Assembly: GCA_948466395.1 (NCBI GenBank)
Contig: CAOKAG010000005.1
Location: 1-54,502, forward strand
Direction of reading: 5' to 3'
Origin: an uncultured Mycoplasmatota bacterium
Lineage (GTDB): Bacteria; Bacillota_I; Bacilli_A; RF39; UBA660
DNA length: 54,502 nt
In this document: piece after piece, positions 1 through 54,502 of the stretch
How the letters are laid out: every line of letters starts with the position of its first letter
Position numbering within the stretch: position 1 is the stretch's first letter
Translations under genes and position numbers: made by a program
The notes under the pieces: generated by a model
What the model was told of the DNA's origin: nothing
The model's input: the letters and a program-made list of their open reading frames with translations, nothing else
The model's database searches: none

Positions 1-101
1 TAAAACTCCGTATTAAAAGCAAAACTTCTTAATGAAAAATTAAATCGTGTGAAAATTATTCATACCTTTTACAAACTTCGTAAGTAAAGGTTCTCATAAT
101 T

Positions 102-2078
<1,977 letters not shown>

Positions 2079-2195
2079 TTAAAACAAGAAAAAGTCCATA
2101 TTGATAAATTAGATATAACTTTATCATTAGGACTTTAAAGTAGCATGTTTCAAATTGAAAATAATTGTTGAATAGAAAAAAGAAGTTAGTTTTAA

Positions 2196-2885
2196 TTATA
2201 TTTTAACTTCTTTTTTATTAGAACTATTTTTAGTAAGTTCATGACTAATTATCCACTTTATATCTTCAATTGATTTATCTATGTTAAATCGACCATTTCC
2301 TATTGGATAATAAACTGAATAAAATTTATATTCCTCTCCATTTATTTTTCTGATAAACCTTTTTTTTCGAACTTGGGAAACTGATATTTTTTCCCCTAAT
2401 ACAATAGAACTTACTTGATTTCCAAATAAAATAATAACTTTTGGTTTAATAATAGTAAACTCCTGTTTTAATAAATGAAGATATTCTTTATAAACAGCAT
2501 CAGGTAATTCTCTAGCATCAATTTGAGTACACTTTCCAAGATTAGTAATAAAATATTTATGTTTTATTACATCAGCATATACTTCTTCAGCAAATTCTTC
2601 AGTCCATTCCGTTCCTTTAATTGTCTTTATTTTTGTATAAATTTTTTCATCAATCAAACCTAGTTCTACAAAAAGATCCCAGATATTTTTAGTCCCTATC
2701 CATGGAGATTTTAGTCCTTTCCATGTTTTAGAAGAAGCAATATTTCTACCAGTCGGGTTCATAAAAACAAAACAAATATTAGGACTATCTGTACAACCAC
2801 CATTATAAATAGAATCTAATTCTTTGGCTCCATATTTCTTTTGAAGCTTGTCATAATATATATTTAAGTCTTTTAATTGCTTCAT
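2196..2885 (-). CDS. Uracil-DNA glycosylase superfamily protein (divergent)
   Basis: 229 aa. FVFMNPTGRN lies where MUG/SMUG-type UDGs have G(I/M)NPG, and the C-terminal YYPIGNG lies where the HPS-type motif sits. Recognised by eye only. Confidence 0.5.
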   Translation of the reverse strand: MKQLKDLNIYYDKLQKKYGAKELDSIYNGGCTDSPNICFVFMNPTGRNIASSKTWKGLKSPWIGTKNIWDLFVELGLIDEKIYTKIKTIKGTEWTEEFAEEVYADVIKHKYFITNLGKCTQIDARELPDAVYKEYLHLLKQEFTIIKPKVIILFGNQVSSIVLGEKISVSQVRKKRFIRKINGEEYKFYSVYYPIGNGRFNIDKSIEDIKWIISHELTKNSSNKKEVKI

Positions 2886-2894
2886 GTTTTTCTA

Positions 2895-3533
2895 CTACTT
2901 TACTAAATTTTTAGAATGATTGTGCTCAATATCAGTAATGACTTTTAAAATATAATCAAATAGTTCTGATTGTTCCTGATTCATCATTTCAATTCGTTCG
3001 TTATCATCTAATTCAGATTTAAATTTATTTAAATTAGGGATTATTTGAATTGATTCTAATGGATATCCCTCATCAATAACTTTACTGCTTGTACTAGAAA
3101 AAATACGATTTGCTCTATAATCAAATGTAAAAGTTGTTTCTTCATCCGAAACAATTGCAACAGATTTTAGAAAATAACCTTTTAGTTCTCCCAATGTTCC
3201 ATATTCTTTAACTAAATTTTTATAATATTCTATCATTTCATTATCATTTAGACGTTTTCCATTTACACGTCTAACATGAACACCTGGTTGAATTTCATTT
3301 GGAATGTTATCAAAAAATAATCCTTCATCAATTGCAATGGTAGGTATTTTACTAACTTCATAATATGCTTTAGCCTTTATAATTGCATTTTCACTTGGAC
3401 TTTTGCCTGTTTCTTCAACATCTAAATCTAAACTTACATCATTTAAACTTAATACATCTATTCCTTTTTCTTTTAATTTAGTTCCATAATATTTAATTTT
3501 TGCCTTATTTGTAGTTGCCAATAATACTTCCAT
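2895..3533 (-). CDS. Ham1/RdgB-family non-canonical purine NTP pyrophosphatase (ITPase-like)
   Basis: 212 aa. LLATTNKAK (cf. LATGNxGK), EETGKSPSENAIIKA, IDEGLF and GYPLESI match the RdgB/Ham1 motif order. There is a 9-nt gap to the UDG-like gene, so the two likely form an operon. Confidence 0.65.
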   Translation of the reverse strand: MEVLLATTNKAKIKYYGTKLKEKGIDVLSLNDVSLDLDVEETGKSPSENAIIKAKAYYEVSKIPTIAIDEGLFFDNIPNEIQPGVHVRRVNGKRLNDNEMIEYYKNLVKEYGTLGELKGYFLKSVAIVSDEETTFTFDYRANRIFSSTSSKVIDEGYPLESIQIIPNLNKFKSELDDNERIEMMNQEQSELFDYILKVITDIEHNHSKNLVK

Positions 3534-3743
3534 AGTTTATTCTCCTTTTTCATTTAATTTGTCAACATAATTATATCATCAATTCACTTTCTTTTATAGA
3601 TATTTGAGGAATAAAATTAAATATAATCATATAATTGCCAATATCTATATAAAAACTAATGCGATATATTTCCTTTAAAATAATGCTTAAATAAAAATCG
3701 CTCAAACATTTTTATCAACAAAATATTAGACATTTTATCCTTA

Positions 3744-3771
3744 TTGACTGTACACAATCAAGTGATACAAT
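3744..3771 (+). promoter_or_regulatory. Sigma-A-type promoter: TTGACT, 16-nt spacer, TGaTACAAT (extended -10)
   Basis: TTGACT is at 3744-3749 and TACAAT at 3766-3771, preceded by TGA. Confidence 0.45.
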
Positions 3772-3777
3772 ATAGTA

Positions 3778-3836
3778 GAATATGAAATAATTGTATCTCA
3801 AAGTGCTACTTCTAAATGTTAGTAGTGCTTTTTTTC
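3778..3836 (+). ncRNA. Candidate ~60-nt small RNA (promoter plus intrinsic terminator, no ORF)
   Basis: Downstream of the 3744 promoter. Hairpin GUGCUACU / AGUAGUGC (3803-3810 and 3821-3828, with two G-U pairs) followed by a T7 run. No start codon or RBS lies inside. Confidence 0.3.
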
Positions 3837-3895
3837 ATATTCAAACCCCTACATTTTCATCATTGATTTTCTTCATTAGTAAGACATACTTACAG

Positions 3896-3929
3896 CCATA
3901 AAATAATTGAAATTTTCAAAATTTATGGC
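3896..3929. repeat. Near-perfect 34-bp palindrome: GCCATAAA..(TTGAAAtTTTCAA)..TTTATGGC
   Basis: 8-bp perfect outer arms (3896-3903 and 3922-3929) enclose an inner palindrome at 3907-3919. Confidence 0.6.
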
Positions 3930-4096
3930 CGAAATTTTAGAAAAATCACATTGAAAAAGTGTGTACGATTGTTAAACACATTTTAGAAAGTCTTTATTTA
4001 TAAGGGTTTTGAAAAAAGGAAAAGTTTACGTTTGTATAACAAATTCCTTAAATGTAAACACCTGTGTTTTCACTGATACCTTATGAAACAAGGGAA

Positions 4097-4115
4097 AACT
4101 AGCCACTGGCTAGTT
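4097..4115. repeat. 19-bp perfect palindrome AACTAGCCaCTGGCTAGTT
   Basis: 9-bp arms around a central C. Unusually GC-rich for this DNA. Lies ~260 nt upstream of the small ORF/LSR operon. Confidence 0.6.
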
Positions 4116-4179
4116 CTTTGTAAACAGGGTTATCCTGCTTTTATTTTGTTTTGATTATTTTTTAAAAGAGAGTATTTCT

Positions 4180-4199
4180 ATGGCCATAACTTCGGCCAT
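4180..4199. repeat. Inverted repeat ATGGCC-N8-GGCCAT (the first copy is itself the palindrome ATGGCCAT)
   Basis: Read directly. Shares the GGCCAT/ATGGCC motif with 3925-3930. Confidence 0.55.
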
Positions 4200-4371
4200 T
4201 ATTTTTCATATTTTTATGATTTTGATAGCTATTATTTAGTTATCTTTTTTTTGTTTGTAGTGCTGTATAAAATAACCAAGCGCGTTATAATTTCTTTAAG
4301 ATTATTTAAAAGAAGGTTGGTGCGTAACTATGAAATGAATTGTTTAAGAATTTAAAGGGGGTAATAATTAA

Positions 4372-4554
4372 ATGGAAAGAAGTGATAAAAGATTAGAACA
4401 TCTAAAAACTTATGTAGCAGAAATTGCTATGCTAGAATTTATCAAAGATAATAATTTAATTGATATTAACGAATACAAGAAAATCAAAAATAAAATTGAA
4501 AATGAATATGTAAAATATAACAAATTAAACAATTCAGAATATGGTTTTGCGTAA
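4372..4554 (+). CDS. Small helical protein encoded immediately upstream of the LSR (SHOCT-like LIDINEYKKIKNKI motif)
   Basis: 60 aa with RBS AAAGGGGG upstream. Same position and orientation relative to its LSR as ORF 45536-45733. Confidence 0.55.
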   Translation: MERSDKRLEHLKTYVAEIAMLEFIKDNNLIDINEYKKIKNKIENEYVKYNKLNNSEYGFA

Positions 4555-4603
4555 ATAAAATATTTGAAATATGCTATGATTCAACAATTATGGAAAGGAA
4601 AAA

Positions 4604-6385
4604 ATGAATAATAAAGCCCGCGTAATAGCACCAACTTCTAAAACAATGTGCTTAAAAGGAGATGTAAAATATAAACTTATTCGTACTTGCGCTTATTGTA
4701 GAGTTTCCACAGATAATGAAGATCAAAAGACAAGTTATGACTCACAACGAATTCATTATAAAAATATGATAGAAGAAAATCCTGACTGGGAATTTGTAGG
4801 AATCTATGCTGATGAGGGTATCACTGGTACACAGACTAAAAAAAGAGAACAATTTAATCAAATGATGAGTGATGCTTTAAATGGTAAGATTGATTTGATA
4901 CTAGCGAAGTCTATTTCAAGATTTGCTCGTAATACAGTTGATACTTTAAATTGTGTAAGACTTCTTCGTGAACATAATGTAGATGTATTCTTTGAAAAAG
5001 AAAACATTCATACTCTAGGTTTATCTAATGAATTATTCTTAACTTTATATAGTGCATTCGCACAAGCAGAAAGTGAATCAATATCCGAAAATGTAAAGGC
5101 TGGAGTTCGTATGAAAATGAAACGTGGAGAATTAGTAGGAAAGTATGCTCCATTTGGATATTTATATGATAAAGAGAAAGATATCATAATACCTGATGAA
5201 AGTAAGAAAGATATTGTTACTTACATTTTTGAAGAATATTCCAAAGGTGTGGGTTTTAGAACAATAGCATTACAGCTTAATCAACTAGGAATACCTAGTC
5301 CATCTAATTTAAAATGGTGTCATGCTTCAGTAAGAAGAATAATCACAAATGAAAAATATGTAGGAGATTTAAAAACTGGTAAATACTATACTGAAAATGT
5401 TTTAACTCATAAAAAGAAAGTTAATTATGGAGAGAAAGAACAATACTTTACTTCTAATCATCACGAACCTATTATCTCTCGCGAATTATGGAACAAATGT
5501 CAAGAAATATTAACTATTAGAAGTAAAATTAGCAAGCCAGATGGGAATCGTGATAAATTTAGTAGAAAGTATCCATTTAGTAGTAAAATCTTTTGTGAGA
5601 TATGTGGAGAGAGATTTATCAGACGTTCTTACAAAATCAGAAGTAGCGGTAAAGAAGTTGCTTATTGGATATGTAGAAGTCATAGAAATAAAATTGAATG
5701 TTCCAATCTTATCCATTATAAACAAGAAGAATTGGAAGATATATTTGTACTTGCTTATAACAAACTATTTCAAGATAGTGATAAATATATCCATTCATTT
5801 ATGAAAAAAGTAAATGAAGTAATCAATGACAATCAAGATTATAATAATCAAAAGAAGATTAAGGAAGAAATCTCTAAGCTAGAAAATAAGTTATCTAATT
5901 TAATAGATTTACAACTTGATGGCTCTATTTCAAAAGAAATACTAAATCAGAAAAATCAGGAAATTACTAAAAAGATTAAAGAGTACGAACAACAACTAAA
6001 AGATACTGAAGCTATAGAAAATACTAGAAAACAAAAATTAGAACAAATTGATAAAATATCTAATACCTTAAAACGGTATAAAGGTCTTACAAAATTTAAT
6101 GAAGAAGTATTCAATAGTCTAGTCGATAAGATTATCATTGGCGAAAAATTAGAAAACGGAAATGAAGATTTTTATAAAATTAAATTCATTTTAAAGACAG
6201 GAGAACTAATCAACGAAAATCTACCTAATGGGAAACTAGATATAGGTACAAGTTTTGGTAAATATGGTTTTACAATCACAAAACAAGAACTTGAAGAAAA
6301 AGAAGATAATGTGTCTGCCTATGTATTACAACGGCACACGAATATAAAGTCCTGCTATTTTCTTTTCATCATTCATATTTTTTAA
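4604..6385 (+). CDS. Large serine recombinase of the nested element. The last 16 codons are read from DNA outside the element.
   Basis: AYCRVSTDNEDQ catalytic motif, SRFARN, recombinase domain, zinc ribbon CEICG..CRSH, coiled coil, and a DUF4368-like FNSLVDKIIIGE..YKIKFIL. The ORF crosses the attR core at 6336-6337. Confidence 0.9.
   Translation: MNNKARVIAPTSKTMCLKGDVKYKLIRTCAYCRVSTDNEDQKTSYDSQRIHYKNMIEENPDWEFVGIYADEGITGTQTKKREQFNQMMSDALNGKIDLILAKSISRFARNTVDTLNCVRLLREHNVDVFFEKENIHTLGLSNELFLTLYSAFAQAESESISENVKAGVRMKMKRGELVGKYAPFGYLYDKEKDIIIPDESKKDIVTYIFEEYSKGVGFRTIALQLNQLGIPSPSNLKWCHASVRRIITNEKYVGDLKTGKYYTENVLTHKKKVNYGEKEQYFTSNHHEPIISRELWNKCQEILTIRSKISKPDGNRDKFSRKYPFSSKIFCEICGERFIRRSYKIRSSGKEVAYWICRSHRNKIECSNLIHYKQEELEDIFVLAYNKLFQDSDKYIHSFMKKVNEVINDNQDYNNQKKIKEEISKLENKLSNLIDLQLDGSISKEILNQKNQEITKKIKEYEQQLKDTEAIENTRKQKLEQIDKISNTLKRYKGLTKFNEEVFNSLVDKIIIGEKLENGNEDFYKIKFILKTGELINENLPNGKLDIGTSFGKYGFTITKQELEEKEDNVSAYVLQRHTNIKSCYFLFIIHIF
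6338..6376 (-). pseudogene. Outer LSR, detached 5' fragment (MNDEKKIAGLYIR, then V from the shared GT core)
   Basis: Minus strand reads AAAGGAGG-N9-ATG AAT GAT GAA AAG AAA ATA GCA GGA CTT TAT ATT CGT GT, then runs into CCG TTG TAA. The xxAxxYxRV pattern is the canonical start of a serine recombinase. Confidence 0.8.
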
Positions 6386-6412
6386 TCCTCCTTTTTATCT
6401 TTGAAACCTAAA

Positions 6413-6461
6413 AAGAGGCGACAAAGACACATTACATATTTTTATGTCTTTGACACCTCTT
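6413..6461 (-). terminator. 17-bp imperfect hairpin followed by UUUU on the minus strand, just upstream of the outer LSR RBS
   Basis: Arms at 6413-6429 and 6445-6461 (15/17 complementary) with a 15-nt loop. Confidence 0.45.
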
Positions 6462-6640
6462 AAAATCTAAATAAGTTGTATTAATATAATTCAAACTTCG
6501 TTTCATATTAACCCCCAAAAACATAAAACTTGTTTCTTGGTTAACTATTATAGATATTTAAACTTTAAAGTCAAGACATAATTACCAATTTTTGCCTATT
6601 TAAAGGCATTTTAAGAGAAGTTGATTTGATTTTAATACAT

Positions 6641-6916
6641 TTAATCTATTGATTTAATAAAACTTTCTAAATCTTTTATTTCTAGGGAATTTGCTAGACT
6701 TCCAACATATATAGTTTTAGAATAATTAAAAACTAGAAAAGTAATACCTTTAATAATAACTCTATGAGGTTCTATATAATTCAAATTTGTATGTTCTATG
6801 TTTTTGATACTTCCATTAATGATAGTAGGTTTCGTATTACAAAAATCACATATAAATTCTATTTTCTTTTTTAATTCCTCATCAAAATGTAATTCTTTTG
6901 TTTTCAATTTAATCAT
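6641..6916 (-). CDS. Hypothetical protein (91 aa)
   Basis: ORF only. Lies between the tRNA terminator and the recombinase region. Confidence 0.4.
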   Translation of the reverse strand: MIKLKTKELHFDEELKKKIEFICDFCNTKPTIINGSIKNIEHTNLNYIEPHRVIIKGITFLVFNYSKTIYVGSLANSLEIKDLESFIKSID

Positions 6917-6949
6917 CTAAATCTATCCTTCTTTCCTTAAATGCAAAAA

Positions 6950-6971
6950 ATCAACTTCTTTTGAAGTTGAT
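6950..6971 (-). terminator. Intrinsic terminator of tRNA-Arg
   Basis: Perfect 9-bp stem ATCAACTTC/GAAGTTGAT with a 4-nt loop, followed by a U6 run on the minus strand. Confidence 0.7.
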
Positions 6972-7014
6972 ACTATATGTTTAAATCTAACAAAAGTTAG
7001 AATAGATTGCTCAA

Positions 7015-7091
7015 TGGTGTCCTGAGGGAGATTCGAACTCTCGACCGTACGCTTAGAAGGCGTATGCTCTATCCAGCTGAGCTATCAGGAC
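7015..7091 (-). tRNA. tRNA-Arg (anticodon UCU), CCA encoded
   Basis: Manual cloverleaf: 7-bp acceptor GUCCUGA/UCAGGAC, D arm GCUC..GAGC, anticodon stem UACGC/GCGUA with loop CUUCUAA, T loop UUCGAAU (one A-C mismatch in the T stem). 77 nt. Confidence 0.9.
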
Positions 7092-7133
7092 ATAATCAGT
7101 AAATTCATACTGATTATATACTATTATTATGGA

Positions 7134-8087
7134 TTATTCAAGTGTATTTATAATCAAATTTACATTTTTATCGTCATTTTTTACAATAAATTCCACTTGT
7201 TTAACATTATAAGTATCTCTTAACGACAAATAGATCATATATTTAACTTCTTCTAAAATAGTTGTATTTTGAAGATCTTCAAAAATATAATTATTAAAAC
7301 TAAGTTTAATTTCCTCTTCTAATATTTCATAATTCGTTATTTCAGCATTTGCATGAAGAAAACTAATTAATTTTGATTCATAAATTGGAGAATTTTTTAA
7401 TTTTTCAATGATAATATCTATTTTTTCATTTTGATTATTACTCACATAAGTAATAGGAACATAATAAAAATAATCCTCCTCTTTACTCCCATAATAAATC
7501 GTCGTTTTAGTTGTATCTTTAATACTATCAATATCGTAAATCTTATTAACTCCAAAATCTTTATTTAAAAGAGAGGGCAACTTTTCTTTACTATAAGGAA
7601 GTTCAGTAAACCCCTTTCCTTCTACAAAAATTAAAATATTTTCTACTTCCTCTAATTCAGTTAAAGAATAAATAAGACTTTCAATCATTTTTCTTTCATT
7701 TTTTTCTGTTGTATTTAAAAACTCTTTTGAAAAATCAATCTTCAATAATTTGTTTTCTAAAGACACATTATTTATTTTTGTATTAACTGGAATCACTCCA
7801 AAAAAATGATCTGGAATATACTCGCTTTCTCTACTTTTAAGAGTCAAAATATTTATAATTTCTTTAATCTTCTCTAACGTTTCCTTATTATTAAAAACCA
7901 TATTCACTCTTGAAACATAATTTTCTTTATTTAGTAAATAAACCACGCCTTTTTGTGTCTCAATATAATTAAGCGTTTGTTTGTAATCATTATTTTCTAA
8001 TTTAGAAGGAAAAAAATAAGTCACCAATAAAATAAAAAGTGCTAAAGAAGAAATGGTAATTCTTCGAATAATCCCTTTTTTTAACAT
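7134..8087 (-). CDS. gerM: GerM-like sporulation/germination protein (membrane anchored, two GerMN-like halves)
   Basis: 317 aa with an N-terminal TM segment. VYLLNKENYVSRVNMVF and ILIFVEGKGFTEL resemble GerMN domain patterns. Confidence 0.55.
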   Translation of the reverse strand: MLKKGIIRRITISSLALFILLVTYFFPSKLENNDYKQTLNYIETQKGVVYLLNKENYVSRVNMVFNNKETLEKIKEIINILTLKSRESEYIPDHFFGVIPVNTKINNVSLENKLLKIDFSKEFLNTTEKNERKMIESLIYSLTELEEVENILIFVEGKGFTELPYSKEKLPSLLNKDFGVNKIYDIDSIKDTTKTTIYYGSKEEDYFYYVPITYVSNNQNEKIDIIIEKLKNSPIYESKLISFLHANAEITNYEILEEEIKLSFNNYIFEDLQNTTILEEVKYMIYLSLRDTYNVKQVEFIVKNDDKNVNLIINTLE

Positions 8088-8152
8088 AATAATTCACCTA
8101 ATAAAACTTATGATACAAAGAAAAAAAAAGACTAAAAAAGTTAGAAATCTTT

Positions 8153-8383
8153 CTAACTAATCTGTATTTCTCCAAGTTTGATTAATTCTACAACCGCTTG
8201 TGCTCGACCTTTAACGCCAAGCTTTTGTATAGCATTAGAAATATGATTACGCACTGTTTTTTCACTAATACCTAAAAATTCAGCTATTTCTTTCGTTGAC
8301 TTATTTAAAACAAGTAATTCAAAAACTTCTTGTTCTCTATTTGTTAATATACTTTTTTTCAAATTAAAAAACCTCACTTTCAT
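8153..8383 (-). CDS. gerE: GerE, LuxR-type sporulation transcription regulator
   Basis: LTNREQEVFELLVLNKSTKEIAEFLGISEKTVRNHISNAIQKLGVKGRAQAVVELIKLGE is near-colinear with B. subtilis GerE. The true start may be the TTG 7 codons in. Confidence 0.85.
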   Translation of the reverse strand: MKVRFFNLKKSILTNREQEVFELLVLNKSTKEIAEFLGISEKTVRNHISNAIQKLGVKGRAQAVVELIKLGEIQIS

Positions 8384-8405
8384 TTAATATCCATTTTAAC
8401 TATAA

Positions 8406-8432
8406 TATTTTATGAATATTAAAATTTTAAGT
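8406..8432 (-). promoter_or_regulatory. Sigma-K-like promoter (AC-N16-CATAaaaTA) upstream of gerE
   Basis: Minus strand reads cAC ttaaaattttaatatt CATAAAATA. Matches the B. subtilis sigma-K consensus AC-N16/17-CATAnnnTA. Confidence 0.35.
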
Positions 8433-8448
8433 GAGCATAAAAATAGAT

Positions 8449-8940
8449 TTACCCTTGAAATTTTACAACAATATACATCTTAGTTTCATATTCCTCTTGA
8501 ATGGTTCTAATAATATTATTGGCAAGTGTACTATTATGTTCTTTACTAGCTACAGTTACACTAATCTGATCATTTTTAATTTTAATAAAACAATCCAAAT
8601 TTAATTTTTCTTTTATCTTTTTTTCTAAAGCCTCCACTTTTCCCTTTGTCGCATTTAAGGTTTGAAGAGAATTATAAGCATCATTCTTTTCTTGCAAACT
8701 GGCGGTATCATCTAAAAGAATCGTTTGTAAACTCTCCATTTCAGCAAGCATTTCTTCTTCCTCTTTAACTTTCAACGAAACAAGTATACTACTTTCATTG
8801 GTTTCTAATACTTCTTTTACTTCATCTGTTTTATTAACGACTTGTAAAACTTCATCATTTTTGGTTGTAACATAATAAATCCCTAAAACTAAAATCAAAC
8901 TAAATAATGTAACAAACCATAAACCATTTTTATTAATCAT
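8449..8940 (-). CDS. spoIIIAH: Stage III sporulation protein AH
   Basis: 163 aa. The N-terminal TM (WFVTLFSLILVLGIYYV), acidic linker and C-terminal ISVTVASKEHNSTLANNIIRTIQEEY..VVKF are colinear with B. subtilis SpoIIIAH. Confidence 0.7.
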   Translation of the reverse strand: MINKNGLWFVTLFSLILVLGIYYVTTKNDEVLQVVNKTDEVKEVLETNESSILVSLKVKEEEEMLAEMESLQTILLDDTASLQEKNDAYNSLQTLNATKGKVEALEKKIKEKLNLDCFIKIKNDQISVTVASKEHNSTLANNIIRTIQEEYETKMYIVVKFQG

Positions 8941-9041
8941 AACATCCCTCCACCTTAATCAATATATACGCTAATAATTCTTTTTTATGATTAATTTACA
9001 AGATAAAGGAATAATGATATAATTTAAAAAAGGTGATGCTT

Positions 9042-9788
9042 ATGAACGATTCAATTTCTTATGTTTTTTTAGTTTTTTTAATTTTCAGTTTCTGTGGCTA
9101 CATTTGCGAAATCATATTTAGTAGTCTTTATCAAAAAAAATTAGTCAATCGTGGATTTTTATGTGGACCTTACTGCCCAATTTACGGAGTAGGAAGTTTA
9201 TTTATTCTTTTTTCACTATTAAGATTCGAAGAAGATCCTGTAATTGTTTTTTTATTAGGAGCCATTATTACTTCATGTTTAGAATATTTCACAAGTTTTC
9301 TTTTAGAAAAAATATTTCATAACAAATGGTGGGATTATACAGAGATGAAATTCAATATTAATGGTCGCATCTGCCTACAAAATACATTACTCTTTGGATT
9401 AGGTTCTCTTATTATTATTTACTTAGGTTATCCAATTGTATGCAACTTACTTCTTCCTTTATCCTCTAAAAATCAACTTATTTTAGCTTTAATCTTTTGT
9501 TTTATTTTCATTATAGATTGTATTTATTCATTTATTATCGCTTATAACTTAAGAAATCGCTTAATTATTTGTGAGGAATTAAAAAATGAAAAGTTAGCTA
9601 AAATCCCAGGGATGTTAGAAAAATTAATTAAATCAAAAGTAACAGAATTTAAAACGTATCCCAAAAGACTGTTAGAAGCTTTTCCTAATTTAAAAAAATA
9701 CAACGCTAAAGAATTAGACATGATGAAAAAAATTCGTGATAAAACACAAAGAAAGAAAAAAAATAATCAAACCATTAAAAAAAAGTAA
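9042..9788 (+). CDS. Polytopic membrane protein (putative ABC-transporter type IV / PF06541-like)
   Basis: CGPYCPIYGVGS and WWDYTEMKFNINGRICL motifs. The ATG at 9042 has the best RBS (AAGGTG); the tracked start is 9033. Confidence 0.5.
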   Translation: MNDSISYVFLVFLIFSFCGYICEIIFSSLYQKKLVNRGFLCGPYCPIYGVGSLFILFSLLRFEEDPVIVFLLGAIITSCLEYFTSFLLEKIFHNKWWDYTEMKFNINGRICLQNTLLFGLGSLIIIYLGYPIVCNLLLPLSSKNQLILALIFCFIFIIDCIYSFIIAYNLRNRLIICEELKNEKLAKIPGMLEKLIKSKVTEFKTYPKRLLEAFPNLKKYNAKELDMMKKIRDKTQRKKKNNQTIKKK

Positions 9789-9860
9789 AATAAATTACTT
9801 ATTTTTTTATTATTACCAGCGCCATTTTTATATAAATGGTCTTTTTAACTTGAATATATT

Positions 9861-11036
9861 TTAATGGAGTTTCATTCCTTCATTGAATTCATATTCATAA
9901 ACTTTTTGTACTTCTAGTAAAGCTTTATTTAAAGTTTCTTCCATATTTTTTTTCCAAAAAGAATAGTCTTCACAATTTTGCATCGTTAACATTTCTTTTA
10001 TACAGTCATTTAAGTAATTTACCGTTTCGTTACGCGCATACAAAACAAGTTTAGGATAATATTCTGACAACTTGACTCTACTATTTTTATAAGCTTCTAA
10101 TCCTTCTTTATTCACATTACATATAAATTTAATAATTTCTTTTTGATTCACGTTCATTTTTTTCATTTTTTCAACTAGTAAGATAATTTCTGATAATGTT
10201 AAAGGTCGAATAACCCTTTGATCATCAATATTATACATTTCCATAATTTCTCGATATAATTTTTTAGTTTCTTTTTGATTAAGGGGGGTTATTTTTCTTT
10301 TAGACACCCCTTCTTTTTCTTCTTTTCTTGCCTTAATCTTTTTCTTTAATAGAACTTTAAAAGCATCACACATCGTAGAATCCAAACCTAATACAGCAAA
10401 AGATTTAACAACAAAAGAAAGATCTTTCTCAGAAAAATTTTCTTTTTTGTCAAAATAATATTTTTTAAGCATACGATGAGCAATACTAACGTTCTTTTTT
10501 AAATACCAATTTTTTTCACTTTTCAACAAAACTTTTCTAAAATATAAATCTCTTTTTTCTGAATCCTTTTTCATTTCTACATCATATAATTTTTCAAACT
10601 CTTTTTCTGATAAGTGACTATAAAAAGATTTCCAAATAGACCTTTTAAAATTTTGCTTATCTTGATCCAAAATATGATGTTCTAAATTTTTCTTAATAAA
10701 ATATAAAATTATTTCTAGTTGTTCTTTGTAAGAGAAATGTAAAAAACTTTGATCAATACATTGATTAAACATAACAGAGGTGCGAATCATTTCAAAATCA
10801 ATATAAAGCAAATAATCATTTTCTTGATCATTTAAAAATATTAAAATATCTTTTATCTCTTTACCAAACTTTTCTACCTGTTGAATGGATTCTAATGGCT
10901 GCTTACTCTTAAGATTTTCTCGTAATTTATTTATCCCTGGAACAAAAGCATAATCCGTATTATAATATGCCTCTAAGTTAAGATTGACGAGCTTTTCTAA
11001 TTTTTCTAATTCTTTTTTATATTTTTCTAAAACCAT
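9861..11036 (-). CDS. Hypothetical protein (391 aa, Lys/Glu-rich helical)
   Basis: ORF only. Confidence 0.5.
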   Translation of the reverse strand: MVLEKYKKELEKLEKLVNLNLEAYYNTDYAFVPGINKLRENLKSKQPLESIQQVEKFGKEIKDILIFLNDQENDYLLYIDFEMIRTSVMFNQCIDQSFLHFSYKEQLEIILYFIKKNLEHHILDQDKQNFKRSIWKSFYSHLSEKEFEKLYDVEMKKDSEKRDLYFRKVLLKSEKNWYLKKNVSIAHRMLKKYYFDKKENFSEKDLSFVVKSFAVLGLDSTMCDAFKVLLKKKIKARKEEKEGVSKRKITPLNQKETKKLYREIMEMYNIDDQRVIRPLTLSEIILLVEKMKKMNVNQKEIIKFICNVNKEGLEAYKNSRVKLSEYYPKLVLYARNETVNYLNDCIKEMLTMQNCEDYSFWKKNMEETLNKALLEVQKVYEYEFNEGMKLH

Positions 11037-11096
11037 TTCTTTTAACCCTTTCTCATAGAGATAGACTATAAATCAAATTTAAAAATTTGTCAAGAA

Positions 11097-11867
11097 TTAA
11101 TGAAACAGATCTTGTTGTTTTAAAACTCGCTTTATTGCCCCTTCTTGAAAAATATAATAATCGAAGAAATAATGATTTTCTTCTTTTTCACAAATAATAA
11201 AACCGGGTAACTGATTCCTATTTTGAATTTTTCTAGGATGATTATCACTCAAAGAAGGTAACCTTAAAGTTTTTTTAAATTCAGGATAAGAAAAAAAATG
11301 AGCATGCCCTTTTAAAATCAAATCTGAAGCAAAAGTATCTTCATTCTGATGCTTCATCACAATCGTTTTATCATACCATTTTAAATAACCCACATTGGTT
11401 CCTAAATAAATAAAATCTTCTCTATCTAAAAATAACGAATCTAGAATAGAATCATTCAAGCAAAGAAAATCTTCATCATGATTGCCTAAAATGATAAAAT
11501 TTTCAAATCCTCTTGGGTATTCTTTTAAAAGATGATCTAATTGCCTTTGACAAATCGCATTTTTTTTAGATTCTTCATAAATATTTTGATGTTCACAAAG
11601 TCCATCAAACAAATCGCCTGTATGCAAAACTTTACCAATTCCCTTTTGATTAAAAAAATCATAGGTCCTTTTAATATACTCAAAATTTTCATCTTTGCTT
11701 CCAATATGTGTATCAGAAATAAGCCCAATAGACTCATCAATCGTCATTAAAAAAAGCAATTTTTTAATTTGATATAACAATTTTTTTCTTTTTTGAGGAA
11801 TCAGCGATGAATGGGATAGCTGAACTTTTAACTTATCAATAGCTACTTGATTAATTATTTCTTTCAT
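11097..11867 (-). CDS. Calcineurin-like metallophosphoesterase
   Basis: Motifs ISDTHIG, GDLFDG, GNHDE and GHAH in canonical order. Confidence 0.7.
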   Translation of the reverse strand: MKEIINQVAIDKLKVQLSHSSLIPQKRKKLLYQIKKLLFLMTIDESIGLISDTHIGSKDENFEYIKRTYDFFNQKGIGKVLHTGDLFDGLCEHQNIYEESKKNAICQRQLDHLLKEYPRGFENFIILGNHDEDFLCLNDSILDSLFLDREDFIYLGTNVGYLKWYDKTIVMKHQNEDTFASDLILKGHAHFFSYPEFKKTLRLPSLSDNHPRKIQNRNQLPGFIICEKEENHYFFDYYIFQEGAIKRVLKQQDLFH

Positions 11868-11922
11868 AAAAAACTTTCCTTGATTTAATTATATCAGAAA
11901 AAACACAAAAAAAACAATAACC

Positions 11923-14337
11923 TTAGTTATCGTTTTCTGAAAGTTCAATTTTATCTATTTTATAAGTCGTCTCGCCCTCTTTTAAAACCAATTTTTCAAT
12001 AAATAGCGTCGCCTTAAAATCTTTGCTTGATTGTTCAATAGCCTCTTTCAAATCACTATCTACACTTAATTCTAAAATAGAAATCGGTGTTTTTAATGAT
12101 TTATTACAATTAGACTTCTCTCCTCTTGCTTCACTAATAATATTGATAATTGCATCCCCATTTTTAACCTCTTCTTTAAAATCAAAATTTAACGGTTCGA
12201 TTTCAGTTAAATGAATGGATTTTTCTTGATGATACAGCTCTTGATAAATCTCTTCGGTAATAAACGGAAAGAAAATACTAAAATCTTGCAACAATTTATA
12301 AAGCAAAGTATAAACCGTTTTTTGTCCTGAATAACGTGGAACCTCTCCAAATTCTTCAGGTCGATACAATCTGTGTTTCACGATTTCAATGTAATTATCA
12401 CAAAAATTCCAAAAAAACTTTTCTAACGTATTTAAAGCTAAACCAACTTCAAATTCTTCTAAATAATGAATAAAATGTTGTTCCATTTCTTGAAAACTTC
12501 CAAGAACCCATCTATCAATGTATTCATACTGATCAAAAGTTTTATCTTCATAATCAGTTAAATGCATTTCTATAAACTTCGCTACGTTCCATAGTTTATT
12601 AATAAGTTTTTTACCACGTAAAAATGTTTCATCACTAAAAATAATATCGGTGCCTAATCTTCCAGATCCTGCCCAGTAACGAACCACATCAGCGGAATAA
12701 TCCTTAATTAAATCGATCGGTTCAAATTTACTATTTCCTTTACTTTTACTAATCTTCTCACCCTTGTTAGCCATAACAAAGCCACTAATCATCACGTGAT
12801 CCCAAGGACGCATACCAAAATGATAAAAACTTTTAACAATCGTATAAAAATCCCATGTTCTAATAATATCATGCGCATTCGTACGAATACTCATGGGTTT
12901 TAAAAAGGATTCATAATTTTCTTTTTCTCCATAACGCATATTAATTAACGGTGTAACCGAAGAAGTAGCCCATGTATCCATGACATCCGCCTCTGGAATA
13001 AATTCTTTTCCTCCACAAGAACAAGCTTTAATTGGAGGTGCATCCACTAAAGGATTAACTGGTAAATCTTCTAATCGAGCAAACACCGCTTCTCCACAAG
13101 ACTTACAATACCAAACAGGAAAAGGGACGCCAAAATAACGTTGCCTAGAAATACACCAATCCCATAGAATGTTTTGAACCCATTCATCATAACGAGCTTT
13201 CATATGAGCGGGATACCATTTAATCTCTTCTCCCATACGCAAGAAATCATTTTTATGATTCATAATATCAATAAACCATTGATTCATGACCGCATACTCA
13301 ACTTCTTTTCCACAACGTTCATGTGTTTGAACCTCATGTTCTAACTCTTCTATTTTTTCAACCACTTGTGCGGAACTTAAATCTTCAATAATTTTCTGAC
13401 GAGCCTCTTTAATTTTAAGTCCGCCATAAATCGGAACATCTGATGCAATTCGTCCATCACGGGTAAAAATCGCTTTCAAAGGCAATTGATATTTCTTCCA
13501 CCATTCAATGTCCGTTTGATCACCAAACGTACAACACATAACCACGCCAGTTCCCTTATCCTTATCTACCTTTTCGTCCGCTAGAATTGGCACCTCAACA
13601 TCAATCACTGGAATACGAGCATGTTTGCCTATTAAATGACGATGAACTTCATCCTCGGGATTAACAAACACACAAACAATCGCGGGCAACAACTCAGGTC
13701 TAGTCGTAGCAATCGTAAAAATTTCTTGATCTTCTACTGTCTCAAAATGAATATAATTAAAAGTCGTTTTCACCGTCTTCGTTTCCAACTCCGCTTGAGC
13801 AATAGAAGTTAAACATTCATTACACCACAAAGCTGGACTTTCTTTATGATAACAATGACCTTTATTAACTAAATCCAAAAAAGAAGCTTGACTCACTTTA
13901 ATGGTCGATGGACTCACGGTCTTATAATGGATTTTCCAATCTGTACTTACTCCTAACTTACTAAACAAATCTTGAAACTCGGACTCATACTTAGCGGTGG
14001 TTTCATAGCAAAGTTTAGAAAAAGCTTCTCTGCCAATCTCATGAGCCTTCTTGCCTTGTTCTTTCTCTACTAATCTTTCACTTGGTAACCCATTATCATC
14101 AAACCCAAATGGATAAAAAACATTATAACCTCTAAGTCTTTTATAACGAGCAATCATTTCCGTTTGTGAATAAGAAAAAATATGCCCAATATGAATTTTT
14201 CCATTTACGGTTGGAGGGGGCGTATCAATTGAGAAAACTTCCCTTTGATCTGGCTTAAACGCGTAGATTTTATTAGTTTTCCAATAATTTAACCACTTTT
14301 CTTCTTTTTCTTGTGCTTGATATTTTTTATCTAACAT
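11923..14337 (-). CDS. valS: Valine--tRNA ligase (short, archaeal/actinobacterial-like type)
   Basis: PPPTVNGKIHIGH (HIGH), KISKSKGN (KMSKS), a CP1 editing region, and a Val T-box upstream. Confidence 0.9.
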   Translation of the reverse strand: MLDKKYQAQEKEEKWLNYWKTNKIYAFKPDQREVFSIDTPPPTVNGKIHIGHIFSYSQTEMIARYKRLRGYNVFYPFGFDDNGLPSERLVEKEQGKKAHEIGREAFSKLCYETTAKYESEFQDLFSKLGVSTDWKIHYKTVSPSTIKVSQASFLDLVNKGHCYHKESPALWCNECLTSIAQAELETKTVKTTFNYIHFETVEDQEIFTIATTRPELLPAIVCVFVNPEDEVHRHLIGKHARIPVIDVEVPILADEKVDKDKGTGVVMCCTFGDQTDIEWWKKYQLPLKAIFTRDGRIASDVPIYGGLKIKEARQKIIEDLSSAQVVEKIEELEHEVQTHERCGKEVEYAVMNQWFIDIMNHKNDFLRMGEEIKWYPAHMKARYDEWVQNILWDWCISRQRYFGVPFPVWYCKSCGEAVFARLEDLPVNPLVDAPPIKACSCGGKEFIPEADVMDTWATSSVTPLINMRYGEKENYESFLKPMSIRTNAHDIIRTWDFYTIVKSFYHFGMRPWDHVMISGFVMANKGEKISKSKGNSKFEPIDLIKDYSADVVRYWAGSGRLGTDIIFSDETFLRGKKLINKLWNVAKFIEMHLTDYEDKTFDQYEYIDRWVLGSFQEMEQHFIHYLEEFEVGLALNTLEKFFWNFCDNYIEIVKHRLYRPEEFGEVPRYSGQKTVYTLLYKLLQDFSIFFPFITEEIYQELYHQEKSIHLTEIEPLNFDFKEEVKNGDAIINIISEARGEKSNCNKSLKTPISILELSVDSDLKEAIEQSSKDFKATLFIEKLVLKEGETTYKIDKIELSENDN

Positions 14338-14355
14338 AAATTCATCTCCTCTAAC

Positions 14356-15105
14356 TTAATTTTCATTTATTTGAGACTCTAAAAACGTTCTCACTTCTTT
14401 TATATAACTTTTAAACACGTCTTCTAAATTTTTATCAACCTGTAAATGACTGATATAAAGTTCTAAATTATCCGTTTCTTCTAATAAAAGAAACGATTCT
14501 TTAAAATTCAAATCATAAACAAAAGCTAAGTTTTGAAGAATAGTATCACTTTCATTTTGTATAGCCTCTGATTGTATCAAAGTATGTTTAAAAAAAGAAT
14601 CTTGAACGGTGAAAGAAGCCTCTTCTCTAAATTGTAATTCAAAATGGCTGGCTATGACCCGATAAATATCAATCTTCTCCACATCTCGAATAAACTGTGC
14701 CCAGAAAAGAGCTTGTTTTTGAAGACCCTTTTCAATATCCAATTGATTATGATTTCGAATAGCAATTTCAAGAATAGAATAATAATCTTCATTTATAGAA
14801 AAATCCTTAATGTGTCCTTCTTTAAATAAATAATCCGCACCAAGAGCGCCATGGTCTAAATGCGTTTTATAATCATTAAATTCTTTTGCTTTTGTAAACT
14901 GAATAAAACGACCGACGTCATGAAGCAAACCTAACGTCTTCGCAAACTGAATTTCTTCCTCATTCAATTCTAATCGCTTAGCAAGAATCGAAGCCAAGTA
15001 TGCCACATGATAACTATGACTCACTTTTAAATTAATCTCTTCACTCGTTAAATCAAATTGTTTTAAATAATTCTTAAAAGCGTTTAAATTAAAATCATAA
15101 TCCAC
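14356..15105 (-). CDS. HD-domain phosphohydrolase, first gene of the T-box(Val) operon
   Basis: HSYHV..LLHDVGR..DH..FIRDVEKIDI. The likely start is the GTG at 15105, after RBS GGAGGAG. The tracked N-terminal 16 codons overlap the T-box terminator. Confidence 0.7.
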   Translation of the reverse strand: MDYDFNLNAFKNYLKQFDLTSEEINLKVSHSYHVAYLASILAKRLELNEEEIQFAKTLGLLHDVGRFIQFTKAKEFNDYKTHLDHGALGADYLFKEGHIKDFSINEDYYSILEIAIRNHNQLDIEKGLQKQALFWAQFIRDVEKIDIYRVIASHFELQFREEASFTVQDSFFKHTLIQSEAIQNESDTILQNLAFVYDLNFKESFLLLEETDNLELYISHLQVDKNLEDVFKSYIKEVRTFLESQINEN

Positions 15106-15347
15106 AAAAAAATCTCCTCCCATTAAAAGGACGAGACTTTCCCGCGGTACCACCTTAATTCATGATTACTCATGCAACTCAATTAATGGATAACGGCCAT
15201 TATCCGAAAAAACTTACGAATTACTTTCAGTCTTTCAGCTTCCTTGCTACCTTCTATAATAAGTTTTACTTATTTTCACCACCCATAAGTTCTCTAAAAA
15301 AACCTTATTATATACTCCTCAAGTTCATTGCTTTTTCTACTATTATA
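15106..15347 (-). promoter_or_regulatory. T-box riboswitch leader, probable Val specifier GUA (15248-15250)
   Basis: Minus strand elements: promoter TTGAAA-N16-TATAAT (-10 at 15342-15347); AGAGA and GGGUGGUGAAA distal motifs; stem UAUAAUAAG/CUUAUUAUA; specifier loop GAAGGUAG; T-box GGUGGUACCGCG (15143-15154); terminator plus U7. Confidence 0.85.
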
Positions 15348-15407
15348 CCTTTTTTAAATTTTTTTTCAACCCATATTCACATCTAGGTCATCATAATCTA
15401 TTAAATT

Positions 15408-16367
15408 TTAATTAACTACAACATTTTCTATTAAAGTATCATTAATATAAAGACGAAGTCTATCATTTTCTAAAACAATTTGAACATCTTGAATACCCGA
15501 AACATAATGAGGAGTTGTTATAGCTTTTTTAGCTTTCAAATCATAAACATAATAGTTATTCTCTTGATCAATCACATGTAAATAATTAGGATTTTCTTCA
15601 GTAAAGTCAATATAAATATAATGACCTCCAAACACATTTTGACCTTGATAATCAACAAATTTCATTCCATTTGTTTCATTTAAAATAATGTATTGATTAT
15701 CGTAATTATAAATCTCACTTTGAAAAAGAGGACTTAATTCTTGACCAGTAGAATCCAAAATCTGCCATTGATTATTTTTCATGACTACAAAAGCATTCGA
15801 ATTAAGCAAGCCATTATCTAGTAATCGCGAATGGACGCCAATAAAGTCATAGTTAAAAGGAATCGCTAAAGAAACTCCATCATAAAAAGACATAACCCCC
15901 CATAAATCCTTTTCGTTTTTTATAATATAATAATTTTTATCTAAATCATTTACATAACTTTTTATTTCTTTATATTGACCAATAACATTGCTCCTTGATA
16001 AATCATATAGAAGAAGAACCGCTTCATTTAATTTAGAAGTTGTAGAATCGATTAAAAAAGCAAAGCGGTTATTAATTAAAGAAAGACGACGACTGGTTGA
16101 TTCTGCTTCTTTAAAAGCATAGGAAGATTCGATTTCTTTTGATGAAGCATAATCACAAAATTCATTAAAATTTTCACAATCATACGTTCCCAGTAAGTCT
16201 TGACCTCGGTAAAAATACAATTTATTTTCATATTTGAATTCCTTATTAGGATTAATGACTACTGGTGCAGTATATTTTTTATGAAGAAGAAAAGAAAATA
16301 CACTTAAAGGAAGAAAAAGAACTAAAAGAAAGACGATTAAAAATAAAGTTAATTTATTTTTTTTCAT
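15408..16367 (-). CDS. Membrane-anchored WG-repeat protein
   Basis: N-terminal TM. DLWGVMSFYDG-type WG repeats and a GTYDCENFNEFCDYA Cys motif shared with the upstream paralogue. Confidence 0.55.
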   Translation of the reverse strand: MKKNKLTLFLIVFLLVLFLPLSVFSFLLHKKYTAPVVINPNKEFKYENKLYFYRGQDLLGTYDCENFNEFCDYASSKEIESSYAFKEAESTSRRLSLINNRFAFLIDSTTSKLNEAVLLLYDLSRSNVIGQYKEIKSYVNDLDKNYYIIKNEKDLWGVMSFYDGVSLAIPFNYDFIGVHSRLLDNGLLNSNAFVVMKNNQWQILDSTGQELSPLFQSEIYNYDNQYIILNETNGMKFVDYQGQNVFGGHYIYIDFTEENPNYLHVIDQENNYYVYDLKAKKAITTPHYVSGIQDVQIVLENDRLRLYINDTLIENVVVN

Positions 16368-16369
16368 GT

Positions 16370-18532
16370 TTAACGCTCCTCTTTTTCAAATACATCTTTA
16401 TAAACCGACGTATAATTATTATCACTTGTGCCTACAAAAATTTCGTAATCTAAAGCACTCACACTTATTTTAAAAGCCAGTGTCCCATTTCCATAATAAT
16501 TCTTACTCGTCAACTGAATGGTTTTATCTTTAATTAAATTGTTCTTCGGCTTATCATACGTAAATAATTTTAAAGTATTATTACTATCCACCGCTGCAAA
16601 AAATTCATCATAAAGTTCGATATAAGTGTAACCATTTTTCTCCTCTAACGTAATTTCTTTTCCTTGGAAATCTCTTAGAAAATACTTATCATTATTTTTT
16701 ATCTTCACCACTTTATTCTTCTCATTATAATTACGCATTTTATAAGGAATGGCACTCGTCACACCCGAACCATCTTTCTTCTTTAAAAGTAAATACCCTG
16801 TTGCATCTTTGGCCACATAATACTCATTTAAAGACTCTATTTCATTATAATTAAAATTAATATGACCACTAACTTCACTAAGTCCAATTTTTATCACACC
16901 ATATTTACCACTTTTATTTTTAGCCACCACTTGTAAATCATTAACCGTTCTAAATGTAAGTTCATCGGTTCCAGTATAAGAATAAGTGCCCACTTCCATA
17001 TATTTACCCAATTGAGTATTTTTCTTCAAATCATAAAGAACAATGGTTTTATTATCTTCATTGACCAAATCAGGATTATCATTTATAAAAACAAAACGTT
17101 CATTAAAAATAGGAATCTTACCCGTTTTACCAGGAATCTCAAAATCATTTTCTTCAAAAATGGTATCACTTGCTATAGAACAATTACCTAACGTTTGATC
17201 GCCACTCTTAACATTATTTTTATTAGAACAAATATACGTTCCTAAAAAATCTTTTTTATCTTGATCACTATAAAAGTAAAGCTTACCATCAAAATAATTA
17301 ACAAATTTTAAACGTTTACTCAATTCACCTTCGAGTTTATTAATCGTAGTCGTAGCCTCTCCGACATGAACCGTTATAAGATGATTATGCTCTTCTAATG
17401 AAAACGCTTCTTTTGTTTCAATCAATTGATTCTCAGCATCATAAATGCTTTCCTTGACAAACTGAGTTGTTTTTAATTCTATTCCTTCTTCATTTACCTT
17501 ATTTTTATCATAATACCTAAAATAAAGCTTACCATCTAAAACCAAACCAACATACTCTTCAAAAAGCTCTACGTATTGAAAAGAATCATCAAAAACCCTT
17601 TTCCCTTTAAAATCAAAAACATCATACTTTCCTTCGGCATTAACCAATTTCACATAACTGCCATTTAAGTTTTTAATCTTACCTTGTAAAGGAGTACTAA
17701 CTGAACTTCCATCTTCTTTTAAAAGCAATTGATGTAACCCTTCACTGGCAACAAAATATTGATTGGGATTCTCAACATACCCTAAATAAGACCACTTAAA
17801 ATCCATTTTTGAAGTAGGCGCTTCCCCTGAAAAATCAAGGGTACCGTAAAGACCTTCTGTATTTTTTAGAATATAAAGATTTTTATTAGAAGCCACGTTT
17901 TTAACAAGAGTATACGTCTCCACGCTTTTCTCTTCCTTCATATCGTATAAAACTAAAGTCGTATCCGTCTCCCTTGGATTATCACTAACAAACACGTATT
18001 TCTCATTAATAATGCCACTTCTTACCTTTATTTTAGATTGATCTTGATAGATTTTTCTAGCAACATCAAACTCATCTTCATTGCTATAATAGGCCACAAA
18101 ACAAAGATTTTCATTCGCATTTTGACACGTATACGATCCGATTTCTTCCTTATTAGCATTTAAAAAAACCAATTTACCATTTTCATAACGGTAATTCTCT
18201 TCTTGGACAATAACATCGGGGGGCTTAATAGGCGTTTCTTCTTTTTTAAAAGATTTAAATAAAAAGAAAAGCCCAACACCTATAAGAATTAAAAATAAAA
18301 CAAGACCTCCAATAAAGAACCCTTTTTGCTTTTTAGAAAGTTTTTTCCACCAATTCTTAATACGGTCCCCTAATTTTTCTTTTTTAGGTTTTTCTAAAGG
18401 TTTCATTTCTGGTGGTTCTCCTAGCGGATTTTTATAAACTTCCGTTTTACTTTCCATCTCAAAAATTTGATTATTAGAACTTAATTCCTCTAAATCATAT
18501 AAAGGTTTAGTTTTATCGTCTTCATTTGGCAT
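16370..18532 (-). CDS. Membrane-anchored WG-repeat protein (720 aa, two modules)
   Basis: TM at ~aa 70-92. GLYGTLDFSG, GKYDVFDFKG and GKYGVIKIG repeats. Two copies of the GxYxCxNxNxxC motif. Confidence 0.55.
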   Translation of the reverse strand: MPNEDDKTKPLYDLEELSSNNQIFEMESKTEVYKNPLGEPPEMKPLEKPKKEKLGDRIKNWWKKLSKKQKGFFIGGLVLFLILIGVGLFFLFKSFKKEETPIKPPDVIVQEENYRYENGKLVFLNANKEEIGSYTCQNANENLCFVAYYSNEDEFDVARKIYQDQSKIKVRSGIINEKYVFVSDNPRETDTTLVLYDMKEEKSVETYTLVKNVASNKNLYILKNTEGLYGTLDFSGEAPTSKMDFKWSYLGYVENPNQYFVASEGLHQLLLKEDGSSVSTPLQGKIKNLNGSYVKLVNAEGKYDVFDFKGKRVFDDSFQYVELFEEYVGLVLDGKLYFRYYDKNKVNEEGIELKTTQFVKESIYDAENQLIETKEAFSLEEHNHLITVHVGEATTTINKLEGELSKRLKFVNYFDGKLYFYSDQDKKDFLGTYICSNKNNVKSGDQTLGNCSIASDTIFEENDFEIPGKTGKIPIFNERFVFINDNPDLVNEDNKTIVLYDLKKNTQLGKYMEVGTYSYTGTDELTFRTVNDLQVVAKNKSGKYGVIKIGLSEVSGHINFNYNEIESLNEYYVAKDATGYLLLKKKDGSGVTSAIPYKMRNYNEKNKVVKIKNNDKYFLRDFQGKEITLEEKNGYTYIELYDEFFAAVDSNNTLKLFTYDKPKNNLIKDKTIQLTSKNYYGNGTLAFKISVSALDYEIFVGTSDNNYTSVYKDVFEKEER

Positions 18533-18622
18533 GCTTCCACTTCCTATTCTTCCTAAATTATATCATAAGATTTTTAGATTTAAAATAGCTAAATAAGGGA
18601 TTAGAAAATAAAAAAAGAAACT

Positions 18623-19258
18623 TTACAATATATTTTGTAATGCGTTTCTATTTTGAGGTATCCCATCTACAATATAATAAACATCTTCATAACGAAGATC
18701 TTTTTCTTCATTTAACACACCATATAAAAAGACTTCCACTTCCCTTTTTTTATAATTATCGATAAGTTTTCGATTAGATAAATCATTAATTAAACCTATA
18801 AAATCCAAATTATAATCCGCTTCACTATTTAAAATATAATTTAAAATCCCTAATTTTGCGGTACAACGGTATTCACACAATTTATAAATAACAGAATTAT
18901 GAAAACTCATAACATATAAATTTCGATAACTGTATTTCTTTAATAGTCGATTCAATTTTTTAAAAGGAAGATGCGTATCTTTAATTTCTATGAGCATAAT
19001 TTTATCCGTCTCTAATTTTAAAACATCCGATAAAAGAGGAAGATTATATTCTTTTTTTAAATAACGATACGTTTTATTTTTGATCAACTCTCCTTTAATA
19101 AACGCATTATGATGCACCACAAAATAATGATCTTTTGTAACCCTTATATCAAACTCAAAACCAGACACATTAGGATTTTCTATCGCATTTTGAAACGCTT
19201 CAATCGTATTTTCTTCATATTTATTTTCTCTAAGCCCTCTGTGCGCAATATATTTCAA
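18623..19258 (-). CDS. Glycerophosphodiester phosphodiesterase family protein
   Basis: IAHRG..ENT..AF, FEFDIR and VVHH motifs. Confidence 0.7.
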   Translation of the reverse strand: MKYIAHRGLRENKYEENTIEAFQNAIENPNVSGFEFDIRVTKDHYFVVHHNAFIKGELIKNKTYRYLKKEYNLPLLSDVLKLETDKIMLIEIKDTHLPFKKLNRLLKKYSYRNLYVMSFHNSVIYKLCEYRCTAKLGILNYILNSEADYNLDFIGLINDLSNRKLIDNYKKREVEVFLYGVLNEEKDLRYEDVYYIVDGIPQNRNALQNIL

Positions 19259-19291
19259 AAAAAATCACCTAATAAAATATATTAAAGTGAT

Positions 19292-19741
19292 TTACTTTTT
19301 ATGTCGTCTAAAAACAATTTTATAAACAATAAATATAAGAATAAAACAGACAATAGGAATAACAAAAATTTTATATTCATACATTAAAGGCGTGGGTTCA
19401 TTCACTTCTTCATTAAAAACCGTCTGAACTTCTTCCTCTACCTCTTTTAAAATATGAAACACATAACTCGCTTTTTCTTCTCCTCGAATCAATTCTAAAA
19501 AAACAATTGAATTATTTTCTAAATCATAATTATTGATAACTTGGACAGTATAATCCTGTTCTTCATAATCAAATAAAATTTCCATAACTTCTTTATCTAA
19601 AGAAATCGTATAATAATTATTTAACCCTTCAAACTGAGGAGACAAGACACCATTTAAAACTTTTAAATCATCAAGTTTTAAAGTCTCAGCCCTAACAAAA
19701 ATAGGAAAAAATAAAAAAAGGAATAAAATAAGTTTCTTCAA
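19292..19741 (-). CDS. Small secreted/anchored protein with cadherin-like beta-sandwich motif
   Basis: Signal peptide, LKVLNGVLSPQFEGLNNYYTISL, and a C-terminal TM. Confidence 0.4.
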   Translation of the reverse strand: MKKLILFLFLFFPIFVRAETLKLDDLKVLNGVLSPQFEGLNNYYTISLDKEVMEILFDYEEQDYTVQVINNYDLENNSIVFLELIRGEEKASYVFHILKEVEEEVQTVFNEEVNEPTPLMYEYKIFVIPIVCFILIFIVYKIVFRRHKK

Positions 19742-19752
19742 AATCCCACCCT

Positions 19753-20832
19753 CTATATCATTTTAATTAAAATTTCATTCATTACATATAGTTTGTCCGG
19801 ATTTATAAAAATCTTTCCTTTTTTTATCATTAAATCTTTATTTTTTAACAAGGGTTTAATTGGATACCTTTCTTCTAACTTCACTTGATATAACTTCTCA
19901 AAGGCTTCTATAGAAAAACCCTCCACTAAACGAAACCCTAACATTAAATGGTAATCCATAATATCTTTTTGAGTTAAAATTTCTCGTTCCTTAATAAATT
20001 CCCCTTTCATATATTTCGTTAAAGAAAGCGTATTGGTATAACGAACATGATCGATGTACCCAGAAGCGGAAACCCCAAACCCATAATACTCTTTATTTTG
20101 CCAATACCTTAAATTATGAATGGACGCACACCCCTTTAAAGCAAAATTACTAACTTCATAATGATGAAACTTTTCATTTTTTAACACCTTACAAATTTCT
20201 TTATAAAAAGAAGCATCTCTTTCATCACTAGCTCTTTGATAATTATTAATTTTAAGAAGGGTATGGTTTTCAATCATCAAGCTATACGTACTAATATGGT
20301 TCGGTTTCAACTTTAAAAGACGTTTTAAATCTTTTTTCATGTCTTGTATCGTCTCTTCCTTAAAACCATAAATAAAATCCACATTAATATTTGAAAACCC
20401 TAAACGCCGACATAAAGACATTTTTTCTAAAGCTTCTTTAAACGTATGGTTTCGACCCATAATTTTTAACTTTTCTGAATTAAAAGACTGAATGCCAATA
20501 CTTAAACGATTCACTTTTCCTTTTAAAAATAAGAGTAACGCTTCATTAATATCATTTAAATTACATTCAAACGTCACTTCTTTTAAAGCCTCACCATTAA
20601 AACAATTTAAAAGGGCAAAAACTTTCTTTAAATAAGGTATAGGTAAACAAGAAGGCGTTCCCCCACCAATATAAATGGATTCAATGGCTTCTCCATTATA
20701 AAAATCCTCAATCTCATCTTTTAAAACTTTTAAATAATTAGCTACGTTTTTATCATCATAATAAACTTTACAAAAATCACAATAAGAACAAATTGTTTTA
20801 CAAAAAGGAATATGAATATAAACCGATTTCAT
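19753..20832 (-). CDS. hemW: Radical SAM heme chaperone HemW (HemN-like)
   Basis: IHIPFCKTICSYCDF CxxxCxxC motif, HemN C-terminal domain, position downstream of lepA. Confidence 0.85.
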   Translation of the reverse strand: MKSVYIHIPFCKTICSYCDFCKVYYDDKNVANYLKVLKDEIEDFYNGEAIESIYIGGGTPSCLPIPYLKKVFALLNCFNGEALKEVTFECNLNDINEALLLFLKGKVNRLSIGIQSFNSEKLKIMGRNHTFKEALEKMSLCRRLGFSNINVDFIYGFKEETIQDMKKDLKRLLKLKPNHISTYSLMIENHTLLKINNYQRASDERDASFYKEICKVLKNEKFHHYEVSNFALKGCASIHNLRYWQNKEYYGFGVSASGYIDHVRYTNTLSLTKYMKGEFIKEREILTQKDIMDYHLMLGFRLVEGFSIEAFEKLYQVKLEERYPIKPLLKNKDLMIKKGKIFINPDKLYVMNEILIKMI

Positions 20833-21914
20833 TTTCTTAAATTTCCTTTATAAAAAGACCTCACTATTGTAGCATATTTATGATGTAAAAAAGCTAACTT
20901 TTCTTGATAATAACCTGTTTTATCATTTAAAATAAGTGCTTCTTCATACGTTTCAATCGTTTGATAAGAAATAGGAAAAGTATGACAAATAGAATCTAAA
21001 CTTAAACTATATTTAATCCGATAATCAATAACCCTTTTAATTTCTTCTTCATTTAAACAGGTCTTAGTTTTTAGGTCATTAATTGAAGAATCCATAATAG
21101 ATTGTCTTAAATCTTGTAAACGCTCTTCATAAGCTTTTACTTTTAAAATATCTTGATTTTTCTTTGCATTGGCACCATTTTGTACATAAAGTTGACGTGT
21201 TTTAAAATACTTTTGTGCCTTATGAAACGCTAACTCTTTTAATTCCTTTTTTTCATTAGCGGTCTCTTCTTCTAAATAGGAAAAATATTGACTGAGATTT
21301 GGAAAGCAACGATACACCCTTTCAATATCATCCAAACTGGTCTGAAGAACTTGACACATATTTTCTTTAGAAACACGAAAAGTTAAAGCAACCATTACAA
21401 TTTCTTTTTGAAGATTGTAAGATTTAGATGCATACTCTTTACTAAAATATAAAACTTTCTCTCTATATTTCTCTATTATGTCTTGTAAAACAGGATGAGG
21501 TAATCTGAGATTCTCTTCTTCTAATAAAAAAAGCGTCGCATTCAGACTTATGCCTAATAATTCCGCACCCTTTTCTACAGTTATCTTTTTAGTTTTTATT
21601 AAATTAATGATGTTTCTCTTTAAATTTATAACCCCTAATGTATAGACATTATACTGATTATTACTCTTATTTTCTCTTCCGACTTTCTTTAAAAAATCAT
21701 TCCTATTTATCATTATTTGCCTTTTTAATCGTTCATATTCCTCTTGTTCTTCTTTGATATTAGAAACCTTGAGCGCATTTATTATTTTTTTTATTTCTAA
21801 ATAGTCTTTATTTAAAATATCAGCGATTTCTGTTAAAGTATATTTTTGATCAATTAAAGCTTTTATTTGTGTTAACAAGACGACAACACCTCTCTTTTTA
21901 TGAGTCTGACCCAT
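20829..21914 (-). CDS. HTH-repeat protein, paralogue 3 of a tandem triplet (361 aa)
   Basis: Shares EIVMVALTFRVSKENMCQVLQTSLDDIERVY and the C-terminal YRIKYSL module with 22675-23493. ATGA overlap with hemW. Confidence 0.6.
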   Translation of the reverse strand: MGQTHKKRGVVVLLTQIKALIDQKYTLTEIADILNKDYLEIKKIINALKVSNIKEEQEEYERLKRQIMINRNDFLKKVGRENKSNNQYNVYTLGVINLKRNIINLIKTKKITVEKGAELLGISLNATLFLLEEENLRLPHPVLQDIIEKYREKVLYFSKEYASKSYNLQKEIVMVALTFRVSKENMCQVLQTSLDDIERVYRCFPNLSQYFSYLEEETANEKKELKELAFHKAQKYFKTRQLYVQNGANAKKNQDILKVKAYEERLQDLRQSIMDSSINDLKTKTCLNEEEIKRVIDYRIKYSLSLDSICHTFPISYQTIETYEEALILNDKTGYYQEKLAFLHHKYATIVRSFYKGNLRK

Positions 21915-21923
21915 AACATTTTT

Positions 21924-22694
21924 TCATTTTCGACTTAAAGTTTCAAGAAAAAAATCATCCAGTCCAATTTGTAAATTTTTTAATCTTTCTTGATAGATTT
22001 CTATTTTTTCTCTATCCTTATTTTTAATGGCTTTATTTAAAAAAGTAACCAATTCATTTCTTTTCAAATAATATTTTTTAGCTTGCTTAACATTTTGTTT
22101 TTGCTCTTCAACACTTATATTTTGTTCGTCAATTCCTTTAAAAAAATCTTGATAGTCAGAAAAAAGAGAATACAAACCCATCACATCTTTTAAGTCAGTA
22201 TTAAATAACAGAGCAACATTTTCTTTTGTTAAACGAAAATTCAAAATAACAGATATTATTTCTTTTTGAACATCATGAGTCTGGTTAATTAATCGTTTCT
22301 TTTCTTCCGAAGTAAAGTAACGATATTTAATAAGAATCGTCTTTAAAACTTGATTTGGATTTTTAAAATGTTCATTTTTTACAATATCTAAAACGGCTTT
22401 CATGTTCCTATTCAAAATTCTTTTAGCCTGTTCAACCGTCAGTTCTTCCTTTTTAATGGCTTCTAAAATAGCAAAATTTTCTTTAAAAGCACTTTGACTA
22501 TTTCTATATTTTTTTTGATAACATTCACTATTTTCATTTATTTTAAATTTCAGTCCTTCATATGCTTCTATATCAGATTCTTTTAGTGAATTAATTCTAC
22601 GATGAATAGTAGTAGGACTCACTTTTAAAAATCTTGCAATATCACTTAAAGAATATCCTAGATAAATTAAAATTTTAATTGTTTCTAAATCCAT
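21924..22694 (-). CDS. HTH-repeat protein, paralogue 2 (256 aa)
   Basis: N-terminal HTH SLSDIARFLKVSPTTIHRRI and EIISVILNFRLTKENVALLF. Confidence 0.6.
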   Translation of the reverse strand: MDLETIKILIYLGYSLSDIARFLKVSPTTIHRRINSLKESDIEAYEGLKFKINENSECYQKKYRNSQSAFKENFAILEAIKKEELTVEQAKRILNRNMKAVLDIVKNEHFKNPNQVLKTILIKYRYFTSEEKKRLINQTHDVQKEIISVILNFRLTKENVALLFNTDLKDVMGLYSLFSDYQDFFKGIDEQNISVEEQKQNVKQAKKYYLKRNELVTFLNKAIKNKDREKIEIYQERLKNLQIGLDDFFLETLSRK

Positions 22695-23493
22695 ATTTTT
22701 TCTCTCTTAAAAAAATGCCTTGATCTAATTTAGAACGTTGGTCTTGAAATTCATTTAAAAAATATAATTTAGACTGATAATAATTATCCTGTGACATCAA
22801 TTTATTTTCAAAGGCTCTTAAACGATAATCTTTTATACCAAATAAATCTTCACAACGATTTCTTGCTAAACCATATTTAATTCGATAATTGATTATGACT
22901 AATAGATCCTGTTCTGTAATTTCATCACTATTTTGCATAGCTAAGGCACGACTATCATTAATTTCCGTTTGAAGTAATAAAATTTTTTCCGTTAAAGCCT
23001 CTTGTTTTTCCGTTTCTCCTTTTAACATTGCCTTTCTTTTTAAAGCGCGCAATTCCTGTGCTTTTAAAAAATATATTTTCCCTTTTTTAAAAGCAAGATC
23101 TTCTAATTCTTTACTTTCATTCATGGTTTCTAAATTAAGTAAATAAATAGGATAGTCTAAAAGGGGAAAATGCGCAAACATCTTTTCAATATCATCAGAA
23201 CTGGTTCCAAACAAGCGACAAAGATTATTAAGAGAAAGTCTAAAAGTAAGGGCTACTAAAACAATTTCTTTTTGAATAATTAAAGCCTTATCAGAAATAC
23301 ATTTATTTTCATAAAAACGAGTCTTAGAATAACAAGATATGATGCTTTTTAAATGTTCATTCTGGGTTCGATTATATTCCTCTTTTATATAAAAAAGAAG
23401 CATAGTTAAAGAAACATTTAAAATTTCAAGGGCCTCGTTTACTGTCATACGAGATTCTTGCATGGCATTTAAGCAATAACGTTTTTTATCCAT
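22675..23493 (-). CDS. HTH-repeat protein, paralogue 1 (272 aa)
   Basis: EIVLVALTFRLSLNNLCRLFGTSSDDIEKMF and INYRIKYGL. Starts 1 nt after the lepA stop and overlaps the next gene by 20 nt. Confidence 0.6.
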   Translation of the reverse strand: MDKKRYCLNAMQESRMTVNEALEILNVSLTMLLFYIKEEYNRTQNEHLKSIISCYSKTRFYENKCISDKALIIQKEIVLVALTFRLSLNNLCRLFGTSSDDIEKMFAHFPLLDYPIYLLNLETMNESKELEDLAFKKGKIYFLKAQELRALKRKAMLKGETEKQEALTEKILLLQTEINDSRALAMQNSDEITEQDLLVIINYRIKYGLARNRCEDLFGIKDYRLRAFENKLMSQDNYYQSKLYFLNEFQDQRSKLDQGIFLREKKYGFRNN

Positions 23494-23494
23494 T

Positions 23495-25288
23495 TTATTC
23501 CTCCTTTAAAATACTTAAGAAGGCTTCTTTAGGGACTTCGACACTTCCCAGCATTTTCATTTTCTTTTTTCCTTCTTTTTGTTTTTCTAATAGTTTTCTT
23601 TTTCTTGAAACATCCCCACCATAACACTTAGCTAAGACATTTTTTTTCATAGCACTAATGTTTTCTCTAGCAATGACTTTTGATCCGATACTCGCCTGAA
23701 TTGGAATTTGAAACATTTGTCGTGGAATCATTTCTCTTAATTTTTTTACAATAGCAAGACCTCTTGTATAAGCAAAATCTTTATGAACAATCACCGATAA
23801 CGCATCTACCACTTCACCATTTAATAAAATATCCATCTTGACTAATTTGGATTCTTTATACCCACAAAGCTCATAGTCAAAAGAGGCATACCCTTTTGTT
23901 GTACTTTTTAACTTATCAAAAAAATCATACACAATTTCTGATAAAGGGATTTCATAATGAATGTTCACACGAACATCATCGATATACTCTAAGTTTTTAT
24001 AAAGACCTCTTTTATTTTGGCACAATTCCATAATGGGTCCAATGTAATCACTAGGAACAATAATATTGGTATAAATATAGGGTTCTTCAATCGATTTAAT
24101 CAAAGTTGTATCTATCATTTTATTGGGCGAATCAATAAAATCACTTTCTCCATTGGTTTTATTGATTTTATAAATAACACTCGGACTGGTTGCAATGACT
24201 TCCAAATTAAATTCTCGTTCTAATCTTGTCATAATAATATCCATGTGTAAAAGCCCTAAAAAGCCTACTCGAAACCCAAAACCTAGCGCACCCGAATTTT
24301 CAGGCTCAAAAGTCAAAGCCGCATCATTAAGCTTTAACTTGTCACAAGCTTCTTTTAAAGCTTCATATTGATTGGGTTCGACAGGGAAAAGACCCGAATA
24401 AACCATCGGTTTCATTTTTTGATACCCACTTAAAGCTTCTTTAGCGGGATTCTTTTCTAAGGTAATGGTATCCCCTACCTCAACACTTGCAATATCTTTA
24501 ATACTGGCAACAAGATAACCAACACTCCCACTTTCTAAAAACGTTAAATGTTTTTCTTTCGGCGTATGAACCCCTATTTCTGTCACTTCAAAACTTTTCC
24601 CACTTGCCATCATAGAAATGGTATCTTTTAAGCCTATACGACCATCAACGACTTTAACAAGCGCAACAACCCCTTTATAAGAATCAAAATAAGAATCAAA
24701 GATTAAAGCTCTTAACGGTTGGTTATTATGATTTTTAGGTGGTTCAATTCTTTCTATAATCGCATCAAGAATCTCTTTCACTCCCACACCTGTTTTTCCA
24801 CTACAAAGTAAAATCTCTTCTTCTTTAAACCCTAATACGCGAATCAGTTCTTCTTTAACTTTTTGAATGTTTGCATTTGGCAAATCAATCTTATTAATAA
24901 CAGGCAAAATTTTCAAATCATTTTGCATAGCAAGATAAAGATTCGCAAGCGTTTGAGCTTCTATTCCTTGAGCAGCATCGACCACCAAAATGGCCCCTTC
25001 ACAAGCCGCTAAACTTCTTGAAACTTCATAAGAAAAATCGACATGACCAGGCGTATCAATCAAATTCAATTTATATGCCTCATTCTTATAACTATAATCC
25101 AAAGAAACGGCATTTAATTTTATCGTTATGCCTCTTTCTCTTTCCAAATCCATATTATCTAGAATTTGATCCTTCATTTCGCGTTTTTCAAGAGCACCTG
25201 TAATTTCAAGCATACGATCCGCAAGCGTGCTTTTTCCATGATCAATATGAGCAATAATCGAAAAATTACGTATATTTTCTTGTTTCAT
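23495..25288 (-). CDS. lepA: Elongation factor 4 (LepA)
   Basis: [28 protein letters not shown], and the LepA C-terminal domain. Confidence 0.95.
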
Positions 25289-25359
25289 GAAACATCACCA
25301 CCCCTATTTTATCAAATTATTTATAATAAAAAAAGAAAAGATAAAAACAGTTTTGTATT

Positions 25360-25962
25360 TTAATTTAAATTTCGACGCAAGTAAAGAATACTTTTTTTAT
25401 CCACAGTATGAGTAACTCTCCCACATATACGTGAATGATCATAAATGGGTAAATCAATAGATTCGTTTTCCATAAAAGTAATCATTTCAACCAAATCTTT
25501 TAAATTTTTTAAAAAAAGACTTTCATCCTTCAAGGCCATATTATAAAGATTACAAGTGATACCTATTATTTTTTCAAAAGAAATCGTCCCAAAAGCTTGG
25601 TATTCATCTTCATATTCAGAATAACGAAATGGAAGAAAAGAATTATTTAACCACTTTAAATAGGCTTTATTTTGACAGCGAAGCGCTGTCACATGATCTA
25701 CTATAAGTAAAGGTGAAAAAGAGGCTAAATAAGTAAAATAATCATTAATTTGTCTAGAACCATAAAATTGATAAAGTCGAACATAATAGTCATAATCATT
25801 GTAATCAAAATTTACAACTTGTCTTATCTTTTTTTTAGAAACAATACCATTTTGATAAATAAACTTAAAATGTTCTGGATTTTTTAACTGATAATAAAAC
25901 CAATCAATACTTCGTTTTTGTCTTTTCTCTATTTCCATCACTTGATTTACTAAACTTTTCAT
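25360..25962 (-). CDS. Hypothetical protein (200 aa)
   Basis: ORF only. Confidence 0.5.
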   Translation of the reverse strand: MKSLVNQVMEIEKRQKRSIDWFYYQLKNPEHFKFIYQNGIVSKKKIRQVVNFDYNDYDYYVRLYQFYGSRQINDYFTYLASFSPLLIVDHVTALRCQNKAYLKWLNNSFLPFRYSEYEDEYQAFGTISFEKIIGITCNLYNMALKDESLFLKNLKDLVEMITFMENESIDLPIYDHSRICGRVTHTVDKKSILYLRRNLN

Positions 25963-25968
25963 TTTTTA

Positions 25969-26706
25969 TCATTTCCCATCATCCATAAAACGTCTTTTTA
26001 ATTGCATTTGTTCTTCTCGCAAGACATTCATTTCATTAGTAAGAGCAGCAAGTTGTTCTTTTATCTTTTTCAACTCTTTTCTTTTCTTTTGCTTTTTCAT
26101 ACTTTGCATTTGATGAATAGTCATTTTTTGAGTATTAAAATCGTATTTAATAAAAGTATTATCCTTAATCTCCTTTATCTCTTCACACAGTTCTTTTAAA
26201 AGAGACGCTTCATTAGAAATAACCAATTGGTTAGCCATATATCCATAATACAAGTGAATGTTTTTTTCACTCCCATTTACCACTCCCGCAATCATTATAG
26301 AAGGTGACGCAGGACAACACTCAGCAAAAACACCACTAAAACCCTTCGATTCTATTTTAGTAAAAAGTTGATCTTGCTCATTATAATAAAGAGAAGAAAA
26401 ATTTTCCAATAAACTCTCATTATTTTCCAAATCGTCTTTTCCAAAAGGTTTACGTTTAATCCCTTCCAAAACAAAAATTAATTGTCCTCTTGCAGTTTTA
26501 CTTGAAAACAGTTTATCTGCCTTTTTTGACTGACTACAAATGGATCTCATTATCATAAAAGAAGGTGTTTCCTCACTTGATAGAGTTCTACTTCCATCTC
26601 TTTCATTAGAATATTTATCTAGCAACTTTTCAATGTGCTCTTGTTGTTTTTTCGTTATTTTAGCATTTTCAAAAACAACAAAAGGACTCTTTTTATTCTC
26701 TTTCAT
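25969..26706 (-). CDS. Hypothetical protein (245 aa, C-terminal coiled coil)
   Basis: ORF only. Confidence 0.5.
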   Translation of the reverse strand: MKENKKSPFVVFENAKITKKQQEHIEKLLDKYSNERDGSRTLSSEETPSFMIMRSICSQSKKADKLFSSKTARGQLIFVLEGIKRKPFGKDDLENNESLLENFSSLYYNEQDQLFTKIESKGFSGVFAECCPASPSIMIAGVVNGSEKNIHLYYGYMANQLVISNEASLLKELCEEIKEIKDNTFIKYDFNTQKMTIHQMQSMKKQKKRKELKKIKEQLAALTNEMNVLREEQMQLKRRFMDDGK

Positions 26707-26760
26707 AAATTCCTCCTAAAAAATTAATATTATTATAATGAAAAAAAAGAAAAAAGCAAG

Positions 26761-28512
26761 TTATTCTAAAACCGCTTTTATTCTTCTTACACCAGCACTA
26801 CTGGCTTCTTCTTTTTTGATTCGAAACGTTCCTAGTTCACTCGTATTTTTAACGTGTGGCCCCCCACAAAGTTCTTTAGAAACCTCTCCAATACTATAAA
26901 CGGTTACAACATCAGGGTATTTTTCAATAAACATACATTCCGCCCCTGAATGGATGGCATCATTTTTATTCATCTCAGAAACGCTGACCTCTAAACCTTC
27001 TTTAATCCACTGATTCACTAATGCTTCTGTTTGTTTCTTCTCTTCATCACTTAATTTATGATCACAACTAAAATCAAAACGCATACGTTCTTCAGTAATA
27101 TTGCTTCCTTTTTGATGAACATCAGGTCCAACCACGATCTTTAAAGCTGCATTGAGTAAATGAGTAGCGGTATGGTATTTCGTTTCTAGTTCACTGTTTC
27201 CAGCTAATCCACCTTTAAATTTTCCACTAGAGGCGGTTCGAGAAAGCGCTTGATGTTCTAAAAATTTTTTATTAAATCCATCTACATCAACTTTTAAACC
27301 TTTTTCTTCAGCAAGTTCAATGGTAAGTTCAATAGGAAAACCGTACGTATCGTAAAGATGAAAAGCACTAATTCCATCAATATCTTGACCATTTTTTATA
27401 ACGCGTTCAAATTCTTTTAAACCTTTCTCTAGCGTTTTATTAAACCTTTCTTTTTCCTCATGTAAAACCTCTAACACTATTGATTCATTTTGTTCTAATT
27501 CAACATAATATTTTTTGTATTTCTGAATAATAACTTTAGCAATCTCGCTCAAAAATTCACTTTCAACTGGAATAGTTAATTTTTTAGCATGACGAATCGC
27601 TCTTCTAATTAATCGTCTTAAAATATAACCTTGATCGGTATTGCTCGGTTTAATTCCTGTTGGATCTGCACTAATAAAAACCGCTGTACGAACGTGATCA
27701 GCTAGGATACGCATACTTTTTTCATTTCCTTCATAAGGCAATTTAGAAATAGAAACAATTAAATCAATAACTTCTTTCCACATACTAGATAAATAATTAT
27801 CATTGACGCCTTCTAAAATAGCAGTGGTTCGTTCTACGCCCATACCTGTATCCACATTTTTCTTCGAAAGGTCACTAATCTTTCCTTCAGAATCTTTATA
27901 AAATTCCATAAACACATCATTCCAGAACTCAACCCAACGTTCATCTTCAGGATCAAACACGTCTGGAATCTCATCATCACTTCGAAAATAAAACATTTCT
28001 GTATCAGGTCCACAAGGTCCAGACTCGCCCGCAATCCAAAAGTTATCCTCTACCGTTTTAGCAATTCTTTCTTTTGGAATGCCTAAACTCAACCATTTAT
28101 TATAGCTCTCTTCATCAAAAGGAATGGTCTCATTTCCTCCATAAACGGTAACAGCCAGTCGTTCTATAGGCATTTGTAAAACTTTAGTGATAAACTCAAA
28201 GCTCCATTCAATGGCTTCTTTTTTAAAATAATCCCCCAAACTCCAATTTCCTAATTGTTCAAAAAAAGTATGATGGGTACGATCACCCACTTCTTCTAAA
28301 TCATTGGTTCGAATACATTTTTGATAATTACAAATTCTAGTTCCATAAGGATGACGCTCTCCTAATAAAAAGGGAATCAAAGGTTGCATACCCGCTGTAT
28401 TAAATAAAACAGATGGGTCATTTTCTGGCACCACAGGAGCACTAGGAATTTGTTTATGTCCTTTGCTCACAAAAAAATCAATAAATAAATCTTTTAAATT
28501 CATTTCAATCAC
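26761..28512 (-). CDS. alaS: Alanine--tRNA ligase, short form (583 aa) ending right after the editing core
   Basis: FNTAGMQP, GNWSLGDYFK, DTGMGVERT, LADHVRT, HTATHLL..CGGPHV..GVRRIKAV, and an Ala-type T-box upstream. Confidence 0.85.
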   Translation of the reverse strand: MIEMNLKDLFIDFFVSKGHKQIPSAPVVPENDPSVLFNTAGMQPLIPFLLGERHPYGTRICNYQKCIRTNDLEEVGDRTHHTFFEQLGNWSLGDYFKKEAIEWSFEFITKVLQMPIERLAVTVYGGNETIPFDEESYNKWLSLGIPKERIAKTVEDNFWIAGESGPCGPDTEMFYFRSDDEIPDVFDPEDERWVEFWNDVFMEFYKDSEGKISDLSKKNVDTGMGVERTTAILEGVNDNYLSSMWKEVIDLIVSISKLPYEGNEKSMRILADHVRTAVFISADPTGIKPSNTDQGYILRRLIRRAIRHAKKLTIPVESEFLSEIAKVIIQKYKKYYVELEQNESIVLEVLHEEKERFNKTLEKGLKEFERVIKNGQDIDGISAFHLYDTYGFPIELTIELAEEKGLKVDVDGFNKKFLEHQALSRTASSGKFKGGLAGNSELETKYHTATHLLNAALKIVVGPDVHQKGSNITEERMRFDFSCDHKLSDEEKKQTEALVNQWIKEGLEVSVSEMNKNDAIHSGAECMFIEKYPDVVTVYSIGEVSKELCGGPHVKNTSELGTFRIKKEEASSAGVRRIKAVLE

Positions 28513-29036
28513 TCTCTTCTTTCAAAAAAATGTCTCGCAAAAAGCTCTATTTCTTCTTTACTTTTATTTTCAATAATATAATCAAAATTTTGATAATCGT
28601 CAAGTTCTAACTCGGTAATGTGTTTTTTTTCAGCCAAACTCAAATTAGAATTCATTTGAGTTCGCATGACTTTAATGCTTATCACTTCATAAGCACTTTG
28701 TTTTAAAGCTTCAATTTCTTGAATAAGCCTAGCATCACTAATCACGACAACATCACAACACGTTTCATACACATAAAAATCATCAAGCATGCGTTTAACC
28801 AAAAAAGAAGCATCTATTTTTTCTCTTACAAAACTTCCTATATCTTGTAAAAATTTTCTTGGTTTTTCATCCTTTTGATCATCATAATTTAATAATTCTT
28901 TAGCGTACAACTTCAAATATTTACTGTATTCGGTTAAAACCGCCCGCAAATGATTCTTTTGAGCATAATAAACTAGTTTTTCACCTAAATAATTTTTTCC
29001 ACTTCCAGCTTTACCAGCAAGAACAATCACTTTCAT
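28509..29036 (-). CDS. P-loop NTPase/kinase (dNMP-kinase-like), first gene of the T-box(Ala) operon
   Basis: MKVIVLAGKAGSGKN Walker A. ATG at 29036 after RBS GGAGGA. 4-nt overlap with alaS. The tracked N-terminal 8 codons lie in the T-box terminator. Confidence 0.6.
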   Translation of the reverse strand: MKVIVLAGKAGSGKNYLGEKLVYYAQKNHLRAVLTEYSKYLKLYAKELLNYDDQKDEKPRKFLQDIGSFVREKIDASFLVKRMLDDFYVYETCCDVVVISDARLIQEIEALKQSAYEVISIKVMRTQMNSNLSLAEKKHITELELDDYQNFDYIIENKSKEEIELFARHFFERRE

Positions 29037-29278
29037 ACTTCCTCCACAAAAAAACCGCAAAAATTCTCATCAAGGAGCAATTCTGCGGTACCATCCTTTA
29101 GTTTACTTGATTTAAATTGATAACGGAATCACCCATTTAGTTTCCTTTAAGGAGCACCATTTATATCTTCATTGTTTGTTCTCACCCAACACAAACTCTC
29201 TTAAAATGCTTTTATAAATTCTCTTAAAATCTTCAACTAATTTTATAAACAAACCAAATACTCGATAAGACTATTATA
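29037..29278 (-). promoter_or_regulatory. T-box riboswitch leader, candidate Ala specifier GCU (29153-29155)
   Basis: Minus strand elements: TATAAT at 29273-29278, AGAGAG, GGGUGAGAA, stem AUUUAUA/UAUAAAU, T-box GGAUGGUACCGCAG (29083-29096), and terminator CCGCA../..UGCGG plus U7. Confidence 0.8.
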
Positions 29279-29305
29279 AACTTCTTTCTTCGGTTAAAAA
29301 ACGCC

Positions 29306-30442
29306 TTAATCAATTTTTAAATTTGGATATTTTGTCGTAATAAATTCCCAAATAACTTTTAATAAAGCAATACAAGGGGTAGCTAAGATCATACCTAATA
29401 TACCAAAGAAATGCTCAAAAACCAACAAGCCAATCATAATGGTAACAGGATGTAACTTCATGGTTTTACTCATAACAATAGGTTGTAAAATAAAGTTTTC
29501 AACACATTGAACAATGACGCAAATAATTAAAGTCATAACCCCAATAAAAGTACTTTGACTAAATCCAATCACAACGGCAACAGCTCCACCAATATAAGGG
29601 CCAATATAAGGAATTAAATCCGTTATACCACATAAAAGTCCAAAAAGAACAGGTGCTTGAAGACCAATCACAGCAAAACCAATAGAATCACAAATAAAGA
29701 CCATAGTTGCTACTAGCAAGGTTCCATTGACACTTTTTCTGACTTCTCCCCCAATATTATTTAATAAAACAGAGGCTTCAAATTGTCTTTTCTTAGGCAA
29801 CATATTCAAAAAATGTTTGCTGATAGCATCAAAATCAAATAACATATAAAGCCCTACAAACAACCCCAGTCCAATGGTCACTAAGCTTGAAAAAAAACTC
29901 ACCGCCATATTTAAAATGGTCGTTGGGGCACTGGTTGTAAATTCTGTTAATTTCACTTCTAATGTATTCATAATATTATTTTGAATCGTTCCAATATCAA
30001 TACCCTCAATATCAGAAAATTTCAAGAAAAAGGCATTCAAACTATTTTTTAATTCCCCAAAAATCCCTGGTAAATTTGAAATCAATTCATTCACTTGAGT
30101 ATAAATGGTCGGAACCAACACTCTTAAAAAAATAAACACAATGACCAAAAAAATCGCATAAACCAAAATAGAGCCTGCCATACGAGGAATACCTTTACTC
30201 TCTAATTTTTTAACCATAGGATTAAAAAGCCATGCAATGACAAAACCAATAAAAAGAGGTGCTAAAACTTTAAGCAAACTAAAAACAAATTGTAAAATTC
30301 CCCATTCTTTAATAAGTAATGTCGCTACAAAAACACACCCAATAATCATTGTAATATAAAGCAAATGTAAAATTTTACTCGATAAACTAACCACTTCATT
30401 TACATTCTTAATATTAATCTCTTCTTTCGTTTTTTTCTCCAT
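29306..30442 (-). CDS. AI-2E family transporter (PerM-like permease)
   Basis: 378 aa, ~8 TM, with the typical C-terminal PxxxxxxLL pattern. Confidence 0.7.
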   Translation of the reverse strand: MEKKTKEEINIKNVNEVVSLSSKILHLLYITMIIGCVFVATLLIKEWGILQFVFSLLKVLAPLFIGFVIAWLFNPMVKKLESKGIPRMAGSILVYAIFLVIVFIFLRVLVPTIYTQVNELISNLPGIFGELKNSLNAFFLKFSDIEGIDIGTIQNNIMNTLEVKLTEFTTSAPTTILNMAVSFFSSLVTIGLGLFVGLYMLFDFDAISKHFLNMLPKKRQFEASVLLNNIGGEVRKSVNGTLLVATMVFICDSIGFAVIGLQAPVLFGLLCGITDLIPYIGPYIGGAVAVVIGFSQSTFIGVMTLIICVIVQCVENFILQPIVMSKTMKLHPVTIMIGLLVFEHFFGILGMILATPCIALLKVIWEFITTKYPNLKID

Positions 30443-31845
30443 TAGATCACTTCCCCATCTAAACTAAAACTTTTTGCTTCGACAATTTTAACATCAATAA
30501 TTTTTCCAATGGATTCTTTTCCTCCATTAATATTTATTAATTTCATCGTCTCTGTATAACCATAAACCTTATTTTTATCTTTTATATTTTCATCTAAAAC
30601 CAATACTTTAACAATCTGATTTTCTAAACGTTTATTATTTTCAAGTGAATAACGATTGACGACTTCGTTTAAACGTTGCAATCTTTCTTCTTTAATATTT
30701 AAAGAAACATTATCTAAAATATGGCTCGCTGGCGTCCCTTCTCTTGGACTATATATAAACGTAAAAGCCGAATCAAATTTGCAAGTATGAACCACATCCA
30801 ACGTTTCCATAAAATCTTCCTCCGTTTCATTAGGAAAACCCACAATAATGTCCGTTGTAATGCTTACATTTGGAATCTTTTTTTTGATTTTATTAAAAAG
30901 AGTTAAATACGCCTCTTTATTGTATCTTCTTCCCATAAGCTTTAAAATACGGTCACTCCCCGATTGTAACGGCAAATGAATATAAGGCATAATATTCTCG
31001 TATTTTGCAATAACATCAATCATATCATCTGTAAAATCCCATGGGTGACTCGTCACAAAGCGAATTCTTGAAATCCCCGTCTTAGCAACACGTTCTAATA
31101 AATCTTTAAAATCGTACCCTTCTTTTAAATCTTTCCCATAAGCATTCACATTTTGTCCAAGAAGCGTTACCTCTAAATACCCTTCTTTTTTTAGACCTTC
31201 TACTTCTTCAACAATACAATCTAACGCTCGACTTCGTTGCTTACCTCTTGTATAAGGAACGATACAATACGTACAAAACTTATCGCAACCATACATTATA
31301 TTAACCCAAGCAGATATTTTTGAATCTCTACTATATTTAATATTTTCATAAACGTCGCCTTCTATACTATAGACTTCTATATTTTGTTTCTTTTCTTTAT
31401 GTTCTAAAATCATTTGAGGTAAAGCACTAATATTATGCGTTCCAAAAACAATATCCACATAAGGATGTTTTTCTTTAATTTCCGAAACCACCCCTTCTTC
31501 TTGAGCCATACATCCCCCAAGAGCAAGAATGAAATCTTTTTTTTCTCGTTTTAAATGCTTGCACCTCCCTAAATAGCCAAATACCTTATCATGAGCATTT
31601 TCACGTATAGCACAAGTATTTAAAACAACTAGATCACTAAGGTCCAATTGATTCGTTTCTGTAAATCCTAAGACTTCCAAATACTTTCTTATTTCTTCAG
31701 AATCATGCATATTCATTTGACAACCATAGGTTTTTAAAAAATATTTTTTACCTTTAAAAATCGCATCAAAATCATATTTAACCTCTTTAACATTTACAAC
31801 ATTATCGGTACGAAGTCGTGCTTTTTTTAAATCAGGATAGTTCAT
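30442..31845 (-). CDS. miaB: tRNA-2-methylthio-N6-dimethylallyladenosine synthase
   Basis: N-terminal UPF0004 Cys triad (YGCQMN, NTCAIRE, GGCMAQ), radical SAM CDKFCTYC, and a TRAM C-terminus. Confidence 0.9.
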   Translation of the reverse strand: MNYPDLKKARLRTDNVVNVKEVKYDFDAIFKGKKYFLKTYGCQMNMHDSEEIRKYLEVLGFTETNQLDLSDLVVLNTCAIRENAHDKVFGYLGRCKHLKREKKDFILALGGCMAQEEGVVSEIKEKHPYVDIVFGTHNISALPQMILEHKEKKQNIEVYSIEGDVYENIKYSRDSKISAWVNIMYGCDKFCTYCIVPYTRGKQRSRALDCIVEEVEGLKKEGYLEVTLLGQNVNAYGKDLKEGYDFKDLLERVAKTGISRIRFVTSHPWDFTDDMIDVIAKYENIMPYIHLPLQSGSDRILKLMGRRYNKEAYLTLFNKIKKKIPNVSITTDIIVGFPNETEEDFMETLDVVHTCKFDSAFTFIYSPREGTPASHILDNVSLNIKEERLQRLNEVVNRYSLENNKRLENQIVKVLVLDENIKDKNKVYGYTETMKLININGGKESIGKIIDVKIVEAKSFSLDGEVI

Positions 31846-32022
31846 AAGATTGACACCTCTCTTTTTACATTATACCATAAGCCTTTTTAAAAGTTTATCT
31901 TTTTCGAATAAGCCCTTTATTTTTCATAATTAATTTTTTCTAAATCAAATTTAAAAGACACATCTTACCTTCAATGTTAAAATAAACATTATTTTCGAGG
32001 TATTTAATGTGTCTTTTTTAAA

Positions 32023-32694
32023 CTAAATGCTTGGGCAAATACTTGCCTCTTGTAATGCTATTTGTTCTTTTAAAGTCTCAAGTTGAATCATCTGAATCGT
32101 CATCTCAATTCTGTCAATATAACGATTACGTTTTTGAATAATTTGTTGCTTTTCTTCAGCATCCAAATTTGGATCATCCATAATTTGATCATTTTTATCA
32201 AGTAAAGATACTTTTTTTACTTTCAAAGCAATTAAATTTTTTGAACTAATCAATGCTTCTATAAATTCAGCATAGTTTGGATAGCGGTTTTTATCACTCG
32301 TAAGAACTTTAATCGCTTCCACCCCTTTTTCTGAAAGACCTAAATCGCTAAGATCTTTTAGTTGAATAATCCCTTCTTCTGGTCCTTCATGAAAAAGAGC
32401 CACAATTTTTTCTTCTTCTGTTTCTAAACAATTACTTACACGAAGAGCATGACTAATCCTCTGTTTTTCCCTATCTGTTTTTTTGTCATAAATTCTTTCA
32501 TAAGCTCTAACCAAAACTAATTCCGCCCTTTCTAAAGGTGTTTTTGCCATTAACTGTAATCGTTGAAATGGTGGAAATAATTCTTTAATAATGGGTATAT
32601 CAAAATAATCCACGTTTTGTTTCTCTAAACATGGCAAACCATACTCATCGTACATTCCTTTTTTTCCTTTCATTCTTTTTAAAACCCCTTTCAA
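32023..32694 (-). CDS. HD_4 / small-alarmone-hydrolase-like protein with altered metal ligands
   Basis: HALRV..IVALFHEGPEEG..VEAIKVLT..ALKVKKVSLLDKN is colinear with RelA/SpoT-type hydrolase motifs, but HD is HE and KLAD is KKVS. Confidence 0.45.
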   Translation of the reverse strand: MKGVLKRMKGKKGMYDEYGLPCLEKQNVDYFDIPIIKELFPPFQRLQLMAKTPLERAELVLVRAYERIYDKKTDREKQRISHALRVSNCLETEEEKIVALFHEGPEEGIIQLKDLSDLGLSEKGVEAIKVLTSDKNRYPNYAEFIEALISSKNLIALKVKKVSLLDKNDQIMDDPNLDAEEKQQIIQKRNRYIDRIEMTIQMIQLETLKEQIALQEASICPSI

Positions 32695-32839
32695 AAAATA
32701 CTTTGCTAGTATAACACATTTACACTAAATTGTCAAATTTATAGATAAATCATTTTTTTAACTTACTATTATCCGACCCTGATTCTGCTATAACAATTTG
32801 ATTATAAACATTAAAAGATCAGTTATAACTTATAATTTT

Positions 32840-33025
32840 TTATTTAGGTTGTTTTACAAAAAATATACCTAATGCTGAAGTAATTATGATAATTAAGATG
32901 GGTGCAACTTTAAAGAACAACCATTCAAACGCATGCCATACTGTTCCAATAATAGACCATTCAGGGTCACGATAATCCCATGATTGATATGGTCTTCCTA
33001 ATGCAACCAATAATAAGAAAAGCAA
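32840..33025 (-). CDS. Small membrane protein (61 aa)
   Basis: Two hydrophobic segments. ORF only. Confidence 0.35.
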   Translation of the reverse strand: MLFLLLVALGRPYQSWDYRDPEWSIIGTVWHAFEWLFFKVAPILIIIITSALGIFFVKQPK

Positions 33026-33113
33026 TAGAATACAAGCATCTAGAATGATTAAAAAATGAAGGATTCTTTTATTTTAAAAGAATCATATATTATGACTCTC
33101 TTTATAGTTAAAA

Positions 33114-34400
33114 TTACTTTATTTCTATTTTTTCTTTTCCCCCCATATAAGATTGTAGAACTTTTGGAATCTTCACACTACCATCCACACATAAATTATT
33201 CTCTAAAAAAGCAATCAACATACGAGGAGGAGCGATAACGGTGTCATTTAAAGTATGTGCATACACTTTTTCGCCAGTTGTATTTTTATAACGAATACCT
33301 AATCTTCTTGCTTGAGCATCGGTTAAATTCGAACAAGAACAAACTTCAAAGTATTTTTTTTGTCTTGGACTCCACGCTTCAATATCACAAGAACGATACT
33401 TTAAATCCGCTAAATCTCCACTGCAACACACAAGTTTACGAACAGGAATATCTAAACTACGAAACATTTCCACAGAAAATTGCCACATTTTTTCATACCA
33501 TTCATCACTATCCTCAGGCTTACAAATCACAACCATTTCTTGTTTTTCAAATTGATGAATACGATAAACGCCTCTTTCTTCAATGCCATGCGCCCCCACT
33601 TCTTTACGAAAACAAGGAGAATAAGAAGTCATCGTAATTGGGAGTTCACTTTCTTTAATAATTTGATCTTTAAATTTTGCAATCATACTATGTTCACTTG
33701 TTCCAATTAAATACAAGTCTTCTCCTTCAATTTTATACATCATCGCCTCTTTTTCTTCAAAAGACATCACACCATTAACCGCTTCTCCACGAATCATATA
33801 AGGTGGAATACAATAGGTAAAACCTTTATCAATCATAAAATCTCTCGCATAAGCTAAAACCGCTGAATGAAGTCTAGCTATGTCTCCCATTAAATAGTAA
33901 AAACCATTACCACTCACACGTCCTGCAGCTTCTTTATCAAGTCCGTTAAAACGCTCCATAATCTCACTATGATAAGGGATTTCAAAATTTGGAACAACAG
34001 GTTCACCAAAACAAGCCTCTTCGACATTTTTAGTATCGTCTTCTCCAATTGGAACATCATCAGCAATAATATTGGGAATAAGCATCATCTTATTTTTTAT
34101 TTGATCTCTTAAAATTTCTTCTTTTTTTTCTAATTCATCGATTTTTTCTTTCATAGAAGAAACTTTATTTTTTAACGCTTCAGCTTCATCTTTTTTTTGT
34201 TCGCGCATTAAAATGCCTATTTGATCACTTATTTTATTTCGTTCACTTTTTAAAGCATCAGCTTCAGTTTGTAATTCACGAAGTAGAATATCATCTTCAT
34301 AAATTTCATCCACTAACGTGTTCTTATGTTCTTGAAATTTCTTTTTATTATTTTCTTTAACAAATTCTTTATTTTCTCGAATTAACTTAATATCTATCAT
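33114..34400 (-). CDS. serS: Serine--tRNA ligase
   Basis: MIDIKLIREN start (tracked start 34424 is 8 codons upstream), coiled-coil arm, class II motifs FRKEVGAHG..RIHQFEKQE. Confidence 0.9.
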   Translation of the reverse strand: MIDIKLIRENKEFVKENNKKKFQEHKNTLVDEIYEDDILLRELQTEADALKSERNKISDQIGILMREQKKDEAEALKNKVSSMKEKIDELEKKEEILRDQIKNKMMLIPNIIADDVPIGEDDTKNVEEACFGEPVVPNFEIPYHSEIMERFNGLDKEAAGRVSGNGFYYLMGDIARLHSAVLAYARDFMIDKGFTYCIPPYMIRGEAVNGVMSFEEKEAMMYKIEGEDLYLIGTSEHSMIAKFKDQIIKESELPITMTSYSPCFRKEVGAHGIEERGVYRIHQFEKQEMVVICKPEDSDEWYEKMWQFSVEMFRSLDIPVRKLVCCSGDLADLKYRSCDIEAWSPRQKKYFEVCSCSNLTDAQARRLGIRYKNTTGEKVYAHTLNDTVIAPPRMLIAFLENNLCVDGSVKIPKVLQSYMGGKEKIEIK

Positions 34401-34565
34401 AAATATAATCTCGCTTTCATACAATCTATTACAAGTATATCATATTTTTCTTTTAAAATAACAGAAAAGTGCTATAATAAAGATAGATTTTAATTCATTT
34501 TTTTATCATGACCTTTTTGGAAAAATAAAGAACTAATTAAAATAAGTCAAAGGAGGTCAAGAAAA

Positions 34566-34742
34566 ATGCAAGACAAAAAAATCAAATGCAAAGTTTGTGG
34601 AACAGATTTCGACTTTACAGCTGGACAACAAGAATTTTTTAAACTTCACAATTTAAGTGAGCCAAAAAAATGCCAAACGTGTAAAGAAAAAGAAAAACAA
34701 GAAAAATCAAACAATACTTATTCATTTAAAAAAATTGCTTAA
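34566..34742 (+). CDS. 58-aa zinc-ribbon protein (CxxC..CxxC), below the ORF-track cutoff
   Basis: AGGAGG-N9-ATG. Sequence MQDKKIKCKVCGTDFDFTAGQQEFFKLHNLSEPKKCQTCKEKEKQ.. A terminator follows. Confidence 0.6.
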   Translation: MQDKKIKCKVCGTDFDFTAGQQEFFKLHNLSEPKKCQTCKEKEKQEKSNNTYSFKKIA

Positions 34743-34758
34743 AGAGCAATTTTTTTTA
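34733..34758. terminator. Bidirectional terminator between the zinc-ribbon gene and thrS
   Basis: Stem AATTGCT/AGCAATT flanked by A and T runs. Confidence 0.6.
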
Positions 34759-34778
34759 TCATTAATTCTTTTCTATTT

Positions 34779-36542
34779 TTAAAATCTTTTTTCTTTAATT
34801 TCTTCTTTTATAAATTGTACAAATTCACTTTTAGAAACGGTAATTTGTTCTTCCGTTCCATATTTTCGATAAGTTACTAAATCACTTTCTACTTCTTTAT
34901 TTCCAATAACAAGAGTATAAGGAATCTTTTTTAAAATACTCTCTCGCATACGATAGCCAACTTTTTCTTCACGCTCATCCATCTCAACACGAATGTTTTC
35001 TTCATTTAATAAATCAAAGATAGTCTTGGCATACTCTAAATGATAAGCATTATTAACTGGTAAAATAGCTACTTGAATAGGACTTAACCATGTAGGTAAA
35101 ACTCCCTTCGTTTCTTCTATGTAGTAAGCTATAAAACGATCAATAGAACCAAACACAGCGCGATGAATTACCACTGGCGTTTTCTTTTCCCCTTCTTTAT
35201 CAACATAAGTTAAATCAAACTTAGCCGGTAAACAGAAATCAAGTTGACAGGTCGAAAGCGTATACTCATTACCAACAGCGGGACGAACTTGAACATCTAA
35301 TTTTGGGCCATAAAAAGCCGCTTCTCCAATTTTTTCAATATAAGGCATACCTATTTCATCTAAAACCTCACGTAGTTTATTTTCAGCACTGTTCCACATT
35401 TCATCATCAGGATGGTATTTTTTTGTATCTTCAGGATCTCTTAAAGAAAGTTCAAAATGATAATTTGTAATATTTAATTCTTTATATACTTCTAAAATTA
35501 AATGAACAACACGTTTAAATTCACTTCCAATTTGTTCTGGAGTAACAAACAAATGAGCATCATTTTGACAAAAACTTCTAACTCTTTCAATTCCTTTTAA
35601 AGCACCACTTGCTTCATAACGGCAATCTCTCGCAATTTCTCCAACACGAAGAGGCAAATCACGATACGAATGAATATCATTAGCATAAATCATCATGTGA
35701 TGAGGACAATTCATGGGACGAAGCACAAACTCTTCTCCATCCACTTCCATTTTAGGAAACATATTCTCTTGATAATGCTCCCAGTGCCCACTTGTTTTAT
35801 AAAGTTCGACATTCCCAAGTGGCGGGGTTAGGACATGTTTATACCCAAGCTTACGTTCTTTTCCTTTAATATAGTTTTCTAACTCTTCCCAAATAATATA
35901 ACCATTTGGTAAATACATAGGAAGCCCTTTTCCTACTAAATCATTAGTCATAAATAGCCCTAAATCTTTACCTAATTTTCGATGATCTCTAAGTTTTGCT
36001 TCCTCTAGTTCTTGTAAATAAGCATTTAACTCTTCTTCCGTTCTAAAACAAACGCCATAAATTCTTTGTAAAACTTTATTGTTGACGTCACCCTTCCAAT
36101 AAGCGCCACTAAACTTAATAAGTTTAAAATACTTACATTCTTTTACACTTTCTACATGAGGTCCACGACAAAGATCTGTAAAATCCCCTTGCGTATAAAT
36201 CGAAATCACAGTATTTGTCTCATCCATACGACTTATCAAATCCAATTTATAAGAATCATCCTTAAATTTCTCTAACGCTTCTTCTTTCGTAATTTCATTT
36301 CTTACAATTCTTTTACCATCTTTTGCAATTTTTTTCATTTCCTTAGTTATTGCTTCAATGTCTTCTTCATTAATCACTTTATCCCCTAAATCCACATCGT
36401 AATAAAAACCAGTCTCAATAACAGGCCCTACCCAAAACTTAGCTTCTGGATACAAATGCTTAATCGCTTGAGCCATCATATGGGCACAACTGTGATTTAA
36501 TTTATTTAACTCTTCATTTTCTTTAAAATTTATCATTTTCAT
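34779..36542 (-). CDS. thrS: Threonine--tRNA ligase lacking the N-terminal TGS (N1) domain
   Basis: HSCAHMM at aa 17-23 (N2 editing domain), RPMNCPHH, class II core, anticodon-binding C-terminus. 587 aa. Confidence 0.9.
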   Translation of the reverse strand: MKMINFKENEELNKLNHSCAHMMAQAIKHLYPEAKFWVGPVIETGFYYDVDLGDKVINEEDIEAITKEMKKIAKDGKRIVRNEITKEEALEKFKDDSYKLDLISRMDETNTVISIYTQGDFTDLCRGPHVESVKECKYFKLIKFSGAYWKGDVNNKVLQRIYGVCFRTEEELNAYLQELEEAKLRDHRKLGKDLGLFMTNDLVGKGLPMYLPNGYIIWEELENYIKGKERKLGYKHVLTPPLGNVELYKTSGHWEHYQENMFPKMEVDGEEFVLRPMNCPHHMMIYANDIHSYRDLPLRVGEIARDCRYEASGALKGIERVRSFCQNDAHLFVTPEQIGSEFKRVVHLILEVYKELNITNYHFELSLRDPEDTKKYHPDDEMWNSAENKLREVLDEIGMPYIEKIGEAAFYGPKLDVQVRPAVGNEYTLSTCQLDFCLPAKFDLTYVDKEGEKKTPVVIHRAVFGSIDRFIAYYIEETKGVLPTWLSPIQVAILPVNNAYHLEYAKTIFDLLNEENIRVEMDEREEKVGYRMRESILKKIPYTLVIGNKEVESDLVTYRKYGTEEQITVSKSEFVQFIKEEIKEKRF

Positions 36543-36551
36543 TCCTTCTTT

Positions 36552-37901
36552 CTATAATTTAAATCCTTCATCCTCAATAAAACCTTTTTTTTCTATATCA
36601 TAAATATGGATGAGCATAAATTCTCTATATTCTTTATAAATACTATTAAATTCTCTTTCCTGTTTTTCGCTAAAAAATGCGTTGGGTCTATAACAATCAA
36701 ATCCTACAGGATAATTATAAATATAACTTGAATCGTTTACTATATCTTTTATATTAAAATTATATAAAACAATCACCCCATTTAAAAGTAATAATCGATC
36801 GATGTGCATATGGATGCCAACATCGAAATTAAGCTCTTTACAAAGCGCATTAAATCGTTTAGAAGATTTTAAATGTTTTTTTAAATACAATGTATGTTCT
36901 GTACAAGTATTAATTAATAGCCTTTCTACCTCTCCATCAGGATAAATAAGAACAATAGCTTGATTTTTCAAATTATCATTAGTAAATAAAAATTGACTCT
37001 TTTCTAAAAATTGAACAACATCTTCATAAGAAATATCAGTTAATTGATTTGAAATAAATTGTCCAAAATTAAAATTAATTAAATTTATTCCTGATAATAT
37101 CATTTCTAATGCTTCTATTTGTTTTAAGCTTCCAAAAATGTTAGGTAAAGAAATATCAAAATCTAAAGTATTTACATCAACGTTTTTTAAAGACTCTTGT
37201 TTTAGACTACCAGCCACATTTGCTAATTCAATAATTCCATTGGCTACTAGTATTTCTTGCACTTTATAATGCTCATGATTATAAAATGTTAACATCTTAT
37301 TTCCCATAATTTCAGAGAATCGTTTAGAGTTTTTGAAATGTTTTTTTAAATATTCCATATGATATTCGTCATTTTCTAAAAAAAGTTCTTCCATCTCCCC
37401 ATCTGGGTACAAAAGAGTAATCGCCGTTTTAGCTAATATTTCTTTTTTGCTTTCTAAAATGTAGTGATTAAAATGAGCTTCATTTAAACTTCTAAATGTT
37501 TTTTCTTTATTTTGCTTATCATAAACTTTTAACCAGACATATTTAAATGAAATAGACTGAGTTATTTTTAAAAATTCACTTAATTGTTTTAAACTTTGAA
37601 ATGTTTGAGGTAAAAAATAGAGAAAATGAGCATGTTGATGATTTAAAAAAAGAGGATCATCAACAATTTCTCGCACATTCCAATTGGAAAGAACACAAGC
37701 CCCATTTTGCACTAATCTTTGATCTATCGGATATTGGCTCCCACAAGCAATCAAATCGCCACATAATGAAAAAAAACGTTTAGAATTTTTCATATGATCT
37801 TTTAAATATTCCCAGTGTTCTCTAAATTGAGTAATAGGAATATTTTCCACATAACCATCCGAATAAATAATAACCATTGCTTGATAATCTAAAGTTTCCA
37901 T
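36552..37901 (-). CDS. Protein of three ~150-aa internal repeats, first gene of the T-box(Thr) operon
   Basis: The repeats begin AMVIIYSDGYVE..HWEYLKDHMKNSKRF, AITLLYPDGEME..HMEYLKKHFKNSKRF and AIVLIYPDGEVE..HTLYLKKHLKSSKRF. ATG at 37901 after RBS GGAGGGG. Confidence 0.65.
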   Translation of the reverse strand: METLDYQAMVIIYSDGYVENIPITQFREHWEYLKDHMKNSKRFFSLCGDLIACGSQYPIDQRLVQNGACVLSNWNVREIVDDPLFLNHQHAHFLYFLPQTFQSLKQLSEFLKITQSISFKYVWLKVYDKQNKEKTFRSLNEAHFNHYILESKKEILAKTAITLLYPDGEMEELFLENDEYHMEYLKKHFKNSKRFSEIMGNKMLTFYNHEHYKVQEILVANGIIELANVAGSLKQESLKNVDVNTLDFDISLPNIFGSLKQIEALEMILSGINLINFNFGQFISNQLTDISYEDVVQFLEKSQFLFTNDNLKNQAIVLIYPDGEVERLLINTCTEHTLYLKKHLKSSKRFNALCKELNFDVGIHMHIDRLLLLNGVIVLYNFNIKDIVNDSSYIYNYPVGFDCYRPNAFFSEKQEREFNSIYKEYREFMLIHIYDIEKKGFIEDEGFKL

Positions 37902-38150
37902 AATCCCCTCCAAAAAAAACGCAAGCCTACTCACTAAGGAGCAATGACTTGCGGTACCATCCTTTATTTTACTTAATTTAAGATAACGGTTTAACCCGGG
38001 GAGTATGAATCCCTCTTTGAAAGGAGTAATGAAATTATCTTTTTATTCGTTTGCACCGACCACGAACTCTCTATTAAAAATAAATAATTCATCATGTCTT
38101 TCATTAACGATTTACATGTTTAGTCTAGCACTCTCTTGAATAACTGTCAA
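37902..38150 (-). promoter_or_regulatory. T-box riboswitch leader, candidate Thr specifier ACU (38025-38027)
   Basis: Minus strand elements: TTGACA-N17-TAGACT (38122-38150), AGAGAG, GGUCGGUGCAA, T-box GGAUGGUACCGCAAG (core 37950-37962), and terminator GCAAG../..CUUGC plus U8. Confidence 0.8.
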
Positions 38151-38203
38151 TTATAATTTTTTGAATCTCCTTTAAATATAGTAAATCGACTACATTCAAA
38201 AAA

Positions 38204-39853
38204 TCATCTTTTTAAAGACTTATTTTGCCACATACAATCACTATCCAAAATATAGTATTGGTTAACATTATATAAATCGGAAGTTAAATAACCACTTCCT
38301 ACTTCACGCCCAGAAAAATCTAAAGCTGTATTTTGATGAGGCAAAAGTAACCCATTGCGCATCTTAAAAACTTGAACAGGATGCTCCAAAACTCCAAAAT
38401 TATTATCCCCTAAGTCACTAGAAGAAATATTTTTTCGAACTAAATTTTCTCTAACCTTTTCTATTTCAGCCAAATCTAAATCTTTGGTTTTAAGAACAGG
38501 TAAAACTTCAATATAAACTCTTCCAAACTGATTTCTAATGAAAGGTTGGAGGATTTCTTCCGTATTAGCACAATTTGAAACCATTTTATGACTTCCAATT
38601 TTTAAAACATACGCTCCCAATTGATAACAGCTAAAATTTAAACCTGAACCTATAAATCGAATGGCAGAAAACTTTAAATTTTGAAATTCAAGTAACTCGT
38701 CTATCACTTTTTTTACTAAAAAGGGCTCAACTTCTGAAAAATCCCATTTACTATCTATAGCATGATAAACAGAAGAGACCATTTGAAAAATTAAAGCCTC
38801 TTGATGATTCATCATAAACTCTTCTACACCCTCTATGTTTTCATTTTTAAGAACCGTCAATAAATTTAGCATATATTTCTTAGAATAACCTAAATTCGTT
38901 GATAAATAATCAAATAGTTCTTGTTGATGTTTTAAAAGTACATCACGATTTTTTTTAGACAAAATAGAAATAACGGTTATTAAATAATATTCTGTTCCCT
39001 TTTCAGGAAAAATAAAAACCCTATTATAAAATTCATCGATAATGTCTTTTTCTTCCCAATCGTCGATAGTCATCAATAACGACTGCAATTGATCTAAAGA
39101 ATAATTTAACCAATTATTTTTGATTACATTAAAATAACGCTTCTTTTCTACAGGATTTAAACTTTGTAAAAAAGATTTTATATCCTTTGAATCAGGAATC
39201 AATCCTCGACAAATGATTTCATTTTTTCTATAAAATTCAAAACGTTTAATTTCTTTTTTACTTAATTCAGGAAAATCAATAGGTTTTAAGACATCGCCAT
39301 AAAGATGATAATAAACCGAGATTTTATAATCATCAAAAACAAATTTACGATTAAAAAATCGACACAATTCAATAATTTTCTTTCGATTTCTTTCATCATT
39401 TATCAAAGTAAAAAGACGATTGAATTGTAAAAAATAATTGCCTACCCATTTACAACTAGAAAAAGAATCTTTAAACAATTCAATATGATCTAAAATTTCA
39501 TCTTCACTTAATTTTAAATCATTAGCATTCAAATAATTTAATAATTTTTCTTTTCTTTTCAAAGAAAATCTAATTTTTGTTGAATAAGAAACGATTTTAT
39601 TTATTTTATCTTCTACTCTTTTTTTTAATTGAAGCGCTTCCATCTGTCGATGAATAGAATCCAACTGGCAAAGCCCCTCATTCAATCTTTCATAATCAAC
39701 ATGAGTCAGTTGCTCCTTGTGCTCCTCATACATTTTTAATAAATTTCGTTTACTGACTAAATAGACAGCATCTATATTTACATTTAAAATAGTGGCTTCA
39801 AAGGCCTTAGTAAATCGATCAATTTCTTGACGGATACCCCTTTCAAAATCCAT
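38204..39853 (-). CDS. Hypothetical 549-aa protein with a C-terminal protein-kinase-like motif set
   Basis: C-terminal IGSGLNFSCYQLGAYVLKIG, SSDLGDNNFG and ALDFSG occur in kinase order. The N-terminal ~370 aa are helical and unassigned. Confidence 0.4.
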   Translation of the reverse strand: MDFERGIRQEIDRFTKAFEATILNVNIDAVYLVSKRNLLKMYEEHKEQLTHVDYERLNEGLCQLDSIHRQMEALQLKKRVEDKINKIVSYSTKIRFSLKRKEKLLNYLNANDLKLSEDEILDHIELFKDSFSSCKWVGNYFLQFNRLFTLINDERNRKKIIELCRFFNRKFVFDDYKISVYYHLYGDVLKPIDFPELSKKEIKRFEFYRKNEIICRGLIPDSKDIKSFLQSLNPVEKKRYFNVIKNNWLNYSLDQLQSLLMTIDDWEEKDIIDEFYNRVFIFPEKGTEYYLITVISILSKKNRDVLLKHQQELFDYLSTNLGYSKKYMLNLLTVLKNENIEGVEEFMMNHQEALIFQMVSSVYHAIDSKWDFSEVEPFLVKKVIDELLEFQNLKFSAIRFIGSGLNFSCYQLGAYVLKIGSHKMVSNCANTEEILQPFIRNQFGRVYIEVLPVLKTKDLDLAEIEKVRENLVRKNISSSDLGDNNFGVLEHPVQVFKMRNGLLLPHQNTALDFSGREVGSGYLTSDLYNVNQYYILDSDCMWQNKSLKR

Positions 39854-39953
39854 ACAATCCCCTTCTTTTCCTAGTATTATAACACTCTTTTTTTATTTTG
39901 TCAAAAAACATTAAGAATTAGAAAAAAGCTTTATTCCATTTTAAGCAGAAGAA

Positions 39954-42071
39954 TTAAAACTCATCCCTCTTTTTTTCTATAGTATAATGATCATTTAAAT
40001 AATGAATAACTAAAGTATCATTAAAATTCACTTGATCCTCAAGAATCAAATTAGATAAAACCGTTTCAATATTTCGAGTAACATATCTTTTAACAGGTCT
40101 TGCACCATAATTAGGATCATACGATTCTTCTACTATTTGCGCTCTAGCTTTTTCACTAAGTTCTAATTTAATATTACTAGGTGCCAATCGCTTTTCAATT
40201 TCTCTTAAAATTTTATCCAGAATTTGATTAATGACCTCTTTTGTTAAAGCTTTAAAAATAATAATTTCATCAATACGATTTATAAATTCAGGTCGAAAAT
40301 GTCCTTTTAATTCATTTAGAACCAAATCTAAACTAGTCCCTTGATTTTCTAAAATAAATTCACTTCCTAAATTGCTTGTCATAATAATAATCGTATTTTT
40401 AAAATCCACAACTTTTCCTGTACTATCAGTAATTCTGCCATCATCTAAAATTTGTAACAAAATATTAAAAACATCTTTATGAGCTTTCTCAATTTCATCA
40501 AATAAAACAATTGAAAATGGATTTCTTCGAACCGCTTCGGTTAATTGGCCTCCTTCATCATACCCAACATAACCTGGAGGCGCTCCCACCAAACGACTCA
40601 CATTAAAAGATTCCATATATTCAGAACAATCAATTCGTATCATGTGTCTTTCATCATCAAAAAGTTCACTGGCCAAACTCTTAGCCACTTCTGTCTTTCC
40701 TACCCCTGTAGGACCTAAGAAAATAAACGACCCAATAGGACGATTAGGATCTTTGATTCCACTTCGAGCTCGAATAATCGCTTCACTTACCAATTTCAAC
40801 GCTTCTTCCTGTCCTTTTACTCTTTCTCTCATCTTTTCTTCTAAATGAAGCAGTTTTTCTTTTTCACCACTTACTAACTTTGACACAGGAATATTAGTCC
40901 ATTTAGAAACGACTAAGGCTATATCTTCTTCACCCACAGTATCTGACAATAAAACGCCTTCTGTTTGACTTTTAATCGTTTCTAATTCTTTTTCAAGTTC
41001 TGGAATGACCCCATGACGTAACTTAGCGCTGGTCTCTAAATCATAATTATTCTCAGCCATAGCTAACTTATGACGGGCTTCTTCTAAAGCTTCTTTCTTC
41101 TTACATATTGTCTCATTAACCTTTTTTTCTTCCTCCCATTTAGAACGCATTTCCCCTTCGTTCATTTTTAAACCCTCTAATTCTTTTTTTATTTCTTCCA
41201 AACGATTTTGACTTAATGTATCTTTTTCTTTCTTTAAAGCTTCAGCCTCAATTTCAAGGCGCATAATTGAACGAGTCAACGTATCTAATTCAACAGGGAC
41301 ACTATCCATTTGCATTTTTATCGTCGCACAAGCTTCATCCACTAAATCAATCGCCTTATCAGGTAAAAAACGATCCGTAATATAACGATCACTAAGCGTC
41401 GCGGCTGACACCAAAGCATGATCTTTAATTGTTACTTTGTGATAAACTTCAAAACGCTCTTTTAATCCTCTTAAAATAGTTAACGTATCAATAACATTAG
41501 GTTCTTTAACCAACACTTTTTGAAGTCGACGTTCCAAAGCGCCATCTTTTTCGATATATTTTCGATATTCGTTTAATGTCGTTGCCCCAATTAATTTAAT
41601 TTCTCCACGTGCCAGCATCGGTTTTAACATATTTCCAGCATCCATGGCTCCATTATCTCCACTACCAACAATCATGTGTATTTCATCAATAAACATGATT
41701 AGGTCGCCATTACTTTCTTTAACCGCTTTTAAAATGGCTTTCAATCGTTCTTCGAATTCGCCACGATATTTAGCCCCAGCCACTAAAGCACCCATATCCA
41801 ATTCCCATATCTTTTTATTCTTTAAACTATTTGGGACATCTCCTCTTACAATTCTCAAAGCAAGACCCTCTACAATAGACGTCTTTCCTACACCAGGCTC
41901 TCCTATCAAAACGGGATTATTTTTTGTTTTTCTAGACAAAATACGGATTACATCTCTTATCTCATCATCACGACCAATAACTGGATCAATTTTATTATCA
42001 ATCACATCTTTAACAATATCACGACCATATTTTTCTAACACATTTTCATTATTTTGTGCATTTTCATACAT
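39954..42071 (-). CDS. clpB: ClpB disaggregase without the N-terminal domain
   Basis: Two Walker A sites ([16 protein letters not shown]) with a coiled-coil M domain between them. The protein starts ~20 aa before [14 protein letters not shown]. Confidence 0.9.
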
Positions 42072-42094
42072 ATTATCCCTCTTTTCTTGAGGGT

Positions 42095-42136
42095 ATTATA
42101 AAATAAAAATTAGCACTTGTCAATACAAAGTGCTAA
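42095..42136 (-). promoter_or_regulatory. CIRCE operator (HrcA site) overlapping the clpB sigma-A promoter
   Basis: TTAGCACTT-N9-AAGTGCTAA at 42110-42136 (perfect 9-bp arms). On the minus strand, TTGACA (42118-42123) lies inside the spacer, followed by 17 nt and TATAAT (42095-42100). Confidence 0.85.
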
Positions 42137-42185
42137 TGTAAAGGTAAAAAAATAAAACCTCTTTTAAATGAATAAAAAAAGGCTT

Positions 42186-43085
42186 TTAAAACAAACTGAT
42201 TTGCTCATTCATTTTAGGAACAACTCTTTTATAATCTTTAATAATCTCTCCCATATCACACAAAAGTTGATATTGATTACATTCATTAACAAAAAGTTCT
42301 AATAAATCTTTGTATCTTAAAGGATTAGCAATCAAACTTTTCTCATAAATTCCTCTATAATCTCTAGAAAGTTCTGGATAGAGTTGATCAATTTTTTCAT
42401 AATAATACTCAGCAACGGTTCTTCTTAAAGTCATTCCCATCTTCGTATAAATAAAACGAGCTCCGACCTCATGCGCTTTTTTAATCATTGATTTAATATT
42501 CTCTTCATTATCGGTTACAAAGGGCAAAACGGGTGTCATTAAAACGCCTACATAAATTCCCTTTTCTTTCAAACGCTTAACAACTTGAAATCTTTTCTCT
42601 GGTGAAATAACATGAGGTTCAAGTGTTTTTGCTAATGTTGCATCCGTTGTTATAATACTAATCTTTATAATCACATTATTTTTTTTATTAATCGCACTTA
42701 ACAAATCCAAATCTCTTAAAATTAAATCACTTTTTGTATCTATGGAAACACCAAAACCATATTTTTCAATCAATTTTAGCGCACCTCTGGTAAACTCATA
42801 TTTTTCTTCCATAACATTATAAGGATCAGAAAGCGTTCCAAAACTAACCACCCCTTTAAAGTGTTTACTTGAAAGCTCTTCCTCCAAAATTTCTAAAGCA
42901 TTGACTTTACCTTTGATTTCATCAAAATTTTTTATATGATACGCTTCACTTCTACTATCACAATAAATACATCCAAAAGAACAACCACGATATAAATTCA
43001 TGTGATAATCAATGCCAAACCAATGGTTACCTTGATCACTTTTAGTCATAATTGTCCTTGTTTTAACATACTCCATAAAAACCAC
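42186..43085 (-). CDS. Radical SAM protein (SplB/COG1533-like)
   Basis: CSFGCIYCDS motif. An ATG at 43076 is an alternative start. Confidence 0.65.
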   Translation of the reverse strand: MVFMEYVKTRTIMTKSDQGNHWFGIDYHMNLYRGCSFGCIYCDSRSEAYHIKNFDEIKGKVNALEILEEELSSKHFKGVVSFGTLSDPYNVMEEKYEFTRGALKLIEKYGFGVSIDTKSDLILRDLDLLSAINKKNNVIIKISIITTDATLAKTLEPHVISPEKRFQVVKRLKEKGIYVGVLMTPVLPFVTDNEENIKSMIKKAHEVGARFIYTKMGMTLRRTVAEYYYEKIDQLYPELSRDYRGIYEKSLIANPLRYKDLLELFVNECNQYQLLCDMGEIIKDYKRVVPKMNEQISLF

Positions 43086-43163
43086 CCTTGTCCTTCTCTA
43101 TGGCTATTATAACACATTTAATAAACTTTGAATATAATACATTGTGATTAGGAGGAATTTAAA

Positions 43164-43760
43164 ATGAAAAGAAAAATAGTTTGTTGTTTAATTGGATTAG
43201 TTCTATTATCTGGAATCGGAATAACCGTTAAAAAATTCGGTACAAAAGATAACTTAACAACCATTCGTGTTTCAGAAGTAACACACAGTGCCTTTTACGC
43301 TCCATTTTATGTAGCCATTGAAGAAGGGTATTTCAAAGAATACAACCTTGACATTGACTTAATTTTAACGAGTGGCGCAGACAAAGTAGCTGCAGCGGTT
43401 TTATCTAATGACGTTCAAGTAGGATTCGCAGGCCCCGAAAGTGCCATTTACGTCTATAATGGTGGTGAAGAAGATTACTTAGTAACTTTTAGTGGTCTTA
43501 CCAAAAGAGACGGTCAATTTATTATTTCAAGAGAAAAAATTTCTAATTTTACATTAAATGACTTAAAAGAAAAGGAAATATTAGCTGGACGTACAGGAGG
43601 TATGCCAATCTTAAATTTCCAAAACGCCTTAAAAAATGAAAATATAAATGAAAAAGACTTAAACATTAATACAAGTATTGAATTTGCATCTTTAGCGGGA
43701 TCATTCATATCTGGAGAGGGAGACTTTGTAAATCTTTTTGAACAAAACGCGCGAGAATGA
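43164..43760 (+). pseudogene. ABC transporter substrate-binding protein (NMT1/SsuA-like), 5' part. Native to 43741; the last 6 codons and the stop come from the inserted element.
   Basis: Signal/lipobox-like N-terminus. ..GDFVNLFE then QNARE-stop. The continuation ..PNATKLVKEGYGH.. is found in frame at 48147. Confidence 0.85.
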
Positions 43761-43788
43761 AGTCTCCAAGTGAAAAATTATAAGCATA

Positions 43789-45495
43789 TTACATGCAAAA
43801 ATAACCATTCACTTGATAATTGACCTTATATCTTTTAGTCCCTTGCGTATCATATCCTCTTTTAAATTCATAACTACTTCTTAAAATGGGTTGTCGTTTT
43901 TTATTTTGGTTATCTTTATAAGATAAAAATATATTCAATTCTATATTATTTTTATCATTACTTATTTTAGATACGACGATATGATCTAGTAATGAACTAA
44001 TAATTTTAGTTATGGTTGATTTAGAATTAACTTTTAAATTTAAGCTATCCTTTAACGCTTTTGTTTTATCAGTAGTTGTCTTTAATTTATCTTTATCAAG
44101 TTTAAGTTGATTCAACTCTTTGATAAGAGTATTTATCTTATCATTAAATTGATTATTTCTTTCGTAAAATTCTTCATTAGATAAACCACCCTCGATACTT
44201 AATTCTAATATCTTATCTTTCTTAGTATATAGATTATTAATTTCTTTTTCTCTAGATGAAATTTCTTCATCAATATCAGTATCTATTTCGAGATGATTAT
44301 AATAATTGATTAAAGTATCGATAATATCTTTAGAATCAATTTGCAGTTTAAATATTAAATCTTTAAAAATAGCATCTAATTCGGATTCTCTAATATTTGG
44401 TGAATCACAAGTAGCTTTACCCTTTTTTAAATATTCCGAGCAAACCCAAGTAATATCTTTGTTAACTCGCCTAAACTCTCTTCTGTGGAAAACTGTATTG
44501 TGCTCTGCACAATAAATTTTAGCACTATACAAGTATCTATTTTTATAAATACTTTTATCCTCTTTTCGCATCACAAATGCTTTTTTTCTTGTCATTAAAC
44601 GAGTATTAGCTCTTTCCCACAAATCTTCATCGATGATTGGTGGGATTCTTATTTTATCCTCATAGATAACCCAATCGTCTTTTTCAAAGTATTTTATTTT
44701 TTTAGTCATATAGTCTACTATTTCAGATTTTCTAGCACAATAATATCCTTTATATTTAGGATTTTCTATCATTCTAGAAATGGTAGAAATACACCATTTT
44801 TTATTTTGACAAGTTTTTAGACCTTCACTATTTAGTATTTTTGAAATTTTAGATAGTGATAATTCTTCAATTCCATAGAGTTCATATATTCTTCTAACTA
44901 TTTTTGCTTCATTTTCTATAATAGTAAGTACACCTGTATCCTTATCTTTTTGATAGCCATAAAGCATATCATTACCAAGTATTTCTCCTCGTTCTATTGC
45001 ACGATTCATACCAAATTTAACACGTTCTGATAATCTTCTTATTTCATCTTGTGCCATAGAAGCCATTATAGTAAGTCTAAGTTCAGAATCAGGCATAGCT
45101 GTATTAATATTATCATTTACAAATAATACAGCCACTCCATAAGATAATAGTTCTCTAGTATATTTAATACTATCAAGTGTATTTCTTGAAAATCTAGATA
45201 TTTCTTTAGTAACTATTAAATCAAATTTACCAAGTCTAGCCTCTTCAATCATTTTCATAAAATTATCTCTTTTAACATCACTTGTACCAGTTATTCCGTC
45301 ATCTACATAACCTTTGATATAAGTCCAATTTGGATTTTGTTTTATATATTGTTCAAAATGTTCCACTTGATTTTGAAGGGACTTCTTTTGTTCTAAATGA
45401 TCAGTTGATACTCTTGCATAATCTGTTACTCTAAGTTTTATACTTGTAAGTGGCATTCCCATATTTAACTGCTTTCGAACAGTATATAAATCCAA
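43789..45495 (-). CDS. Large serine recombinase
   Basis: DYARVSTDHLEQ, SRFSRN, recombinase domain, zinc ribbon CAEHN..CSEY..C, coiled coil. The stop is 45 nt from the left att core. Confidence 0.9.
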   Translation of the reverse strand: MDLYTVRKQLNMGMPLTSIKLRVTDYARVSTDHLEQKKSLQNQVEHFEQYIKQNPNWTYIKGYVDDGITGTSDVKRDNFMKMIEEARLGKFDLIVTKEISRFSRNTLDSIKYTRELLSYGVAVLFVNDNINTAMPDSELRLTIMASMAQDEIRRLSERVKFGMNRAIERGEILGNDMLYGYQKDKDTGVLTIIENEAKIVRRIYELYGIEELSLSKISKILNSEGLKTCQNKKWCISTISRMIENPKYKGYYCARKSEIVDYMTKKIKYFEKDDWVIYEDKIRIPPIIDEDLWERANTRLMTRKKAFVMRKEDKSIYKNRYLYSAKIYCAEHNTVFHRREFRRVNKDITWVCSEYLKKGKATCDSPNIRESELDAIFKDLIFKLQIDSKDIIDTLINYYNHLEIDTDIDEEISSREKEINNLYTKKDKILELSIEGGLSNEEFYERNNQFNDKINTLIKELNQLKLDKDKLKTTTDKTKALKDSLNLKVNSKSTITKIISSLLDHIVVSKISNDKNNIELNIFLSYKDNQNKKRQPILRSSYEFKRGYDTQGTKRYKVNYQVNGYFCM

Positions 45496-45535
45496 TGCTT
45501 CTTCTCCTTTCTAATAGAATTATACCCTATTATTT

Positions 45536-45733
45536 TCATGTATTAGCATTTGCACCACTTACACTCACAATTTTTAATTCTTTTAAGATATTTTCTTCTG
45601 TAAATTTAAACATCTTAAAAGATATTTTTTTTTCATCAAATAACTCTTTATTTAAGGAAAGAGCTACATTTAAAAGAATTGCTTTATTTTTATATTTTAC
45701 TTCTTTACTTCTCATCATATCATTAGAATCCAT
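45536..45733 (-). CDS. Small helical protein immediately upstream of the LSR
   Basis: 65 aa, RBS AAGGAG. Same arrangement as 4372-4554. Confidence 0.5.
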   Translation of the reverse strand: MDSNDMMRSKEVKYKNKAILLNVALSLNKELFDEKKISFKMFKFTEENILKELKIVSVSGANANT

Positions 45734-46176
45734 AACCCATCTCCTTCATTTAAAACTATGAGAAAAAGCGTAAAATAATACGTTAAGAAAAAAACAGAAG
45801 CTATTTATTTAGTTTCTGCTTAGTTTCTTTTATTTGTCTAACGGTTAAAGTAGTTTCATTTGTTTTAATTAGCATTCTTATCTCATTATGGTAAAAAGTA
45901 TTGTTTTATTTAATCATCCCAATAATCCTTGTTCATATTCTATTAGCAACCCTAATAGAATCACTCATTATTTTAATTATTTCATTTTTACCTTCAATAT
46001 CTTCTTTATATAAAGACTTTTATAGCATGATTTAATCGCTCTTCTGATACTCCTAATTTTCTTTCTCTATCATTTCGATATATCCATTTATTTTTCTTGT
46101 TAAGGAAAAATTCCTAAAACCCGTTATAGTCTCCGCCAGTTTAGATATATTTCATTCCTATTTCACACTTTCTTTG

Positions 46177-47154
46177 TTATTTATCGATTTCTTCTATTTC
46201 TTTGTTTAGTATTTCTAAGTAATCTTGTTCGGCGGTAGTTAAATGTTTTTGCATATATTTATCATATTCTTCATGTGCTTTTTTTAACGCTTCTTCATGT
46301 GATATTATCCCATTATCTTTTAAAATATCTTTTCTTGTCATCTTTAAAAATGTATCTAATTCATTAACCCAATCTTTCATTGTCATAGGATGTCTATCTA
46401 AAGCATTAATTTCTGCAATATCTAAATAAGCTGATACCATTCTATTTAGAGTATTAAGTTCTTCCTCAGTTAAATAGTTTTTAGCAATTTCAGTTTCACT
46501 TTTTGTTGGATAATCACCTTTAAAATTAGTAAGTCCTAGATTTTCTTTATTAGAATCAACTCGTTTAAATATTACTTCAGCAGCGGTATTGCCATGAGTA
46601 GCATAATGCATTTTGTTTTGCACAGTTTTGAAAAAATTTATAGATAATTTATCTTTGGGATTATAATCAATTGAAGTTGCATAAATATCCAATACTTTTC
46701 TCCAAAAAATTTTTTCCGAAGATCTAATATCACGAATTCTAGCAAGTAATTCTTCAAAGTATGGACTTTCACCATTATTTTTTAATCTCTCATCATTTAA
46801 AACAAAACCTTTAATCATATATTCTTTTAATACCTTAGTTGCCCATATTCTAAATTCAGTAGCCTTTTTAGAGTTAATTCTATACCCAACAGCAATAATA
46901 GCATCTAAATTATAGTGCAAAACATTATACTTTTTACCATCATTAGCAGTTGTTAAGAATTTCTTAACAACTGAATCTTTTTGTAACTCACCTTCATCAA
47001 AAATATTTTTTAAGTGCATAGAAATATTATTTTTAGTAGTATCATAAAGATTAGCCATTACATCTTGACTCATCCATATATCTTCATTTTGTATATTAAC
47101 ATCAACTTTTACATTACCATCTTTTGATACATATATAATCATATTATTTTTCAT
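46177..47154 (-). CDS. RhuM-family protein
   Basis: IWMSQDVMANLYDTTKNNISMHLKNIFDEGEL..AVGYRINSKKATEFRIWATKVLKEY is the RhuM-type N-terminal pattern as I recall it. Confidence 0.65.
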   Translation of the reverse strand: MKNNMIIYVSKDGNVKVDVNIQNEDIWMSQDVMANLYDTTKNNISMHLKNIFDEGELQKDSVVKKFLTTANDGKKYNVLHYNLDAIIAVGYRINSKKATEFRIWATKVLKEYMIKGFVLNDERLKNNGESPYFEELLARIRDIRSSEKIFWRKVLDIYATSIDYNPKDKLSINFFKTVQNKMHYATHGNTAAEVIFKRVDSNKENLGLTNFKGDYPTKSETEIAKNYLTEEELNTLNRMVSAYLDIAEINALDRHPMTMKDWVNELDTFLKMTRKDILKDNGIISHEEALKKAHEEYDKYMQKHLTTAEQDYLEILNKEIEEIDK

Positions 47155-47170
47155 TGAATCACTCCTAATC

Positions 47171-48025
47171 TTATTTAATATTTCTATTTATCCATTTTAA
47201 AATTATTTTAGAAATCTCTTCTTCTTTGTTGTTATAAAAATGATTTGTATTATCTATAATTTGATATTCAAAATTATTACAATTAATTGCCTTTTCTTTT
47301 AATAAATATTGCTTTAAATATGTTGGATATTCATTACTTCCAGCAAAAGATAGAATTGGTATATTAATAGTAGATAATTGTTCAAAGATTTCTGGATTTC
47401 TTTCAATAGGAAAATTATCAATATTACTATTTTCTAAAGATTCGTTTATAAAAGTGGCAGAGCTTATATAATCAGTCCCACCAATTAATGTATTTAGTAA
47501 CTTTCTAGGATTATTATTTTTTACATTGCTTTCTGCTTCACTTAATAAATTATCAAACTTGCTTTCTTCCTTTTTTGTAATACCAACCATATCGGATGCC
47601 GAAGCTAAAATAAGACCTTGTACATCATCTTTGCTTTTTGATAAATAATATAATGCTTTGTTACATCCCAAACTATGTCCCATTAAAATAATCTTTTTAT
47701 ATCCTAATTCTTTTACTTTTTTTATCCAAACCTCAATATCTTTTAAACAATCTTCAAATATTTCAAAAGTAGCACCATTAAATTTTAAATTACCATCCTT
47801 TTTACTCATACAGTTGATATAAGAATAACCACGATTATGACTATATAAAAAACTGGTTCCATTATTAGAAAGATATTTTCCTAAAACATAGGCAAAATAG
47901 TTATCTACAATACTTTGTGCTTGTCCATGAATAAATAATACACAACAATCTAGTTTACCTGAATCAAAGTATGTTCCCTGTACACGTAAATTATCTTCAG
48001 TATATTCATAAAATAAATCTATCAT
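47171..48025 (-). CDS. Alpha/beta hydrolase (Ser-Asp-His)
   Basis: Nucleophile elbow GHSLG, with candidate Asp (ASASD) and His (NTNHF). Promoter TATAAT at the right end of the element. Confidence 0.65.
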   Translation of the reverse strand: MIDLFYEYTEDNLRVQGTYFDSGKLDCCVLFIHGQAQSIVDNYFAYVLGKYLSNNGTSFLYSHNRGYSYINCMSKKDGNLKFNGATFEIFEDCLKDIEVWIKKVKELGYKKIILMGHSLGCNKALYYLSKSKDDVQGLILASASDMVGITKKEESKFDNLLSEAESNVKNNNPRKLLNTLIGGTDYISSATFINESLENSNIDNFPIERNPEIFEQLSTINIPILSFAGSNEYPTYLKQYLLKEKAINCNNFEYQIIDNTNHFYNNKEEEISKIILKWINRNIK

Positions 48026-48143
48026 AGCTAGTCACCTCTAATAAATTATACTAAAAAAGTCCTAGTTTTCCTAGAACTCAGCAGTATTTTATATGGAAAT
48101 TTATTTTGAACAATATTAGTGACTTCTTATACTTGCACTAAGA

Positions 48144-48554
48144 GAACCAAATGCCACAAAGTTAGTTAAAGAAGGCTATGGACACATTGTTGGAAACATT
48201 GGAGCTTATTCAGGTGAAGTCCCTTATACCGCTTTCTATTCAAGAAAAAGTTATTTAGAAAACAATAAAGAAACCTTAATTAACTTTACAAAAGCCATTA
48301 ATAAAGGATTAGAGTATGTAAAAAATCATTCATCTGAAGAAATTGCCAAAATCATCTTACCACAATTTCCAGACATTTCACTAACCGATCTAACAACCAT
48401 TGTCGACAATTATAAAAAATACGATTCTTGGCTTTCAAACAGTTTTATTACAGAAGAAAGTTATAAAAATTTAGAAAACATTATGATGGATGCCAAATTA
48501 CTTGAAAACGATGTTCCATACGATCAATTAATCAATAATTTAAATAATGAATAA
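48144..48554 (+). pseudogene. ABC transporter substrate-binding protein, 3' part (136 codons plus stop)
   Basis: Open frame E PNATKLVKEGYGHIVGNIGAYSGEVPYTAFYSRKSYLENN..NNLNNE-stop. Overlaps the ATPase start, as expected for an operon. Confidence 0.85.
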
Positions 48555-49296
48555 ACTTTTAGATATTAAAAATATAACCAAAAAATACAACACCGAAGAT
48601 GGAGAAATTAATGCCATTGAAAACATCAATCTAGAGGTTTATAAAAATGAATTTATTGCAATTGTAGGATCATCAGGGTGTGGAAAATCAACACTCTTAA
48701 ATATTATATCGGGATTAGAAGAAAAAACCAGTGGTACAATAAATTTTAACGAACCCAACTTGAAAATTGGTTACATGTTTCAAAGCGATTGTCTATTTCC
48801 ATGGTTAACCATTTATGAAAATTGTTTAATTGGACTTACTATCGAAAAGCAAAAAACAAAAGAAAAAGAAGAATACGTCAAATCTTTATTAAAAAAATAC
48901 AATTTATGGGAATTCAGTGACAAGTATCCCTCATGTTTATCAGGGGGCATGAAACAAAGAGTCGCTTTAATTAGAACACTTGCTATCCATCCCGATATTT
49001 TATTACTAGATGAACCATTTAGTGCTTTGGACTATCAAAGTCGCTTAGCCATTAGTAATGACGTCTATGAAATTATAAAAAATGAGAAAAAAACAGCGAT
49101 TATAGTGACACACGATATTGCTGAAGCCATCAGTTTATCCGATAAAGTCTATATTTTAAGTAAAAGACCTTGTACTATTAAAAAAATGTATTCAATTGAT
49201 TTAAAAGAAAATCAAAACCCAATAGCGAAAAGAAAAGATAAAAAATTTATGGAATACTACGATAAAATATGGGAGAGCATTGATACTAATGTCTAA
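48547..49296 (+). CDS. ABC transporter ATP-binding protein (NitT/TauT family)
   Basis: Walker A GSSGCGKST, signature LSGGMKQR, Walker B LLLDEP. Confidence 0.9.
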   Translation: MNKLLDIKNITKKYNTEDGEINAIENINLEVYKNEFIAIVGSSGCGKSTLLNIISGLEEKTSGTINFNEPNLKIGYMFQSDCLFPWLTIYENCLIGLTIEKQKTKEKEEYVKSLLKKYNLWEFSDKYPSCLSGGMKQRVALIRTLAIHPDILLLDEPFSALDYQSRLAISNDVYEIIKNEKKTAIIVTHDIAEAISLSDKVYILSKRPCTIKKMYSIDLKENQNPIAKRKDKKFMEYYDKIWESIDTNV

Positions 49297-50083
49297 AGAA
49301 CAAATTGCATTTTTAAGAAAAAAGAAAACAAAAAAAATCATCATTATCGTCTCTCAACTTGTTTTAACGCTCTCTTTTCTTTTACTATGGCAATGCTTAT
49401 CCGATCAAAAAATCATAAACCCTTTTATTTTCTCAAGTCCTAAAAAAATCGTTGAAACCATCTTTTCACTTTATCAAAATTATAATTTAATCACTCATAT
49501 ACTAACCACCGTTTTTGAAACCATTATTGCGTTTACTCTTGGAATATCTCTAGGATTTATGATAGCTGTTTTACTCTATGAACTACCCCTACTCCAAAAA
49601 ATATTAGACCCATTTTTAACCATGTTAAATTCTCTACCCAAAGTCGCATTAGGTCCAATTATAATCATTTGGTGTGGAGCAAATACGAACTCCATCATTG
49701 TTATGGCTTTACTAATTAATTTAATTATCAGTATTATTACTATTTATAATGGTTTTTTAAATACTGATAATTATAAAATAAAACTATTAAAATCTTTTAA
49801 AGCAACTAAATTTCAAATCTTATCAAAAGTAGTGATTCCAGAATCGTTTAAAACCATCATTGCCAGTTTCAAAATCAATATTTCTTTATCTTTAATTGGT
49901 TGTATTTCTGGAGAATTTTTAGTCAGTCGCAAAGGTATAGGATACCTAATAATCTATGGAACACAAATATTTAATTTAAATATTGTAATGAGTGGTATCA
50001 TTATTCTAATTCTAATTTCTTTTATTCTTTACGAATGTATTGATAAATTAGAAAAATATCTCTTAAAAAAAATAAGTGGCTAA
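49289..50083 (+). CDS. ABC transporter permease (NitT/TauT family)
   Basis: 6 TM with a binding-protein-dependent transport motif region. The ATG at 49289 overlaps the ATPase stop; the tracked TTG start is 49280. Confidence 0.8.
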   Translation: MSKEQIAFLRKKKTKKIIIIVSQLVLTLSFLLLWQCLSDQKIINPFIFSSPKKIVETIFSLYQNYNLITHILTTVFETIIAFTLGISLGFMIAVLLYELPLLQKILDPFLTMLNSLPKVALGPIIIIWCGANTNSIIVMALLINLIISIITIYNGFLNTDNYKIKLLKSFKATKFQILSKVVIPESFKTIIASFKINISLSLIGCISGEFLVSRKGIGYLIIYGTQIFNLNIVMSGIIILILISFILYECIDKLEKYLLKKISG

Positions 50084-50093
50084 ACTTATTTTT

Positions 50094-50432
50094 TTACATT
50101 TTAAATTGAACATTTTCTTCTTGATTTTGACAAGCATCATATGCGTTAAAAAGCATACGACGTAGATCAGAAGAATAAAGTAATGAAAGATCACCTATAT
50201 AACTTTCAATTAAAGAATAGGCCTCGACTTTTGCTTCTTCTCTCATCATCTGTAATCCACCAAACAAAGTCATAGCTTTATAATAATTAATGATTATTTC
50301 TTGATCTTTCTTTGTCAATTTTTGATGATGTAATAATTTAATCACCACCCGTAGAATTTCTAATCTTTTTTTTAGGGCATCCTTTTGATTATTTTTAGTT
50401 TTGGCTTCTTCTAAATTAATTATATTCTTCAC
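50094..50432 (-). CDS. Hypothetical protein (112 aa)
   Basis: ORF only. Confidence 0.45.
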   Translation of the reverse strand: MKNIINLEEAKTKNNQKDALKKRLEILRVVIKLLHHQKLTKKDQEIIINYYKAMTLFGGLQMMREEAKVEAYSLIESYIGDLSLLYSSDLRRMLFNAYDACQNQEENVQFKM

Positions 50433-50566
50433 TTACTCTTTCCCTTTCTTTAAATAACGTTTAATAAAATAGCACATCTAAAAGAAAAAAGAAAGTCAAA
50501 TTGTATGAAAAACACGCTAAAAGAATAAAAATAACAAAAAAAGACCCTCGAAGTTTTATTTTTATT

Positions 50567-53500
50567 TTAGGACAAACTTTCTTGATCTAAAGTCAACAAG
50601 ACTTTAATCTCATTTTCCGTTAACTGAGAGAAAATATTTTGATCACAATCTTTTCCTTCAATCAAATTCTCACTTAAAATCTTTTTCTTAGTTTGAAGTT
50701 CTAATATTCGCTCTTCAATTGTTCCTTTACAAATAAGCTTAATAACTTCAACCGTTTTAGTTTGGCCAATACGATGAGCACGATCGGTGGCTTGATTTTC
50801 CACTTGAGGATTCCACCACAAATCCAAATGAATAACCACATCTGCACTAGTAAGGTTTAATCCTGTTCCCCCTGCTTTTAAAGTAATCAAAAAAACATTT
50901 GTTGCATCTTGATTAAATTGAGTTACCAATTCCATTCTTTTTTTAGCTGAAACACTTCCATCAATCACATAAGTAGAAATATGATTTTTCGAAAATTCTT
51001 TTTCAACAATTTCCAAAGCACTTTTAAAACTTGTAAATAATAAAATCTTATGACCATTCTCGATGATGCCTTTTGTAATATCAATTAATTGCTCAATTTT
51101 TGCACTCTTTCCTTGATAATCTTTAAAAACAAGTTGAGGATCAATACAAATTTGTCTCAATCGAGTCAAAAGTTGCAAAATTTTAAAATTTCCTTTTTTA
51201 AATCCTTCTGTTTCAATAATTTCTTCCATTTCTTTTTTAGCTTTCTCTAAAAACGCTCCATATAATTTTTTCTGTTCTTTATTTAAATCAATCGAAATAT
51301 TATTTTCTATTTTAGGAGGAAGTTCTTTGACGACCTCTTCTTTCTTTCTTCTTAATAAAAAAGGTCGTATTTGAATCTTTAATTGTTCAAGAATAGAAAG
51401 ACTTCTTTCATTAACCTCTTTTATTAAATACTTCTTCTGAAAATCACTTAAACGAGTCAAATAACCAGGTAAAATAAAATCAAAAATACTCCATAATTCT
51501 AAAACCGAATTTTCAAGTGGCGTTCCTGTCAAAGCGAATTTACAAACAGCTTTTAGTTGTTTTAAAATTTTGGTCATTTGAGCTTCTGCATTTTTAATCG
51601 TTTGGGCTTCATCTATAGCAATGACTTCAAAATTCATAGCTAAATACTTTTCTTGATCTTGTCTAATTAAACCATAAGTCGTAATTAAAACTTGAACCGT
51701 ATCCAAAGCTTCCAATTCATTTTTTCTTTTTTCTTTATTTTCTGCAAAAACTTTATATTTTATTTCTTTACCAAATTTAGAAAATTCCTCACTCCAATTA
51801 TATATTAAGGAAGTAGGAGCTACAATTAAAATCTTAGCTTTTGGTTTCTCTTTTAAAACCAATTTAATTAAATAAATCAATTGAATCGATTTTCCAAGAC
51901 CCATTTCATCAGCGAGAAGACCTCCAAAACCACACTTATACAAATGATAGAGCCATTGAACACCCAGTTCTTGATATTCTCTTAAAATTTTTTTATCCTC
52001 CACATTTAAGCAAAGAGGGGTATTTTTATAAGCATGAAACTGATGGATTAATTCATCAAAACGATTATTAGTTTGAATAATTGAACAACGTTCTTTTTTT
52101 AATAAATCCAAATAAATAGCTCGATACTTTGGAATTTCTCCTTTCCCACTCTTAATTTCTTTAGAGGACAAGCCTAACTGATTAACCAATACCTCAAAAG
52201 CGTTTAAATCTTCATTTTGATTTAAATTAAGAATATCACCATTTTTTAAACGATAATACTTTTTATTATTTTTTAATTCTTCTAATATCGAAACAATTTC
52301 GGAATCTTTTATTTCTCCTAAATCAAAATCATACGTTAAAATTTGATCTTTTCCAATCCCAAAATGCGAACGAATAGGAGTATTTTTAAGAATGTTTATT
52401 TCTTTCATTTTATCAGATGTAAAAACTTCATACTGAGTAGCCAAAATAGGCAAAGAATGTTCTAAAAATTCACCAATCCACTCCCAATCAAATAAATAAA
52501 GTCCTTGATCAGAAATTTCAAATCCTAAATCTAAAAGAACTTGTAAAACTTTCGTCTCTTCTTCACGATTTCGAACAATCAATCCTCCTTCTTCAAAAAA
52601 ATCCACGATTCTATCTTGATAAGAAAATTTTAAATGACAACAAATTTTTTCTTTCTCCAAATCAAAATAAAGTTTAGGAATAGGCATGACACCAAGAACA
52701 ATCTCATCTTTCAACGTTTCATCTAAAATAAGATTATTTTGAATAACAGGTAATAACCCTTTTTTAAAAATTTCCAACTCTTCCTCTTTAAATTCTATAT
52801 CATGTAAATGATTCGTTTGCATTAAAGAAAGGGCACGACTTGATTTTGGAGGAAGAACATAAAGAGTACAATCTTTTACCATATACTTGCAATCATTAGT
52901 TAAAAAATCCACCTCTTGATTCAAAAAAGCGACTTTATAAAAACCATTTTTCTTTTGTAAAGATAATTGAATTGGATTTTCCTTCACGATTTTATTAATT
53001 TCGCCATGACCAGCTATATAAAATTTCTTATTTTCTAGTAATTCTAGGAAATAAGAAAATTCTTCCAATGAAAAAACTAGATTTCGGAAATTATAATAAG
53101 CTTGACCATGAGACAAACGTACTAAATAACGAATAATGGTATCATCCATAACTGAAAAATAATGTTCTTGAGGTAAATAAGTAAAATTCTTTCCAAAAGT
53201 TAAACTTTGCTCTCCCTCTTCATAAACCGTTAAAAAGGAATTTAATTTATTATTCAAACTATAAAGTTTATCAAGACCTATTTTTAATTCAACTTTTACT
53301 TCAGGTTCATAATACGTTTCATAAAAAGTTAAAGTCACTTCCAAATGCAGTTCTTTTTTAATATAAAAACTTTCTTTTTCTGGCTGATAAAAAGCATTGA
53401 GTATCTCCTTTGAAACACTTAATTTCTTTTCTTGAGGATCAATACTTTCTTCTCGATATTTTAAAAGACAGGCAGCAACATGCTTACACGTTCCCCATGA

Positions 53501-53734
53501 AGCAAACTGAGGGCAATTACAATCCACATCCTTAATTTCATCATGATACAATTGAATTTCTACATAATAACGTCTTAAATAATGATTTTCTGAACGTACC
53601 AAATAAGTAAACCTTTCTTCCTCAAAAAAGCGTTCTTGGCATTGAAGTTTAATATTTTCAAATGGAAAATTTCTTCCTTTATTAAAAGAATCTTGACCGA
53701 CACACATACGTATCTTATTTAAATCTATTTTCAT
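50567..53734 (-). CDS. SNF2-family helicase with N-terminal SWIM zinc finger
   Basis: SWIM CNCPQFASWGTCKHV. Helicase motifs LADEMGLGKS, IDEAQTIKN and QATDRAHRIGQ. Confidence 0.85.
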   Translation of the reverse strand: MKIDLNKIRMCVGQDSFNKGRNFPFENIKLQCQERFFEEERFTYLVRSENHYLRRYYVEIQLYHDEIKDVDCNCPQFASWGTCKHVAACLLKYREESIDPQEKKLSVSKEILNAFYQPEKESFYIKKELHLEVTLTFYETYYEPEVKVELKIGLDKLYSLNNKLNSFLTVYEEGEQSLTFGKNFTYLPQEHYFSVMDDTIIRYLVRLSHGQAYYNFRNLVFSLEEFSYFLELLENKKFYIAGHGEINKIVKENPIQLSLQKKNGFYKVAFLNQEVDFLTNDCKYMVKDCTLYVLPPKSSRALSLMQTNHLHDIEFKEEELEIFKKGLLPVIQNNLILDETLKDEIVLGVMPIPKLYFDLEKEKICCHLKFSYQDRIVDFFEEGGLIVRNREEETKVLQVLLDLGFEISDQGLYLFDWEWIGEFLEHSLPILATQYEVFTSDKMKEINILKNTPIRSHFGIGKDQILTYDFDLGEIKDSEIVSILEELKNNKKYYRLKNGDILNLNQNEDLNAFEVLVNQLGLSSKEIKSGKGEIPKYRAIYLDLLKKERCSIIQTNNRFDELIHQFHAYKNTPLCLNVEDKKILREYQELGVQWLYHLYKCGFGGLLADEMGLGKSIQLIYLIKLVLKEKPKAKILIVAPTSLIYNWSEEFSKFGKEIKYKVFAENKEKRKNELEALDTVQVLITTYGLIRQDQEKYLAMNFEVIAIDEAQTIKNAEAQMTKILKQLKAVCKFALTGTPLENSVLELWSIFDFILPGYLTRLSDFQKKYLIKEVNERSLSILEQLKIQIRPFLLRRKKEEVVKELPPKIENNISIDLNKEQKKLYGAFLEKAKKEMEEIIETEGFKKGNFKILQLLTRLRQICIDPQLVFKDYQGKSAKIEQLIDITKGIIENGHKILLFTSFKSALEIVEKEFSKNHISTYVIDGSVSAKKRMELVTQFNQDATNVFLITLKAGGTGLNLTSADVVIHLDLWWNPQVENQATDRAHRIGQTKTVEVIKLICKGTIEERILELQTKKKILSENLIEGKDCDQNIFSQLTENEIKVLLTLDQESLS

Positions 53735-53876
53735 ACCATCCCTCTAAATCAAAAACATTATAGCGTTATTTAAATAATAAAGCAAATACTTCCTTAAATG
53801 CTAGACGTACTATTTAATAAAAAAAAGAACTTTTTTTTAATTCTTTTGTTCTTTTATTTAATTCCTACCTTTCAAA

Positions 53877-54500
53877 CTAAAAGGCAAGCACCACACGGAA
53901 ACCACGAACATTGCTGTTCGTACCAGTATAGTGGAAGAAGTTGAAGATTCCCGCATTAGACGTATTATTATAGTTACCTCCACGACTGAACCATGGACTG
54001 CCCGAGCTAACAAAGGTCACAGTGTCACCATTCCAACCTTTTGTTTCTGCGGTGGCATCACCTAGGATTCTTGTTGTATAAGTTGTATAACTATTTACAC
54101 TGGTTGAGTAGGTATCATAATACTTTTTATTATAGGTACTTATATCACTTGAAGTGAATCCTCCACTTCCTGATATTAACTCTCCTCTGACTCCTGCGAC
54201 ATATTCCAATACTCCTCCACTTAAATCATAGATGCCACTATAATTTCCTGTACTACTAGCTTTGACACTATTTGCGTTACTATAAGCATAACCATCACTA
54301 TTTGATTCGCTTGCACTTGCACTGATTCCTGACCATCCTGTAACATAATTACTATTATTATTGATGTATACTTCTTCACAAGTGTTTCCATTACATTTTC
54401 CATAGATAGAATGGGTTAAGTAAGCTACTGCTCCCCATTCGGTATTCTTCATCATATGGCTATCTAGATTTCTTTTATAATTATAACTCGTTTTAAACAT
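53877..54500 (-). CDS. FGE/SUMF1-like (C-type-lectin-fold) domain protein, possibly 5'-truncated by the window edge
   Basis: NYSGIYDLSGGVLEYV (cf. N.xGxYDMxGNVWEW), SRGGNY, and a terminal RGFRVV. Confidence 0.45.
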   Translation of the reverse strand: MFKTSYNYKRNLDSHMMKNTEWGAVAYLTHSIYGKCNGNTCEEVYINNNSNYVTGWSGISASASESNSDGYAYSNANSVKASSTGNYSGIYDLSGGVLEYVAGVRGELISGSGGFTSSDISTYNKKYYDTYSTSVNSYTTYTTRILGDATAETKGWNGDTVTFVSSGSPWFSRGGNYNNTSNAGIFNFFHYTGTNSNVRGFRVVLAF

Positions 54501-54502
54501 AT

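Follow-up and report, generated by a model that had tools for sequence, protein, structure and literature searches.

The window analysed here is the whole 54,502-nucleotide stretch of a contig from an uncultured Mycoplasmatota bacterium of the gut. On its minus strand, two open reading frames are located that were described in the initial annotation as co-oriented genes 9 nt apart, and both were found as such. P0002 (2895..3533, minus strand) encodes a divergent NTP pyrophosphatase-like protein of the Ham1/RdgB fold with 212 amino acids, and P0001 (2196..2885, minus strand) a UDG-superfamily glycosylase-like protein of 229 amino acids. Ahead of the ATG at position 3533, candidate expression signals of the operon were read from the sequence alone (3541..3578, minus strand), namely a possible extended -10 box, TGATATAAT, at about 3570-3578 and a possible ribosome-binding site, AAAGGAGAA, at about 3541-3549. 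A consensus scan for promoters and terminators disclosed no enrichment; the candidate extended -10 box was not scored by it because the scan needs both hexamers. The glycosylase reading frame overlaps, at its stop codon, with an A/U-rich hairpin of 13 bp, which is followed by a U-rich sequence (2176..2216, minus strand). RNA folding gave a value of -10 kcal/mol (z = -2.2), and only one of 200 shuffles was equally good. The hairpin is a candidate for a weak terminator of the operon.

The pair had also been proposed to be the only cargo of a 4.35-kb mobile element, and this was confirmed by inspection of both junctions (1986..6337), at which an outer gene for a large serine recombinase is split. 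Read on the minus strand, the outer gene breaks off after its 5′ piece, MNDEKKIAGLYIRV (about 6376-6338), and is continued by VSTEDQ only at about 1990, indicating that the intervening 4.35 kb interrupt the gene. Its 3′ part (102..2000, minus strand) matched the Pfam models Resolvase and Recombinase; according to an analysis of the N-terminus, the listed start of this reading frame at 2000 is fortuitous. The insertion point lies in the catalytic-serine codons (RV|ST) of the outer recombinase gene, and the uninterrupted paralogues on contigs C8 and C11 read GLYPRVSTEDQ. Besides the pair, the element contains an 840-bp spacer, an open reading frame for 60 amino acids (4372..4554, plus strand) and, just downstream, the gene for an inner large serine recombinase of 593 amino acids (4604..6385, plus strand; Pfam Resolvase, Recombinase and Zn_ribbon_recom), which is presumably the mobility gene of the element. 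The 60-amino acid reading frame is 88% conserved in a sister element on contig C26 and gave no match in Pfam, NCBIfam or PADLOC. In this sister element, the slot of the pair is occupied by an unrelated orphan gene for 270 amino acids, for which an Atlas search yielded no usable match. The left junction recurs identically in another locus (L001), and in related loci the pair adjoins TnpV and an LSR. Small LSR elements of the Tn4451/Tn5397 type and SCC-like elements are likewise made up of a recombinase and a short cargo, and integrate site-specifically. The element under study differs from them in its target, which lies within a second recombinase gene at the codons for the catalytic serine, and in its cargo, a presumptive nucleotide and DNA clean-up pair in place of a resistance gene.

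The proposed membership of P0001 in the UDG superfamily was corroborated by a score of 26.2 bits with Pfam PF03167 (cut-off 24.3) and by an AlphaFold2 model with a UDG-like fold (pLDDT 95). Its nearest folds were those of family-4 UDGs (VIA Z 19-20, rmsd 2.5 Å, about 178 residues), for which structures of T. maritima (1vk2/1l9g), T. thermophilus (1ui0) and S. tokodaii (4zbx) were compared. Family 4 also gave the top profile match (E 5e-15), and the motif-3 stretch ITN..KC is common to both. The other hallmarks of family 4 that were examined were not recovered. Motif 1, which had been recognised as FMNPTG in the initial annotation, occupies residues 41-46 and is invariant among close relatives, the residue Asn43 being nearly invariant even across 39 diverse relatives; family 4 exhibits GE(A/G)PG instead. 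Motif 2 of P0001 is YYPIGNG, and the residue aligned with the His of the family-4 motif HPS/A is Tyr or Phe (YYPIGNG / YFPVGRG). The 4Fe-4S cluster of family 4 is defined by four cysteines, whereas P0001 possesses only C31, C38 and C119, only one of which presumably corresponds to a member of the set; the N-terminal CxxC, retained in distant relatives, is absent. The motif-2 His is critical for family-4 catalysis (PMC5387724). With the family-4 model TIGR00758, P0001 reached 34.5 bits at a cut-off of 125.3. On account of motif 1, the motif-2 His, the four cysteines and this score, an assignment to family 4 was rejected.

None of the Ung equivalog models of NCBIfam matched P0001, which was accordingly not placed in family 1; a family-1 Ung is encoded elsewhere in the genome (contig C10, 321 bits). 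Family-6 hypoxanthine-DNA glycosylases are UDG-fold enzymes acting on deaminated purines and, like P0001, are devoid of the motif-2 His (PMC5387724). Their model TIGR04274 (DNA-deoxyinosine glycosylase) did not match P0001 at E up to 0.01, while a true family-6 enzyme encoded in the same genome, on contig C7, scored 125.7 bits (cut-off 80). The closest mechanistic analogues are probably family 2 (MUG/TDG) and family 3 (SMUG1), though their structural similarity is lower (Z 15-16). Of the MUG/TDG motif 1, G-I-N-P-G, P0001 keeps Asn and Pro, while the flanking Gly residues are replaced by Phe and Thr; the first residue of motif 1, Phe in P0001, is a near-universal Gly (PMC9796141). The MUG/TDG models NF007570 and TIGR00584 did not match at E up to 0.01. 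Judged by motifs and profiles, the active-site make-up of P0001 appears to fit none of the six described UDG families, which would make its clade an uncharacterised one. This clade is by no means small, as 5372 homologues were found; its more than 5000 sequence clusters are spread over no fewer than 590 species genomes, the bulk of which come from animal guts, and it is tightly conserved (75-89% identity, dN/dS about 0.1). If confirmed, P0001 would be the representative of a sizeable, biochemically uncharacterised UDG branch.

P0002 had been assigned to the Ham1 type, and this assignment holds for its fold. The protein scored 62.2 bits with PF01725 (Ham1p_like), the match covering only profile positions 1-130 of 186, and its AlphaFold2 model (pLDDT 89.9) was Ham1-like. 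Foldseek retrieved the ITPase structures 4bnq, 1k7k, 2pyu and 3tqu with E values of 1e-13 to 1e-12 and TM scores of 0.69-0.76 (about 0.75 to RdgB/Ham1). In alignments with RdgB (1k7k) and S. aureus Ham1 (4bnq), residues N9, K12, E41, K53 and D69 of P0002 coincided with N10, K13, E41, K53 and D69 of RdgB, and all five, among them the catalytic D69 and phosphate-binding residues, are invariant in the Ham1-like clade (alignment A2). Thus, P0002 shares its fold, the N-terminal residues and the catalytic Asp with the (d)ITP/XTP pyrophosphatases RdgB, Ham1 and ITPA. The C-terminal part is different, for it contains EGYPL and MNQ where RdgB/Ham1 has FGYDP and SHR, and it terminates in a long extra helix in the model. 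Motifs of the FGYDP/SHR type read the base and make contacts to base and phosphate. Since they are replaced in P0002, a specificity for ITP or XTP should not be assumed. All scores with the NCBIfam equivalogs remained far below the cut-offs (best score NF011397, 68.1 versus 234 bits; TIGR00042, 53.9 versus 145.35 bits), and P0002 appears to fall outside any characterised Ham1 subfamily.

We also examined whether the two families are linked outside this locus, as a lack of such linkage would have refuted the initial annotation; they are linked elsewhere. In the best 80 of at least 590 glycosylase loci, a divergent Ham1-like gene adjoined the glycosylase gene 15-17 times. In 15 loci it immediately preceded the glycosylase gene in the same orientation, with gaps mostly between -4 and 17 nt. 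Furthermore, a natural UDG-Ham1 fusion of 417 amino acids was found in several sequence variants, those listed residing on about 50 contigs. When three families of ITPase-type genes were pooled (divergent Ham1-like, canonical Ham1 and YjjX/PF01931), 19 of the 80 loci contained such a gene within 300 bp of the glycosylase, and in one locus (L078) all three were present. Glycosylases 92-95% identical to each other adjoin Ham1-like genes that share only 43% identity, indicating that the partnership was re-formed by a swap of partners. As the loci share ancestry among themselves, the Mantel correlation of partner distances (r = 0.46) counts only as weak evidence. In the opposite direction, 61 of the 80 glycosylase loci had no ITPase-type neighbour, and 16 of the 20 fetched loci of the Ham1-like gene were devoid of the glycosylase. 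Co-occurrence at the genome level was near chance within the order (both genes in 13 genomes, about 10 expected), so that the argument for a pairing is founded on physical adjacency and fusion only.

Other immediate neighbours in the 80 loci included genes for NUDIX (6) and HD (6) proteins, Ogt (2) and AP endonuclease family 2 (2), which agrees with the sanitation theme put forward for the pair. On the other hand, it had been regarded as not a usual housekeeping arrangement, and this view was not upheld: in the gut lineage the pairing sits mostly in chromosomal rows of house-cleaning genes. Defence genes were few near the glycosylase loci. Both genes are under purifying selection: dN/dS was 0.09-0.18 when glycosylase genes were compared, and close Ham1-like partners gave values of 0.15-0.34. 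Compared with an 86%-identical copy in another species (dS 0.5-0.7), dN/dS amounted to 0.09-0.15, and both genes were intact.

Both folds were established, as were the conservation of catalytic residues, the repeated linkage and the fusion, the purifying selection and the mobile setting; enzymatic activities, a shared substrate and a fitness benefit of the pair are inferred. On balance, the two genes probably constitute one operon for the two-tier clean-up of a non-canonical base, carried as a mobile fitness cargo. The base would most likely be a damaged or deaminated purine (xanthine or a related analogue, for instance). The Ham1-fold enzyme is predicted to hydrolyse the abnormal (d)NTP to the monophosphate, which would prevent its incorporation into DNA. 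Once in DNA, the same base would be flipped out and excised by the UDG-fold enzyme, and base excision repair would take over at the resulting abasic site; the Asn of motif 1 may position the water as in MUG/TDG and SMUG1. MUG carries this Asn in its motif 1. It is highly specific for xanthine (PMC13579944), and the motif-2 His is missing from UDG families 2 and 6 (PMC5387724). Counting against the proposal, uracil and hypoxanthine are already covered in this genome by Ung and the family-6 enzyme. The module may be an accessory fitness trait of gut Bacillota with small genomes, in which ITPase-type functions are patchy, and in the genome under study one copy would have been captured as the sole cargo of the 4.35-kb serine-recombinase element. 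The fact that the genes recur side by side and even fused in many gut bacteria suggests that they most likely form an ordinary joint clean-up module and not an immune weapon.

Defence and counter-defence had been raised as further options, for which no positive evidence was obtained. PADLOC (PADLOC-DB 2.0, 2023 library) matched neither the pair nor either recombinase nor the 60-amino acid reading frame, and tblastn did not find the family in 50,697 phage and 72,556 plasmid records; in IMG/VR, 5 of 2.9 million contigs contained it. The most serious of these options is an anti-phage defence similar to that of the Brig proteins, in which the glycosylase would excise a modified base occurring only in the DNA of certain phages, the Ham1-like enzyme would destroy the matching modified dNTP and the element would spread the immune module. 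UDG-fold glycosylases are proven defence effectors, as known for Brig1 (PMC11078745), Brig2 (10.1101/2025.10.29.685425) and Brig3 with its helper BapA (10.64898/2026.02.25.707755). Together with KomB of Kongming, they illustrate how UDG- and HAM1-fold proteins, often encoded on mobile DNA, take part in phage conflict, and by description the operon of Brig3 and its helper enzyme resembles the two-gene operon studied here; PDB searches brought up neither a sequence nor a solved structure of a Brig protein. The location on a mobile element, the patchy distribution of the pair (66 of 201 genomes, 36 of 98 genera), the non-canonical state of several conserved active-site and C-terminal motifs in both proteins and a few neighbours at other loci matching defence models (such as HerA and PDC-S05) would fit as well. 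However, the context of the pair is not a defence context, its neighbourhoods being dominated by house-cleaning and repair genes, and the glycosylase is also paired with a full-length Ham1-family gene and with a gene of the YjjX type (inosine/xanthosine triphosphatase family), enzymes for host-type damaged purines. A conservation as high as that of the glycosylase (dN/dS about 0.1) is moreover unusual for defence genes. We therefore consider this explanation unlikely. Its elaborated form, a mobile two-layer immune module against a phage-specific modified purine, by which the Ham1-like protein starves the phage of its special dNTP and the glycosylase generates abasic sites, is somewhat less credible still; if true, a Brig-like defence would be joined here by a partner acting on the nucleotide pool, a pairing not known from earlier descriptions. 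In KomB-type proteins, a His substitutes for the catalytic Asp, and the adjacent gene encodes a SIR2 partner, KomC (10.1101/2024.12.20.629578). As Asp69 of P0002 is invariant and the element contains neither a SIR2 gene nor any other cargo, P0002 was rejected as a defensive HAM1 protein of this kind.

The pair might alternatively be a neutral passenger, acquired accidentally by the recombinase element and without a function tied to mobility, with perhaps only one of its genes being of importance. The unrelated 270-amino acid orphan in the same slot of the sister element and the common occurrence of each gene without the other are in line with this idea. It is nevertheless improbable, since neither gene is disrupted and purifying selection acts on both, even in comparison with the 86%-identical copy, and since the swapping of partners and the fusion speak for a selection of the pairing itself. 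Very unlikely is a counter-defence function for the element, by which the Ham1-like protein would degrade (d)ITP signals or toxic (d)ITP of Kongming- or RADAR-type deaminase systems of the host and the glycosylase would repair the resulting damage. Kongming uses dITP as an immune messenger, for which a HAM1-like protein is the sensor, and RADAR-like deaminases produce ITP/dITP (10.1101/2024.12.20.629578); the pair rides on a mobile element, and the retained catalytic Asp of P0002 makes hydrolysis plausible. The carrier, though, is a 4.35-kb integrative element and not a phage, the family was not found in the phage and plasmid records and is present on only 5 of the IMG/VR contigs, and the majority of copies reside in chromosomal house-cleaning rows. 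To our knowledge, uracil is the product of every DNA deaminase toxin reported to date. Antagonism by interbacterial toxins of this type is plausible in the dense gut habitat, and the repair enzymes might protect against it as a second layer of immunity. A precedent is EndoV of Bacillus subtilis, a repair endonuclease in a toxin locus that is reported to protect against a DNA deaminase toxin and also to restrict a uracil-DNA phage (PMC13648612). Such protection can hardly apply here, given that uracil is already handled by Ung and that genes for toxins, immunity proteins or type VII secretion were found neither beside the pair nor in the immediate neighbourhoods of the 80 loci.

The preferred reading, a two-tier clean-up of one non-canonical base, does not imply a new kind of system, because house-cleaning combined with base excision repair is an established concept. 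Its value would lie in the link of the glycosylase to ITPase-type enzymes, drawn from the neighbourhoods and the natural fusion, which provides a concrete and cheap substrate hypothesis. If confirmed, it would mean that in gut bacteria with reduced genomes the cleaning of the nucleotide pool and the excision of bases can travel together as a single transferable package. Of 101 genomes sampled within the order, no more than 44 had any Ham1-family gene, so that over half of the sampled genomes of these gut bacteria are devoid of such genes. Attempts were also made to find a conserved operator upstream of the pair, including a DinR/LexA box, and none was detected in the 15 loci studied. In many of these loci, the pair is embedded in a longer operon.

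The minus strand of the window, whose G+C content is ~25%, encodes a Ham1-like protein of 212 aa (P0002, 2895-3533) and a glycosylase-like protein of 229 aa (P0001, 2196-2885), the ORFs being separated by 9 nt. Pfam assigned P0002 to PF01725 (Ham1p_like) with 62.2 bits, the match being restricted to positions 1-130 of the 186 profile positions, and P0001 to PF03167 (UDG) with 26.2 bits, barely over the cut-off of 24.3. All NCBIfam models matching either protein stayed far under their curated cut-offs. The ORFs, the families and the FMNPTG motif (residues 41-46 of P0001) were borne out as described in the initial annotation, and AlphaFold2 models of both proteins, a check it had proposed, matched solved UDGs and ITPases. 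Its family calls and its sanitation idea largely hold. In the pairing, two uncharacterised subfamilies form a recurrent, selected and sometimes fused module; the concept is ordinary, and mobile carriage of the pair is a nice, yet modest, addition.

Linkage was counted at the best 80 genomic loci of the glycosylase. Its commonest neighbour there was the P0002-type Ham1-like clade, whose gene lay directly upstream and co-oriented at 15 of the 80 loci (17 with contig-edge fragments), with gaps mostly of -4 to 17 nt. Three further loci contained a canonical full-length Ham1 directly downstream and one a YjjX-type ITP/XTPase directly upstream; an ITPase-type gene was situated at most 300 bp from the glycosylase at 19 of the 80 loci. 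At the related locus L078 (956-4250), a YjjX-type, a divergent Ham1-like and a canonical Ham1 gene surround one glycosylase gene in a single co-oriented row. A fusion protein of 417 aa combines a glycosylase part, 73% identical, with a Ham1-like domain of the GYPL type, 39% identical; it occurs in several sequence variants, and those listed are recorded for ~50 contigs in all. At L010, L011 and L019, glycosylases 92-95% identical adjoin Ham1-like genes that share merely 43% identity, so partners have been exchanged. The other immediate neighbours (NUDIX, 6; HD, 6; TnpV, 3; Ogt, AP endonuclease family 2 and dCMP deaminase, 2 each; GNAT) form a shuffled row of house-cleaning genes. Most copies of the glycosylase gene, and likewise of the Ham1-like gene, occur without the other, and co-presence at the genome level was near chance in the order (13 observed versus ~10 expected). 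A Ham1-family gene of any kind was detected in only 44 of 101 sampled genomes of the order and in all 14 control genomes; ITPase function seems dispensable or patchy in this small-genome order.

Pfam revealed two large serine recombinases, one on either side of the pair: an inner one of 593 aa (4604-6385, plus strand) and an outer one, whose 3' part lies at 102-2000 (minus strand). The minus strand at 6376-6338 encodes MNDEKKIAGLYIRV, a normal serine recombinase start preceded by a GGAGG ribosome site, and the outer frame picks up again at ~1990 with VSTEDQ. Intact paralogues on two other contigs of the genome (C8 and C11) read GLYPRVSTEDQ. The stretch of 4.35 kb at 1986-6337 is thus an insertion that splits the outer recombinase gene in its catalytic-serine codons. 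Apart from the pair and the inner recombinase, it holds nothing but a 60-aa ORF and an 840-bp spacer. A decayed sister element, in which both recombinases are truncated, resides on contig C26 of the same genome (L088, 1590-4553) and shares 87% identity with the element of the window across inner recombinase and spacer. There, an orphan cargo gene encoding 270 aa (P0393, L088:3308-4120, plus strand), which gave no match in Pfam, PADLOC or Atlas, replaces the pair in the same place and orientation. Thus, the pair sits in a swappable cargo slot.

The initial annotation had asked whether the pair occurs in other mobile elements, and this is the case. A mouse-gut MAG contig (L001) contains the same Ham1-UDG-outer-recombinase junction with 86% nucleotide identity, and at L010, L011, L019 and L111 the pair directly adjoins a TnpV gene and a large serine recombinase (LSR), a second kind of mobile element. 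Of the 15 paired loci, 5 had a recombinase in their fetched flanks, against 5 of 65 unpaired ones, suggesting, not proving, that such elements preferentially capture the pair over a single glycosylase gene.

The inner recombinase ORF overruns the insertion junction by ~48 nt (6337-6385), antisense to the first outer-recombinase codons, so that the C-terminus of the inner enzyme is set by the integration state. A tRNA-Arg(TCT) gene (7015-7091, minus strand) lies between the recombinase island and gerM/spoIIIAH-like genes. Six other contigs of the assembly (C14, C22, C31, C38, C48 and C56) have ends that match the first 52-57 bases of the window (1-55) with 98-100% identity, probably through an assembly k-mer overlap at a repeat, so that the contig of the window breaks inside repeated DNA.

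The model of P0002 (pLDDT 89.9) matched S. aureus Ham1, E. coli RdgB and other ITPases with a TM of ~0.75. Alignment to RdgB disclosed that N9, K12, E41, K53 and the catalytic D69 are retained, and they are invariant across 21 relatives. The C-terminal FGYDP and SHR motifs of RdgB, which contact the base, are replaced by EGYPL and MNQ, and the C-terminus bears a long extra helix. We read P0002 as an active NTP pyrophosphatase. A second Ham1-like paralogue, 40% identical, is encoded on contig C7 (L087, 715-1893; C7:22205-25744); it adjoins a peptide-deformylase-like gene and fragments of an outer-type recombinase (52-67% identical), and the region looks like another decayed recombinase element.

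P0001 was modelled confidently (pLDDT 95) and resembled most closely family-4 UDGs (Z 19-20, rmsd 2.5 Å over ~178 residues), followed by UdgX (Z 18.5), family 5 (Z 17.6) and MUG/TDG (Z 15-16). A profile built from 39 diverse relatives matched family-4 structures (E 5e-15) with its C-terminal half only. The catalytic make-up does not fit family 4. Motif 1 of the P0001 family reads F-M/I-N-P-T; its Asn occupies the position of the water-positioning Asn of MUG/TDG and SMUG1, and its first residue is Phe in place of a near-universal Gly (PMC9796141). In family 4, catalysis depends mostly on the motif-2 His (PMC5387724); at this position the P0001 family has Tyr or Phe. The N-terminal CxxC of the family-4 iron-sulphur cluster, present in distant relatives, is absent. 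Membership in family 6 was ruled out, as TIGR04274 gave no match.

Brig-type defence, counter-defence against Kongming or RADAR, and anti-toxin repair are possible but improbable roles for the pair, and none of the three gained positive support from the analysis. PADLOC matched neither protein, and just a few of 123 neighbours gave strong matches to defence models. KomB of Kongming was a weaker structural match to P0002; in the defensive KomB clade the catalytic Asp is always His and a SIR2 partner is present (10.1101/2024.12.20.629578), neither of which holds for P0002. No member of the glycosylase family was found in 50,697 phage and 72,556 plasmid records. Among 2.9 million IMG/VR contigs, 5 carried the family, and L111, one of these 5, is really an LSR-Ham1-UDG-TnpV-LSR element.

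As to the substrate of a sanitation glycosylase, the genome (90% complete) encodes a canonical Ung (contig C10) and a family-6 hypoxanthine glycosylase, a 163-aa protein on C7 matching TIGR04274 with 125.7 bits (cut-off 80); searches of it gave neither EndoV nor an AAG-type glycosylase nor YjjX. Since uracil and hypoxanthine are covered, xanthine would be the most economical guess for P0001. XTP is among the substrates of the neighbouring ITPase families. MUG, an Asn-type enzyme, is highly specific for xanthine (PMC13579944).

P0001 homologues formed 5372 clusters at 90% identity, the best 120 all being at least 76% identical, and just a handful of full-length clusters at 50%. Species genomes with the family number at least 590, the majority being gut MAGs; within the order the family is patchy (66 of 201 genomes, 36 of 98 genera). 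Compared with nine orthologues, dN/dS was 0.09-0.18 with saturated dS; the conservation thus reflects constraint, not recent spread. In P0395 and other long proteins, the glycosylase domain is combined with a HAD hydrolase (in a Saccharibacteria MAG) or with unrelated domains; the majority, with 1-6 members, may be gene-calling artefacts. A second glycosylase copy of the genome (L089 on contig C1, 3054-4388), is 62-64% identical and frameshifted at the C-terminus. Its neighbours in a chromosomal row include a dCMP deaminase, further ORFs and, next to it, a family-4-like UDG of a different, Cys-rich type.

Follow-up and report, generated by a model that had tools for sequence, protein, structure and literature searches.

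A gene for an ABC-transporter substrate-binding protein in an uncultured Mycoplasmatota bacterium (RF39; UBA660) is split into two parts, and the DNA between them encodes a large serine recombinase (LSR). What kind of element interrupts the gene, and is the interruption a switch that the host can reverse, the residue of a dead integration, or the work of a cassette that moves between species? We approached this question through the window, by which we mean the whole stretch of DNA that was analysed (54,502 nt; contig CAOKAG010000005.1, assembly GCA_948466395.1).

The interrupted gene and its intact counterparts

The interrupted operon consists of the following features, in window coordinates.

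43164..43741, plus strand: 5' part of the substrate-binding protein gene, codons 1-193 up to the GA of codon GAA (from the ORF and the splice)
43742 to 48145: LSR cassette of 4,404 bp; small, non-phage and integrative
48146..48555, plus strand: 3' part of the binding-protein gene, comprising the third base of codon 193, codons 194-328 and the stop (from the splice and its translation)
48547-49296, plus strand: intact ABC ATPase gene (ORF), a downstream cistron of the interrupted operon
49280-50083, plus strand: intact permease gene (ORF), a downstream cistron of the interrupted operon

The bases GAAC occur at 43740-43743 and again at 48144-48147, a spacing of 4,404 bp. When the two gene parts are spliced they form an unbroken ORF of 328 codons whose stop overlaps the ATPase start. 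Pfam NMT1 spans the junction (aa 193) of the spliced protein as one stretch (aa 46-256), and the protein also matches Pfam NMT1_2 and NCBIfam SsuA_fam. The preliminary description had held that an LSR element cleanly splits this gene, that removal of 4,404 bp at a shared GAAC rebuilds it, and that intact alleles and orthologues aligning across the junction should exist. The coordinates were confirmed and the att sites are base-precise; intact 328-aa orthologues align across the junction at 93-96% identity, and the exact junction predicted was recovered in them and in three independent empty sites (loci L001 and L002 and a contig of run X38). Locus L001 has the identical gene order of binding protein, ATPase and permease without interruption, and its flanks meet at 1597|1598. 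Run X38 supplied a 7.9-kb contig from a relative with an empty site, in which position 43739 is joined to 48144 with 4404 skipped (GA..GA).

Comparison of the 3' part of the split gene with an intact orthologue gave a dN/dS of 0.014-0.028, and the split gene gave 0.035-0.041; relaxed selection is not apparent, and these low values point to a recent insertion. The insertion probably inactivates the transporter, and it may plausibly be polar on the ATPase and permease genes that follow.

Attachment sites and the crossover dinucleotide

The two junctions are resolved as follows.

43720..43766, plus strand: attL, made up of the attB left arm (43720-43739), GA (43740-43741) and the attP right arm (43742-43766); from a 37-locus junction alignment, consensus, symmetry and the 5-bp shift described below
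48119..48165, plus strand: attR, made up of the attP left arm (48119-48143), GA (48144-48145) and the attB right arm (48146-48165); from a 35-locus junction alignment, consensus and the inner motif at shift 0

The cassette was very probably integrated by its own LSR, with attP (~52 bp, on the cassette) and attB (~40 bp, in the binding-protein gene) undergoing conservative, site-specific recombination and strands being exchanged at the dinucleotide GA. This dinucleotide is present at both junctions in all 22 elements examined, and in four sister elements among them it is the only base pair that attL and attR have in common. Its invariance at both junctions, together with these four elements, identifies GA as the crossover dinucleotide, a choice that had earlier been made from symmetry alone. 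There is no target duplication; exchange is conservative and takes place at a non-palindromic 2-bp GA, as LSR systems require.

The left (attB) arm of attL carries GACTTT at -18..-13 and its right (attP) arm GAAGTC at +18..+23, while the left (attP) arm of attR carries GACTTC at -23..-18; the reconstituted attB has ACTTTGT and ACAAAGT at -/+11..17. Against a null in which each window position was taken as a centre, attP is symmetric at 13/25 positions with a run of 6 (p ~0.015 and ~0.010, respectively). For attB, a symmetric run of 7 has p ~0.003, and the whole-site symmetry (10/25) is unremarkable. Symmetry centred on AA or AC is lower than that centred on GA. In judging these repeats the family comparison decides more than the p-values do. 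The family attP consensus is symmetric at 21/28 positions, and its conservation stops near +/-25 in elements with differing terminal cargo. The GACTTC/GAAGTC dyad, proposed in the preliminary description, is almost invariant across the family. The attB repeat proposed alongside it is present as described, but it is specific to this one host allele rather than a conserved feature: positions 11-17 are symmetric in 10-90% of hosts, and the repeat is not conserved outside the window's host.

The conserved elements of attB are, on the left half-site, the outer motif of attP displaced 5 bp inward and, on the right half-site, the inner motif. The family attP is an imperfect palindrome with an inner motif at approximately positions 1-10 (consensus nCTTAGTG) and an outer motif at positions 17-25 (AAGAAGTCa), and attB lies on the codons encoding G-D-F-V-x-L-F-E-P-N-A. 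The outer-motif profile of attP scores +4.1 bits on the left half of attB only at a shift of +5 bp (-19 to -33 elsewhere), and the inner motif scores +5.1 bits on the right half at shift 0. AAAGTC occupies attB positions 13-18 in 15/22 hosts, compared with GAAGTC at attP positions 18-23. On the right half-site of attB the shifted outer motif is weak in most hosts; the allele in the window stands out by carrying this motif on both halves (AAAGTC and AAAGTT). The inward position of the outer motif on the left, together with the right-hand inner motif, would allow the LSR to discriminate attB from attP.

This arrangement resembles a model of the Listeria phage A118/LI integrase, in which the outer zinc-ribbon-domain motif lies at ~16-24 in attP and 5 bp inward in attB (PMC3783163). 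Both systems have an attP that is an imperfect palindrome of ~50 bp, a 2-bp crossover and an inner recombinase-domain motif fixed in attP and attB, but here the shifted motif is clear across hosts only on the left attB half-site. The proteins themselves are distant, with no A118/LI chain among the LSR sequence matches at E <= 1e-5.

Recombinase, companion ORF and cargo

The cassette contains the following features, all on the minus strand.

43789..45495: large serine recombinase, 568 aa (Pfam, PHROG and PDB relatives)
45536..45733: o65, a 65-aa ORF, candidate directionality factor or regulator (synteny, conservation)
45795..45818: hairpin, then TTTTTTTCTT (minus-strand reading), between the decayed C02 and o65 (scan and sequence)
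45804..46095: pseudogene remnants of C02 (C-terminal two-thirds) and C03 (first ~25 codons) (tblastn)
46177..47154: RhuM-family protein, 325 aa, cargo (Pfam Virulence_RhuM, 2.1e-108; PADLOC PDC-S05, 1.1e-149)
47171..48025: alpha/beta hydrolase, 284 aa, cargo (Pfam Abhydrolase_1, 9.3e-11; DUF1749, 9e-10; Hydrolase_4)

The LSR is complete, with all three Pfam domains present: Resolvase (PF00239, E = 1.8e-32, residues 26-171), Recombinase (PF07508, E = 1.1e-22, residues 194-302) and Zn_ribbon_recom (PF13408, E = 4e-09, residues 322-381). The catalytic serine, read off the translation, lies within YARVST. Serine integrases have a coiled-coil motif inserted in the zinc-ribbon domain, and residues ~400-490 here contain much charged, heptad-like sequence. 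The stop codon (43789-43791) is 45 nt from the end of the GAAC core, in agreement with the earlier reading. The protein matches a PHROG integrase at E = 2.7e-112, and its relatives in the PDB include 3g13 and, weakly, SprA (9dxh, E = 2.6e-10). Assignment to the Ccr recombinases was rejected, with NCBIfam scores of 112.9 (CcrB) and 110.4 bits (CcrC) against a cut-off of 900 and a target other than rlmH.

[quoted passage not shown] Its 133 homologues (58-99 aa, nearly all 62-67) contain no Pfam domain, and residues 10-54 are almost invariant. A profile of o65 matches 64 small ORFs, every one adjoining an LSR of the same family (c0). The AF2 model is a two-helix hairpin (pLDDT 87), a generic helical fold with no match in the PDB at E <= 0.001. 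The hairpin in the DNA upstream of o65, which the scan flagged on the plus strand and whose T-run was read from the minus strand, is terminator-like and suggests that o65 and the LSR may form their own transcription unit.

The remnants of C02 and C03 were detected by tblastn with sister-element proteins (E 1e-12 to 1e-24) and have stops in all three frames. Both genes are intact in sister elements, occurring in 10/25 and 9/25 delimited elements, respectively. The window's copy of the cassette is probably recent but in part decayed, with its two core-proximal genes pseudogenised. An intact sister C02 has a NikA-like match below threshold (22.9 bits; cut-off, 27), and Pfam searches found no relaxase, oriT accessory protein or type IV secretion genes in the window's cassette. 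We rejected an integrative mobilisable or conjugative element given this lack of transfer machinery, the sub-threshold match of C02 and its pseudogene state here. A prophage or phage satellite was likewise rejected: the cassette holds no phage structural, replication or packaging genes, its PHROGs matches are the integrase and weak "unknown/other" families, and its relatives are absent from the IMG/VR search. The closest LSR in phage records is 39.8% identical.

The PDC-S05 profile covers residues 2-318 of the 325 in the RhuM-family protein, whose gene is found in 16/25 delimited elements and is a candidate anti-phage defence gene by these profile matches. The hydrolase gene is found in only 4/25. 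Across these 25 elements (3.2-9.6 kb), more than 40 gene clusters occur as cargo, including QatABC, PDC-S20/S22/M43, Old/GajA-like, PifA and AbiLi; the cargo of the family is interchangeable and rich in anti-phage defence candidates.

A same-codon family and the competing explanations

We identified 71 related loci (45 from genomes and 26 from metagenomes) in which an LSR 58-91% identical to that of the window occupies the same codon, spanning ~45 species of uncultured gut Bacilli; all 47 of the classifiable copies are attL. In 299/300 pairs the LSRs are more similar to each other than the host binding proteins are (median identity 0.86 versus 0.58; Mantel p = 0.16), which shows that the family moves horizontally between host species. 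Other LSR clades split the same operon at five further sites, so that the insertion sites are binding protein aa 193, ~144, ~93 and ~70, ATPase aa ~138 and permease aa ~208. In some operons as many as three or four different LSR insertions are present, and decayed family copies exist, such as the LSR fragments in L031-L033.

The preliminary description had likened the interruption to skin and SPbeta. On a reading of this type the host keeps or tolerates the element as a switch, and in response to a defined condition, for example sporulation or stress, the LSR and an RDF would cut it out and rebuild the transporter gene in some cells. Much about the locus recalls SPbeta SprA/SprB, skin and gin GirC/GirX (PMC5499854, PMC5595907, PMC11722253): the element is bounded by an LSR system, it interrupts a coding gene that precise excision would rebuild (in-silico excision restored the open frame in 25/25 elements), and a small protein gene strictly co-inherited with the recombinase adjoins it, as sprB adjoins sprA (SprB, 58 aa; o65, 65 aa). 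The window also contains sporulation-associated genes (Germane/GerM, 69 bits; SpoIIIAH-like, 41.5 bits), spore-formers are predicted among related uncultured Bacilli orders (PMC10868615), the split gene retains its low dN/dS, and gin is a precedent for a non-phage element of this kind, with an unknown transfer route (PMC5595907). However, SPbeta, skin and gin split genes of sporulation and are excised in response to a developmental signal, whereas the gene interrupted here encodes an NMT1/SsuA-type solute-binding protein and is no mother-cell sporulation gene; on this ground a sporulation-type element (skin, SPbeta, gin, vfbin) is not supported. Moreover, conservation is far stronger in the LSR than in the host gene, and the two do not diverge together, so the insertions are recent arrivals rather than fixtures, and recent arrival alone explains the intact gene halves and their low dN/dS. 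The variable, defence-rich cargo is what a selfish shuttle would carry, and the stacked insertions and decayed copies also speak against a maintained switch. An excised circle or attP junction was not seen in IMG/VR, JGI metagenome contigs or the contigs of 12 runs, but these low-depth assembled contigs could not reveal rare events, and this result weighs little. We therefore regard a regulated switch as improbable, and the earlier comparison was not upheld.

Somewhat less improbable, though still unlikely, is that the cassette is a dead remnant of a single past integration, the interruption having become fixed as a loss-of-function allele of a transporter that the host can do without. The two pseudogenised genes, the plainly decayed copies elsewhere and the unseen excision joint would fit this reading. 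Yet the LSR, o65, RhuM and hydrolase genes are full-length, the first three being 79-94% identical to sister copies; both att arms fit the family consensus; and neither the split gene nor the downstream cistrons show decay. In addition, many otherwise intact family members lack C02 and C03, which are thus probably dispensable for recombination. An assembly or binning artefact, in which a mobile-element contig was misjoined into the transporter gene of the MAG, might be suspected of an organism known from metagenomes with short, low-depth contigs in public runs. It is effectively refuted by contigs from independent mouse-gut runs that cover attL (X1, X2 and X4) and attR (X3, X4 and X6), by recurrence of the junction architecture in 47 independently assembled loci, among them a closed 1.31-Mb long-read chromosome (L019), and by junction sequences that follow exact LSR att-site logic. 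Taken as a whole, the locus is very probably explained by a non-phage, LSR-inserted cassette of a same-codon family that is horizontally mobile and carries defence-rich, exchangeable cargo. The window's own copy may still be mobile.

The 4,404-bp cassette is a clean but ordinary case of a known kind of element, and it belongs to a widespread same-codon family. In the LSR catalogue of Durrant et al. [quoted passage not shown] As in those elements, the LSR here lies beside an att site, the target is a conserved block of a coding gene, boundaries can be reconstructed from empty sites, and diverged LSRs (here to 58% identity) retain one target; the differences are that the present hosts are uncultured reduced-genome gut Bacilli and that five more LSR clades use other codons within the same operon. 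Another parallel is SCC with its Ccr recombinases, which shares small non-phage LSR cassettes, one conserved target gene, exchangeable cargo, composites or tandem accretions and the lack of its own transfer machinery. SCC enters rlmH at its 3' end and does not destroy the gene, and Ccr enzymes integrate and excise without an RDF.

We also considered, as a speculative extension that we hold to be doubtful, that the NMT1-type operon is a lineage-wide landing pad. At least six LSR clades, each specialised on its own conserved codon block of the 2.5-kb operon, would stack exchangeable defence-rich cassettes there; the operon would act as a modular defence island, the transporter would be restorable by excision, and small LSR-linked proteins such as o65 would set the direction.

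For annotation, our findings mean that the binding-protein gene, although it looks "truncated", is no pseudogene but has been split by insertion of a mobile element, whose att sites are exactly known. For recombinase biology, the family provides more than 20 independent attP/attB pairs for one LSR family across host sites diverged to 40-60% protein identity, a natural data set that fixes the crossover dinucleotide and displays the 5-bp shift of the zinc-ribbon motif without experiment. The compact LSR, its 65-aa partner and the att sites may serve as an orthogonal integration tool. For gut microbiology, small LSR cassettes carry candidate anti-phage genes among species of an uncultured, reduced-genome lineage, in which a single transporter operon takes many insertions.

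The split gene and its empty sites

The tetranucleotide GAAC is read at 43740-43743 and again at 48144-48147, a spacing of 4,404 bp. The cassette delimited by these junctions contains four ORFs, every one on the minus strand.

The cassette and its genes
43742..48145, cassette, 4,404 bp
43789..45495 (-), large serine recombinase (LSR), 568 aa, domains Resolvase, Recombinase and Zn_ribbon_recom; stop codon 45 nt from the GAAC core
45536..45733 (-), o65, a 65-aa ORF without family match
(-), RhuM-family protein, PADLOC candidate defence family PDC-S05 (E = 1e-149)
(-), alpha/beta hydrolase

Joining 43164..43741 to 48146..48555 yields a 328-codon ORF whose stop overlaps the ATPase start codon. Pfam NMT1 and NMT1_2 give one continuous match to the spliced substrate-binding protein (SBP) at residues 46-256, spanning junction residue 193, and the NCBIfam SsuA-family match falls below threshold. 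Removal of 4,404 bp thus restores the ~328-aa protein foreseen in the preliminary description. That description had also called for a search for intact alleles, and these exist: with the spliced protein as query, intact 328-aa proteins were recovered at identities of 96, 94, 94, and 93% (100% coverage), along with thousands of more distant full-length relatives. Two contigs that encode such relatives, L001 and L002 (~86-91% DNA identity), have the window's gene order (radical-SAM gene, binding protein, ATPase, permease) without the insertion, and the window flanks meet there at neighbouring bases (L001 1597|1598). As independent evidence, a 7.9-kb contig from the mouse-gut run X38 joins 43739 to 48144, skipping 4,404 nt from GA to GA with 4 ambiguous bases. 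The integrated junctions are covered by contigs from several independent runs, which excludes an assembly artefact. The preliminary observation is correct and well delimited.

A recombinase family at one codon and its attachment sites

We collected relatives of the LSR (58-91% identity) from 45 species-representative genomes and 26 metagenome contigs. The genomes are uncultured gut MAGs throughout, one of them a closed 1.31-Mb chromosome; they derive from mouse, rabbit, human, goat, and deer, and most bear the label Bacilli, Mollicutes, or Tenericutes. Where the flanks were long enough, nearly every locus has the SBP gene divided so that its 5' part ends with residue 193 and its 3' part opens with 194. 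Sequence downstream of the LSR allowed 47 of the 71 loci to be classified by regular expression, and all 47 carry attL (a cassette end in the host gene) and 0 carry attP (joined cassette ends). Compared with the window, host binding proteins are 40-65% identical and LSRs 73-91%. LSR identity exceeds host-gene identity in 299/300 pairs (medians 0.86 and 0.58; 96% against 44% in the most extreme pair), with no significant correlation between these identities (Mantel p = 0.16). These comparisons indicate that the family spreads horizontally among diverged hosts, using the same site in each.

In an LSR subfamily that uses the same codon 193|194 (58-61% identical; L039, L040, L042, and L046, e.g., L046 9800-12873), the recombinase and small ORF lie instead at the attR end of the element, and the cargo follows downstream of the LSR; the smallest element is ~3.1 kb. 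Signs of both accretion and decay are seen at this site. In L033 15124-19597, a RhuM pseudogene, another RhuM, and a C-terminal fragment of an LSR lie beside attL. LSR and o65 fragments lie upstream of intact copies at L031 8562-8821 and L032 8541-8803, and the 5' gene half is inverted at L030 13144-13743.

Both ends could be aligned in 22 elements. GA is present at both junctions in all of them, and identity at the crossover comprises GAAC in 16 and GA alone in 4. Because attL and attR of the latter four share nothing but GA, it is the crossover dinucleotide, and a centre previously picked from symmetry only is now fixed by comparison. The family attP consensus, ..TAGtGACTTCTTATtCTTGCACTAAGA-GA-AC.tAGTGtaaGAGAATGAAGTCaC.., is symmetric at 21/28 positions, with GACTTC/GAAGTC at +/-18-23 nearly invariant, so that the attP dyad originally described from one element holds family-wide. 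Conservation ends at ~+/-25 in elements whose terminal cargo differs, which sets attP at ~52 bp. In the window, 13/25 attP positions are symmetric (p ~0.015) with a run of 6 (p ~0.010), each window position being taken as a null centre. The repeat ACTTTGT/ACAAAGT proposed for attB, the empty host site, forms a run of 7 in the window allele (p ~0.003 by the same null) but is absent as a conserved feature in other hosts, even empty-site relatives.

The attP outer-motif profile (positions 17-25) scores +4.1 bits on the attB left half-site only when moved 5 bp centre-ward, and -19 to -33 bits at every other shift. AAAGTC occupies attB 13-18 in 15/22 hosts, and the attP inner motif, with a shift of 0, scores +5.1 bits on the right half-site of attB. 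The same layout is known from the LI/A118 integrase, for which attP has the zinc-ribbon-domain motif at 16-24 and attB has it 5 bp further in (PMC3783163). The proposed attB repeat overlaps this shifted motif, which the window allele happens to have on both half-sites (AAAGTC, AAAGTT). The attB site sits in codons for the peptide G-D-F-V-x-L-F-E-P-N-A, and conservation of this peptide explains why attB survives in such diverged hosts. Excision would be expected to produce attB ..gtaaatctttttGAaccaaatgccac.. and attP ..cttgcactaagaGAacaaaacgcgcg... In L025, the inner attP right arm (acctaatgctt) at attL (~5667-5691) equals the attB right arm over 11 bases, differing from every other family member; this attL could be a hybrid site from an unusual recombination event.

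Small partner ORF, cargo, and element class

Searches of o65 against Pfam, PHROG, NCBIfam, and PADLOC gave no match. Among 5.8 billion proteins we found 133 homologues, of 58-99 aa and almost all 62-67, none with a Pfam domain; residues 10-54 are nearly invariant. Across the fetched loci, the o65 profile detected 64 small ORFs, each ~40-50 nt upstream of a family LSR; beside other LSR clades it detected none, window ORF 4372-4554 included. The AlphaFold model is a two-helix hairpin (pLDDT 87), for which Foldseek against the PDB returned generic helical hairpins only. Recombination directionality factors (RDFs) share no common fold (PMC12286644), and small helical RDFs adjoining their LSR are known, such as the 58-aa SprB (PMC5499854, PMC11722253), which like o65 is a small helical protein encoded beside an LSR. 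By this analogy, it is reasonable to regard o65 as a candidate RDF or regulator.

Cargo was compared in 25 fully delimited elements of 3.2-9.6 kb. Only the LSR (25/25), the small ORF, and RhuM (16/25) recur widely; the other cargo genes form more than 40 clusters, almost all in LSR orientation. Defence-type cargo includes QatA/B/C, PDC-S20, PDC-S22, PDC-M43A/B, Old/GajA-like, PifA, AbiLi, a KAP NTPase, DUF4411 with an M78 peptidase, and WYL proteins. Metabolic cargo includes GH3, HAD, YdjC, and an ABC exporter. RhuM has been proposed by comparative genomics to be a toxin domain tied to restriction-modification and PrrC loci (PMC3710099). The seemingly non-coding gap at 45735-46176 contains pseudogene fragments, with stops in all frames, of C02 and its neighbour C03, gene clusters that are intact in sister elements. 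Because only these fragments survive, the window's copy is a deletion derivative, but one that retains an intact LSR, small ORF, and pair of att arms. Mobilisation functions are hinted at only by a NikA-like match of C02 that stays below threshold.

A phage origin was rejected: the cassette contains no phage genes beyond its integrase, no relatives were found in IMG/VR, and LSRs of annotated phage and plasmid records are at most 40% identical to its own. SCC and XisF membership was likewise rejected, with scores below the NCBIfam cut-offs.

A promoter-like match, TTGAAC-16-TATACT (48106-48133, +), lies in the conserved outer attP left arm and faces outward to the 3' gene fragment and, beyond it, the genes for the ATPase and permease. 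Were this match an active promoter, any polar effect on downstream genes would be reduced. A sigma-70-like promoter scan gave 31 sites against 39 in shuffles, which is below chance and uninformative in AT-rich DNA. In RNA runs, at most 8% of sampled words were common to the LSR region.

Other recombinases at the operon and the nature of the insertion

The three-gene operon is also interrupted at five other recurrent positions by LSRs of distant clades (22-41% identical to that of the cassette), and a single operon can hold up to three or four insertions. Of 17 further LSRs within +/-10 kb, about 15 fall inside the 2.5-kb operon, which therefore looks like a hotspot for several recombinases.

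Other LSRs in the operon, by fetched locus
SBP aa ~70: L041 12202-13404
SBP aa ~93: L019 16122-17891
SBP aa ~144: L009 12066-13667; L022 9886-11439
Permease aa ~208: L010 1896-3200; L036 2137-3306; L042 6731-7999
ATPase aa ~138: L026, L030, L032, L039, L040
ATPase aa ~140: L019 3861-5489
Further LSR in L019: 19561-21123

Other features of the window
102-2000 (-), full-length LSR gene at the window edge
4372-4554 (+), 60-aa ORF directly upstream of the next LSR
4604-6385 (+), full-length LSR gene; this and 102-2000 are unrelated to each other and to the cassette LSR (separate clusters)
7018-7091 (-), tRNA gene near LSR 4604-6385
7134-8087 (-), GerM-type "Germane" domain protein (69 bits)
8449-8940 (-), SpoIIIAH-like protein (41.5 bits, exceeding the Pfam cut-off)
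15124-15337 (-), T-box leader (137 bits) upstream of an HD-domain gene and valS

The host is a low-GC (28.7%) gut Bacillus-class organism, probably of the RF39 type, with an apparently reduced genome. The preliminary description likened the cassette to the skin and SPbeta intervening elements of spore-formers, which would make it a domesticated developmental switch of the sporulation type. The premise of a spore-forming host is plausible, given the GerM-type and SpoIIIAH-like genes and the sporulating species predicted among uncultured Bacilli orders related to Mycoplasmatales (PMC10868615). In silico excision regains the open frame in 25/25 elements, and dN/dS of the split gene against its intact orthologue (0.035-0.041) is no higher than that of the adjoining ATPase (0.074); both are equally expected from merely recent insertions. 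The analogy itself is not supported: the interrupted gene is not one of sporulation, the family moves horizontally and its cargo varies, some copies have decayed, and several operons hold multiple different LSR insertions. These findings favour a selfish insertion of recent date over a developmental switch domesticated by the host. Searching IMG/VR and the JGI metagenome contigs with a degenerate pattern of the family attP revealed neither a free attP nor a circular form. In the low-depth assembled contigs of 12 runs (Logan, ~2-20x), the one relevant joint was an empty site, and it came from a 90-95% relative. Another apparent joint that recurred (45780->43161, 38 letters inserted) depends on matches of ~20 nt and was discarded as spurious.

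Horizontal spread to one fixed site is already documented for LSRs generally (Durrant et al., PMC10083194), and the cassette belongs to the known kind of LSR cassette that inserts site-specifically into conserved coding sequence. To this the present analysis adds proof, from the family as a whole, that crossover takes place at GA; the 5-bp displacement of the motif in attB relative to attP; the conserved small ORF that accompanies the LSR; the variable, defence-rich cargo; and the targeting of five further positions of the operon by other LSR clades.
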